DNA of 63,958 nt, filler included, from Octopus bimaculoides (taxonomy: Eukaryota), in NCBI RefSeq assembly GCF_001194135.2. It is 6 parts of 6 records of this genome, joined end to end, with 100 filler letters (N's around TTAATTAATTAA, not from the genome) between each part and the next. Parts side by side here need not be neighbours in the genome. Positions count along the whole stretch, not along the records: positions 9,384 to 19,389 come from NC_068981.1; 5 more parts are not named here. One strand, written 5' to 3'. Both the position numbers and the translations under genes were made by a program. The notes under the pieces are model-generated. The model was not told the origin of the DNA and ran no database searches. It saw only the letters and a program-made list of their open reading frames with translations. This document shows positions 1 to 63,958 of this stretch, piece after piece; the first letter of the stretch is position 1; each line of letters begins with the position of its first letter.

Positions 1-40
<40 letters not shown>

Positions 41-129
41 TTGGGATGCATGTCATTCAGTCATTCAATAAATTTAAAATGTATTAAATACTAGAAAACT
101 TATACATAGGACAGACACAGAAGGGCCCT

Positions 130-310
130 AATTCTTCATCAGTTATCAATTTTTGGGGTGGGGGCTAGTCAATTATATTAACTGCAGTACGTAACTGATA
201 CTTGGTTCATTGATCCCGAAAGGATGAAAGGCAAAGTCAACCTTGGTAGAATTTGAACACAGAATGTAAGGATGGATGAAATGCCACAATGCAGTTCGCC
301 TGGCATGTTT
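130..310 (-). mobile_element. Degraded SINE family A copy
   Basis: GATCCCGAAAGGATGAAAGGCAAAGTCAACC...GAATTTGAAC is the reverse complement of the family A core. Confidence 0.7.
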
Positions 311-324
311 CCATATGATATTAC

Positions 325-660
325 TTTATTGATACATCATACAATCTCTCTATTTACTACAGGTCTTCCATACATCACAACATTAACTCTCTACAGTCTC
401 TATTCACTACAGGTCTCCCATAAAACACACCATACAACCTGTTTGTTCACTACAGGTCTTCCATATAACATCACTTTACTGACACATAATAGTCTCTCTA
501 TATTAACTTCAGGTTTTTTAGTACAACATCATACCACTAATTCACCATACAGCCTCTCTATTTACTACAGGTCTTCCATACATCACACCACTAACTCACC
601 ATACAGTCTTTCTATTGACTACAGATCTTACATACATCACACTACTGACACTCCATACTG
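325..660. repeat. Diverged minisatellite, ~50-55-bp unit x ~6
   Basis: Recurrent CTCTATTTACTACAGGTCTTCCATACATCAC motif; explains the spurious ORF 272-676. Confidence 0.85.
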
Positions 661-887
661 TTCATTTTTTTTTTAAAGAAAAGAAAAAAATTATAATGTG
701 ATTTGGAATTATTTTTCCCTATTTTTCCCCCGTGAAAATTTGACAGAATGGAATGCCACAAAATATCAGCTCTGTGTCATTCATTGTTGGCTGAATAAAA
801 AGACAGATGAAGCTAATGTACACTTCCTGTGTATTTCAGAGCGATGCTTCTGATTCCATAGTCTTTGCAATGCTTATATTGGGGGTA

Positions 888-919
<32 letters not shown>

Positions 920-1559
920 AAACCTTCTATATTGATTCTTGTCAGCACTGACAAACATCAATATAATGATATGCCAGGAAATCAATCGATTTTTCCACAG
1001 AAACCATTCATTAGGAATTAAAACCATAAAAATGTTTAGTAGTTGAACAATAAACATATTTATTATTTACAAATCCATTATTCTCGTTCTCAATGAATCT
1101 TATTAATGGTAGTATAAAAGAAAAACATTAAAAAAAAAAAAAAAATCAAAAGTTCTCCTGCGTTCATATCGTTAGTGGTTGTTATTTGTTTGTAAATATT
1201 GCTAATTTGAAGTCTAATAATATTAACTGGGAATCTTTGAGAGAAATAAAATGATTTTTGTTTACATTTAGTATGAAATTCGATATTTTTGTTACTGCAT
1301 ATTAATAGTAACTAGTAGGACGCCAGGAAACTCCATGTTTTATAATAGTTCTTATTTCTGTTTTGATGTCTAAATTTACACAACTTCATAACATAATTTT
1401 ATTCTATTAAATATTTCTGATTGTCCTTCATTGTAGTTAAGGTTATTTAAAGTGTAACGCATGAACTTGTTTCATTATTTGAAATGTTTCAGATATGTAT
1501 TTGATTTTGTTTCTTAATTAAAAGTTGTTGCAAGTGTAATAACTGAACTTGTTTCATTT

Positions 1560-1780
1560 ATCATCATCAACATTTAATGTCCATGTTACATGCTAATATG
1601 GGTTGGATGGTTTGACAGGATCCAATGGGCACAAGGACTGCATCATGCTTCCAGTATTTACTTTGGTATGGTTTCTATGGTTGGATGCCTTTCCAACCAC
1701 TTTACAATGTGTTCTGAGTGTTTTTCATTGCCACCAGCACTAGTAAGGTCACCATGCAGCTTATAAAACTATAAACCCTG
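1560..1780 (-). mobile_element. Old copy of (GAT)n-tailed retroposon (family C)
   Basis: CATCATCAACATTTAATGTCCATG...GGGTTGGATGG...GGATGCCTTTCC is a CpG-decayed version of the 6459 and 20749 copies. Confidence 0.7.
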
Positions 1781-2998
1781 GGTCAGAACAGCTTTATGCT
1801 AGAAAGCAGTAAAAGTAGTGGACCTCCAAGGTACAATGTGGGTAGAAATAAGTAGGGCAAAGGGGTTAGGAGTTAGTTGGGGAGAAAGGGATATCTGGTA
1901 GAGTGGAGTGACCATGTGAAATATTTTAATTATGTCTTTCATTTTGTTCCATAGTTAAGGCTGTTTAAAGGGTAACATTGAAACTCATGCTGAAATATGA
2001 TTTAACTTGTAGCATGATATATAGATAGTAACTACACTGTTTGTAGTATTGTTTAAAAGTGTTCCAGTAACAATAATCTTGTCTTTTAGTCAAGAGTAGT
2101 GTACCTACAACCACATTGTCTGCAATATCCAATGTGTCCTTCTTCTTTTTAAAGACAGTGGAGAGTAATTTGAAAAAGATCTAACTGTTTGTTTCTAGCA
2201 GGTTGAGCAACCACTTGGAGATTCCTTTTGTCAAAAATGATCTGCTATTGGTTATCATGTAAACCAGTTCTACCAGTTTCTTTGTTGGGTTGTTGGCAAC
2301 TAAACTGGTGATGTCACCCATGGATCTCATCATGAGGTGTAGAGTGAATAGACACTCTAAAAGGACAAAAAAAGGTTTATACCTGTCTACAAGGGCAGAT
2401 AATCTCAACAAGGAATCAATGGTCATCTATCAACACCTACAAATGAACTTCATTGATATTTTTGTTAACATATATATATATGTTGAAATACTTTATATTT
2501 CTTTCAATTTATTTTGAAAATAATGAAGAATTTATCCAAACAACTTTGTCATTATTGAGCTGGTGTTTGGAGTATAAATTAACAGGAAATTTTAGATGGA
2601 AGGTTTTAATTTAGATCACAGAGAATTTGTATTATAAAACCTACTTGCAGTTTCAAATGGGTTGAGAGCAAAAGGGTTAAGGTTTTTGAGTGTAACATTG
2701 CTGACACCCTTGGCAACATCTGCACCTATTTGTCCTTCTCTGATGTATTGGCTCTGATTTTCCTCAGACTCAGGAAGACCAAATGAGAGATGCCCCTTGG
2801 TAAATGCTAAGAGTAAACTATATGGCTTAAATCTAGTTTTCCATTCCATTTTGCCACCCTCTTTTCCTGGAAGGGTTGTAGAGGTGAGTCCACAGGTGCC
2901 CCCTCTATAGAGTCCTATCAGAAGCAACTATCATTACACTTTCCCACTGGATTCTCAAGCTTGACCAACTGAAACCATGGACATTATACTACCATTTC

Positions 2999-3600
2999 GG
3001 ATCTTTTTTAAAACGGGGGCCACATTTTTCATTAACGAAACACTTTGAAACTTGGAACACTGGTAGAATGTGTCATATAAAACATCTTTTTCTCTTAGTC
3101 TTCTTAAAAAAAAAAGAAATCCATAAATTATTCCATGTTAAAGTTGTCGTATTTCTGTAATTTCAACCAATCACTGACGTCCATTCAGCCGATATACATT
3201 AAGCGCCGACTACATAAACAAACGATTCTGAAACAATTAACCCTAACCCTAACCCTAACTCTAACCCTAACCCTAACCCTAGGGTTAGGGTTAGGGTTAG
3301 GGTTAGAGTTAGGGTTAGGGTTAGGGTTAAAGCAAATTTAAAATGAAAAAAGCAAATAAAACGAAGAATCGTTTGTTTATGTAGTCGGCACTTAATGTAT
3401 ATCGGCTGAATGGACGTCAGTGATTGGTTGAAATTATCGAAATAAGATAATTTTTTACATGAAATAAATTCGAATACAAAAATATTTTTCTGTTCTATAA
3501 CACAAAATAGATAAGTGTACGAAGTTTGAAAGTCTTTCGGTACCAAAAACACTACGTAAAACATTAATGAAAAATGTGGCCCCCGTTTTAAAAAAGATCC
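2999..3600. mobile_element. Non-autonomous DNA transposon (Merlin-like MITE) with internal telomeric palindrome
   Basis: Perfect 37-bp TIRs GGATCTTTTTTAAAACGGGGGCCACATTTTTCATTAA (2999-3035 / 3564-3600), 8-bp TSD ACCATTTC (2991-2998 / 3601-3608), internal ~70-bp inverted repeat, central (CCCTAA)n(TTAGGG)n. GG termini plus an 8-bp TSD fit the Merlin/IS1016 superfamily (superfamily call is inference). Confidence 0.85.
3237..3330. repeat. Interstitial telomeric repeat palindrome (CCCTAA)n-(TTAGGG)n
   Basis: Read directly. Symmetry centre CT|AG at 3280/3281; both arms carry the same CTCTAA/TTAGAG variant three units from the outer end. Confidence 0.95.
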
Positions 3601-3972
3601 ACCATTTCACTCATGGTCTACTCCTAGGTTTCCAACTGGTTGGCTCAGCTTGAAGAATTTGTCTTGGGATTTTTCCCTGCAAGATTCTAATCACATGTCC
3701 ATGGAACCAGAGCTGTGAACTTTCAATGCAGAGAAGTAGTGGCTTGGCCATTAATCTTTAAATTAGACAGTTTGTCAAGTAATGTTATTTCAGAGATTCT
3801 TTGGAAGAATCTAATTTCAGCTACTTGTATTTGTGATCATACTCTATCAGTCCTCACTAATTTTCTTCCTCGTCACTTTGTTTGAAATGACAGATGTGCA
3901 TCATTTTAGTTGTTAACAGATGTAGACAGGAATTTGGTGTAATGGATAAGGCCTTACTAATACCATACTTTA

Positions 3973-4600
3973 CCTTGTTTGAATGCCTGACATGTGACTC
4001 CCCAAGAGATTGTTTTCTTGTGAACTGGTAGAAGGCAAGCGCTTGGCAAGGTAAACAGAAACAGTGCTTTAAGGCGGTGAGCTGGTAGAAATGTCAGCAT
4101 GCTGGGCGAAATGCTTAGCGGTATTTCGTCTGCCATTATGTTCTGAGTTCAAATTCCGCCAAGGTCGACTTTGCTTTTCATCCTTTCGGGGTCGATAAAT
4201 TAAGTACCAGTTACGCACTGGGGTCGATGTAATCGCCTTAATCCCTTTGTCTGTCCTTGTTTATCCCCTCTATGTTTATCCCCTTGTGGGCAATAAAGAA
4301 ATAAGAAACAGTGCTTCAAGGACACACTCAAAGTCTCACTGAAGAGTTTTGAGATCAACCCTGACTCCTGAAAAATGCAAGTACAAGACTGCCCAACCTG
4401 GCAAAGCTGCATCAACTGAGGTGCCACCTACTACAAGCAATAGGATTGTAGGGGCACAAAGAAAATGTGAACTATGCAAGTTCAGAGTCAGCTCCTTGCC
4501 TTCAGTTCCAACAGACCACCAGTGTCTGACCCGCAGCAGAACCTTCCAAGCACGCATCGGACTGACTGGCCACAGCTGGACATGTCATGTCCCACCTTCT
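3973..4600 (+). pseudogene. RTE-clade LINE 3' relic, interrupted by a SINE
   Basis: Reads ..MPD.*LPKRLF..ELVEGKR..KQKQCFKDTLKVSLKSFEINPDS* and later DHQCLTRSRTFQARIGLTGHSWT, resembling the RTE terminal CxxCxRxFRARIGLxSH motif. Confidence 0.75.
4074..4303 (+). mobile_element. Full-length tRNA-derived SINE (family A, Deu/Nin-like central domain) with TSD
   Basis: GAGTTCAAATTCC B-box-like motif, core CTTTCATCCTTTCGGGGTCGATAAATTAAGTACCAG, 17-bp TSD AGAAACAGTGCTT(T/C)AAG at 4057-4073 and 4304-4320. Confidence 0.85.
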
Positions 4601-5119
4601 CCTATGTGATTTCTTTGGTTATTGTCAACAACAACAGACAAACTAATAAAATAACACCTTACCAGGCAAGAGACAAATATAAAGTGTGAATTGAACCTCT
4701 GTAGAGCTAATCTCAGCTAGAGTTATAGTCAAGCTCTTGTGTTGATAATAAACATGTCACACAGACATTAATCTTCAATATATTTACGATCTACCTAGAA
4801 TCAGTTCAGGATCAGCAGTATATCATAATAACAAATGATCTTTATGTGTCATAATGATTCAATTATTGTGACAGTTGTTGCTGCTGCTGTTTTTACTTTA
4901 TAACTGTTGTTGATGGCTAGTGCCAGTGATCTCTCTATTTAGCCAGATTTATGGCACAAAAACAGGCATTCGATCCTTTGGGGCTTGGTGGACATTAATC
5001 TGGTCTTTTGTCTTTCTCTTTCTGCTATATATCAATATACACTTGCAAAAAAACACACACATATCTAGGTATGTATGTTATATGCATCTGTGTGTGTGTG
5101 TGTATAAATCTTCAAGAAA

Positions 5120-5505
5120 AAGGTGCAGGCTTGGCTGTGTGATAAAGATGCTCTCATTGCAACCTCATGGTTTTGAGTTCAATCCTACTGTACAGCCTTT
5201 TGAACAAGCATCTCCTACTATAGCTCCAGATTGACCAATGCCTTGTGAGTGAATTTGGTAGACTGAAACTGTGAGGAAGCCTGTCTTATGTGCTTGTGTG
5301 TGTCTTTGTGTTTGTCCTCCACCACTACTTGACAACTGGTGCTGGTTTGTTTATGTCCCCATAACTTAGCAGTTTCACAAAATAGACTGACAGAATAAGC
5401 ACCAGACGTAAAAATGAATAAACAATGGGATCATTTTGCTTGACTAAACCCTTCAAGACAGCAGTGGCCCAGGATGGCCATAGTACTATGATTGAAACAA
5501 GTGAA
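5120..5505 (+). mobile_element. CORE-type tRNA SINE (family B) copy
   Basis: GGCTGTGTGATAAAG...GAGTTCAATCC head, GCCTTGTGAGTGAATTTGGTAGACTGAAACTG core, internal TG tract, 3' GGCCCAGGATGGCC...GAAACAAGT. Confidence 0.75.
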
Positions 5506-5879
5506 AGAAGACAGATACATGCATACATATGTATGCATGTATGTATGTATGTATGTATGTATCTGTGTGTATGTATGTATGTGTGTGTGTATGTGTGCAT
5601 GCAGAGTTGTATGTTTTGTTTTATGTATGTATTCTCATGCATATAGTTGCATATCTAGACATGCTAATATGTATTTAAAGGATTATGTATGTAAGTATGT
5701 ATCTATGTATGTATGTATATTCTTTTGTAAAATCTAGAATCTAATACATGTATTATAGCAAAGTGAAAACCTTTGATTAGCTGAGATTATTCCTGCAATT
5801 AGAAGAGGATAACTTCCTCTAAGCATGTTCAGAATCTAAAACCATCAAGCCAGAGATTATTCCATTAACATCAATTATA

Positions 5880-5985
5880 GGTGCAGGCATGCTGAGTGGT
5901 ATTGGTCAAGTGTCTTCTACTATAGCCATGGGTAGAGCAAAGCGTTGTGAATGGATTTGGTAGATGGAAACTGAAAGAAGCCTGT

Positions 5986-6023
<38 letters not shown>

Positions 6024-6250
6024 ATTGTGTCTATGTTCTCCCCTCCCACAGCTTGACAACAGATGTTGGTATGTTTACATCCCCATAAATTAGCAGCTCA
6101 GCAAAAGAGTCCAACGGAATAAGTACCAGACTTAACAAAAAAAAAAAAGAAAAAAAGAAATGCTGGGGTCGATTAGACTAAAATTCTTCAAGGTGGTGCC
6201 CCAGCATGGCCACAGTCTAATGACAACAACAAGTAAAAGACAAAAGATAA
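5880..6250 (+). mobile_element. SINE family B copy
   Basis: Same architecture as 5120-5505, with (TG)n centre and GGTGGTGCCCCAGCATGGCC 3' part. Confidence 0.75.
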
Positions 6251-6458
6251 CTCAAATTTCTAGAAAATGCAAATAAAGCAGTTAGGAGTCCTTCAACCAA
6301 TGAAACTTCAACAACAAGGTTCATTCCAAACAACTTTACCTTTATTTCCAAAAATTCGGATTAACACTTTAGCATTCACATTACTCTGTCGAAGGTAATA
6401 GTATTTATCCACATCATTTTCAATTAATCATGTCTTGCAGCTTGGAGATCATAACAAT

Positions 6459-6714
6459 CATCATCATCATTTCACGTCCGCTTTCCATGCTAGCATGGGT
6501 TGGACGATTTGACTGACGACTGGCGAACCAGATGGCTACACCAGGCTCCAATCTGATTTGGCAGAGTTTCTACAGCTGGATGCCCTTCCTAACGCCAACC
6601 TTTTCGAGAGTGTAGTGGGTGCTTTTACATGCCACCGGCACGAAGGCCAGTCAGGCGGTACTGGCAACAGCCACGCTCAAAATGGTGTATTTTACGTGTC
6701 ATCTGCACAGGAGC
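6459..6714 (-). mobile_element. Family C retroposon, truncated by gap
   Basis: CATCATCATCATTTCACGTCCGCTTTCCATGCTAGCATGGGTTGGACG...CAGCTGGATGCCCTTCCTAACGCCAACC. Confidence 0.85.
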
Positions 6715-7254
6715 NNNNNNNNNNNNNNNNNNNNNNNNNNNNNNNNNNNNNNNNNNNNNNNNNNNNNNNNNNNNNNNNNNNNNNNNNNNNNNNNNNNNNN
6801 NNNNNNNNNNNNNNNNNNNNNNNNNNNNNNNNNNNNNNNNNNNNNNNNNNNNNNNNNNNNNNNNNNNNNNNNNNNNNNNNNNNNNNNNNNNNNNNNNNNN
6901 NNNNNNNNNNNNNNNNNNNNNNNNNNNNNNNNNNNNNNNNNNNNNNNNNNNNNNNNNNNNNNNNNNNNNNNNNNNNNNNNNNNNNNNNNNNNNNNNNNNN
7001 NNNNNNNNNNNNNNNNNNNNNNNNNNNNNNNNNNNNNNNNNNNNNNNNNNNNNNNNNNNNNNNNNNNNNNNNNNNNNNNNNNNNNNNNNNNNNNNNNNNN
7101 NNNNNNNNNNNNNNNNNNNNNNNNNNNNNNNNNNNNNNNNNNNNNNNNNNNNNNNNNNNNNNNNNNNNNNNNNNNNNNNNNNNNNNNNNNNNNNNNNNNN
7201 NNNNNNNNNNNNNNNNNNNNNNNNNNNNNNNNNNNNNNNTATATATATATATAT

Positions 7255-7420
7255 ATTTGATGGGATTCTTTCGGTTTCCATCTACCAGATCCACTCACAA
7301 GGCTTTGGTTAGCCCAAGGCTATAGCAAAAGATACTTGCCCAAGATGCCATGCAGTAGGACTGAACCTGGAACCATGTGATAGGGAAGCATGCTTCTTAC
7401 CACACAGCCACACCTGCACC
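7255..7420 (-). mobile_element. SINE family B 5' half
   Basis: TTTCCATCTACCAGATCCACTCACAAGGCTTTGG...GGACTGAACCTGGAACCATGTG. Confidence 0.8.
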
Positions 7421-8580
7421 TATATGTTCATTTATTTTTAGAATGACATTGTAGGATAGGTGTGAGAGGGCAGATCTGGCTGCTTTGAACATATAGCAGG
7501 CAGAATATTTGGGCTAGATATAGCCAGCTTAAACACTAAAGGGTTAACTGACATTATGTGAGTCACCCATTATAATATCAGTGCTTTTTTTGTTTTCGTT
7601 TTAGTTATTTAGTCATGGGCTTTGTTGATGATTCTACCTGTACCAAAATTCGACAACCAGAATGTAATACAAGAAATCAGGCTGCCATTGGAGCTAGCTC
7701 TAATGAAGCCATAATGATGGCTACTGTGATGGGAAAGAGACTCAGTGCGATGATAAAAAAAATGATTGTTTATAACAGCTGCCATCGTTTTTAAGATATT
7801 CTAAGAGAGAGCAATAGATCAATAGTTGAAAGAGTTAGATAGGTTATTAGGTGAGGCAGGCCAGCTACAGCTGTCTTGAATATGGGACAGAACTTGAACT
7901 ATGATACCTTTAAACAGCAGGCCGACATTTTATCAACTCAGCAACTCAGAAAGCAATAATCCTTATTGAAAGCTTATGCAATAACGTGAAAATGTCATTT
8001 ACTTATAATTAGTTAATTATTGATTGTAATTGGATGACTTTAAGCACTCAGTCTTGTCTGCATGCAAACATACGCATACATACTTAAACACACATACATA
8101 TAAACATACAAACATGCACACACGCACGCACACACACACACACACACATATATATATACATAGAAACACACATATGTACACACACATACACGTGTACATC
8201 CATATATACATAGAATTATTTAAAACAGAGTCCTTTTAGAATTGTTCTTCCTATGCTTTTTGAGTACATTCAGTGTGTGTAAACNNNNNNNNNNNNNNNN
8301 NNNNNNNNNNNNNNNNNNNNNNNNNNNNNNNNNNNNNNNNNNNNNNNNNNNNNNNNNNNNNNNNNNNNNNNNNNNNNNNNNNNNNNNNNNNNNNNNNNNN
8401 NNNNNNNNNNNNNNNNNNNNNNNNNNNNNNNNNNNNNNNNNNNNNNNNNNNNNNNNNNNNNNNNNNNNNNNNNNNNNNNNNNNNNNNNNNNNNNNNNNNN
8501 NNNNNNNNNNNNNNNNNNNNNNNNNNNNNNNNNNNNNNNNNNNNNNNNNNNNNNNNNNNNNNNNNNNNNNNNNNNNNNNN

Positions 8581-8950
8581 ACGTAAAAGCACCTACTACA
8601 CTCTCTGAGTGGTTGGCGTTAGGAAGGGCATCCAGCTGTAGAAACTCTGCCAAATTTAGATTGGAGCCTGGTGTTGCCATCCGGTTTCACCAGTCCTCAG
8701 TCAAGTCGTCCAACCCATGCTAGCATGGAAAGCAGACGTTAAACGATGATGATGATGATGATGATGATGATATAATCATCATCATCATTTAATGTCCATT
8801 GTCCAAGCTGGCATGGGTTGGAAAGTTTAACCAGAGCTGGCAAGCTGTGGGTCTGTACCAAACTCCGGTCTGATTCGGCATGGTTTCTACAGCTGAATGT
8901 CCTTCCTAATGCCAACCACCTTACAGAGTGTGGTGAGTGCTTTTATCTTG
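8581..8950. mobile_element. Two tail-to-tail family C copies
   Basis: Plus-strand copy ending in (GAT)n at ~8770, followed by a minus-strand copy starting with (CAT)n. Confidence 0.75.
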
Positions 8951-9283
8951 CAAGTAACTTGGTCTGAGATTGAATGTTGGAACTGAATCAGTTTCATCAT
9001 CAAAGAGCCATTTTAACCATAGAAAAAACAACAGTAAAGTTGTTAAATTCACTTTTCAGTTACACTTATTTCTCGAGGTGTTAAACTTTTCAATTGCACA
9101 ACTGTGTCCTGGTCACTGTAAACTATATCAAATTCTGTGTGGTTTTAGATGCAAAAATGTTTTTGTCCAAAATAGAGAATATTTATTTAATAATTTTCTA
9201 ACATGCTTTTTCTTTTTGTTTCTTTGTAGGTGAGTGTCATTTTTATTATTGAAAGGTGTACACTAGCTACAGGTAAGATATAA

Positions 9284-9383
9284 NNNNNNNNNNNNNNNNN
9301 NNNNNNNNNNNNNNNNNNNNNNNNNNNTTAATTAATTAANNNNNNNNNNNNNNNNNNNNNNNNNNNNNNNNNNNNNNNNNNNN
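9284..9383. other. Assembly spacer 44N-TTAATTAATTAA-44N (also 19390-19489, 27853-27952, 55694-55793, 62222-62321)
   Basis: Identical 100-bp construct occurs five times; the 12-mer has stop codons in all six frames. Confidence 0.95.
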
Positions 9384-9635
9384 TATATATATATATATGC
9401 TTATAGTGACCAAATATATGCAAACTGTTTGTTAAGAGCAGTACTTTTATAAAGTTATTATTGTTTGTACATAATTAAATATGAAACAGTACATCAGAGA
9501 ATATGTTTGAAAGGTAAGTTTACATTTCGTAATTACTACATTAAATAGCAAGTCAAATTTAAATAGAAAATATACTGGCAAATTTAAAACAACTTTTCAG
9601 GCTTATGACATATAACTACTAAAAATATTGCTTAC

Positions 9636-9665
9636 CTCCGCGCACTATTGTTTCTCTTATCGTTT
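9636..9665 (-). CDS. Micro-exon E9 (30 nt, class beta): (E)TIRETIVRG
   Basis: gagctaattattaatttggttgaattcacag|AAACGATAAGAGAAACAATAGTGCGCGGAG|gtaagc. CTAAT branch-like motif upstream, 30 nt, open. Confidence 0.8.
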
Positions 9666-9734
9666 CTGTGAATTCAACCAAATTAATAATTAGCTCTTAA
9701 TTTAACATGTTTTGTAAGATTAAATAATTAAATA

Positions 9735-10033
9735 TTGGGGCGAGTCAAAGGTTTTGCAATATTTGCATACTTGTCATATTGTGGAGTGTAAATCACGTGA
9801 CTGAAGCAGTCCAAGCCATTGAGGATACTCGCTGAGTATTGCTTCACTCAGTATGTGATTTGAAAGCGCACAGACGAACGTACAATGTAGTCGAATTTGC
9901 GAAGAATTCGAACTAGGCTATAACGACGCAGAAAAAAACAAAAACAGTTGTCGTGCGAGTGGCGAAGGTGCAGTTGTCGAATAAAGCAAATAAGTTACCA
10001 AGATATTGCAAAAAAACTTTTGACTCAACACAA
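9735..10033. mobile_element. Tc1/mariner-type MITE (degenerate)
   Basis: TA|TTGGGGCGAGTCAAAGGTTTTGCAATATT ... AGATATTGCAAAAAAACTTTTGACTCAACACAA|TA. Imperfect ~30-bp TIRs with TA TSD. Confidence 0.7.
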
Positions 10034-10246
10034 TAATTACACTCTATTGTCTTTATATAAGCAAACCATTATTTCCGGAAGGAAGAAAGAATAATTTAAA
10101 TTGCAAATAAAATCCAGAAATAATATTGTAAACATGTTTATTTAAAATAAATATTTGTGTAAGAGATACGATGTATTTGTATCAATAGTATTGTGAGGCA
10201 AATAATCCGAATTAATTGTAAAATTGAGGTTTATAAGTAAACTCAC

Positions 10247-10270
10247 CAATCGTTTCAGCGTACGGTCGAT
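10247..10270 (-). CDS. Micro-exon E8 (24 nt, class alpha-like): (D)RPYAETI
   Basis: ggtttttgatttccatctag|ATCGACCGTACGCTGAAACGATTG|gtgagt. Multiple of 3, phase 1-1, 343 bp from E7 like the other beta-alpha pairs. Confidence 0.7.
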
Positions 10271-10613
10271 CTAGATGGAAATCAAAAACCGTTGTATATA
10301 TTTTTATATAGCTAATTTTACACGTTTCAGCATTTAACAATTCAATTAATATACGAAATATTCTTTGAATTTTATATACTTAGAAATATTGCAAGAGAAA
10401 TACGTGACTATAGATGTGATTAACGCAAAGGAGAATGGATTAAGTTGTTTATTACGCGTATTCTTTGAATAAGATGATGGAATAATAAATAAAAGCGTTG
10501 AATATAATTTATTGCGATACTACCTAATCAAAATAATTGAGAATTAGTAAGCTCCTTACAAGCAGAAATGTGTGATATACATTAAATTTCCAACAACTTT
10601 ATCAAATGCTTAC

Positions 10614-10643
10614 CTATCCAATACTCTGGCTCTGTTATAGTTT
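10614..10643 (-). CDS. Micro-exon E7 (30 nt, class beta): (E)TITEPEYWI
   Basis: ttggttaatttaacag|AAACTATAACAGAGCCAGAGTATTGGATAG|gtaagc. Flanks resemble those of E3/E5/E9. Confidence 0.8.
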
Positions 10644-10919
10644 CTGTTAAATTAACCAAATATTCAATTAAACGATTTTGAAATAAGTATCAAATTAATA
10701 CATCACTAAATTTCAGAAAAGATTGTAGTTTGTATTTGAGATCAGATGTATAAGATACGAATAATTTATCTGGTACAATAAAGATTTGTATCAACTTAAA
10801 TCAGTACAAGATGTTTTGTAAAAGATATAGGATAATGAAGTTTATATCTACATACATCATACATATATCTACATCTCACACACATACAACCATGTGTGTA
10901 TGTATGTGTGTGTCTGTGT

Positions 10920-10986
<67 letters not shown>

Positions 10987-10996
10987 CGTGTGTGTA

Positions 10997-11832
10997 CAGG
11001 GTGCGGGGAATATATTGTCGTCTAAATTACGCAAAAGTGAAAATAACACTGAGATCTCATTTTAACAGATATATTTATCAAAACTACATAAACATATCTT
11101 GAAATTTATTCAATAAAATCGCCATTGGCTTCAACCACGGCCTCCAAACGACTTCGGAATCTCCCGCAACTCTTTTGAGCGGTCTCCTTGTTTAAGTTGG
11201 TGAATGCTGCTATAATCCGTGCCTTCAGATTATCTTTGGTGTCACAAGGGTTTTCTCGCTCAGTTGCATCGGTCTCTCGCTCAACACATAATAATCAAGG
11301 GGGTTGCAGTCTGGGGAGTAGGTGGTAAGATGTTAAGAGTGATGCGGTCACAGAAATTGTCTGACAGCCATGTCAGGGTTCTCCTGCTTGTGTGGCATGG
11401 TGTAGAGTCTTGTTGCCAGACATAAGGTTTTCCAGCAGCCACCCTCTTCACCCAGGGCAGCACTACCTCCTCCAGAGACTTGAGTCTGAGGCCGTGTAAG
11501 AAGATGAATGGAGGCATAACGTCGCCATCACTAGTGATCACTCCAAACACCATGATGTTGAATGGATATTTGATCTTTATCGTTCTTGGTACATGCACGC
11601 TCCTCTGATTGACACCCAAACACTCTGAAATGTTCGTATGGGAGCTTCACCGCGAATGCCAAGCAATACATGTCGTTTCCAGATTTCTGGCAGAGTGAAT
11701 CGCGTCATGGTGCTGTTTTCTCACAGCGATGCCCAACTGACCCTACTGTACTGTGTAGTCGACAAAATCAAAAACAATGCGAATGCGAGAATTAAAAATA
11801 TAAATTGGCGACAATTTACCCATCGCATCCTG
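10997..11832 (-). mobile_element. Internally deleted Tc1/mariner-superfamily transposon, maT (DD37D) type
   Basis: Imperfect 26-bp TIRs CAGG(G/A)TGCG...TTGTCG (19/26 match) with TA at the left end. Transposase relic IMVFGVITSDGDVMPPFIF...WQQDSTPCHTSRRT...DCNPLDYYV...RFRSRLEAVVEANGDFIE* (stop at 11106). 37 residues between the last two Asp after correcting a 1-bp deletion. Confidence 0.85.
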
Positions 11833-11838
11833 TGTATG

Positions 11839-11875
<37 letters not shown>

Positions 11876-12934
11876 GTACATATCATTCATACATATATGC
11901 AAGTATATATATACACATATATACATACACACACATACACACACATATGTTTGTTTGTGTGTATGCTTACATCTATAGATTGGTATATAGGTAGCCCATG
12001 TTATCTTTTCATGGCAAATATCTTATATTAGAATGAATACATATCTCCGTTCAAATTTTAGGCTACAGTTCTGCACCAACATTTTGCATAGCAACACATA
12101 TTTTCAATGTTCATATCCGTTTCTGATAGAAACACTTGGAACACTGTATGCCAACAAGCAAAACAACTTATTTGAAAGAATGATGTAAATTATTACTGTG
12201 TTTAGAAAATAAAACACACGTCGTCAGACAATAGAATATGTGAGAATGAAAACGTTTATTTTCAGTTCTATGTTTGTCTTATCTTTTTACATAATTATAT
12301 GGAGCTCTGCTTGGTCCGTCTTTTGAATTGTTTGGTGATCCGTGAATCAACAATCTCGGATCAACAGAAGATTCAGTATTTTGTAGAGCATTTTATTGAA
12401 TATATTTTGAGTTTATGGGGTGAGATTTATTTTAAGTATTTAACCCGGGTAAATCCGGTTACATTCATACATAGAGACATACATGCATACATGTACACAT
12501 GCACACATGTATTTATATCTGTATATATGGATGTCAATATACATGTACATTTGCAGCCACACCCAGCGTAACCTGGGTTTGTGTGTGTGTGTGTCTGTGT
12601 GTGTGTCTGTGTCTGTGTGTGTGTGTATGCGTGTGTGTGTCTATCAACAATAATAATGAGGATTATTACGAGGTTGCATAGCATCACCCTTAATTCTTTT
12701 TACACATATACAGCTTTACATAGATCTGCATGTTTCAACTACACCGATTAGTAACCGTGCAATTTCAATCCTGCTACAATACTGATACATTTTCTCCTGG
12801 GTCATTACTTGATATCCTTCGAATTAACTGTTTACAGTTTTTCGTTTATTTATTCTGCGTTGCATGATGTAGAGTTGTCCGTTAAGTTAGACGGAAAAAA
12901 TCATGCCATATATGTGTGTGTGTTTGCATATATA

Positions 12935-12995
<61 letters not shown>

Positions 12996-13611
12996 NNNNN
13001 NNNNNNNNNNNNNNNNNNNNNNNNNNNNNNNNNNNNNNNNNNNNNNNNNNNNNNNNNNNNNNNNNNNNNNNNNNNNNNNNNNNNNNNNNNNNNNNNNNNN
13101 NNNNNNNNNNNNNNNNNNNNNNNNNNNNNNNNNNNNNNNNNNNNNNNNNNNNNNNNNNNNNNNNNNNNNNNNNNNNNNNNNNNNNNNNNNNNNNNNNNNN
13201 NNNNNNNNNNNNNNNNNNNNNNNNNNNNNNNNNNNNNNNNNNNNNNNNNNNNNNNNNNNNNNNNNNNNNNNNNNNNNNNNNNNNNNNNNNNNNNNNNNNN
13301 NNNNNNNNNNNNNNNNNNNNNNNNNNNNNNNNNNNNNNNNNNNNNNNNNNNNNNNNNNNNNNNNNNNNNNNNNNNNNNNNNNNNNNNNNNNNNNNNNNNN
13401 NNNNNNNNNNNNNNNNNNNNNNNNNNNNNNNNNNNNNNNNNNNNNNNNNNNNNNNNNNNNNNNNNNNNNNNNNNNNNNNNNNNNNNNNNNNNNNNNNNNN
13501 NNNNNNNNNNNNNNNNNNNNNNNNNNNNNNNNNNNNNNNNNNNNNNNNNNNNNNNNNNNNNNNNNNNNNNNNNNNNNNNNNNNNNNNNNNNNNNNNNNNN
13601 NNNNNNNNNNN

Positions 13612-13651
<40 letters not shown>

Positions 13652-13711
13652 GTGTGTGTGTGTGTGTGTCTGTGTATGCATGTATATACACATGTATATA
13701 TATATGCAAGT

Positions 13712-13743
<32 letters not shown>

Positions 13744-13849
13744 ATATATATATGTACATATATATATATACATATATATATGTGTCTGTGTGTGTGCGTG
13801 TGTGTGTGTTGAGATATATATATATGTTGAGATTTGGCGTTCCAATTGT

Positions 13850-13889
<40 letters not shown>

Positions 13890-14997
13890 CAGTAGCAGCA
13901 GCAGCAGTAGCAGCAGCGAAGATGATGAGGATTATGATGATGGTGATGATGATGATAATGATGATGATGATGATGAGCAGAGACAAACGCAAGCTATTCT
14001 TTAAATATATTAAAAAGTTACTGGGTCAATCAATGTATATTATATCACTTAAACAGGACAAAAGCTTCACGATATACTCTAAAACATTCTCAGATGATCA
14101 AGCGACACCTATATACCAATACAGTAGCATACACGTTATTATACGATAGCGTATATAGTTTCTTAATTCTCAAAAAACAAAAGAAAATCACATGAAGACT
14201 CTACATTTTTCATTTTACTCTCAAGTAACCATATAAGCATTACAAGTTAATGAAATACATATTTCACGAGTTGAACGGAGCACAGATGAAAATAAAACCG
14301 AAAATAACTGACTCTTTTGAAACCTAAGCTTCAAATGTTTAGTGAAGCGTACTTGTAATACGTTTATTCTTCCTCAATAACATACAACACAAGAAACTAC
14401 ACAAGAACATCGGAGCATCGAAATGAAATAGCGAAAAAAGTCATTAGAAATTTCAGAAACAAGCAAACGAAGACATATACACCAGATAACTATAATTATA
14501 AACGTACAAATTCAACATAGATTTTGCATGAGTAAAGAAAGCGCAAAGCAAATTAGAAATTAGTCACCTATCTTTGAATCGGGTTTGGTTATATGTGTGT
14601 GTGTGTGTGTGTGTGTGTCTGTGTCTGTGTGTGTGTCTGTGTGTGTGTGCCTGTGTGTGTGTGTGTGTCTGTGTGTGTCTGTGTTGTGTGTGTTGTGTGT
14701 GCGCGCGCGTCTGTATGTGTGTGCGCACGCGCATGCATATGAGCAGATGTCTGTGTTTGTATTTGATGTTAGCGAATATACATATGCATGGACTTGCACG
14801 TGTTTTAGTACGTGATCTCTTCTAAAAATTGAAAAGGGCGTATATCTTTGTGTGTGTGTGCTACTGTATGTCATGCTTTAGCTATATTATATATTTGTGT
14901 TAGCTATAGATTTCTTCCTATTTATCAACTAATTTCCCCACATGAACAGTGAAGGAAAACATTGAAGGCGATTGAAATCATTCCAAATTAGACTTAC

Positions 14998-15027
14998 CAA
15001 CAGTAGATTCAATTTCAGATGGTTTTT
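14998..15027 (-). CDS. Micro-exon E6 (30 nt, class alpha): (E)KPSEIESTV
   Basis: aattttgactttcactcag|AAAAACCATCTGAAATTGAATCTACTGTTG|gtaagt. Paralog of E4. Confidence 0.9.
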
Positions 15028-15395
15028 CTGAGTGAAAGTCAAAATTAACATAAGTTTGTTGCTCAATTATTTCGCACAAAAACACAAATTTGTTTCTATA
15101 TTTGTTAAAATATTTACATATTCCTATTGCAAAGATTTTGCTACTCAGATCATTTCATTTATTAACTATATATCCAATTTATTTAACACGAGAATGTTTA
15201 TGTCTGGTGTTTACACATTTACAAATATTACAAATTATTTCAATTATTCAAAAAATATTGCCGAAATATTTTCTCATCACTGTACAAAGAAATTATTAAT
15301 ATTATTATTTTGAATATACGAAAGTATGATATATATATTGAGAATGATATTATAAATTCTCATCGCGCCAAGGTAGTTATTCCAAAATTGCTTAC

Positions 15396-15425
15396 CGATG
15401 CGTGATTCAGTTTCCGTAACAATTT
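15396..15425 (-). CDS. Micro-exon E5 (30 nt, class beta): (E)IVTETESRI
   Basis: ttgttaatttcacag|AAATTGTTACGGAAACTGAATCACGCATCG|gtaagc. Paralog of E3. Confidence 0.9.
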
Positions 15426-16890
15426 CTGTGAAATTAACAATGTAATCAATTAACTATTGTTTACAAGATTTTGTAAAATAAACAACATATTTTACCTAAA
15501 ATATTCATGAATATTTAAGATGACTTTAGCAGCATGTATTCAGTGTGAAGCATCAAGTATAGATACGTAAGATAAGAAAGAAATAAAAGGCGCTATCAGT
15601 GGCGTGTGCTGATGGGAATGACAATAAATAGGTTGCATATATCATAGCAACAAAAGTCTGGAGAAAAAATTCATACTTCACATCGAACTTGATATGATAT
15701 ATGCAACACAGAAAGAGCTCTATCAGTACACTCCATTGTACGACCTCATTGGAAGCCACTCATCCAAAAGACGAGAGAAAGATGAAACGATATGTGTATG
15801 TAGTGTGTTTTTGAGAGTGTGTATGTGTGTGTGTGTGAGTGTGTGTGTAAGTGTAATTATGTGTGTGTTTGCATCCGTACGTACGTGTGTGTGCGCGCGC
15901 GTGTGTGCGCGCGCGTGTGTGCGTGTGCTATTTCTATAGTTTAACCTTATTTATACATTAAATCTCTTGATAAAATACATCGATGATAGATACATGTTTG
16001 TGCAATAAAAATAATTGACTCGCAGTCGTTGTTCCAAACAATATATTTGCTCCTATAATATGAAGTATATCGATTATCTTAATTCGGCCGTTAGCTCCTG
16101 CTGTACACTTATAAATACATCTTGAAGACAAAAGAAAATAATAAAATTCCAGAAACGACACAGACAGCAACGATCGGTAAATCAGAAATCTATTAAATCA
16201 GTTAAAGATAATACATAGAATGCATGAAAATAAAGCGCAAAGCAAATTAATTATAGTGCAAACATCTTTGTGAAAGTCGGCTTCACTGAATGTCTAGCTA
16301 CCGTCCCGCTAAACGAGAGAGGAATGCACACCATATATTAGGGGCAAATTTTTAAGAGACTCAGAACCAGACACAGTCGAAATATGAATGGATGTGTGGT
16401 GTGTGTATGTGTGTGTTCATATGTGAGAACAAAGTCTGTATACGTATTCCATTATATCTGATATAGAAATACATCAAAGCAGTAAATCATGATAGATGTA
16501 TATCTGTGAAATGAAAGCAGTATTTGATTCACTGTTTGTTCTCCCAGGGTTTGAAAGATATCTAGTAGAATGCGGGAATAGAAAGTTGTAAACAAATCAA
16601 AAATATTACAAACATATATTTGTGAAAATCACTTATTTTTTCTAGGTGTGTTGTTGGTCAATACACGTGGAATTTAATGCACTGCTTACTAATCAAACAT
16701 TTTGCATAAAATTAATTCATTATATATATTATCATATATATAAAATTCCTGGAAGACGATAAAAATACTGTTGTATCCATTTCCGTTCTGTAAGTCAGGC
16801 TTTGCTGTTTTAGCGAGTGCATGTCTGTATGTGTATGTCTACTTGAGTAAGTATGTGTGAAATGTTACATGTGTACCTCCTCGTATTCTA

Positions 16891-17118
16891 TTGGGTTGTC
16901 CGGAAAGTTCGTGCCGATTTTTAAAGGAAAGAAAAAGGTCAATAAATACTTGCCATTACATTTTTAATCAACCAAATATGAACCATTTTGTTGCACAATG
17001 CGTCTCCATCTTTCCTTTAACTTGAAAATACCCTCTTCCCAGAATTGAGGTGGTTTCATAGCAAATAAGTCGAAAGGTAAGATACTATAAATCGGTACGA
17101 ACTTTCCGGACAACCCAA
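16891..17118 (-). mobile_element. Mariner MITE retaining the transposase C-terminus
   Basis: 30-bp TIRs TTGGGTTGTCCGGAAAGTTCGT(G/A)CCGATTT (1 mismatch), TA TSD on both sides. Internal minus strand FAMKPPQFWEEGIFKLKERWRRIVQQNGSYLVD* (stop at 16964). Confidence 0.9.
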
Positions 17119-17355
17119 TAACTTTGTGAGAAAGTGAGTCAGTTCATGTATGTGTATATGTGTCTTGTGTCATCTCTGAAATATATTTAACATTTAAGGT
17201 ATTAATTTGTTATGATCCATACTTAAACAGTGTAGTTTTCGTCATCACATTTTTTTTTTGCGCAGTTATAAATTTCTCCCTGTTTATGACAACCTACTCA
17301 TGGACATTGAAGCCAAACACTGAAAGCGAGTGAAATTGTTTGAAATTAAACTCAC

Positions 17356-17385
17356 CAACTGTTGATTCAACTTCAGATGGTTTTC
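17356..17385 (-). CDS. Micro-exon E4 (30 nt, class alpha): (G)KPSEVESTV
   Basis: cattttaatttttgttcag|GAAAACCATCTGAAGTTGAATCAACAGTTG|gtgagt. Paralog of E6. Confidence 0.9.
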
Positions 17386-17699
17386 CTGAACAAAAATTAA
17401 AATGAAATACAATAAACATAATGTCCAATTATTTCATTCGCAAACAAAATTGTATATATTTGTTAATATGTTTACATACATATTTATGCATGCGAGTTTA
17501 CTACAATTGTCATAATGATGATCTATTTCCTAAATGTATGCATTGAACTAGACCATGCTTACATCTGTAATTTATTCCATTATAAGTTTCACAAGCTTAT
17601 TTGAATTAGGACATTTTCTCAACGCATACTGAAGTATGATATGTATTCAAAAGAAAGCAATTTTTTTCGAACGTATGTAGTTATTTAAAAATTGCTTAC

Positions 17700-17729
17700 C
17701 TATACGAGATTCGGTTTCTGTAACAATTT
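17700..17729 (-). CDS. Micro-exon E3 (30 nt, class beta): (E)IVTETESRI
   Basis: ttattaatttcacag|AAATTGTTACAGAAACCGAATCTCGTATAG|gtaagc. Peptide identical to E5 with 5 third-position synonymous differences. Confidence 0.9.
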   Translation of the reverse strand, partial: KLLQKPNLV

Positions 17730-18037
17730 CTGTGAAATTAATAACGTAATCAATTAACTTTTGCCTTCATCAATTTGTAAAATAAACAATTATTAAATTG
17801 CTTAGTTTCAATAAAATTTATCAGTAAGTATGCACGGAATTATTCTTCAGGATACTTCCACACTGATTCCGTAAGTATAAATTAATATGAATAACATAGG
17901 TTAACGTTCAATAGTCAATATATTATAGAAAGCGTAGTATTTTACATATTAATTTGTATTAAAGCCAATCGTATTACAATTATTTGCAATGAAAATAGCA
18001 ATTATAAAACGAATAATAGTATAGATAATGTATGTAC

Positions 18038-18240
18038 CATTATTTACATTTGACGGATATTTGTCGAAAAATACATTAGGAATGAGAACCCAGGTTCGAA
18101 ATTTCCCCAAGACACCTGATGAAGGCTGGAGGATATATCAGCCGAAATGTTGTGTTAACAACAAACAAGATGAGGATAAATATCCGTCAAATGTAAATAA
18201 TGTACATAATACCTCATCTCTTAACTATAGAACTGTATGT
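18038..18240 (+). mobile_element. Penelope-like element terminal fragment with short inverted tail
   Basis: Perfect 25-bp inverted repeat CATTATTTACATTTGACGGATATTT (18038-18062 / 18178-18202) flanking a hammerhead motif. Hammerheads plus partial inverted LTRs are typical of Penelope-like elements (inference). Confidence 0.6.
18111..18156 (+). ncRNA. Minimal type I hammerhead ribozyme motif
   Basis: GACAC-CTGATGA-A-GGCTG(gaggatatat)CAGCC-GAAA-TGTT-GTGTT. Stem I GACAC/GTGTT, CUGAUGA and GAAA core, stem II GGCTG/CAGCC, GUU cleavage triplet; position 15.2 is T rather than C. Confidence 0.7.
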
Positions 18241-18280
18241 ATGTATCATATTTTCTTAAATATAGTTAAAAGACACTCAC

Positions 18281-18310
18281 CAACCGTGGCTTCTACCTCA
18301 GTAGGTTGTT
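18281..18310 (-). CDS. Micro-exon E2 (30 nt, class alpha): (E)QPTEVEATV
   Basis: tcttttattccgcatttag|AACAACCTACTGAGGTAGAAGCCACGGTTG|gtgagt. Same length and phase as, and paralogous to, E4/E6. Confidence 0.85.
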
Positions 18311-19283
18311 CTAAATGCGGAATAAAAGATTATGACATCAGAATTCACACCACGTACGAAGAGTAAATCAGAGATATATATAGAAACACAATAAAAAACT
18401 GTTCGTTTGCCTTCACTTTACTAAAGTAGGGATATTCTACAGTGCTATAATTTTTCATTATTATTATTTTGCGAGGACGCAATGCATAATTTCACAATTT
18501 CATATAGATAGTGAAGTTTACAGATAAGTTCCAGTTAGTTACTGAAGGAAATTATGTAACAAACTGGCAAGAATTCATTTTAAGACAGTTACAATTTTAA
18601 TATTTATAGTCATATCCAATTGCACCGTCGATAATTTACAAACATTATTAGTGAGTATGCTGAATAATTTCAGATTATCAATTCTTTTATAAATAACTTT
18701 AACATCCTATTAATAAATTCATTTAGAAATTATGGAATTTTAAAAATTGCTTTTATTATGGGAAGAGCAACGTGTGTTTCAAATTATAACATTCGCTACG
18801 CATACATACAATATGAAGAAAGGAAGAAATTACTTAACATAATTTTTATATATGTGAATAGAACGATTGAGGGGAAACTATGAAACGCGAAAAAGCTACA
18901 TCACATTAACGAAAATAAAACTTTGCACACAATCGGTATCATACTATTGATTACAATATTTTATAATGAGTCTAATTTTCTGTTCAATGAGTATATTTCG
19001 CATATACTAGAGTGTATTTTCTCTGAAATCTCAACAAAATCTTTTTAACTGAAAATAGGTGGGTTTTTGTCTTTTTTTTTTTTTTACATATATCAGGTTG
19101 TATGTTTCTATGTCGAATAATTAACGATTCAAATAGAAGCGAGAATACCCTCCAAAGAGCCAAAGCACATGTACAGCACATATTCCTTCTCAAAAACATT
19201 ACGCTATAATAAAAGGAGGCATTGAAATTAAATTCAACGACAAGCGGAAGCAAAAAGTCATTTGCAAATATTCTGCCACTCAC

Positions 19284-19313
19284 CAACTGTAGATTCCACC
19301 ATAGAATGTGTTT
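19284..19313 (-). CDS. Micro-exon E1 (30 nt, phase 1-1, class alpha): (E)THSMVESTV
   Basis: Minus strand ccttaatctttgtctag|AAACACATTCTATGGTGGAATCTACAGTTG|gtgagt. Canonical AG/GT, 30 nt, open, homologous to E2/E4/E6 (ends ESTV+G). Confidence 0.8.
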
Positions 19314-19489
19314 CTAGACAAAGATTAAGGTAAAATTTGTATTATGTTAGTTACGTCATAAAGAATATAGGATATCAAAAGGTTTATATNNNNNNNNNNN
19401 NNNNNNNNNNNNNNNNNNNNNNNNNNNNNNNNNTTAATTAATTAANNNNNNNNNNNNNNNNNNNNNNNNNNNNNNNNNNNNNNNNNNNN

Positions 19490-19625
19490 GTAACTGGTAC
19501 TTAATTTATCGACCTCGAAAGGATGAAAGGCAAAGTCGACCTCAGCGGAATTCGAACTCAGAACGTAACGGCAGACGAAATACCGCTAAGCATTTCGCCC
19601 GGTGCGCTAACGATTCTGCCAGCTC
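19490..19625 (-). mobile_element. SINE family A copy
   Basis: AACTGGTACTTAATTTATCGACCTCGAAAGGATGAAAGGCAAAGTCGACCTCAGCGGAATTCGAACTC. Confidence 0.85.
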
Positions 19626-19736
19626 ACCACAAGCTTCTTACCACACAGCCACTCCTAAGCCTATATATCATATATTGCTTAATGCCATTATATGATGCAG
19701 CCTTTGTTTGTTTATAACAGCCTGGTGTGCTCAAAT

Positions 19737-19990
19737 GAGATGCTGCTGTTATGTTTAGCATGTCCAAATACTATACACAGGTTCCCTCTTCACTGGATCC
19801 TTCCCTTTCTAATACAAACCACTCAATGTGCTTGAAGGAGATGCTGCTGTTGTTTCTAGCATGTCAAGCCACCATACAAAGGTTCTCTCTTTCCTAGATG
19901 CCCTTTCTACTACAAACCACCCAGAGAGGTTGAAGGAGATGCTGCTGTTATCTCTAGCATGTCAAAAGACCTTTAAATTGCTTAGACAAA
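19737..19990. repeat. ~100-bp tandem repeat x ~2.5-3
   Basis: GAGATGCTGCTGTT...AGCATGTC recurs at 19737, 19838 and 19936. Confidence 0.8.
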
Positions 19991-20079
19991 CTGAAGCAAG
20001 TAGCTTTGGAGGTCTTATGCGTACAGCTTGTTAACCAACCAGCAAAAAAAAAAAAATAGAAGTCACAGATTTACGATAC

Positions 20080-20186
20080 ATACACATGTAGGCAAGATCA
20101 TACACATGTAGGCAAGATCATACACATGTAGGCAAGATCATACACATGTAGGCAAGATCATACACATGTAGGCAAGATCATACACA
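20080..20186. repeat. Perfect 20-bp minisatellite x5
   Basis: ATACACATGTAGGCAAGATC repeated 5 times plus a partial unit. Confidence 0.95.
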
Positions 20187-20748
20187 ACGTGCACCATACA
20201 TATCAGCACTTCACACAGATATTGAATCTATCACATTTAAACATCAAATATGTTGATTGAATTTTAGAAATCAAGAACAATGCTTTGATGCAAACAAATT
20301 ATCAAATTATTAAAATATTTAACGAAAAAAAAATTATTGATAAAAAAAAAAAGGGCAACTTTGCACAAGAATTTACACAAGGAAAACATAAATGACAGAG
20401 GTAGAAGCAGGAACAGAAACAACAATGTTTAAACAATTAAGCTATTTGTCACGATTACAGAAAATACATGCACACACACATACACACACACATAAGAATA
20501 CTCAATAAACAACATAATTGAATTGATGATCAATATAACAACAAACAGAAAAGATAAAGAAATGTCTCTAACGTTGAAAATTCATCAATAGCAAATATGT
20601 ATCAGTATAAAGTAGAAGAAAATAATGTGGTGATGAAGAAACAAAAAAAATAAATAAATAAAAAAAAATTAGTATTAAAAAGATACGGTTCTCCTTCCTA
20701 CCACAATAATAATAATAATAATAATAATAAATAATAATGTTGATAAAT

Positions 20749-21316
20749 CATCATCATCATCGTTTAACGTCCGCCTTCCATGCTGGCATGGGTTGGATGA
20801 TTTGACTGAGGACTGGTGAACCGGATGGCTTTACCAGGCTCCAATCTGATCTGGCAGAGTTTCTACAGCTGGATGCACTTCCTAACGTCGACCACTCCAA
20901 GAGTGTAGTGGGTGCTTTTTACGTGCCACTGGCACGAGGGCCAGTCAGGTGGTACTGGCAACGACCACGCTCAAAATGGTGTTTGTTACGTGCCACCTGC
21001 ACAGGAGCCAGTCCAGCGGCACTGGCAACAACCTCGCGCAAATGTTTTCTAACGTGCCAGTAAGGCGACACTGGTAACAATCACGCTCAAATGGTGCTAT
21101 TTACATGCCACTGGCACGGAAGCCAGGCAGCTGCTCTGGCAATGATCACACTCGGACGGTGCTGTTAGTGCTCCACTGGCACAGGTGCCAGTCATCGAAT
21201 ATGGTTCAATTACAATTTCGATTTCACTTGCCCCAACAGGTCTTCGCAAGCAGAGTTTAGTGTCCAATGAAGGAGAGGTTGGCATGGGTGCCAGTCGTCA
21301 AATTTGGTTCGATTTC
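20749..21316 (-). mobile_element. Full-length family C retroposon with internal sub-repeats and TSD
   Basis: (CAT)n tail at left; GATAAAT direct repeat at 20742-20748 and 21317-21323; internal ~70-bp GTGCCACTGGCAC...CACGCTCAAA repeats. Confidence 0.8.
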
Positions 21317-21434
21317 GATAAATGATTTTTCATTTGACACAAGGGTGAAGGATGAGGTAATCAATACAAAGAGAAACAGAGATTGTGGGAGTTTACATTT
21401 AATGAAATGAGAATAATAATAATAATAAAAATAA

Positions 21435-21850
21435 TAATGATTTGAAATTTTGGCACAAGGTCAGGAACTTCAGGGGAGGGGTTAAATCAATTACATCTAG
21501 TACTTATTGTATTGACCCCAAAAGGATAAAGTTGAGCTTGACAGAGTTTGAACTCAGAACATAAAAACATGAAATACAGCTAAGCATTTTTCCCCAGCAT
21601 GCTAATGATTCTGATGGCTCACCATCTTAAATAATAATAATAATAAGAAGAACGATTTCAAATTTTGGCACAAGGCCAGAAAAAATTCAGGGGCAGTGAT
21701 AAGTCTACTGCATCGACCCCAGTGCTCAGCTGGTACTACTTATTTTATCGACTTTTGGCAGAATTTGAACTCAGAGCATAGAAATGGACAAAATACAGCT
21801 AAGTATTTTGCCAGCCGTGCTAACGATTCTGTCAGCATGCCGCCACCTTA
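21435..21850 (-). mobile_element. Two tandem SINE family A copies with (AAT)n spacers
   Basis: AAATTTTGGCACAAGG...GAATTTGAACTCAGA...GCTAA(T/C)GATTCTG occurs twice. Confidence 0.75.
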
Positions 21851-21885
<35 letters not shown>

Positions 21886-22608
21886 TAATAATAATAATAA
21901 TAAATAGATAAATAAATAGATGTTATGAAATCAATAGAAGACCAAGATTTGGTTATCAGAAAAATTCTAGACAAAGAGATTGAAATCAATAACATAGGCT
22001 AGCTGAATTACAGAACTGCCACAATTATTACCAAAAAAAACAAACAAATTGAGTTGGGGGGGGGGGATAGGAAATGGTAAATAGCATATTGTTGGCAAGA
22101 AATTTTTTTAAAAAGTACAAACCAATAATATTGGCATGAAAAAGAAGGGGAAAAAAAGACAGAAGAAAATTGGTCTAAGAAGAAAAAAAAAGAGCTTTGA
22201 ACTCATTGAAATGGATGGGCACTCAGTGGGGAAACAATGTAAGTGAAATGGTGAAATGATTCTCTACAAACGATAAAAGATTTCAAAAACAAAAGACAAA
22301 TTAAGAGAAATAATATATGCATTATCGTAGAGAATAAAATACTATTGGAAGTGGAAGGGAAGGCAATTCTCATATGAATACGGAATGGTTTCCAATCGGA
22401 GAAGCAGCAAAGAGGGTCAACAAACAACAACACAAGAAAAACAGAAGCCGAGGCATCACTGCGTGGTTAAGACATTCACCTCGAAACCAGACCAGTTCAG
22501 GTTCAATCTCACCTTGGGCAAGAGTCTTTCAAACTGATCAATGCCTTGTGAGTGAACTTACTAGACGGAAACTATGTGGAAGCTCATCGAGTAGGTGTGT
22601 ATAAATAT

Positions 22609-22845
22609 AAATTAGCCCTGTTTATAGATCTGCTATATAGTTTACATATACAGTATTTAAATTAGTAGCTGTAGATGAGTATATAAACAGATTGGCTGCT
22701 TGTTTCTCTGAGATTGGTCAAACTTATACAGATACCTCTGATGAGAGTCCAATAAGGCTTGAAAATAGATTAAAGCAGTTCATTTTTTTCCAATCAATGG
22801 AGAAACAGCTAAATTAGCCTTGTTTATATATATATCTACTATATA
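22609..22845 (+). mobile_element. Possible Penelope-like fragment with direct terminal repeat and degenerate hammerhead
   Basis: Direct repeat AATTAGCC(C/T)TGTTTATA...CT(G/A)CTATATAG at ~22609 and ~22812. CTGATGA-GAGTCC-AATAA-GGCTT-GAAA at 22738-22764. Confidence 0.4.
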
Positions 22846-22859
22846 GGTTTTATATATTC

Positions 22860-23052
22860 TTTTATTCTTTTACTTGTTGCACTCATTTGACTGCGGCCAT
22901 GCTGGAGCACCACCTTGAAGGGTTTTAGTAAAAGAAATTGACCCCAGGACTTACTCTTTGTAAGCCTGGTACTTATTCTATCGGTCTCTTTTGCTGAACC
23001 AGCATCAGTTATCAAGCGATGGCAGGGGACAAATACAGACACACATACACAA

Positions 23053-23089
<37 letters not shown>

Positions 23090-23400
23090 GCATACTTAAA
23101 AATGTCCTAGAATTATGAATTATATTACATATATAAATAAGAGTAGCCACCAAGGTGGATTCCTAATATGCTAGAATAAGACGCCAAATCACCTTACCAC
23201 AAAGCATATTAGGAATCCACCTTGGTGGCTATTCTTCTTATTTATATATATATATATAGTTTCAGTGTACCAAATCTATTCACAAGGCTTTAGTCAGCCC
23301 AAGGCTATAGAAAAAGACATTGCCTAAGGTGCCACGCAGTGGGACTGAACCCGGAACCATATGGTTGGGAAGCTAGCTTCTTATCACACAGCAACCCCTG
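22860..23400 (-). mobile_element. SINE family B copy with a hairpin MITE in its central (TA)n
   Basis: 3' half (GACTGCGGCCATGCTGGAGCACC) at ~22890 and 5' half (GGGACTGAACCCGGAACC) at ~23340, separated by a TA tract containing a 29-bp perfect inverted repeat. Confidence 0.75.
23130..23245. mobile_element. Short hairpin MITE embedded in TA repeats
   Basis: TAGCCACCAAGGTGGATTCCTAATATGCT (23144-23172) and its exact reverse complement (23203-23231), 30-bp spacer, TA-rich flanks. Confidence 0.7.
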
Positions 23401-24055
23401 TGCCTATATATATATTATTATCATCATCATCATTTATCATCCGTTTTCCATGCTGGCATGGGTTGGACAATTTGACTGGGGACTGGCGAACCAGATGGCT
23501 ACACCAGACTCCAATCTGATCTGGCAGAGTTTCTACAGCTGGATGCCCTTCCTAACGCCAACCACTCCGAGAGTGTAGTGGGTGCTTTTTANNNNNNNNN
23601 NNNNNNNNNNNNNNNNNNNNNNNNNNNNNNNNNNNNNNNNNNNNNNNNNNNNNNNNNNNNNNNNNNNNNNNNNNNNNNNNNNNNNNNNNNNNNNNNNNNN
23701 NNNNNNNNNNNNNNNNNNNNNNNNNNNNNNNNNNNNNNNNNNNNNNNNNNNNNNNNNNNNNNNNNNNNNNNNNNNNNNNNNNNNNNNNNNNNNNNNNNNN
23801 NNNNNNNNNNNNNNNNNNNNNNNNNNNNNNNNNNNNNNNNNNNNNNNNNNNNNNNNNNNNNNNNNNNNNNNNNNNNNNNNNNNNNNNTATATATATATAT
23901 ACAGGTCAAGACAGTCTCGTAACTTGCCTGAAGACCCCATACACCTAGAGGCAAAACTGAGTATCAAGAGATTAACTTGACCAAAATATCAATATTATTA
24001 ATCTCTACCATTAGTATCAAGTACTCTTTCTTCAGATAGTTAACACAAAATTAAT

Positions 24056-24094
<39 letters not shown>

Positions 24095-24690
24095 CGCGCG
24101 TTCCCCTTTGAATCACCTGACAACCTGCATTGAGTTCTTTTTCTTGTTTTTTTTGCACCCCAGTAACCAAACTTAAAATAAATACTGAGGTTGATTTCTT
24201 TAACTTAAACACTTCAAGGTTGCCCCCACATGGCCGAATGACTGAAACAAGTAAAGGAATAAATAATAGAACACATTTACTGAGAAGAACAAAGCTATTC
24301 CACTCTGGTGTATGTTAGCCTATGCACAAAGAAGCAAAACTAAATCACTTTGTTATCATTGTTAAAAGGCAACCCACCATATTAAATTATTCCACCTCAA
24401 AAGTCAAATCAACCCCAGGTAACCTAAACACTTTTACGAAAAGAGCTGGAACCTAGTTATAATTACTTAGAGATAAAAATATCTAGAATAATACTAAGTG
24501 CAATGCAGGTGATAGTAAATTAAAAGGAGCTATAATCATATACGTAAATAAGATACCAGGCTAATACAGACAAAGAATACGGCAATGTTGGGCAAAGCAG
24601 ATAAATCTCTAACTACAGCGAAGTACTGTCTATTTGTGTACAACAGTATGTTCTCAAATAACTATAGGCATGTAAAACAATCACATAACT

Positions 24691-24736
<46 letters not shown>

Positions 24737-24868
24737 CATACTCAAGTACATCATATAATCATAAAAAAATATTTATATATATATAAACTGCTCTTCACAT
24801 AATATGCTTATGTAGTTCTGTTATATAAATATATATATATACATAAATATATACACACNNNNNNNNNN

Positions 24869-24912
<44 letters not shown>

Positions 24913-26469
24913 AATTTGAATGTTGACTTTCGGAGGAACTTAGTGCTGAAGTGAAAACATGCGAGAGGAAACTGATAGCTATGATAATAATTTGAACCTA
25001 GAGATGTAACTAAATACATCCCATATTTTTGTTATGATAAACTACCAATTCTTCCAACCACTGGCCTAATGATGATGCTGCTGATGATGATCCTTTCTAT
25101 TATAGGCACAGGGCATGAAATTTTGAAGGGAAAAGTAAGTCAATTACATCAACCCCCAGTGCTTGGCACTTATGCCATCAGTCTCTTTCGCCAAACCATT
25201 AGGTTATGGGGATGTAAACAAACTAACACAGGTCGTCAAGTAGTAGGGAGACTAACACAAACACAAATGTCCAACCCATTAAATCAATACAAATCAACAC
25301 TTCAAGGTGGTGCCCCAGCAAGGCCACAGTCAATGAGTGAAACCAGTTAAAACATAAATGATAGAAAACACACACACACACACACAAGCAACTGTAACAA
25401 CAACTCAATAGACACTGCTGTTTTACACTTAGTTTTACATGACTGACCCTTCCCTTAGAGTGACTAGACAAACCCCTATTATCATCATACACCAGATGCT
25501 GGTCGGGATCAGTTCATCTGCTTTTCTTCCCTTCTTCCTACTTCAAGCTGCCCCCATCCCAACCTCTGACTTCACAATTCAAAACTACTTGGTTTACTTC
25601 GCTTTACAGTGAAAAATAGGGGTTAAAAAGAAGAACAACAATAACAAGGAAAATAGAAAGGGGACAATAAAAGGGACAGCTTTTAAAGGGGGACGCAGAC
25701 ATATTAGCAAGCTACAACTGTTGTAGACTATTCCCTATTCCACAGCTGGATAAATTTATCTTTTTCAGTTGTCAAAGCCCTTTTTTTTGTTGCTGGTGAT
25801 TCTCTGGTATGAAAGTAGTAACCAGGTCATGTAATATTTGTGCCAGGGATTATTCTCCAGAATACCATCTCCGTCACCACCCTGTCCCACAAAAGCACAC
25901 TGCCTCAGTATCATCACAAACACCACCACTACCACCCCCACTATCAACATCACAATATCACCACCAACACCAGTGGAACCATCACCAACACTGCATTATC
26001 ACATCCAATATCAACATTACAATCATTACATGTTAAATGCTTTTCATGTTGGCATGGGTTGGATGGTATAAGGTCACTTAAGTGAGTAGTAATAGCAGCG
26101 GAATCTTAAACTGCCATAACAAAAGGAAGGACACATTTGATAATGTAATATAAAGAGAATGATCGAAGCTTGGATGAATTTGACCATAAGGTTGATCTGT
26201 GGCTAAGCAAAAACAACACATGATTACCACTGCCAACACCAACACATCAAGAATTACCAGCCAAAGAAGGAGCCTTTTACGCAGTCATTCAACCTGCTAG
26301 AAATAGCAGGTAAATTGACATTCATGCGTTTAAATGTGTTAAGAGAATAAATATATCTTGTTTGAATTTGAATTGAATAAATATATTTTGTGTACACATG
26401 GAAACATTGCTTCACTTTGTTTCAGAATGAAAATGTGATTACAAAATCCAAATGAAATACATTTATAAA

Positions 26470-26790
26470 CAAAGGAGTGGCTGTGTGGTAAGTAGCTTGC
26501 TTACCAACCACATGGTTCTGGGTTCATTCCCACTGTGTGGCACCTTGGGCTAGTGTCTTCTACTATAGCCCCGGGCTGACCAAAGTCTTGTGAGTGGATT
26601 TGGTAGACAGAAACTGAAAGAAGCCTGTCGTATCATCATCATCATCGTTTAACGTCCGCTTTCCATGCTAGCATGGGTTGGACGATTTGACTGAGGACTG
26701 GTGAAACCGGATGGCAACACCAGGCTCCAATCTAATTTGGCAGAGTTTCTACAGCTGGATGCCCTTCCTAACACCAACCACTCAGAGAGT
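26470..26790. mobile_element. Family B SINE 5' half (plus) with a family C copy (minus) nested at its microsatellite
   Basis: GTGGCTGTGTGGTAAGTAGC...GAAAGAAGCCTGTCGTAT is followed directly by (CAT)n GTTTAACGTCCGCTTTCCATGC. Confidence 0.75.
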
Positions 26791-27677
26791 GTCATATATA
26801 TATATATGTATGTATGTGTGTGTATNNNNNNNNNNNNNNNNNNNNNNNNNNNNNNNNNNNNNNNNNNNNNNNNNNNNNNNNNNNNNNNNNNNNNNNNNNN
26901 NNNNNNNNNNNNNNNNNNNNNNNNNNNNNNNNNNNNNNNNNNNNNNNNNNNNNNNNNNNNNNNNNNNNNNNNNNNNNNNNNNNNNNNNNNNNNNNNNNNN
27001 NNNNNNNNNNNNNNNNNNNNNNNNNNNNNNNNNNNNNNNNNNNNNNNNNNNNNNNNNNNNNNNNNNNNNNNNNNNNNNNNNNNNNNNNNNNNNNNNNNNN
27101 NNNNNNNNNNNNNNNNNNNNNNNNNNNNNNNNNNNNNNNNNNNNNNNNNNNNNNNNAAAATATTACTGCAGTTATACATTCCCAATCCTACTCTGATTAA
27201 TCATTTGGTCAATCAATCAAGCATACAATTAGTTAATTGATTAAATGGTTAACTAATTGACTAATCATCATCATTTACTGTCTGATATTCCTGATGGCAT
27301 GGGTTGGACAGTTCGACAGGAGCTGATTAGGCAAAAGACAGAACCAGGTTTCAGTATCAGTTTTAGCACAGTCGTTACAGCTGGATGCTCTTCCTAACAC
27401 CAACCTAACGGAATAGACTGAGTATATTTTTACATGGCCTCAGCACTGGCAAGGTCTGTTTTGGTATGGTTTTTACAGCTGAATGCCCTTCCATGCCAAC
27501 CACTTTATCGTGTGAACTGGATGCTTTTTATGTAACCCCAGCACTGGCAGGGCCACCAAGTAACTTGTAAGACAAGGATCCTTCAAGACACTCCCAAGAT
27601 ACAACAAAATTCAATTAAACTTTTTATTTTTTTAAAAAAGTAATTTTTTTTTTTAAATCTCTGACAGTCAAAGTGAA

Positions 27678-27852
27678 GGCACATGGCTCAGTGGTTAGAG
27701 CGTCGAGCTTATGATCGTGAGGTTGTGAGTTCGAATCCCGGAACGGGCTACGTGTTGTGTTCTTGAGCAAGACACTTTATTTCACATTGCTCCAGTTCAC
27801 TCAGCTGTAGAAATGAGTTGCGACGTCACAGGTGCCAAGCTGTATCGGCTCC
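27678..27852 (+). mobile_element. tRNA-derived SINE head (fourth family) with A and B boxes
   Basis: TGGCTCAGTGG (27684-27694) and GTTCGAATCC (27729-27738), followed by TTCTTGAGCAAGACACTT core-like sequence; anticodon stem does not pair well. Confidence 0.75.
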
Positions 27853-28204
27853 NNNNNNNNNNNNNNNNNNNNNNNNNNNNNNNNNNNNNNNNNNNNTTAA
27901 TTAATTAANNNNNNNNNNNNNNNNNNNNNNNNNNNNNNNNNNNNNNNNNNNNATGACGACACTGATGCTATGCTATAACAACTCTTGCCTTTTACTTGAA
28001 CGATATCGGTGGCGGGGAGATGGGATATTTGCTTCATACCAAACTACTTGTCTTCCATTAATGAAATATAATTAAGTATATGAATAATCCTTGCCCAAAT
28101 CTGCGCCCTGGGGAGGATCTCGCCAAGTATAGATGTATGGTAGAATCTCATCGACAAGCGCCTTAGATGAATGTTTTTGTGCTTAATTCTTATTTGTCTT
28201 TGAG

Positions 28205-28950
28205 CTGGTCAGCTGGCGGAATGCTGAGCGGCATTTTGTCCATCTATACGTTTTGAGTTCAAATTCCGCCGAGGTCGACTTTACCTTTCATCCTTTCAGG
28301 GTCGATAAACTAAGTACAGGTTGAACACTGGGGTCAGTGTAATCGATTTACCCCCTCTCGCGAAATTATGGTCGTGTATCAAAAGTCGAAATCAATATTT
28401 GTTTGCACTTAAGGCACCGACCTGACAGAATCATTAGCATCCCGGGCAAAATGCTTCGCGGTATTTCATTTGTCTTTAGGTTCTGTGTTCAAATTCCACC
28501 GAGGTCAACTCTGCCTTTCGGGGTCCATAAAATAAGTATCAGTTGAGCATCAAGGTCGGCATAATCGAGCTAACCTCCACCCCCAGAATTGCTAACCTTG
28601 TACCAAAATTTGAAACCAATATTATCTTTGATGTTGATGTTGAACAGGGCATCAGGTTGGCGGATTCGTCAGCACGCCAGGTAAAATGCTTAGATGCAAG
28701 TCTTCTGAGTTCAAACGCTGCCAATGTTAACTATGCCTTTCATTCAGCGGTGATTTGGTAGAATCGTTAGCACTCCGGTCAAAATGCTTGGTGGTTTTTC
28801 ATCCGTCTTTACCTTGTGAGTTCAATTTTAATTGGGGTTCAATTTGCTCTTCATCCTCTCCAGGTCGATACACTAAGTATTATTGAAATACTGGGGGTCG
28901 AGATAATTAACAAACCATTAAAATTGCTAGTATTGTGCTAAAATTAGAAA
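28205..28950 (+). mobile_element. Cluster of several tandem degraded family A SINEs
   Basis: Repeated AAATGCT...GAGTTCAAATTCC...CCTTTC...GGGTC(G/C)ATAA motifs. Confidence 0.7.
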
Positions 28951-29965
28951 GAATTATTATTATTCTTTATTGAGAAATAGTAGGAAGAATTTACTTCTGG
29001 TGTTTCAGGAAATCCAGGACTATGTATCAGATGCCCTAATTTGATCTGTGTGATTGTTTCCCCATGTTGGAAACCTTCACTCGTTCTTAATCTATTTATT
29101 TTTTATCCACTGTTAGTTCTATCAATAATTTTCTGTTTAAAAAGCGGGTAGAATGGCACAGTATTTAAAGCCACGAACAATATAACCAGCTATTTTCCTT
29201 TACGTTGCACGATCAATTCCTGGCGGTGACCTTCGTATTTCTTCTTTGCGGGGGTCGATAAAAAAATTCAGTATTTAAGTACTGGAGAAGATTTGATAGA
29301 CTGNNNNNNNNNNNNNNNNNNNNNNNNNNNNNNNNNNNNNNNNNNNNNNNNNNNNNNNNNNNNNNNNNNNNNNNNNNNNNNNNNNNNNNNNNNNNNNNNN
29401 NNNNNNNNNNNNNNNNNNNNNNNNNNNNNNNNNNNNNNNNNNNNNNNNNNNNNNNNNNNNNNNNNNNNNNNNNNNNNNNNNNNNNNNNNNNNNNNNNNNN
29501 NNNNNNNNNNNNNNNNNNNNNNNNNNNNNNNNNNNNNNNNNNNNNNNNNNNNNNNNNNNNNNNNNNNNNNNNNNNNNNNNNNNNNNNNNNNNNNNNNNNN
29601 NNNNNNNNNNNNNNNNNNNNNNNNNNNNNNNNNNNNNNNNNNNNNNNNNNNNNNNNNNNNNNNNNNNNNNNNNNNNNNNNNNNNNNNNNNNNNNNNNNNN
29701 NNNNNNNNNNNNNNNNNNNNNNNNNNNNNNNNNNNNNNNNNNNNNNNNNNNNNNNNNNNNNNNNNNNNNNNNNNNNNNNNNNNNNNNNNNNNNNNNNNNN
29801 NNNNNNNNNNNNNNNNNNNNNNNNNNNNNNNNNNNNNNNNNNNNNNNNNNNNNNNNNNNNNNNNNNNNNNNNNNNNNNNNNNNNNNNNNNNNNNNNNNNN
29901 NNNNNNNNNNNNNNNNNNNNNNNNNNNNNNNNNNNNNNNNNNNNNNNNNNNNNNNNNNNNNNNNN

Positions 29966-29998
<33 letters not shown>

Positions 29999-30634
29999 TA
30001 CATATACATGTATGTATGTTCGTATGTATGTATATATAATCTTTCCAAAATCGAGAAAGACGAATATTGAAGAATACCATTCATAGAAATGGCAAAGAAT
30101 ATGCAGTCTACAGACATCTCCAAGAGTTGGCATCAGAAATCTCACCTTTCACACATCTTTTTCACCGTCATTATCATACGTCACAATTACCATGGAAACA
30201 AGACTTAGTGCTTATATATATATATATGGGGTGGCGTGGTGGGGAAGACGATAAGTGCATAAGGTTTGGTCGATAGAGCAGGAAAAGACATTAATATTGG
30301 CAGCATTATATGACGTTACTTTTCATTTTTTTTCTTAGTCTTTTCTTTCCCTTCTTTTTATTCTTATTTTGGTGGTTTTCAAATTTCTAAACATGTCCAA
30401 ACAGTTTTATTACACGTCTATATATACATATCAGCGCATATGTATATATACATATATGTATACATACACACATACGCATAAACATAAATACTTTCATGCA
30501 TGCATACATACATACATACATACATACATACATACATCCATCCATACAAGCATACACATCAACATGTTAGTTCGTATAAGCACAACATTGCGCCAACATT
30601 CCCTCGTAAAAGCTTGCGCATGTGCGCGTGTGTA

Positions 30635-30697
<63 letters not shown>

Positions 30698-30873
30698 TTA
30701 TTTATCTATCTATCTACACACATATACGAGCATCACGCGCTCCCCTTTCCGCATATAAATTCGCAATCACACACATATACACATGCACACACACACACAC
30801 GTGTTTCTTTAAAAAAACATCGTTTGCATATAACCTAAAAGATGAAGCAAAACTTTGGGGAAAAAAGAGATTG

Positions 30874-30913
<40 letters not shown>

Positions 30914-31685
30914 TTTGAAGATAGATAGATAGATAGATAGATATACGCATGCGTAAATTTTTACGTGGGAGAATTTGAGCAATTTTGTGCCTACACAGAC
31001 TCACGCGTTTACGTGTATGTGTGTGTGTATATATATATATATATATAACTTAAAGATCAGCTTACTAGGGAAAAGCAAACAAAATCCTTACGAACAGGTG
31101 CATAGTTGTTACTTAAAGGATTTAATTTCCCCGTGGGAGAAGAAGGAATGAATTTAACTGTATTCCAGCCTTGTTGCATTATCATAACGGAATGAAAATA
31201 CTCTCTACCTCCAAAGAGTTTCCTGCCTCATACGTGCCTATTAATAATATAAATATATATAATTTCCGACAGAGCTAAACTGGTCCATCAAATTTGCATA
31301 TCAGTATATATGGTTAGAACGTGGATTATTTATTTATTTATTTATTTATATATTACAATGAGCAATCTTGTTGCGTCTTATTCTTCGATAAAATGTAATG
31401 TATGATGTACCATTTTAAATATAGTTTTACTTAGGCCTAGCAATGAGAAGACATTGAATATTTAACAGATTGTGTGAGTGCGTGCGTGTGTGTGTGTGTG
31501 TGCGTGTGTGAAAATGGAGACATTACTCTCTTGTTCTCCAAAACATCTCTCACTTCTCGGCATTATCACCATGTGGTCCCTAATTTCTTGGGAGCTTATG
31601 TGACATTTGGCTACCCTGGTAACTGTTTTTTCTGGACCTTTCCTTGTAAATTAAACACACACACACACACACACACACACACGCG

Positions 31686-31747
<62 letters not shown>

Positions 31748-31748
31748 C

Positions 31749-31792
<44 letters not shown>

Positions 31793-32061
31793 NNNNNNNN
31801 NNNNNNNNNNNNNNNNNNNNNNNNNNNNNNNNNNNNNNNNNNNNNNNNNNNNNNNNNNNNNNNNNNNNNNNNNNNNNNNNNNNNNNNNNNNNNNNNNNNN
31901 NNNNNNNNNNNNNNNNNNNNNNNNNNNNNNNNNNNNNNNNNNNNNNNNNNNNNNNNNNNNNNNNNNNNNNNNNNTTTTCATGCGTGTGAAAAAGTGTGAG
32001 CGATCGTCGCTGATCTCACAACAACTAACAAGCAGTAAGCTGCAACGAACATCTGTATTAC

Positions 32062-32124
32062 CGAATGTCAACATTTTCCGGTTTATCTTCATCATCAAAT
32101 TTAATATCGGCCCCGTCGTAACAA
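32062..32124 (-). CDS. Candidate internal exon (63 nt), possibly CYDGADIKFDDEDKPENVDIR
   Basis: attctgtccctgctgttactgcag|TTGTTACGAC...GACATTCG|gtaata. Symmetric 63 nt, open in two phases; no homology recognised. Confidence 0.35.
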
Positions 32125-32144
32125 CTGCAGTAACAGCAGGGACA

Positions 32145-32189
<45 letters not shown>

Positions 32190-32499
32190 GTAGAACAACA
32201 ACGAGAGGTAGAACGTTAATGACGGTTTCGATATCACAGCAGACATCATTGAATACATTTCGCAAAGTTTCTCAACAGCTGCATAGAATTTTCGAGAATC
32301 ACAATTATGCGTGTTACACGAGTATTTGTGTGTGTGTGTGTGTGTGACGTTTGGGTGTGTGTATATATGCATGTTCGTGCGTATGAATGTCCGTATGCAT
32401 TTGGTTATAAAAGAACATATCAGTATACGTATGTATATATATCCATGTGTATTTGTCTATACTATTGTGTGTATATTTATGCATGCATATATATCTAGC

Positions 32500-32545
32500 T
32501 ATTTCTATCTCTGTCTCTCTGTCTATCTGTCTCTCTTTGTTTCTT

Positions 32546-32588
<43 letters not shown>

Positions 32589-32673
32589 ATATATATATAT
32601 ATATGTATTTATATATATATGTATATATATATGTATATATATATGTATATATATATATGTATATATATATATG

Positions 32674-32756
<83 letters not shown>

Positions 32757-32889
32757 ATATATATATATATATATGTAAATATATATATATATATATATAA
32801 ACATATATATATATATATGTGTATATATATATGTACATATATATCTATGTACATGCATATCTATGTATGTAGATAGCTAGATAGATAGT

Positions 32890-32933
<44 letters not shown>

Positions 32934-32949
32934 CAGATAGTTAGATAGT

Positions 32950-33007
<58 letters not shown>

Positions 33008-33010
33008 TTT
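32500..33010. repeat. Compound microsatellite (CT)n/(TA)n/(GATA)n
   Basis: Read directly; representative of dozens of such tracts, many bordering N gaps. Confidence 0.95.
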
Positions 33011-33780
33011 GTATAGTTGTGTGTACATCTGTAAAATAACTTTTCTTGGTAAGAGCCTTGCATTATTCACCCGTTGGCACTACTAAAACGGTGAAATGGA
33101 CCCGAAACACAATGTTATATTCCTATACTGGTTTCCTTGGAAACAGCACGGCCCCTTGACTATGATAAATCCATTAGGAGCAAATCAATGATTTTAGTGA
33201 TTTTTGTTGTTGTTGTTGTTTTTATTGTTGCTGCTAGTACTGCTGCTACTGATGTTTTTGTTGTTGTTCTTGTTCTATTCGAAAAGCAGTAAGCGATTTA
33301 GAAATAGATCTTAGAGAATTTAGCTGATTTTGGTGACCGATGTCTAATAATGTTTTGGTAGTGGTTGTGGTGGTGGTGGTGGTGGTGGTGGTGGTTTTCC
33401 TGGTGCTGAAGATAATGGTGGTGGTGATAGTGATGGTGGTGGCAGACATTGCTAATAGTGGTAGTGATGGTGTGGTAGTAGTTGTGGCAGACGGGTGTTA
33501 CAAATGATAGTGGATTTGGTTATGGCGATGTTGGAACTTACCAGTAGCGGCAATTATCGCACATAGGTAGTTGCAGCGGTGGCAGCAGTGGTGGCGGCGG
33601 CAGCGGCGTAGTGGTGAAGGAAGAACGTTTAGTGGTGGTGGTGGCGCTGGTGGTTGTCATGGTGTTTAGTGGTTCCAGTAGCAGTGGTATGTAATTAGTA
33701 GTGTTGATGATGACGATGCATATGTAGTTTGAGTGGTATTGGTGGTGCTGGCGATTGTGGTGGTGGTTGTAGTGGTAGTG

Positions 33781-33829
<49 letters not shown>

Positions 33830-34374
33830 AAGTTGTATTTGCTGCTGCTGTTGCTGTTATTAATGATGATGATGATGATGATGATGTTTAGTACCAGGTC
33901 AGACGTAATGCAGCACAATTATGGTCAAGAGTATTCCAGTTCTGACCATCACGTCATTTTTATTTGTCTTTCGGTTTGCAAGTACATGATCAATAGCGCA
34001 CTTCCTTTATTTGAGGCAGTATATTGTAATTTAAGGGATATTAGGCTACTAATTTTGGCTGGTCAAGCGACCTCGTGGGAACACCCTTGTTCATTTCTTT
34101 GTAGTCACTGATATTATCATAGCCTCTGGTCAGTCTCGATCCAGCAGTTCTACGACGCACAAATAGAACCAGAGGACGATGATGTGTGATTCACATAACG
34201 CTCTTCCTAATTTTAGCCGGTCTCTGTGTATCAGGTGACCATATTGCACGCTCTGATATACAAGAATACGCGGTGGTATTCATCTCAGCACTGTTTGGTG
34301 CTAGTGGAGCTATGGATGTCGCTGGTCTTTCTTTATGTATATTTTCGGTAATTATATTTATATTGAACAGTAGA

Positions 34375-34545
34375 CGATTTTTGGATAAAATTTTTCGGAC
34401 GATTTTCGATAAAAAATTTTCAGTCGATTTTTCGGCAAAAATATTTCGGGCGATAATCGACTAAAATTTTTCGGACGATTTTCGATTAAAATTTTTCGGT
34501 CGATTATCGACTAAATTTTTTCAGACGATTTTAGTCATTTAGGAT
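34375..34545. repeat. CpG-rich ~25-bp minisatellite x ~6.5
   Basis: Units such as GACGATTTTCGATTAAAATTTTTCG. Confidence 0.85.
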
Positions 34546-35278
34546 GCCGTCGCAGTAGTTTAGTGTTCCACAGTATTGAATATGTATCTATGGGATACGT
34601 TTCATGTGGAAGTGTGAAGTTTGAAACTATCCGTAACCAAAAATGGTAAATAAATAGGCATGGCTGTATGGTAAGAAGCTTGCATCCCAACCACATGGTT
34701 CCGGGCTGAGTCCCACTGCGTTACATCTTGGTCGTGTGTCTTCATCTATAGACTCTAAAGCCTTGTGAGTGGATTTGGTTGACGGAAACTGAAGGAAGCC
34801 CGTCGTGTATATATATATATATATATATANNNNNNNNNNNNNNNNNNNNNNNNNNNNNNNNNNNNNNNNNNNNNNNNNNNNNNNNNNNNNNNNNNNNNNN
34901 NNNNNNNNNNNNNNNNNNNNNNNNNNNNNNNNNNNNNNNNNNNNNNNNNNNNNNNNNNNNNNNNNNNNNNNNNNNNNNNNNNNNNNNNNNNNNNNNNNNN
35001 NNNNNNNNNNNNNNNNNNNNNNNNNNNNNNNNNNNNNNNNNNNNNNNNNNNNNNNNNNNNNNNNNNNNNNNNNNNNNNNNNNNNNNNNNNNNNNNNNNNN
35101 NNNNNNNNNNNNNGAAGACAGGTGGTGTAGACAGCAAACAGATGTATTAGTATAACGCTCGGGAACTGAAAAAGTCTTTAACGTTTCGAGCCTACGCTCT
35201 TTCACAGAAATGAACACAGTAAGAAGCAAGGAGAGAAAATAAAAGAATGTGTAGTGGCTAGCGATCTATCATGGCGAC

Positions 35279-35356
<78 letters not shown>

Positions 35357-35487
35357 CATATACAGGTTGAAAAGTGTGGGTAAGAGAATGGAATGCGTGG
35401 TGCTCTATTTGAGAAATTGCCGGTTCTGAAAGTATTCTTGTCGTATGCAATGAGATTGCCAGCCAACCTTTTGCCTGTGATGATGTT

Positions 35488-35608
<121 letters not shown>

Positions 35609-38174
35609 TTTAGCGGTTAATGGGTAGTGAAATCGAGAGCTTGAAAGTTTTGGTAATGTTGGTTGTTATAATGGTTTGTGAGAAGTTATGTGTTGTTGAA
35701 GATATGTCTGTTTCTGAGTTAGATATTTGTGTAGCGTGGGGTTTAAGTCTACTGGATGCTGTAACCAACAGGTCAACAGATGACGAAGAGATTTCATGCG
35801 TCCATCGATTATCAGAAATGGCCACAATGAAAAGAACAGTCGCTGCTTTTCTACACTGATTGTCGGTAGTTTTCGTTAGTAATAATAATAATAATGAATT
35901 AAGATGCTAACAATGGCCTTTGTGGTTTCGTACTGGATTGCTATGATCGACAGCGTGTGGTGTAAATGGTGGAACTTTCGTCGTTGTAATTGTTGTTGAT
36001 GGTGATGGCGTTGTTAGTGGTGGTGGCGGTGAAGATGAAAATGTTGTTGTTGTTGTTGCTGTTGTCGGGGATGTTCCTGCTGTTAGCGATTATTGTTAGA
36101 AGTTGTGTTGGGTTATTATTGCCTTATTGTTTTATTGTTTAACAAAGTAATATATATATATATAACTAGATGCACACACTTTCACATAGACATACATGTG
36201 TATGTATATATTCTATTAGTTAATCTATCAAAAATCAAGTGGTCTACTGTCTAAATAGAACTCAATTCATGGTATTAAGGATGTGTATGTATGTATGTAT
36301 GTATGTATGTATGTATGTATCCATGTATGTATGTATGTATGTATGTATGTACGCATGTATGTATCCATGCATGTATGTATGTATGCATTGTATGTATGCA
36401 TATATACATATGAATATACGTGTGTGTATGTTAGAGTGTAGGTATGTTTGTGTGCGTGTGTGTATATGTGAGTAGTGTGCGGGGGGAATAGGTTTGTGGA
36501 GGGAGGGGGGTGTACATACATTGTACGTACGTACTTTCCTTTATCCAGTCGGAATCAAAGTAATTGATAGTATTTTAATTAACAATAGTTCGCTCTCTTT
36601 GTATCTCTTATAAAAAGATACATTGTTCGTTCTGGGAGCGACGGTAGGCTTCCTCTTCAAAGAGAACGGCTTTATACATTGATTGTGTTCTTAAAAGAAA
36701 GACAGAGCGAAGGAAAGAAACAAAGGGAGACAACCTACAAGAATCATAAATTAACAGAGGATTAGATTACTAGTTTCAATGAAGAAATGGGTTTTTTTTT
36801 TCTTGAATGAGAGGTCATTGCGAATTAGTAAGCGCATACACCGAATGATGAAGCGTAGTGAATTAGGGACCGGTAAAGCAGCAGATAAAATAATTTGTTG
36901 TGTTTAGTTCTCACTTTACATTCTCAGTTCAAATACCGCCGAGGTCAACTTTACCTTTCGTCCTTTCGAGATCACTAAAATATAACACTCATGCACTAGA
37001 GGTGAGGGTAGTAACTAAAGCACTCCTCCAAAATATCTGTCCTTGTATCTCAATAAGAAACCATTTTGAAGAAACTAAGCGTGCTGACTGAATTGTTGGT
37101 GTGTCAAAGGAATCCCTAATGATTTTCATTCCTGCGCTTTATTCTTTGAGTTCGAAAACCGCCGAGATTAATTTTACCTTTCGTCCTTGCAGAGTCGATA
37201 AAATAAAGTACGAGTCAAATACTGAAGTTCAAGGTATCGAGTACTCCCTCTCCTTAAAAGTGTAGCCATGTGCCAAATTTGAAACCTAGAAAGGCGGGAA
37301 AGCAAGCAGAATCGTATCTTCTTAAGAACATGTACTGTTCCAAGGACGGAAAAAAAATTTGGGGGTGCCCTCACATATCTGATTTAATGTTTAACGACAC
37401 ATGGGAGGGATTGAGTACTGAACCCACTACTCCGATGATATCTTCAGTTTTTCACTGGAGATCCACGAGATCTTTTCTAATTCCTTGTCCACAAGGTTTT
37501 TGTCTAAAGAATTGAAACGTCTATTATGAGGCATTCTCTTTCTGTTTTTATATATGTCATACATGATGATATCTATTCTGTTGTGTACAATTGCTCTGTC
37601 TCTCTAGTTTTCAAATCTCGTGGGTTAATTTTACTTTACTAGTTTTTCCTACGGATTAGAAGATGTTGGAAAAGTTGTGGCGTTCATCCGTTTTCTAAAG
37701 GCGTTTACCTATGTACTTGAACTGAAAGAGCTACAAATAGCAATTTGAAATGTAAACAGAAACTAGTTTTGTGATTCGCTTCGTTTAGAGTTTATCTCAT
37801 TTTTCATGACTTTCGCTAATAGATAAGATAAGAGATAGGAAAATATTTATTTTACAAACAGGAAAAATAAAAAGAAAATAACTGTAAAAAAATATGTGGT
37901 ATTTGTATATAAATCATTTGCCAAATTACAACGAGGAAACTGGAATGTTTCCATCTAGGAGGAGATACCGTTCCAATAACGAACTCTATAGCTGGCTTCT
38001 ACAGTGAAAATTTTGTCCCATCAAACATAGAGATTTGGCGTAGTTTCACGAAAACAAAGAAACATTATGTTTGCTAAGTAAGATATGAACCATATATAAA
38101 GAGAAAAAATTTAAGAAGAGTTGTGCTTCTGTAATTGAGATAGATGTTAACAGAAAATGTAAACTTTTTATTAG

Positions 38175-38206
<32 letters not shown>

Positions 38207-38752
38207 NNNNNNNNNNNNNNNNNNNNNNNNNNNNNNNNNNNNNNNNNNNNNNNNNNNNNNNNNNNNNNNNNNNNNNNNNNNNNNNNNNNNNNNNNNNNNN
38301 NNNNNNNNNNNNNNNNNNNNNNNNNNNNNNNNNNNNNNNNNNNNNNNNNNNNNNNNNNNNNNNNNNNNNNNNNNNNNNNNNNNNNNNNNNNNNNNNNNNN
38401 NNNNNNNNNNNNNNNNNNNNNNNNNNNNNNNNNNNNNNNNNNNNNNNNNNNNNNNNNNNNNNNNNNNNTATATATATATATATGCATACATACACACATA
38501 CATACATACATACATATATACATACATATCTATCTATCTGCCTGTCTGTCTGTCTTTGTTTTTGTATGTGTGTTTGTATGTATGTATGTATGTATGTATG
38601 TGTTTTTCGGGGTTTTTTCTTCCATTCTTTTAATCTCATTTCAGAGGTGAAATCTCCAAGGATTCAGCTTTATATTTCACTGGTCTCGGATCAATGTAAA
38701 ACAAAATAGAATTACAGATATAATGATTGAGATTAAACCGTGTGTACCTTAC

Positions 38753-38780
38753 CTCTGCAACGAACAAATTGGCTACGCGC
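38753..38780 (-). CDS. Candidate small exon (28 nt), RVANLFVAE or ARSQFVRCR
   Basis: catctaatgtatttttgtttgtgcgtttcctttgttctag|GCGCGTAGCCAATTTGTTCGTTGCAGAG|gtaagg. Branch-like CTAAT, long pyrimidine tract, strong donor. Confidence 0.45.
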
Positions 38781-39689
38781 CTAGAACAAAGGAAACGCAC
38801 AAACAAAAATACATTAGATGACTAATGTATTTTACAAATTTATAAACAAATATAGGGGGGAAGCTGTAATGGCAAGCACCACGGTTATAAAAGTTACAGT
38901 ACACATTGGTCATACAAGTATCACGTTTCGTTGATGACTAACAATGCATCTGTAACAGACGGTCATCTCAACACAATGTTATTTTGTACAGCAGCATCAA
39001 AGATATTAAAAGACAAACGAAAGAGCTGTATTTCATAGAATTTAGAAACAAATAAACGCGAAGACAAGAATGGACATACAAGATGTATTAATATTAAAAA
39101 CTATTACGAAATTTAATAAAATTTTGATAATGCATCATAGAAATAAATCAATACTGATGGAAGAAATGCTACCTGGTCGCTCAAACCACTAAAAATAGTA
39201 GAAAATTTTCGTTCATTTTACACACTATGCCATCTTAGGAAAATAAACGGACCAACTCGAAAAGGAACGAATATATATCAATTAAAAAGAACGCAAATAT
39301 ATTAATTAAAAAAAAAATTGTAGTAACCCTAAGCATAACGCTGTGTTTAAATTGTTAATTTATTTTCGTCGGTGGATGATAGAGATTTGTACAGATATTG
39401 TTATGATAGCTCTAGTTTAAATTTTTGAAAATGTTGTATCTTTTGTATCAATTGAATAAGGATATGCGGAAAGATGTGCACACATGTACACATCCGCAGA
39501 CACACAGAGACATTTACTTGTATGAGCATGTGTGTATGCATAGGAATCTATGCATTTGTACATAGTTATATATTCATATTGAAATGCATGCCCGTGCACA
39601 TATAGGCATAGAACCTACTATTTCCATCTTCATGTGACATACAGGTATATTTATGTATATATGTATGTATGTATCTATCTATCTATCTA

Positions 39690-39722
<33 letters not shown>

Positions 39723-40429
39723 NNNNNNNNNNNNNNNNNNNNNNNNNNNNNNNNNNNNNNNNNNNNNNNNNNNNNNNNNNNNNNNNNNNNNNNNNNNNNN
39801 NNNNNNNNNNNNNNNNNNNNNNNNNNNNNNNNNNNNNNNNNNNNNNNNNNNNNNNNNNNNNNNNNNNNNNNNNNNNNNNNNNNNNNNNNNNNNNNNNNNN
39901 NNNNNNNNNNNNNNNNNNNNNNNNNNNNNNNNNNNNNNNNNNNNNNNNNNNNNNNNNNNNNNNNNNNNNNNNNNNNNNNNNNNNNNNNNNNNNNNNNNNN
40001 NNNNNNNNNNNNNNNNNNNNNNNNNNNNNNNNNNNNNNNNNNNNNNNNNNNNNNNNNNNNNNNNNNNNNNNNNNNNNNNNNNNNNNNNNNNNNNNNNNNN
40101 NNNNNNNNNNNNNNNNNNNNNNNNNNNNNNNNNNNNNNNNNNNNNNNNNNNNNNNNNNNNNNNNNNNNNNNNNNNNNNNNNNNNNNNNNNNNNNNNNNNN
40201 NNNNNNNNNNNNNNNNNNNNNNNNNNNNNNNNNNNNNNNNNNNNNNNNNNNNNNNNNNNNNNNNNNNNNNNNNNNNNNNNNNNNNNNNNNNNNNNNNNNN
40301 NNNNNNNNNNNNNNNNNNNNNNNNNNNNNNNNNNNNNNNNNNNNNNNNNNNNNNNNNNNNNNNNNNNNNNNNNNNNNNNNNNNNNNNNNNNNNNNNNNNN
40401 NNNNNNNNNNNNNNNNNNNNNNNNNNNNN

Positions 40430-40484
<55 letters not shown>

Positions 40485-42836
40485 TACACGCACACACACA
40501 TACGGGTACGTACAAATGCAAACACACATACAAACTCAAAACAAGGAGAAAATATATCATTCATTCAGAAACACCAATGTCTAAAGAATGATAAGTATAA
40601 TACATCAAAAGAAAGAAATAAAGAAAAGCAAACAAATTCAAGGTTAATTAGAATACTACTTGAAAAGTATTTGGTTCCCCACTCACGGGTATCATTTGTA
40701 CTTTTATTTACGAGACATATGAATAATTCGAGTGTCTTGGATATAATGTTCGGGTGGCTCTATGACAGCTTCTTCTGACTGCGAAAATAATTGACTGGCT
40801 TTGCATTGACAGCATGTCAAGTTCACGCATGCGCGCGCGCATTAAACTACTCTAATACAAGGAAACAACCACACACACACACACACACACACACACGCAT
40901 ACAAGCAAAGACGCACACACTTATATATTTGTGGATATATATATATATATATTCATATATAATATTGACAGAAATCACTAATGTATGAATGCATGTACAA
41001 ACAGGAAATATATATATATATATATATANNNNNNNNNNNNNNNNNNNNNNNNNNNNNNNNNNNNNNNNNNNNNNNNNNNNNNNNNNNNNNNNNNNNNNNN
41101 NNNNNNNNNNNNNNNNNNNNNNNNNNNNNNNNNNNNNNNNNNNNNNNNNNNNNNNNNNNNNNNNNNNNNNNNNNNNNNNNNNNNNNNNNNNNNNNNNNNN
41201 NNNNNNNNNNNNNNNNNNNNNNNNNNNNNNNNNNNNNNNNNNNNNNNNNNNNNNNNNNNNNNNNNNNNNNNNNNNNNNNNNNNNNNNNNNNNNNNNNNNN
41301 NNNNNNNNNNNNNNNNNNNNNNNNNNNNNNNNNNNNNNNNNNNNNNNNNNNNNNNNNNNNNNNNNNTATATATATATATATATATATGCATACATATATA
41401 AGTATATGTATGTATATGTGTCTTCCCCACGCCACTGAGTCTTATCACATATCCATTCGCAGAATATGTTCTTTCGGAGTCTTCGTTAGAATTTATGTAC
41501 TACCTTTAAATATGTACTAATACATTGCATATATAACCCCACTAACATTCGAAATTAAATTAAGCTGGTCAGACCAATTGGCATTATTGAACAATTCTTT
41601 GCCAGCGAAATTGAACATTAAATTAATGATGTGTTTGCAGTATTTCGTTTCATTGCCATAACGTACTCTCGCACAAATCTAATATGTTTTTAGACAATAC
41701 TTTGTTACAAAGTTTGTAAATAATTCGTTTGTATGCGGACAGAAAAAGAAAGGTCATTTGTACTCTTTACATTAATTTCTAATATCGCTTTTAAATTTTG
41801 GCACAAAGCCAACATGTTCGAGTGTAGGAAGTAAGTTGATTCCATAAACCCCGGTGCTGAACTGGTACTTATTTTAACGATCTCAGACGGATAAAAGGTA
41901 AAGTTGATCTGAAACGGAATTTGAACTCAGAACGTAACGACGGACGAAACGCTGCTTAGTATTTTTCCCAGCGAGGTAACGATCCCCACTATCTAGCTGT
42001 TTTATATTAATCTCTTAGATTGTGAACGGAGTGAGGTCTGGTGCCCACCTCCAAGCTACATCATGTTTTAAATTACCATTAACACAATGCTTATTTCCAC
42101 GGCACACTTATAAGCATAGGCGTTCCTGCCATGACCACTCCGTTCCATCGGAAAGTATCGAAAACTACGTTTATCTAATGTATTTCAATCTCTACCTGAC
42201 CAAAACAGTGAGGTGTGCTTTGACAAAGGATTTCGCTGGTATTTCTACGTAAACCGACCACCTAGCCCAACCAACCAACCAACCACGTTGAAATAGCTGC
42301 CACATTTTATCAACCTTTCAAATAATTGGTCGTCTGATGTCTATTATTTATTCATTGATATCTTAATCGATCATGTTTACGCCATTGATTTATCCACAAC
42401 GTTTGTGGTTTGATGACAATTAGTGTGAAAGTAATGTTTTGAAGCGTTATCAAGGCTTCCCTTCACCTGAGTTGACCTTCAGTGCCAACGACTTATAATT
42501 CGCGTTCGCTTATTCGTTTATTCATATATTCGTTTATTCGTTTATTTAGTTATTCATTTGTATTTCTCTATTCATTTCCAATCCGATCATTTTTGAGCCC
42601 ACGCAGCTCTATCTTTGACTTTTTTTTCACCCCCGACTTAGTTATGTATATATGAAAGTATATATGTAATATGTGTGTAAGAATGTATTTACGTGAGTAT
42701 GTAAAGTAAGTATTACGTATGTATGTATGTATGTATGTACGTATGTATATATTTTGCAGTTTTGTTTACCTGAAGGTCTTGATAAAAATCAAATATATGC
42801 GTGTATATATATGTATATATATATATTAATTACATA

Positions 42837-42879
<43 letters not shown>

Positions 42880-43649
42880 NNNNNNNNNNNNNNNNNNNNN
42901 NNNNNNNNNNNNNNNNNNNNNNNNNNNNNNNNNNNNNNNNNNNNNNNNNNNNNNNNNNNNNNNNNNNNNNNNNNNNNNNNNNNNNNNNNNNNNNNNNNNN
43001 NNNNNNNNNNNNNNNNNNNNNNNNNNNNNNNNNNNNNNNNNNNNNNNNNNNNNNNNNNNNNNNNNNNNNNNNNNNNNNNNNNNNNNNNNNNNNNNNNNNN
43101 NNNNNNNNNNNNNNNNNNNNNNNNNNNNNNNNNNNNNNNNNNNNNNNNNNNNNNNNNNNNNNNNNNNNNNNNNNNNNNNNNNNNNNNNNNNNNNNNNNNN
43201 NNNNNNNNNNNNNNNNNNNNNNNNNNNNNNNNNNNNNNNNNNNNNNNNNNNNNNNNNNNNNNNNNNNNNNNNNNNNNNNNNNNNNNNNNNNNNNNNNNNN
43301 NNNNNNNNNNNNNNNNNNNNNNNNNNNNNNNNNNNNNNNNNNNNNNNNNNNNNNNNNNNNNNNNNNNNNNNNNNNNNNNNNNNNNNNNNNNNNNNNNNNN
43401 NNNNNNNNNNNNNNNNNNNNNNNNNNNNNNNNNNNNNNNNNNNNNNNNNNNNNNNNNNNNNNNNNNNNNNNNNNNNNNNNNNNNNNNNNNNNNNNNNNNN
43501 NNNNNNNNNNNNNNNNNNNNNNNNNNNNNNNNNNNNNNNNNNNNNNNNNNNNNNNNNNNNNNNNNNNNNNNNNNNNNNNNNNNNNNNNNNNNNNNNNNNN
43601 NNNNNNNNNNNNNNNNNNNNNNNNNNNNNNNNNNNNNNNNNNNNNNNNN

Positions 43650-43740
43650 TCGTCGTCGTCTTCGTCGTCGTCTTCGTCGTCGTCTTCGTCGTCGTCTTCG
43701 TCGTCGTCTTCGTCGTCGTCGTCGTCATCTTTATCATCAT
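43650..43740. repeat. (TCGTCGTCGTCT)n 12-bp periodic repeat
   Basis: Read directly next to a gap. Confidence 0.9.
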
Positions 43741-43764
43741 CATCTTTATTATTAATATTAATGT

Positions 43765-45780
43765 AATAAGGCAGCAAGCAGGCTAGACGAAATGCTTAGC
43801 GGCATATCGCGTTTCGCTACGTTCTGAGTTCAAATTTCCCCCGGAGGTCGACTTTGCCTTTTATCCTTTCGTGGTCGATAAATGAAGTACAAGCGAAACA
43901 CTGGGGTCGATTTAATCGACCAATCCCTTCCCCCTAAATTTTAGGCGTTGTACCTACAGTAGAAAGAGTTATTAATATTACTATTATTATTGAGTTCAAA
44001 TGCAACTGAGCAAAATTCCGTCGGGCAAAATGCTTAGCGGCATTTCGCTTGTCTTTACGTTCTGAGTTCAAATTCCGCCAAGGTCGATTTCACCTATTAT
44101 CGTTCCAGGGCGCTTAGATAATAGCCAGTTGTGCAATGAGGTTGATGCAATCGACTTAGTTCGCCAATTCCCCTAACATTGCCGCATTTATGCCTATGGA
44201 GGAAAGTGTTATTATTTTCTTTTTTACTCTCTTTTACACGTTTCAGTCATTAGACTGCGGCCATGCTGGAGCACCATCTTTGGTCAAAGAAATCGACCCC
44301 AGGACTTATTCTTTGTAAGCCTAGTACTTATTCTATCGTTTACTTTTGCATAACTGTTTAAGTTCCGGGGACGTAGTAAAAGCACCAGCATCGGTTGTCA
44401 AGCGATGGTTGGGTTACAAACACAGACACAAAGGCACACACACATAAACATACTTATATACTTTTCTACTCTAGGCACAAGGCCCGAAATTTTGGGGGAA
44501 GGGGCCAGTCGATTAGATCGACCCCAGTACGCAACTGGTACTTATTTTATTGACCCTAAAAGGATGAAAGGCAAAGTCAACCTTGGCGAAATTTGAAGTC
44601 AGAACGTAAAGACAGGCGAAATACCTATTTCTTTACTGCCCACAAGGGGCTACACACAGAGGGGACAAACAAGGACAGACAAACGGATTAAGTCGATTAC
44701 ATCGACCCCGGTACGTAACTGGTACTTAATTTATCGACCCCGAAAGGATGAAAGGCAAAGTCGACCTCGGCGGAATTTGAACTCAGAACGCAGTGGCAGG
44801 CGAAATACCGTTAAGCATTTCGCCCGGCATGCTAACGTTACTGCCAGCTCGCAGTGGGAATGAACCCGGNNNNNNNNNNNNNNNNNNNNNNNNNNNNNNN
44901 NNNNNNNNNNNNNNNNNNNNNNNNNNNNNNNNNNNNNNNNNNNNNNNNNNNNNNNNNNNNNNNNNNNNNNNNNNNNNNNNNNNNNNNNNNNNNNNNNNNN
45001 NNNNNNNNNNNNNNNNNNNNNNNNNNNNNNNNNNNNNNNNNNNNNNNNNNNNNNNNNNNNNNNNNNNNNNNNNNNNNNNNNNNNNNNNNNNNNNNNNNNN
45101 NNNNNNNNNNNNNNNNNNNNNNNNNNNNNNNNNNNNNNNNNNNNNNNNNNNNNNNNNNNNNNNNNNNNNNNNNNNNNNAGATGTCAGCAAGAATTATTAA
45201 TGGTAGCGATTCTTATTAACCCGTTATAGACACCATTTTGAATGTGCGGAAATAAATAAACAAATACCGGTTAGTAGAACATTCTGTGTGGTTGAAATTG
45301 GATTTTATAAGAAAACGATGAGTATTCACTTCAAATAAGAATCGAAACCGTATCGCGATCAATGCAGGAAAGGAATAATACTTTATATTATATTAGGTTG
45401 CTTGTCTGTGCGTGGACAGTCGACTTTGCCTTTCATCCTTTCGAGGTCGATTAAATAAGTACCATTTACACACTAGGGTCGATGTAATTGACTTATTACC
45501 TTTGTTTGCCCTCTCTACATTTAGCCCCATGTGGGCAATAAAGAAACGAATATTTGTGTGTGTGTAAGGTGGTAAGCTGGCAGTAACATTAGCACACCGG
45601 GCGAAATACTTAACGCTATCTCGACTGTCTTTACCTTCTAAGTTCAAACTCCGTCCAGGTCGATTTTGCCTTTCATCCTTTCGGGGTTGATAAATTAAGT
45701 ACCATTTGCGTACTTGGGTCGATCTAATCGATTGGCTTCTCCCCCAAAATTTCGGGCATTGTGCCTAGAGTAGGAAAGAA
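43765..45780. mobile_element. Dense cluster of family A and B SINEs in both orientations
   Basis: Multiple GTCGACTTTGCCTTTCATCCTTTCG / CGAAAGGATGAAAGGCAAAGTCGAC cores and a family B 3' half at ~44225-44450. Confidence 0.75.
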
Positions 45781-46125
45781 TATTTGTGTATGTGTGTTAA
45801 GAAATATCACTTGTCAATATCATTTTTTACGATATACTTACTATGTCCTTTACCGAACAATCAGAAAAATCTAGACCTTACTAACAAGACCTCCTAAACA
45901 GAAACAGATGCCACTACACATCGAAACGGGATCATGATTAAAAAATAAAAAATGATGGATATAAACAATTTTTCTACTCCGAGATTTTTTTATACTTTGA
46001 CGCTCCGTTAGCTAAACGCGAAATTGAAACCGAAACGAAGCGTTAGACATTCCATTTAACCGTCTTCTTTTAAAACTGACTTTCATCGTGGAATCTTTAA
46101 CTACCAATAGATTACTCGATGGTTT

Positions 46126-46156
<31 letters not shown>

Positions 46157-46186
46157 CATACATACATACATATACATATGTGTGTG

Positions 46187-46223
<37 letters not shown>

Positions 46224-46760
46224 NNNNNNNNNNNNNNNNNNNNNNNNNNNNNNNNNNNNNNNNNNNNNNNNNNNNNNNNNNNNNNNNNNNNNNNNNNNNN
46301 NNNNNNNNNNNNNNNNNNNNNNNNNNNNNNNNNNNNNNNNNNNNNNNNNNNNNNNNNNNNNNNNNNNNNNNNNNNNNNNNNNNNNNNNNNNNNNNNNNNN
46401 NNNNNNNNNNNNNNNNNNNNNNNNNNNNNNNNNNNNNNNNNNNNNNNNNNNNNNNNNNNNNNNNNNNNNNNNNNNNNNNNNNNNNNNNNNNNNNNNNNNN
46501 NNNNNNNNNNNNNNNNNNNNNNNNNNNNNNNNNNNNNNNNNNNNNNNNNNNNNNNNNNNNNNNNNNNNNNNNNNNNNNNNNNNNNNNNNNNNTAATATAA
46601 ATTATAAATAAATATATATGAAAATAATAAAGACGGGCAACAAACAGCAAGAGAAAAAAAAATACGATAATTACATTTCCTATTATTGCTACGGGAGAAC
46701 ACATTACAAGGACCAATAAAAAGTCCTGTAATAAAATAGTTCATCATGTCTGGAAATGAT

Positions 46761-46856
<96 letters not shown>

Positions 46857-46910
46857 GTGGTGATGATGATGATGATGATGATAAAAATGACAATGATGAC
46901 GACGATGACG

Positions 46911-46963
<53 letters not shown>

Positions 46964-46967
46964 TACT

Positions 46968-47185
46968 ACTAAGGTGGTGAGCTGGCAGAATCGTTAGCAG
47001 GCCGGGCAAAATGCGCTTAGCAGCATTTCGTCCGTCTTCACGTTCTGAGTTCAAATTCCGCCGAGGTTGACTTTGCCTTTCATCTTCTGGAGGTCGGGAA
47101 AATAAGTACCAGTAGACTACTGAGGGTCGATGCAATCGACTTTTCCCTTCCCCGAAATCGGTGGCCTTGTGCCAAAATTTAAAAC
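46968..47185 (+). mobile_element. SINE family A copy
   Basis: AAGGTGGTGAGCTGGCAGAATCGTTAGC...GAGTTCAAATTCCGCCGAGG...GTGCCAAAATTT. Confidence 0.85.
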
Positions 47186-47208
47186 CATTCTTATTCTTAT
47201 TCTTCCTC

Positions 47209-47244
<36 letters not shown>

Positions 47245-50200
47245 TCATCATTATTATTATTATCATTATTATTGTTGTTGTTGTTGTTGTTGTCGTCGTC
47301 GCTGTTGCTTTTGTCGTCGTTGTTGTTGTATTTCAAAACCAGACTATAATGAAGGATTTCATAACTGAGCCAATGCACATATAATTACTGCTTGGCTAAA
47401 TCTTTATTCTTTAGCCATCTAAATACGATTCTCAAAGAACTGGTCAATTTTTTTCTTTATTTATTTTATATTTATTTTTCCCTACAAAAACAAGATATCA
47501 ACACTTTTACTGATTTGTTGCTGTTGTTTATTTTATTTTATTTTATTTATTAATGCTGAGCACAAATTTTGATAGTACATATTAAATTCAGTATGATAAA
47601 GTTTATAATTATTAAGAATTCAATTATTTCCAACTGGATAAGAAATCAATCAAGCAAATATTGCTAATATTCTGTGTGTGTCTCAATGTGTGTGATTTTT
47701 TGTGTGTGCATGTATGTATGGGTAGTTTAATAATAATTAAGACAGCTTTTTGCTGTTCATATGTTAATAACACTTCAGCTGGTAGCTATGCTTTTACATT
47801 GCATATATTACACTGTACGTAGAGTAAAAATACAGAATTATTTACACTTTAACTCTGTTAACAAGTAATATTATCTTCTTCACTGACTGAGTTATATCTT
47901 TGCAAAATCTTGGCAGCAGGTCTAAACGTGACGTCCAAATGTAAAGTCCAAGTTTTAATCTAAGTTTATGTCCAAACTTCAAGTCTAATATCTATCAGCC
48001 GATATTCGAGCACCATAAACGTTAAGAAAATTTCAAGCAAAAAGAAAAACTGCCAAACTTCTACCATTTTGCAAAGGCAATATTCAATGCAATGACTTAA
48101 TCTAAATTTTAACCATATTCACGATGAATATACATTACATGGTTTTCACCTTTTTAAACGATATATTGTCGTTCCTTTTAACATCACAAAATGATAACTC
48201 ATGTTTACTTCTATCCACCTTTTAGTTATCCATAAGATAAACAGAAGCAGGTTATTACTACGAACAGTATGCATCCCTGAGAAATTTGGTGATGGCTTCC
48301 TCTTATGTCGTCCAGTTACGAGAGAGCTAGAGAAATGAAAACGTCAACATTATTTCGACCACGACCAGCAACAACACCACCATAACATACTGCTACTGTG
48401 GAAATTACGTTTAGCATAATATAGACAGCCAAAACATCATATATAACAAATAAAACACGCTCTGAAAGACAAACAAAATAAATTATTGAAAATAAGTTGT
48501 ATATTTGCATGATATTAAATCTTGTAAGCAATATTGTCACTACACTTTCCCGTAGCTCAGCTATGCATATTTTGCAAGGCGACACTGCGACGTGCATAAA
48601 TCAAATGAAAAATTACATCTTGTGTTGCATAAAATCACATGTTATATATAAACTTTTTATACATGAATTCCAACATCAGTCCACGGAGGCAATATTAAGA
48701 TCGCCACAAAATTGTGGGAAACACATAAGAAGTATCCACAACGAGTGTGCTAGACATGCTGGAAATTGCATCCATATCTTACTTAAATCACATTCTATCA
48801 TATTAAAACAAGAACACATTATTTAATGCTGTCCAAGGTATATTATGTCAAAAATAAATATTAGATGGTCACGATTGGAATGTACTTCGTCAAAATCTGC
48901 TCGTCAGAGGTACGTTAAATTTCAATAAAAGCGACAAATACAGAGCGAAGATGCGTTAAAACTTTCCTCTATTACTACCAATAGCGGGTTCATTTAACAA
49001 TAGTCAGTAGTAACCCATATATGAAACAATATAAAATTATCACGCACAAGAACCATTGCTCAATAGTGATATAGCTTCATAATGAGGTCACGCGATTTCG
49101 AAACGTCACTACAATATATTTGAGGGCAAAAAAAGGAGTTATTTACAAATTGGCAACAATAACGAAGAATCTATTGAGAATAGAACACAAAATTACAAAT
49201 AAGAGATTGAAAAAACAAAAAATAAGTAAAGAAAAGATTAGAATCGTATTTCTCTTCAGTATTTCTCAAACACACGCACACTACATTCAACATAGATATG
49301 TAAGTATTTACGTACGCATCAATCTATGCATGTGTATGTATAGATACATATGCATACTTATTTATTACGAACATCCGGATTGTTTGTGCCGGAGTATAAA
49401 TGTACTTTTACTACATATACATACCTAAACGTAATTATATGTATGTGTGTGTATGTGCGTGAGTGTGTGTATGTATCGATGTTTATACATGTGGGTTTTG
49501 AGTGAATATATATGAATATATATGTGTGTGTATAAATATACATATGTATATATGTATGGACATATATGTGTCTATATATGTATAGGTATGCATGTACATA
49601 TGTGCATATGTGTGTTTGTGTATATGTGTGTATATACATATATATATTTGGATATATATATATTTATACACATACACACACACGTGCATATATGTATGTA
49701 TATATATATATATATATANNNNNNNNNNNNNNNNNNNNNNNNNNNNNNNNNNNNNNNNNNNNNNNNNNNNNNNNNNNNNNNNNNNNNNNNNNNNNNNNNN
49801 NNNNNNNNNNNNNNNNNNNNNNNNNNNNNNNNNNNNNNNNNNNNNNNNNNNNNNNNNNNNNNNNNNNNNNNNNNNNNNNNNNNNNNNNNNNNNNNNNNNN
49901 NNNNNNNNNNNNNNNNNNNNNNNNNNNNNNNNNNNNNNNNNNNNNNNNNNNNNNNNNNNNNNNNNNNNNNNNNNNNNNNNNNNNNNNNNNNNNNNNNNNN
50001 NNNNNNNNNNNNNNNNNNNNNNNNNNNNNNNNNNNNNNNNNNNNNNNNNNNNNNNNNNNNNNNNNNNNNNNNNNNNNNNNNNNNNNNNNNNNNNNNNNNN
50101 NNNNNNNNNNNNNNNNNNNNNNNNNNNNNNNNNNNNNNNNNNNNNNNNNNNNNNNNNNNNNNNNNNNNNNNNNNNNNNNNNNNNNNNNNNNNNNNNNNNN

Positions 50201-51011
50201 NNNNNNNNNNNNNNNNNNNNNNNNNNNNNNNNNNNNNNNNNNNNNNNNNNNNNNNNNNNNNNNNNNNNNNNNNNNNNNNNNNNNNNNNNNNNNNNNNNNN
50301 NNNNNNNNNNNNNNNNNNNNNNNNNNNNNNNNNNNNNNNNNNNNNNNNNNNNNNNNNNNNNNNNNNNNNNNNNNNNNNNNNNNNNNNNNNNNNNNNNNNN
50401 NNNNNNNNNNNNNNNNNNNNNNNNNNNNNNNNNNNNNNNACATGTATATGTATGTATGTTTTCGTTCCTTCACTTGATTAATTTGGGAGTCTGTTTTTAA
50501 TTCTGCTAGTATTTGATTTTTACGTTGCTTGCTTGCTTGCGTACGCATTCTTTCCTTGTCTTACACATCCCTGCTGCACACGTACACGCATACACATGCA
50601 CACACACACGTATACGAACACACGCATACAAATAGAATACTTTTGTATATGTTTGCTTTTGCTAAGTGGAGTGGACTATTGGAACGAATGTTTTGTACAT
50701 CTGTACAACGTCTAATATTTGTATTACGTGCGTGTGTGTGTGTGTGTGTGTGTGTCCTGTTTTTTGTCATATTGCTGCTTTACAATTTTGGCCTTTCGCT
50801 ACATTGTGATGTTTGTATAATGTGCAAGGACATTGGAGAGAGAAAGAGAGACGGTAGAAGATGAGATACGAAAAGAGGGAGAGAGAGAGGGAGAGGGAGA
50901 GAAATGAAGAGAGTGTTATATTGAAAATGAAGTAAAGAGTAAAAATACAAGAGAGATTCATATAGGGATTATAAGAGTATGAGACATAGAGAGAATGTGA
51001 GAAAAAGCGAT

Positions 51012-51074
<63 letters not shown>

Positions 51075-52474
51075 GTGTGTGAGTGAGAGAGTAAGTGAGT
51101 GAGTGTGTTTGTGTGAAAGACTTAGCAGTATTTCGTCAGCCGTTACGTTCTGAGTTCAAATTCCATCAAGGTGGACTTTGCCTTTCCTCTTTTAGGGGTT
51201 GATTAAATAAGTACCAGTTACGCACTGGGGTCGATGTGATCGACTTAATCTCTTTGTCTGTCCNNNNNNNNNNNNNNNNNNNNNNNNNNNNNNNNNNNNN
51301 NNNNNNNNNNNNNNNNNNNNNNNNNNNNNNNNNNNNNNNNNNNNNNNNNNNNNNNNNNNNNNNNNNNNNNNNNNNNNNNNNNNNNNNNNNNNNNNNNNNN
51401 NNNNNNNNNNNNNNNNNNNNNNNNNNNNNNNNNNNNNNNNNNNNNNNNNNNNNNNNNNNNNNNNNNNNNNNNNNNNNNNNNNNNNNNNNNNNNNNNNNNN
51501 NNNNNNNNNNNNNNNNNNNNNNNNNNNNNNNNNNNNNNNNNNNNNNNNNNNNNNNNNNNNNNNNNNNNNNNNNNNNNNNNNNNNNNNNNNNNNNNNNNNN
51601 NNNNNNNNNNNNNNNNNNNNNNNNNNNNNNNNNNNNNNNNNNNNNNNNNNNNNNNNNNNNNNNNNNNNNNNNNNNNNNNNNNNNNNNNNNNNNNNNNNNN
51701 NNNNNNNNNNNNNNNNNNNNNNNNNNNNNNNNNNNNNNNNNNNNNNNNNNNNNNNNNNNNNNNNNNNNNNNNNNNNNNNNNNNNNNNNNNNNNNNNNNNN
51801 TATATATATATATATATATATGAGTGAGAGTGAATGCGAGAGTGAGAATGAAAGTTAGTAAATGTGAGAGCTTGAGTGTAGGTTGTTTACAGACAAAACG
51901 AGGTTGAACGATACAAAAACAGAATATTTGATATATTGGACATACGAGAGGAAAGGGGAGTGAGGGAGAGAAGGGGAGAGAGGGAGAGAGGGGAGAGAGG
52001 GAGAGAGGTGGAGAGAGAGCAATGAGATGAGACAGAGATGGAGAGACACGAAGAGAATGTGTGAGAGAGAGAGAGGAGGCCCATGATGATAGTGTGATAA
52101 AGAGTGGGTCTACAAGTTAGAGAAAAAGGAAAGAGAAAAGACAAGAGTGAGAGTGACATAGACATCGACAGAGAGGGAGAGAGAGTATGTGTGTGTGTGT
52201 GTGAAAGAGAAGGCAGAGAGAAACAAAATTAGAGAGTGAGAGGGAAAGAGAGAGACAGTAAGAAAGTGAGTCAGAGAAGAGAGTGAGGTTTGTTTGTCTA
52301 AGTAATAGTCTTGATTACAAACCATTCGAATAGTAATGGAAATCAAGTTAGTATTTTTTCATGCTTCATTGCTTATATGCATAAAAGCATCAACATACGA
52401 AAAGAGCTCGCACACAAATGATACGTAGCAAATATGCATCTACGAGAGTGTATGTGTGTGTGTGTGTGTATATG

Positions 52475-52528
<54 letters not shown>

Positions 52529-54990
52529 AATAATAAATGAGTATATGCATATATACGTACATGTATGTACATACCTACATCTACATGTATATATAGATGC
52601 ATATCTGGGTACAGGACGTTGCAAAAAAACGTAGACAAAATGATAAACAGTGTACAGAAAACACACAGGCCACATAGAGAATAGTTCCTTCATCAGCTGC
52701 CACCATTCTAAAACTAAGCGTTTCGAAGAATTAGGGCAGGACGTATCGTTAGAATCGCTCTTCCCACGGACCACAAATTAAATTTGTACCATGGAGGAAT
52801 ATCGTGGCGGACCTAATATACACACTTCATATATGTGTGTACGTACGTATATGTATGTATTTACGTATGTTGTATCTGTATGTGCATATATAATGAATTT
52901 GTGATTCAAGAGTTTTAACACATACGTTATGGCACATATAACTTCGCTCAGATCATATTTGGTTAATGAAACTGTATTGGCTACGCACTTCTTTGGCCAA
53001 TTCTCTTTTATGAAGGTAGGGTAAGTAATTTCATCCTGGCAGGTAACCCTAGGAGAACTAGAATATATTTATTTTAGTACAATGCAGTTAATAAGAAACC
53101 CGGCCTGGACTTGTGAACATCTTTACTCGACGATACTCCATGCTTATAGTTTGTGTATTTTGTGGTGCATGAATACTGCTGGGAATAGAATATTCTCCGT
53201 TGATGGCCGCTGTGTAAATCTACGCATAGATACATGCACGCATATGCAAACACACCTACACACACGTACACACATACACACATCTTGCTCTGTGATGTCG
53301 CTGGTTATTTCAAGTTTTGAAACTCCTCAATTTCACACATCCTGAAGATTTTTAACTCGCTCATTAACTGAGTAGTATTGATGACAATGTTTCATGTTAT
53401 TGGGGTGTATTCTAATAATGAACCAATGAGTTTCTCTGGAAAGTTGAGACATAAAGTGGAGTTTTCTCTTAGCCTGAATAAATATAAAAACTGGTAAGTC
53501 TTGCCTTTGAAAGAAATTTCTGTTTGTTGCTTCCCTTTTAAGTCTACGTGAATGTGTTATATGAGAGGTGTGCAAAATCGCTTTGGAAAGACAAGTTTCT
53601 CTAAGTGAGCATGTTGAGTGATTTCTGAAGCTACAGTTTGATTACTGAGACGGGGTCAGATTGTTATGTTTCTTCGTTTGTGCATAGTAATCTGGCAGAC
53701 GTAGTCTTCCTTGCAGGAATAACTAATCTTAACGATGTTAGAGTTGAAATGTTTAGTATATTTGTCTTTAGGAGACTATATTGGTGGTTACATTAATATT
53801 GAGAGGTAGATTAAATATAGTTAGCATTCGTTTTCCGGTTCTTCTCTGAGTGAAAATGGAACTGGAACTGCCTGGAATTGCTTGGAACTGACTACTAACC
53901 TTTTGAACTTCTAACAAGAGAATCATTATAAAACGTCACTGTCTAAAGATAAAACCAAATTTCACGTACTTATTCCGACTACAAGATTCTAACGTATGGG
54001 CTCATATTTATGTGGATGTGAGAAAGTGTGTGCGGTATACGATTATTGCGTATGCATTTTGTTTACACCCAAATCTAGATTTATCTTTGGGCAGTGATAG
54101 GCTATGCTTAGATGTAGTGTTATGTCTATAAAACTTCGAGTATATTAGCAAGCTGCTCAAACTTTTTTCCACTATGCGTAACTCTTCAAGATAGGCTCCA
54201 ACAAGCTGCCCTGTCTTAGGTGTATACAATGTATTTAAATGGTATTAGTACAACAATCCTTAAAAATAGCTAATGGTCCAGAGAGACGATCAGTCATCCA
54301 GTGATCCATAAAACTGTACTTTATCTAGATATCTAGTGATTGTTTCCTTCTAACATCACTGATTCAAAACAACCTGGTATCTAATTTCGTAATCTCTTCA
54401 AACTGATATTTAAATTGGGAAGATATCTCCTCAGTCAATGATCCAAAGCACTGACTTTCTCTTCTTTTACACACACATATATACATTTGTGTGTGTATAT
54501 ATGTGTGTCCGTGTGTGTGTATGTATGTATATATGTGCGTGCGCATCTCTATGTATGTATACCTGTGTATCTATCTGTCTCTATATATATATATACAGAT
54601 GCATATATGTGTATACATACATATGGGATATGATACATATATATATGATATATATATACATACATATATGCATATTTTAAAATCCACACACACATATACG
54701 CACAATTAACTTATTCATATAGGAAGGGCCGACATGTATTTTGTGCTTTTGCAAAAAATCTTCTTTCACATTTCAAATTCATTTTCTCATTCTTACTTTC
54801 ATGCTTCTTCTCACTTTCTCTCTCATTCCCTCTCTTTCTTATTCACCCTCTCTGTCTCTCCCTTCCTCTCTCTTTCTCTTTATCTCTCTGCCCCTGTGCA
54901 TTACGCACACACACGTATATATATATATATATATATGTATGTATATATGTGTGCATATTTAAATATATATAACTAGTTTTTTCTCTAATA

Positions 54991-55024
<34 letters not shown>

Positions 55025-55793
55025 CAAATGTATTGAGATATAGATATAGATATAGATATGCACATACATATTTGTAGATCACAGTTAAATATGTATGTGT
55101 TTGTCTAATATTTGTATAACATTTGTATCGCATACAATTTGTATCGTGTGCGTATACACACTCACCCACCCACATATATCTTTTTCCCTTTTTAATTTGT
55201 ATTGATTGGATTAATGTGTGTCTATGTGTATACGTATAGATCTACATGTGCACATACGTATGTATGTATGTACGTGTCTAGATAATTATATCAGTTTTTC
55301 TTTTTTTTTTCTATTTATTATTTCTCAATCAAATATTATATTTAGATTTCTAATTTCGTTTTCTTTTCACCATTCTCTATTGCAGTGTGCCGAAATGAAA
55401 CCGTTCCAGTAAACGGAATTCTGTGCTGACAATTTTTCTGGCACTAACCACGTGACAATCAAGCTTTATCTATTTATTTATTTATTATTTTAATCTTTTG
55501 TTTTGGAATTTTCGATTGGCTGGCAGGCATTCAGCCAAGCAGACAGGAGAAATACTTATAAGAAACAGAAAAAAAAAAAAGAAAAAGAAAAAATGTTATT
55601 CCCTCCACCCCGTCACTAAAACCCACTCTTTCTCAGGCTGAATTTTTTACGCATCTCACAACGTTATTCTATTTGGCCGCCATTATACAACCCNNNNNNN
55701 NNNNNNNNNNNNNNNNNNNNNNNNNNNNNNNNNNNNNTTAATTAATTAANNNNNNNNNNNNNNNNNNNNNNNNNNNNNNNNNNNNNNNNNNNN

Positions 55794-55839
<46 letters not shown>

Positions 55840-56149
55840 TGTGTGTGTGTGTGTGCATGCAGATAGATAGATAGATAGATAGATATTATTTAAGACAGTT
55901 TCATTCGGTTCATACAACTACAAGTTTCGCTGGTCACTAACGGGGTTAACTTTGCTTTTCATCCTTTCGCGGTCGATGAAAGAAGCACTAGTCAAGTACT
56001 GGCGTTTATATAATCGACTTAAACCCCACCACCACCACCACCACGAAACTGCTGGCCTGGTGACTAGATCCGTATCTTTTATTACTTAAATGAGCATCGT
56101 GACTCCAATCAATGATCAGAATGGATTATCATGTTGCTTGATTACACAT

Positions 56150-59100
56150 CACTTCCCTGCTGACCACATTTTACCAAAATCTCTCCATCCAGCTTTTGAC
56201 TGGAACCGGTAACGTTTGAAAAACAAAGACAAAAGATTCGTGACTAGAAAATATCTTGCCCATTGAGACATGCGTGTATGCCCCCATTACTGCTAATATA
56301 TACGCTAAATTTGATTTCAATGTATCCATACATTTTCTCTCGTTTGTGTCATGTAACGAAAACTATAACTTTTACGCTTATTTCGTTGCAAACGTTTGCT
56401 TTTTTTTTTTTATTTATTTATCGTATTTTGTATGCTGGACGCGTATCACATTTTTGTTGTTCTATCCTGCGATATTAACAAATGTCCGTAGAGAAAAACC
56501 AGCTGTTCTCATTTATTCTGAAGAAAATATAATCCAAACCTTCTCGGGATATCCTGCTCTCTATAATCCAAATAAAAAAAAAAAAGCAANNNNNNNNNNT
56601 CAATAACCACAAAGAGATGTCTGTTGACAGTTTGGCAGCGTGTAAGACTTAAGCCATGCAGGGAGAAAAGGAAGCCCATTTTAGTGGAATAAACATATCT
56701 GAAGAACGGGATTTAGAACTTAATAACAACGGACACATGTAGCTAGGCATACTGGTGCTCGATGATAAGGATATATCGTGAAATGAAGAGTGAAAGAAGA
56801 AGCGAAATATATTTGAAAAGATCCAAGCAAGTATTGGAGTCCGAATTTAATTCATGAAGCTTGATAAATGAGATCAAAACATCGACGTTTGCCATTGTGT
56901 ATTAAAGCGTGGGAAAGATGAAGTCGACGAAAGACGAAAGAGATGAATTAGATAGAAAAACGAGAAGAAAACACTAAAGTAGGTATGGAGTCCTTCATCT
57001 AAAGACTAAAGCCATTTGTTTATGCATGAAACGGATAATTGTTGGGAGAGGATGCATTAGCATTTCTGATTGTGTGAATGAGAAAAGAAAGTCTGTATAA
57101 GACAGCCATATTTACGAGTTACTTTGTCTAGTAAATGTGACTCATCTCCGAATAACGACCATCACTTCTAATTGTAACTGTTGTTTCGTTGGTACAAGAA
57201 AAGTCGTTGCGTCCCTATCGAAACAGTTATAGGTAGTTATAGGTATTTACGAGTTACTTTGTCTAGTAAATGTGACTCATCTCCGAATAATGACCATCGC
57301 TTCTAATTGTAACTGTTGTTTCGTTGGTACAAGAAAAGTCGTTGCGTCTCTATCGAAACAGTTATAGGTAGTTTCTTTATGCCTTACTTTTTATTAACGT
57401 GATCAGGAAGATTAGCGTGTTACCCGATTTCATAGGTTTTGCCTACTGAGCTCATTTATCTTTTCACCGGTGATGTTTGAAAATGATAACGTGTAAGAAA
57501 TTCTGAACCTTAAATCACCGTCCATGCAGGTATACCGCCATGTTTGCTATTGTAATCGCTAAAATTTGATCCCATTCTGTCCATATATTTTCTCACGTGA
57601 GTGTCATGTTACAAAATGCATATATAGATTTGTGTGTGTGTGTATGTGTGTGTGTTTGTGTCTGTGTGCGTGCGTGTGTGTGTGTGTGTGAAATGACATG
57701 TTTTGCGCGAGAACACAACACACCACCCAATCTAGGTACTGAAGCCACGATCTCGAGATCCCAAGTGCAACATCCTAATCACTAAGCCAGATATGTATGT
57801 ATGTGTGTATATATATATATATATATATNNNNNNNNNNNNNNNNNNNNNNNNNNNNNNNNNNNNNNNNNNNNNNNNNNNNNNNNNNNNNNNNNNNNNNNN
57901 NNNNNNNNNNNNNNNNNNNNNNNNNNNNNNNNNNNNNNNNNNNNNNNNNNNNNNNNNNNNNNNNNNNNNNNNNNNNNNNNNNNNNNNNNNNNNNNNNNNN
58001 NNNNNNNNNNNNNNNNNNNNNNNNNNNNNNNNNNNNNNNNNNNNNNNNNNNNNNNNNNNNNNNNNNNNNNNNNNNNNNNNNNNNNNNNNNNNATACATAT
58101 ATATATATTTCTTTTATTTCGTTGTAAATATTTGCTTTCTTCTATCTTTTTTTGTGGTTCTAGAGCCGTTATAAATGAATGTCTACAAAGAAATGCAAAA
58201 TAATAAAAGAACTCCCTTTCTCATTTATTCTGGTGAAAATATAATCCGTACTTGCTCGGGATATCCTGCTCTGTATAAACTAAAGGAAAAGAGAAAATAC
58301 AAACGGAATAATACAGCCATCCACTTTGGTAAAGGTAAAATATCTAACTTCTCCAAGCTATCAATAACCACGAAATGATGTTCTTTGACAGTTTCACAGC
58401 GTGCTGGACTTTAGCCATAAAGACAGGAAAGAAATGTTTTTTTTTATCAGAGAAGGACTTTAGAACCTAATGACAATGGATACACGTATCTAGGCATACT
58501 GGTCTTAGATGATATGATGACATGACGCTTCGGCAAATGAAGAAAAACGTGAAAGCATGAAACACATATATATTTGGAAAGGTTAACACTTGTATTGAGG
58601 TTATAAATTCATCGTAGGAATCTGATAAATTCGAACCAAGAAAGGTCGTTTGCCGTCGTAGATTACATTGTTGGAATAGTGAATAGGGCGGAAAGTGATA
58701 TACAAGGATTATATAGAAATCAAATGTGTTGACCATTTCTCTCAAATACAAATGCCAGTATTTTATAAATGATATGGAAAATTGTTGGGGTAGGATTTAT
58801 TAGCCTTCCTGATTGTGTGAATTGAGTACGCAGGTCAATAAACCATTCCTTGGAAAGTGTGAAGAATTATCTGAATATGTCACAATAGAAACAAGGCCAT
58901 TTGAGCAAGACGGAGAATAATTTGTAAAAGAAGTGCAGTGTTAGAAGAAAGATAGATATTCAGCTACGTGGAGAGATCCACAGAAACCCCAAGAATGGGG
59001 AAACTCATGTTACGTCATAGGAGGGTGTCAGGGGTGGAGATTTAAAAAAAACAAGGATAGTTACCGTTGTGCGTTATAAAGCTAAGAGTAAAGAATTAGA

Positions 59101-60170
59101 CGTAAAATGAAATATAGTAATTAGATAAGAAAAATAAACAAGGGAAACACTTTTATAGAGTCCTTTATACAAAGAGTAATGTTAGACTTTCATACATAAA
59201 AGCATAATTGCAAGGAGAGAACTAATTAATATTTCCGATAGATTAAATGAAGAAACATCAGTAAGAAACAGCCATCCTTACGGTTTGCCTTGACTCATAC
59301 AGGTGACGTTTCTCCACATGTCGATCAGCTCCTCTAATTGTTGTTCCATTGCTTTACAAGGAAAACTCCCCACCTCTCTTTCTTTCTCTCTCCCCTCTCT
59401 CACTCTCTCACACTCAAGACAGTTATAGGATATTTTTTTTCAGTTTTTTTCTTTAAAAACGCGTTCAGAAAGATTAGCGTGTTGCTTGGTAACATAACGT
59501 TTCTCCCATGACCTTATTTTTACCAAAATTCTCATATCGAGTTTCGGAAAGGAACTGGTAACGTTTAGGAAAAAGAGAAATTTCTAACTTGCGAAAATCT
59601 TCACCCAATGAAACTTGAGTGTGTATACCGCCATTCCTGTCGATATAATCACTAAATTTTGATTTCGTCATATCCATATATATTTTCTCCCGTGTGAATC
59701 GTGTAACAAAAAATACGAAAAAAATACTTTTATTTTTATATCGTTGCGAATATCTCCTTTTATTTTCCATTATTTATCGTTCTGTACATGGCGGAGGCGT
59801 ATCTCTTTTTTGTGGTTCTATACGGCATTATTAAAAGATTTCCGCAGAGTAAAGCAGAATAATAAAAGAGCGTCCGTTCTCATATATTCTGTTGAAAATA
59901 TAATCCATACTTGCTTGGGATATCCTGCTCTGTATAATCCGAATGAAAAGAAAGGAATATCCATCAACTTTGGTAACGGTAAAATATCTAAGATCTCTAA
60001 GCTATCAATAACCTCGTCGAGTTCCGCGTTGACAGTTTGACTGCGTGTATGTCTTTCGCTATGAAGAGAGGGAAGAATGCCCATTTTAGTGGAATAAACG
60101 TATCTGAAGGACGAGCTTTCGACATTAGGACTATGAACTCATGTAGCTAAGCATATTGTGGTACTCAATG
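56150..60170. repeat. Diverged head-to-tail triplicated unit (~1.7-kb period)
   Basis: TTCTCAT(T/A)TATTCTG..GAAAATATAATCC...GGGATATCCTGCTCT(C/G)TATAA occurs at ~56505, ~58218 and ~59877; further shared blocks upstream and downstream. Confidence 0.85.
57109..57372. repeat. Recent 135-bp tandem duplication
   Basis: TATTTACGAGTTACTTTGTCTAG...AAACAGTTATAGGTAGT starts at 57109 and again at 57244, with only a few substitutions. Confidence 0.9.
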
Positions 60171-60271
60171 AATATGGCACTCCGTCGGTTGCGACGGTGA
60201 GGCTTCCGGCTGATCCGGTCAACGGAACAGACTTCCCGTGACGCAAGATAAACAGTGAAGCATCACGTTGA

Positions 60272-60353
60272 TATAGATGTTTTCGATCTAGTTTGAATTC
60301 TTTGCAATCAAATTTGATGGCAAAGAATCCAAACTAGATCGAAAACATCTATA
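60272..60353. mobile_element. 82-bp near-perfect hairpin (tiny MITE-like element)
   Basis: TATAGATGTTTTCGATCTAGTTTG(A/G)ATTCTTTGC arms (34 bp, 1 mismatch); the loop contains the palindrome ATCAAATTTGAT. Confidence 0.8.
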
Positions 60354-60414
60354 ATTATNNNNNNNNNNAGAATCCAAACTAGATCGAAAACATCTATAAT
60401 TATAATAATAATAA

Positions 60415-61175
60415 TTCTTTTCTACTCTAGGCACAAGGCCTGAAATTTTGGGGGATAGGTTAAGTCGATAACATCGACCATAGTAATCAACAGGTACTTA
60501 ATTTATCGACCCCGAAAGGAGGAACGGTAAGGTAAGGTCGACCTCGGCGGAATTTGAACTCAGAACGTAGCGACAGACGAAATATACCGCTAAGCATTTC
60601 GCCCGGCGTGTTAACGTTTCTGCCACATCGCTTCCTTGCAATAATGATAAAAATAATCCTTTCTGCTGGAGGTATAAGCCCTCAGTGTTTCACAGGTACT
60701 TAATTTATCGACCCCGAATGGATGAAGGGCAAAGTCGACTTCGGCGGAATTTGAACTCAGAACGTAGAGACGGGTCAAATACCGATAAACATTTCGTACA
60801 GCACGCTTCCTTACTGAGGTCGACTTAGCCATTCATCCTGTTGGGATCGATTAAATAAGTACCAGTTACGCACTGGTGTCGATGTAATAGACTTTATCTC
60901 TTTGTCTGTCCTTGTTTGTCTTCTCTATGTTTAGCTCCCTGTGGGCAATAAAGAAATAATTATTATTGCATAGAGGGAGCTAAACATAGAGGGGACTAAC
61001 AAGGACAGACAAAGAGATAAAGTCGATTACATTGAACCTCAGTGCGTAACTGGTACTTATTTAATCGATCCCAAAAGGATGAAAGGCAAAGTCGACCTCA
61101 GCGGAATTTGAACTCAGAACATTGCGACGGGTGAATTACGGCTAAGCCAGCGCGTTAACGAGTCTGCCAGCTCTC
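60415..61175. mobile_element. Cluster of family A SINEs including a tail-to-tail inverted pair
   Basis: Minus-strand copies at ~60415-60625 and ~60690-60800; inverted arms at 60814-60940 / 60974-61101. Confidence 0.8.
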
Positions 61176-62363
61176 TTCCTTGCAATAATAATAACAACAA
61201 TAATAATAATAATCCTTTCTATTCGAGGCGAATTGCTGGCAAAAATACGGAAAGGCGTCCTTCTCTGCGGCTATAACGATTTTGCCAATTCGCCGTCTTA
61301 ATAATATTTTGGACTGTTTTGTAGTGTATTTAACATGTATGTTTTTTTAATAATAGAGTAACGGCGTAAATTTGTCTGTACCGGACCCAAAAGCGATGTT
61401 GGTTGTTAGGTTTAAAAAATTTGTTATATTCAAGATAACTGGTAAACTTTGACCTCATTACATTTTGGAAAACAAAGTAAAGTTCGATGACATGAAGAAG
61501 GGGTCAGACAAAATTGGCCTCATTATTGTAGAAGCGATTAGTTACGCTTCTTAAAAAGATCAATATTATTGATAAAGAAAACAAAAGAAAAACAAATCTA
61601 ATAGCTGTGTTATATAAGTATATATTTAGAAGACGGAACCGAAATATTGTTTTTTATAATAGGAAGGAAAGAGAAGAAAAAAAACAAAATACAAATGTCA
61701 GTGTAAACTTCTTAGAAGAAATTTGAGTTTGTTAGGAAAATAATCAATATTTTTTGTATTATTATTCGTGTGTTTGTGGGGTGGGGGGGGGCAGCGAGTT
61801 GGCAGAATTGTTAGCACATTGAACAAAATATCTAGCAGCATTTCTCTCAACCCTTTCATCTGTCTTTCCATTTAGAGTTCAAATTCCACAGGGGTCAAGT
61901 TTGCCTTGCATCGTTTCGGGGTTGGCATATATATATATATATATATATATATTAGGGCCTTGTACCTAGAGTAGAAAAGAATATTATTTGTGAGTGGCAA
62001 AAGACGATGGGCTGGCAGTGTCGTGAAATGGCGAACATAACACTTAGCGTCATTTCCCCAGCCTCGTTACGTTCTCAGGTCAAATTTTGCCGAAGCCGAC
62101 TTTCTCACATATATAACTTTTCCTTGTTTCAGTCATTTGACTGAAGCCATGCTGGAGCACCACCATGAAATGATTTTAGTCGAACAAACCGATCTCATGA
62201 GGGTTTTTTATAGCCTAGTACNNNNNNNNNNNNNNNNNNNNNNNNNNNNNNNNNNNNNNNNNNNNTTAATTAATTAANNNNNNNNNNNNNNNNNNNNNNN
62301 NNNNNNNNNNNNNNNNNNNNNTATTCGATGGATGCAACGGAAACTTTACCATCCGGCACTACT

Positions 62364-62662
62364 GGATATGATGAATTGAAGTAGGTGATAAATAGACTGT
62401 AGTCATTGAAGAAGGTGAGCGTCGTACCTGTTGTTGTTGGAACTCTGGGGACTCTAATTACAAAGCTCACAAACTGGATTGAAGAGATACGAGTAAATGC
62501 ATCTACTGAAAATAGCGTCAGTTTGAAAAGCACGAATCCTCAGTAAAGTTCTTGCAATCTGAACGTAGAGTGTTACCTGAGACTACTAGTGTCGACAGCC
62601 GACACTTAATTGCATCCACCAGCGAAGGTGGTATGCTAAACAACGACAACAACAACTACAAC
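62364..62662 (+). pseudogene. Old R4/Dong-like LINE 3' end (restriction-like endonuclease C-terminus)
   Basis: YDELK*VINRL*SLKKVSVVPVVVGTLG...then frameshifted KARILSKVLAI* (stop 62560-62562). TAG stops sit where Trp is expected; (AAC)n/(AAT)n tail follows. Confidence 0.7.
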
Positions 62663-62766
<104 letters not shown>

Positions 62767-62772
62767 TAATAA

Positions 62773-63457
62773 TACAGGCATGATAGAGCTGCACAATATA
62801 TCCACTGGGTAATATGCAAAAACCTGGACTTGCCCCATGATAAAAACTGGTGGGAACACAAACCACCCCCAGTACTTGAAAATGATCACATTGCACTCCT
62901 CTGGAACTTCACCATTCAAACTGACAGAAAGATAGACGCAAATAGGCCAGACATCATACTGAAAGACTTCAGACAAAAATCATGCCTCCTCATTGATATG
63001 ACTGTCCCAATTGATATAAACGCATCTGTCAAGACCTACCAAAAACTGAGCAAATATAAAGATCTTGAAATAGAAATTAGCAAAATGTGGAATCTGAAGA
63101 CGAAAACAATACCTATTGTCACAGGTGCCCTGGGAATGACAGCGAAACGGGCTGATTACTACCTAGCTCAGATACCAGGAAACCCCAAAATGGCTGAAGT
63201 TCAAAAGATAGTGCTCATGGGAGCTGCCCATATCCTACGTAAAATACTGTCTATGTGATCTCAAATTTTAAAGCAAATACATAATTTTCTTATGGTTTCT
63301 TAAACATTCACTTGAACAAATCCATTCACTGTACAAATCCAAATATATGGTACCCTAGGCATAACACCTACAAGAACTTCTAACTTGTTGTCTCTTGAGG
63401 TCTCTGGGTGAGACTTGGATCCAACTTGTACAAATGCAAAGCAAAAGTCAAACATAA

Positions 63458-63487
<30 letters not shown>
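62773..63487 (+). mobile_element. 5'-truncated R4/Dong-like non-LTR retrotransposon (RLE domain intact) in (TAA)n
   Basis: Open frame 62776-63258: RHDRAAQYIHWVICK...ANRPDIILKD...CLLIDMTVP...KLSKYKDLEIEISKMW...IPIVTGALG...ILRKILSM*. PD-(D/E)xK-type endonuclease; flanked 5' and 3' by (AAT)n. Confidence 0.88.
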
Positions 63488-63488
<1 letters not shown>

Positions 63489-63958
63489 TTTTTTTCCTGA
63501 TTTCGACATAATCACCAATTTGGAGGGTGGTGGGAGGAACTCAATTACATTGACCCTAGCACTTGATTAGTGCTATATTTTATCAACCCGGAAGTATGAA
63601 AGGCAAAGTCGACCTCGGCAGAATTGGAACTCAAAACGTAAAGACGGACGAAACGCTGCTAACCATTATGCCTGTCGTACTGACGATTGTGCCAGCTAAC
63701 TGCCTTAATTATAATAATTATAACAACAACAACAGTAACAACAACAACAGCAATAATAATAATGATGATAATAATAATAATAAAACAACAACAAGAGCAC
63801 TCAGAGAACGCCAGTTACGAGACCAAAACATCTCTGATAGTTTCATCCGAAACCATCCAGCGGTTCTTGAAATATTTTGTTTACAGACAAACGAACAAAC
63901 AAACAAATAAACAAACAAATCAATAGACAAACAAAAAAAACAAACAAATAAACAAACA

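What the first reader, a model, noticed from the sequence alone, without database searches (positions are those of the whole stretch)
9636..19313. Hidden micro-exon array: nine phase-1 symmetric exons encoding a modular acidic Thr/Ser/Glu repeat protein
Seen: nine minus-strand segments with canonical AG/GT sites (19284-19313, 18281-18310, 17700-17729, 17356-17385, 15396-15425, 14998-15027, 10614-10643, 10247-10270, 9636-9665). Eight are exactly 30 nt and one is 24 nt. All end in G and are open in phase 1. Spliced in order they give ETHSMVESTVEQPTEVEATVEIVTETESRIGKPSEVESTVEIVTETESRIEKPSEIESTVETITEPEYWIDRPYAETIETIRETIVRG. None appears in the ORF track. Established: symmetric exons can be skipped in any combination without frameshift, as in schistosome micro-exon genes and titin PEVK exons. 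Inference: an unannotated micro-exon gene or mucin-like stalk of variable length in a cephalopod; the N- and C-terminal exons lie outside this segment.
Basis: partly seen in the sequence, partly recalled or inferred. Interest (0 to 1): 0.9.

Follow-up and report, generated by a model that had tools for sequence, protein, structure and literature searches.

The report
Real, spliced 30-nt micro-exon array
Nine tiny exons (eight of 30 bases, one of 24) on the minus strand are spliced together in RNA exactly as predicted, and they form part of a larger, apparently unannotated octopus-like gene that encodes a very acidic 20-residue repeat of unknown function.

Summary
All nine minus-strand segments exist as described, against 0.17 expected by chance.

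RNA shows seven of the eight predicted junctions exactly. The eighth matches apart from one ambiguous base. Read depth is confined to the exons.

The assembly gap lies inside an intron. RNA joins exon 14998 directly to exon 10643, in frame.

Two exon types alternate: A (EKPSEVESTV) and B (EIVTETESRI). Differences between paralogous exons are mostly synonymous. The array continues beyond both ends of the piece. Related species carry roughly 10-30 copies of each common exon type.

No protein, Pfam family or PDB chain matches the product. The protein database does hold Octopus bimaculoides proteins.

Best reading: a constitutively spliced tandem micro-exon array encoding a polyanionic, probably disordered spacer or spring segment. 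It grew by duplication of a roughly 2.3-kb two-exon cassette.

No exon skipping was seen, so "variable length" is unsupported. Gene identity, mucin character and function remain unknown.

The parts
19284..19313 (-). Micro-exon, type A variant, 30 nt, phase 1-1, encodes ETHSMVESTV
   Evidence: Sequence and splice sites. Two exact X30 RNA contigs join it to exon 18281-18310, and upstream to a B-type exon outside the piece.
18281..18310 (-). Micro-exon, type A variant, 30 nt, encodes EQPTEVEATV. This is the rare variant, with only about 1-3x single-copy depth in related genomes.
   Evidence: Junction 18281|17729 is in raw reads of X24, X28 and X29 and in an X30 contig. Junction to 19284. Copy depth.
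17700..17729 (-). Micro-exon, type B, 30 nt, encodes EIVTETESRI
   Evidence: Junctions on both sides are in RNA. It differs from exon 15396 at 5 bases, all synonymous.
17356..17385 (-). Micro-exon, type A, 30 nt, encodes GKPSEVESTV. The first codon is Gly here but Glu in three related species and in a minor RNA contig.
   Evidence: Junction 17700|17385. 17385 C>T in X18, X19 and X20, and in a minor X30 contig.
15396..15425 (-). Micro-exon, type B, 30 nt, encodes EIVTETESRI
   Evidence: Junction 15396|15027 is in raw reads and in the 205-nt X30 contig. Depth is zero in the intron. The upstream loose end equals exon 17356 apart from one ambiguous base.
14998..15027 (-). Micro-exon, type A, 30 nt, encodes EKPSEIESTV
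   Evidence: It is joined directly to exon 10614-10643 across the gap-bearing intron.
10644..14997 (-). Intron of about 4.35 kb as assembled. It holds the assembly gap (12996-13611), microsatellites and a transposase-like remnant.
   Evidence: Removed exactly in RNA. Microsatellites border the gap. The ORF at 11281-11619 is 63% identical to O. bimaculoides LOC128250757.
10614..10643 (-). Micro-exon, diverged type B, 30 nt, encodes ETITEPEYWI
   Evidence: Junctions 14998|10643 and 10614|10270 are in three raw-read runs and the X30 contig. The B-type intron flanks are retained.
10247..10270 (-). Micro-exon, 24 nt, a type A derivative with a 6-nt deletion, encodes DRPYAETI
   Evidence: The alignment shows a 6-column gap relative to the A exons. 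Both junctions are in RNA.
9636..9665 (-). Micro-exon, diverged type B, 30 nt, encodes ETIRETIVRG
   Evidence: Junction 10247|9665 is in RNA. The downstream loose end is a further A-type exon (EKPSDVDSTY) that is not in the piece.
17730..17757 (-). Conserved upstream intron flank of B-type exons (TTAATTGATTAC.TT.TTAATTTCACAG). It has a branch-point-like TTAAT about 23-27 nt before the AG. Copies lie at 15426-15453, 10644-10671 and 9666-9693.
   Evidence: In the alignment of the four B units, 16 of 27 upstream flank columns and 8 of 9 donor columns are invariant, against 10 of 30 exon columns. See also repeat families D9 and D11.
16500..16536 (-). Possible decayed B-type acceptor flank (pseudo-exon remnant). 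The sequence after its CAG runs into a stop codon.
   Evidence: Repeat family D11. Sequence read.

Best explanation
The piece is an internal stretch of one protein-coding gene on the minus strand. Here its coding sequence consists only of 30-nt exons (one of 24 nt).

Shown:
- Every exon starts after a split codon (phase 1) and has a length divisible by three, so each adds exactly 10 (or 8) residues.
- Two exon types alternate: A (E-K-P-S-E-V-E-S-T-V) and B (E-I-V-T-E-T-E-S-R-I). Together they give a 20-residue repeat.
- In the RNA runs examined the exons are spliced one after another, without skipping.

Inferred:
- The array grew by tandem duplication of a two-exon cassette of about 2.3 kb. 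Only about 110-130 nt around each exon stays alignable. The rest of each intron has been replaced by microsatellites and transposon debris.
- Each tiny exon is recognised through near-consensus donors (G|GTAAGC or G|GTGAGT) and a conserved upstream flank with a branch-point-like TTAAT. It is not recognised through signals inside the exon.
- The product is a strongly polyanionic segment (net charge -18 per 108 residues) rich in Glu, Thr, Val, Ser and Ile. It is predicted to be disordered or extended.
- It most likely acts as an extensible spacer or entropic spring inside a larger protein. Functionally it resembles the PEVK/PEVT segments of giant muscle proteins, but it is not homologous to them.
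For: - Exons, splice sites and the single open frame.
- Chance expectation 0.17 against 9 observed.
- RNA depth confined to the exons, and exact intron removal at 19284|18310, 18281|17729 and 17700|17385, 15396|15027 and 14998|10643, 10614|10270 and 10247|9665.
- Junction 17356|15425 supported by a loose end with one ambiguous base.
- Coding constraint: B17700 and B15396 differ at 5 bases, all third-position and synonymous. With the A pair, 7 of 9 differences are at third positions, P=0.008.
- Cassette duplication: spacings of 2304 and 2358 nt, with 131-nt and 108-nt alignable islands at 82% and 79% identity (D12 and D13).
- Flanks more conserved than the exons in the diverged B copies.
- The array is larger than the piece: further A and B exons appear in RNA beyond both ends, paralogous exon variants appear in reads, and the common exon types have 10-30x single-copy depth in DNA of three related species.
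- Composition, charge and position on the disordered side of the Uversky boundary (H 0.423 against boundary 0.473).
- High k-mer depth (about 400-530) of exact spliced contigs in RNA run X30.
Against: - The function is inferred from composition only. No domain, signal peptide or neighbouring exon of known type is in the piece.
- The content of beta-branched residues (T, V, I = 40%), in alternation with Glu, could also support an ordered beta-rich repeat.
- K is scarce and P+E+V+K is only 45%, so this is not a PEVK segment by composition.
- The tissue of the high-expressing run is unknown.
- One junction (17356|15425) is not shown by an exact read.
- Constitutive splicing is judged from few reads.
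Confidence: 0.6

Rival explanations
1. The array is the elastic (PEVK/PEVT-like) region of a giant sarcomeric protein of the titin/connectin, sallimus or twitchin/projectin class. Ig or fibronectin-type domain exons would lie outside the piece.
For: Short tandem phase-1 exons encode a Glu/Val/Pro/Thr-rich repeat, and spliced contigs are abundant in one RNA run. Insect projectin PEVK regions are likewise encoded by many small exons, one of only 24 nt, some alternatively spliced (PMC3835035). Ig-domain exons of such genes are typically phase 1 (own knowledge).
Against: The 10-kb piece has no Ig or FN3 exon. There is no Pfam hit, including the PPAK motif family. No similarity to any protein appears even at E<=10, although octopus proteins are in the database. 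K is only 3.7% and P+E+V+K is 45%. No differential splicing was seen.
Confidence: 0.2
2. It is a secreted or extracellular acidic repeat protein: a mucin-like stalk, a matrix protein, or an ion-binding protein of a gland, skin or mineralised structure. Thr/Ser would be glycosylated or phosphorylated.
For: Thr+Ser is 27% and acidic residues are 26%. Expression is very high in one run and low in three others, which suggests tissue-restricted expression. The gene is lineage-restricted with no homologues.
Against: No signal peptide or extracellular domain can be seen in the piece. P+T+S is only about 33% and Pro 5.6%, below typical mucin PTS domains. Mucin repeats are usually in one large exon (own knowledge).
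Confidence: 0.15
3. It is a schistosome-style micro-exon gene. Symmetric exons would be skipped combinatorially to make a pool of protein variants.
For: Its architecture of very small symmetrical exons is the defining trait of MEGs (PMC4350168). A joint 17730|19284 that would skip exon 18281 appeared at 80% likeness.
Against: At 95-97% likeness no skipping joint was found in four RNA runs. The contigs next to exon 17700 lead to exon 18281. The exons are tandem duplicates of two types, unlike MEG exons. MEGs are described as restricted to platyhelminths. There is no sequence similarity.
Confidence: 0.05
4. The segments are spliced but non-coding: exonised repeats in a long non-coding RNA or UTR. 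Alternatively they are a chance pattern.
For: No homologous protein exists.
Against: The count is 9 observed against 0.17 expected. All eleven known exons keep one frame and 3n lengths. Paralogue differences are concentrated at synonymous third positions. The amino-acid repeat is conserved while the DNA has diverged.
Confidence: 0.03

Closest known systems
PEVK / PEVK-NTCS spring segments of titin, sallimus and projectin
   Same: Both are tandem arrays of short, frame-preserving exons that encode a charged, low-complexity, repeat-built segment. Projectin PEVK exons can be as short as 24 nt (PMC3835035).
   Different: Exon length here is almost invariant at 30 nt, and the exons strictly alternate between two types. 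The composition is Glu/Thr/Val/Ser/Ile with little Lys or Pro. There is no PPAK or other Pfam match. No Ig/FN3 context is visible and no alternative splicing was seen.
Schistosome micro-exon genes (MEGs)
   Same: Most of the visible coding sequence lies in very small symmetrical exons whose lengths are multiples of three (PMC4350168).
   Different: MEG exons are not tandem duplicates of a repeat unit. MEGs encode small secreted proteins diversified by exon skipping and are reported only from platyhelminths. Here the exons are repeats, inclusion looks constitutive, and the host is an octopus-like genome.
Fibrillar collagen triple-helix exons (54-nt family)
   Same: In both, a repeat protein has its repeat period imprinted on exon length, and the array grew by exon duplication (own knowledge).
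   Different: Collagen exons are phase 0, 45-108 nt long, and encode Gly-X-Y. Here the exons are phase 1 and 30 nt long, and Gly is nearly absent.
C. elegans TTN-1 PEVT repeats
   Same: Both are Pro/Glu/Val/Thr-rich tandem repeats proposed as an elastic region (own knowledge).
   Different: No sequence similarity was detected. The exon structures were not compared here. P+E+V+T is 59% in this peptide.

Membership tests
Schistosome-type micro-exon genes (MEG) | Most of the coding region is made of very small symmetrical exons with lengths that are multiples of three | tested here: met
   All 9 exons in the piece, and 2 more seen in RNA, are 24 or 30 nt and phase 1-1.
Schistosome-type micro-exon genes (MEG) | Protein variants are generated by alternative inclusion of the micro-exons | tested here: inconclusive
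   No skipping joints were found at 95-97% likeness in 4 RNA runs. One skip-like joint appeared only at 80% likeness. Raw-read depth was low.
Schistosome-type micro-exon genes (MEG) | Longer terminal exons, with a 5' exon encoding a signal peptide, and a small secreted product | not testable with these tools
   The terminal exons lie outside the 10-kb piece.
Schistosome-type micro-exon genes (MEG) | Sequence membership of one of the described MEG families, which are restricted to platyhelminths | tested here: not met
   No protein hit even at E<=10. The genome context is octopus-like. PMC4350168 describes MEGs as restricted to platyhelminths.
Titin/projectin-type PEVK segment | Composition dominated by Pro, Glu, Val and Lys (about 70% or more) | tested here: not met
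   P+E+V+K is 45% and K is 3.7%.
Titin/projectin-type PEVK segment | Encoded by a run of short frame-preserving exons | tested here: met
Titin/projectin-type PEVK segment | Embedded between Ig or FN3 domain exons of a giant sarcomeric gene | not testable with these tools
   No such exon is in the piece. The flanking genome was not available.
Titin/projectin-type PEVK segment | Match to the PPAK motif or other titin family profiles | tested here: not met
   Pfam scan at E<=10 gave 0 families. PDB sequences gave only chance-level matches.
Mucin-like PTS domain | Pro+Thr+Ser-rich repeats (typically above 40%), usually in one large exon | tested here: not met
   P+T+S is about 33% and Glu is the commonest residue. 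The segment is encoded in micro-exons.
Mucin-like PTS domain | Dense O-glycosylation and a secretory or membrane context | not testable with these tools
   This needs the full-length protein and biochemistry.
Neuronal (SRRM4-type) microexons | Isolated, alternatively included exons of 3-27 nt, neural-specific, with a UGC motif close to the 3' splice site | tested here: not met
   The exons are 30 nt, tandemly arrayed, and included in all reads. No TGC occurs in the last 15-20 nt before the AG of the B-type flanks. Tissue is unknown.

The most novel reading that the evidence does not exclude
This could be a lineage-restricted, highly expressed cephalopod gene whose central region is built from several dozen near-identical 30-nt phase-1 micro-exons of two alternating types. 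It would be missing from current octopus protein annotations, and would encode a new kind of polyanionic elastic or spacer protein with no detectable homologue. That would make it the most regular micro-exon array described outside flatworm MEGs, and a stringent natural test case for how the spliceosome defines dozens of consecutive 30-nt exons.
Probability: 0.4. Interest if true: 0.7.

Novelty: new variant of a known kind. Interest (0 to 1): 0.55.

Why it matters
Gene finders and short-read aligners routinely miss exons of 30 nt. A 30-nt exon contains no complete 31-mer, so the spliced transcript shares no 31-letter word with the genome. An abundant protein can therefore be absent from a reference proteome.

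The array is a compact natural system for two questions. The first is how consecutive micro-exons are recognised: it has strong donors and conserved intron flanks, and no room for exonic enhancers. The second is how repeat proteins expand by cassette duplication without breaking the frame.

If the product proves to be a spring or spacer of cephalopod muscle, vessel or matrix, it would add a new sequence class to elastic or polyanionic proteins.

Tried and rejected
- Protein searches with the 88-aa and 108-aa spliced peptides found nothing, even at E<=10. Pfam and PDB also gave nothing meaningful.
Structure prediction carries the same stated restriction, so I did not attempt it.
The 17356|15425 junction and any minor exon in the 15426-17355 and 10644-14997 introns could therefore not be tested directly.
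- An exact-product look-up of ORF 18984-19286 to extend the locus found nothing.
- Pfam found no family for the three ORFs I scanned, 11281-11619(-), 18028-18366(+) and 11638-11994(+).
- Rfam and the tRNA scan found nothing.
- Literature searches found no description of this array: octopus + microexon, micro-exon gene + mollusc, PEVK + cephalopod, octopus arterial elastomer, octopus + titin.
- Exon skipping of 18281: the 17730|19284 joint was seen only at 80% likeness. I rejected it as probably a paralogous A-B pair, because contigs at 97% likeness lead from exon 17700 to exon 18281.
- Cross-species exon-versus-intron substitution counts were not quantified, because the table was truncated.


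Full report
**1. Observation**

I read the piece at 9384-19389. Each follows an AT/pyrimidine-rich tract ending in YAG, each ends in G, and each is followed by GTAAG or GTGAG.

Joined in order, they are open in only one frame, phase 1 (the first two bases complete a codon begun by the final G of the exon before). That frame gives ETHSMVESTV EQPTEVEATV EIVTETESRI GKPSEVESTV EIVTETESRI EKPSEIESTV ETITEPEYWI DRPYAETI ETIRETIVRG.

- A scan for AG-[24 or 30 nt, last base G, phase-1 open]-GTRAG gives 9 hits on the minus strand and 1 on the plus strand.
- The same scan averages 0.17 hits (maximum 3) over both strands in 500 dinucleotide-preserving shuffles.
- An identity scan finds no additional copies in the piece.

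**2. The assembly gap**

The gap at 12996-13611 is bordered by (AT)n arrays on both sides. That is the usual reason an assembly breaks. It lies inside the intron between exons 14998-15027 and 10614-10643.

- A 205-nt RNA contig of run X30 (k-mer depth about 408) passes through exons 15396, 14998, 10614, 10247 and 9636.
- Its unaligned tail at 14998 is the exact reverse complement of exon 10614-10643.
- Four raw reads of run X24 that end at 10644 continue with the exact reverse complement of exon 14998-15027.

The two sides are therefore colinear, on one strand and in frame in the mRNA. Nothing from the unread letters is needed. A rarely used exon inside the gap cannot be excluded.

**3. RNA evidence for the junctions**

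I used three raw-read RNA-seq runs of the same organism (X24, X28, X29, about 6% of each read) and the Logan contigs of a fourth RNA run (X30). Depth sits on the exons and is zero in the introns between them.

| Junction | Evidence |
|---|---|
| 19284\|18310 | Two exact X30 contigs whose overhangs are the neighbouring exons |
| 18281\|17729 | Raw reads and X30 contig |
| 17700\|17385 | Raw reads and X30 contig |
| 15396\|15027 | Raw reads and the 205-nt contig |
| 14998\|10643 | 205-nt contig and four X24 reads |
| 10614\|10270 | Three raw-read runs and X30 contig |
| 10247\|9665 | Three raw-read runs and X30 contig |
| 17356\|15425 | Overhang at 15426 equals exon 17356 apart from one base, at which the two contributing contigs may disagree (stated agreement 0.96) |

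No exon-skipping joint appeared at 95-97% likeness. A 17730|19284 joint seen only at 80% likeness is best explained by a paralogous A-B exon pair from elsewhere in the gene. At 97% likeness, the contig upstream of exon 17700 leads into exon 18281.

**4. Anatomy**

The exons fall into two families that alternate (D9 and D10).
- Type A has the consensus EKPSEVESTV: exons 19284, 18281, 17356 and 14998. Exon 10247 is an A derivative with a 6-nt deletion.
- Type B has the consensus EIVTETESRI: exons 17700 and 15396. Exons 10614 and 9636 are diverged B copies.

The pairs 17700/17356 and 15396/14998 are a duplicated cassette with a period of 2304-2358 nt. Only 131 and 108 nt around the exons remain alignable, at 82% and 79% identity (D12 and D13). 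The rest of the introns is microsatellite and transposon material.

Among the four B units, 16 of 27 positions just upstream of the AG are invariant, and so are 8 of 9 donor positions. Only 10 of 30 exon positions are invariant. The upstream flank reads TTAATTGATTAC.TT.TTAATTTCACAG, with a branch-point-like TTAAT. The flanks are thus kept at least as well as the coding bases. I read this, as inference, as selection on intronic splicing signals. It fits the established view that exons this short cannot hold exonic enhancers and depend on strong sites and intronic elements (own knowledge).

**5. Coding constraint**

- The two EIVTETESRI exons differ at five bases, all third-position and synonymous.
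- Together with the A pair 17356/14998, 7 of 9 differences are at third positions (binomial P=0.008).
- All eleven exons known (nine here, two from RNA overhangs) keep 3n length and the same phase.

This rules out a non-coding reading for practical purposes.

**6. The array is larger than the piece**

- Upstream of 19313 the X30 contig continues with a B-type exon encoding EVVTEKVTRT.
- Downstream of 9636 it continues with an A-type exon encoding EKPSDVDSTY.
- Reads carrying near-identical but distinct exons, such as EQPSQVDATV, come from further copies.
- DNA contigs of three related species align over the introns at roughly 96% identity. Around exons 17356, 17700 and 19284 they pile up to about 10-30 times single-copy depth. 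Around the rare variant 18281 the figure is only about 1-3 times.

I infer a gene with a few dozen such exons.

**7. The product**

The 108 residues known are 23% Glu, 18% Thr, 13% Val, 9% Ser and 9% Ile. Net charge is -18. The peptide lies on the disordered side of the charge-hydropathy boundary.

No Pfam family matches and there is no meaningful PDB match. No protein among 5.8 billion matches, even at E<=10. As a control, a transposase-like ORF from the same piece (11281-11619, minus strand) hits an NCBI Octopus bimaculoides protein at 63% identity. The collection therefore does hold octopus annotations, and the micro-exon product is missing from them.

**8. Interpretation**

Shown: this is a transcribed, correctly spliced, protein-coding tandem micro-exon array.

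Inferred:
- The array grew by cassette duplication, which the phase-1, 3n design tolerates without frame loss.
- Exon definition relies on strong donors and conserved flanks.
- The product is a polyanionic, extended or disordered spacer or spring segment of a larger protein.

It works like a PEVK/PEVT region but fails the compositional and profile tests for membership. It shares the 'very small symmetrical exons' of schistosome MEGs (PMC4350168). However, it is a repeat array, shows no combinatorial skipping, and sits in a different phylum. Projectin PEVK regions offer the nearest architectural parallel: many small exons, one of 24 nt (PMC3835035).

Whether the gene is a giant muscle protein, a secreted acidic matrix or mucin-like protein, or something else cannot be decided from this 10-kb piece.

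**9. Verdict**

The exons are real, symmetric and apparently unannotated, the ends lie outside the piece, and the genome looks cephalopod. Variable-length skipping and mucin character are unsupported. I rate it a new variant of a known kind of gene architecture, of moderate to good interest.

Noticed in passing
window 16889-17120: A 232-nt element has 35-nt terminal inverted repeats that are 94% complementary (TATTGGGTTGTCCGGAAAGTTCGTGCCGATTTTTA). It looks like a MITE, is transcribed or multi-copy (RNA depth about 100-150 with many variant letters), and gives 'opposite strands' joints.
   Followed up: partly
window 18038-18202: A 165-nt element has 28-nt terminal inverted repeats that are 96% complementary. 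Its copy number is extremely high: summed DNA contig depth reaches the millions in three related species, against single-copy depth of about 5-50. It is abundant in RNA, and it sits only about 80 nt downstream of micro-exon 18281-18310, in its intron.
   Followed up: partly
window 11281-11619 (-): A 112-aa ORF lies in a patch of 43% GC. It is 63% identical to 'uncharacterized protein LOC128250757 [Octopus bimaculoides]' and has no Pfam match. By eye it resembles the C-terminal part of a DDE transposase, so it is probably a transposon remnant inside the long intron.
   Followed up: partly
window 17385: The first base of exon 17356-17385 makes a Gly codon (GGA) in this assembly and in the major RNA contig. 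Three related species and a minor RNA contig have A here, giving Glu, the residue that begins every other exon of the array. This is either a derived or polymorphic change, or a paralogue.
   Followed up: partly
window 16500-16536 (-): This sequence resembles the conserved upstream flank and acceptor of B-type exons (tttcatttcacag), but what follows it runs into a stop codon. It may be a decayed exon of the array.
   Followed up: no
window 13850-13976: Three adjoining trinucleotide arrays, (GTA)20, (AGC)10 and (GAT)19, lie next to the gap. With the (TG)n and (AT)n arrays at 10893-10995, 12580-12640, 12928-12995, 13612-13781 and 14594-14723, they make this intron largely microsatellite.
   Followed up: no
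window 19050-19121: A T-rich patch (T22 at 19064-19085) has high multi-copy depth in RNA contigs (about 12,000 in X30) and in DNA contigs. It is probably the tail of another interspersed repeat.
   Followed up: no
window 14800-17900 (runs X13-X15, X17): Four small runs labelled 'RNA?' hold 46-64% of the 31-letter words of this mostly intronic stretch. That is far more than spliced mRNA could hold. They may be nuclear or total RNA, or DNA-type libraries.
   Followed up: no
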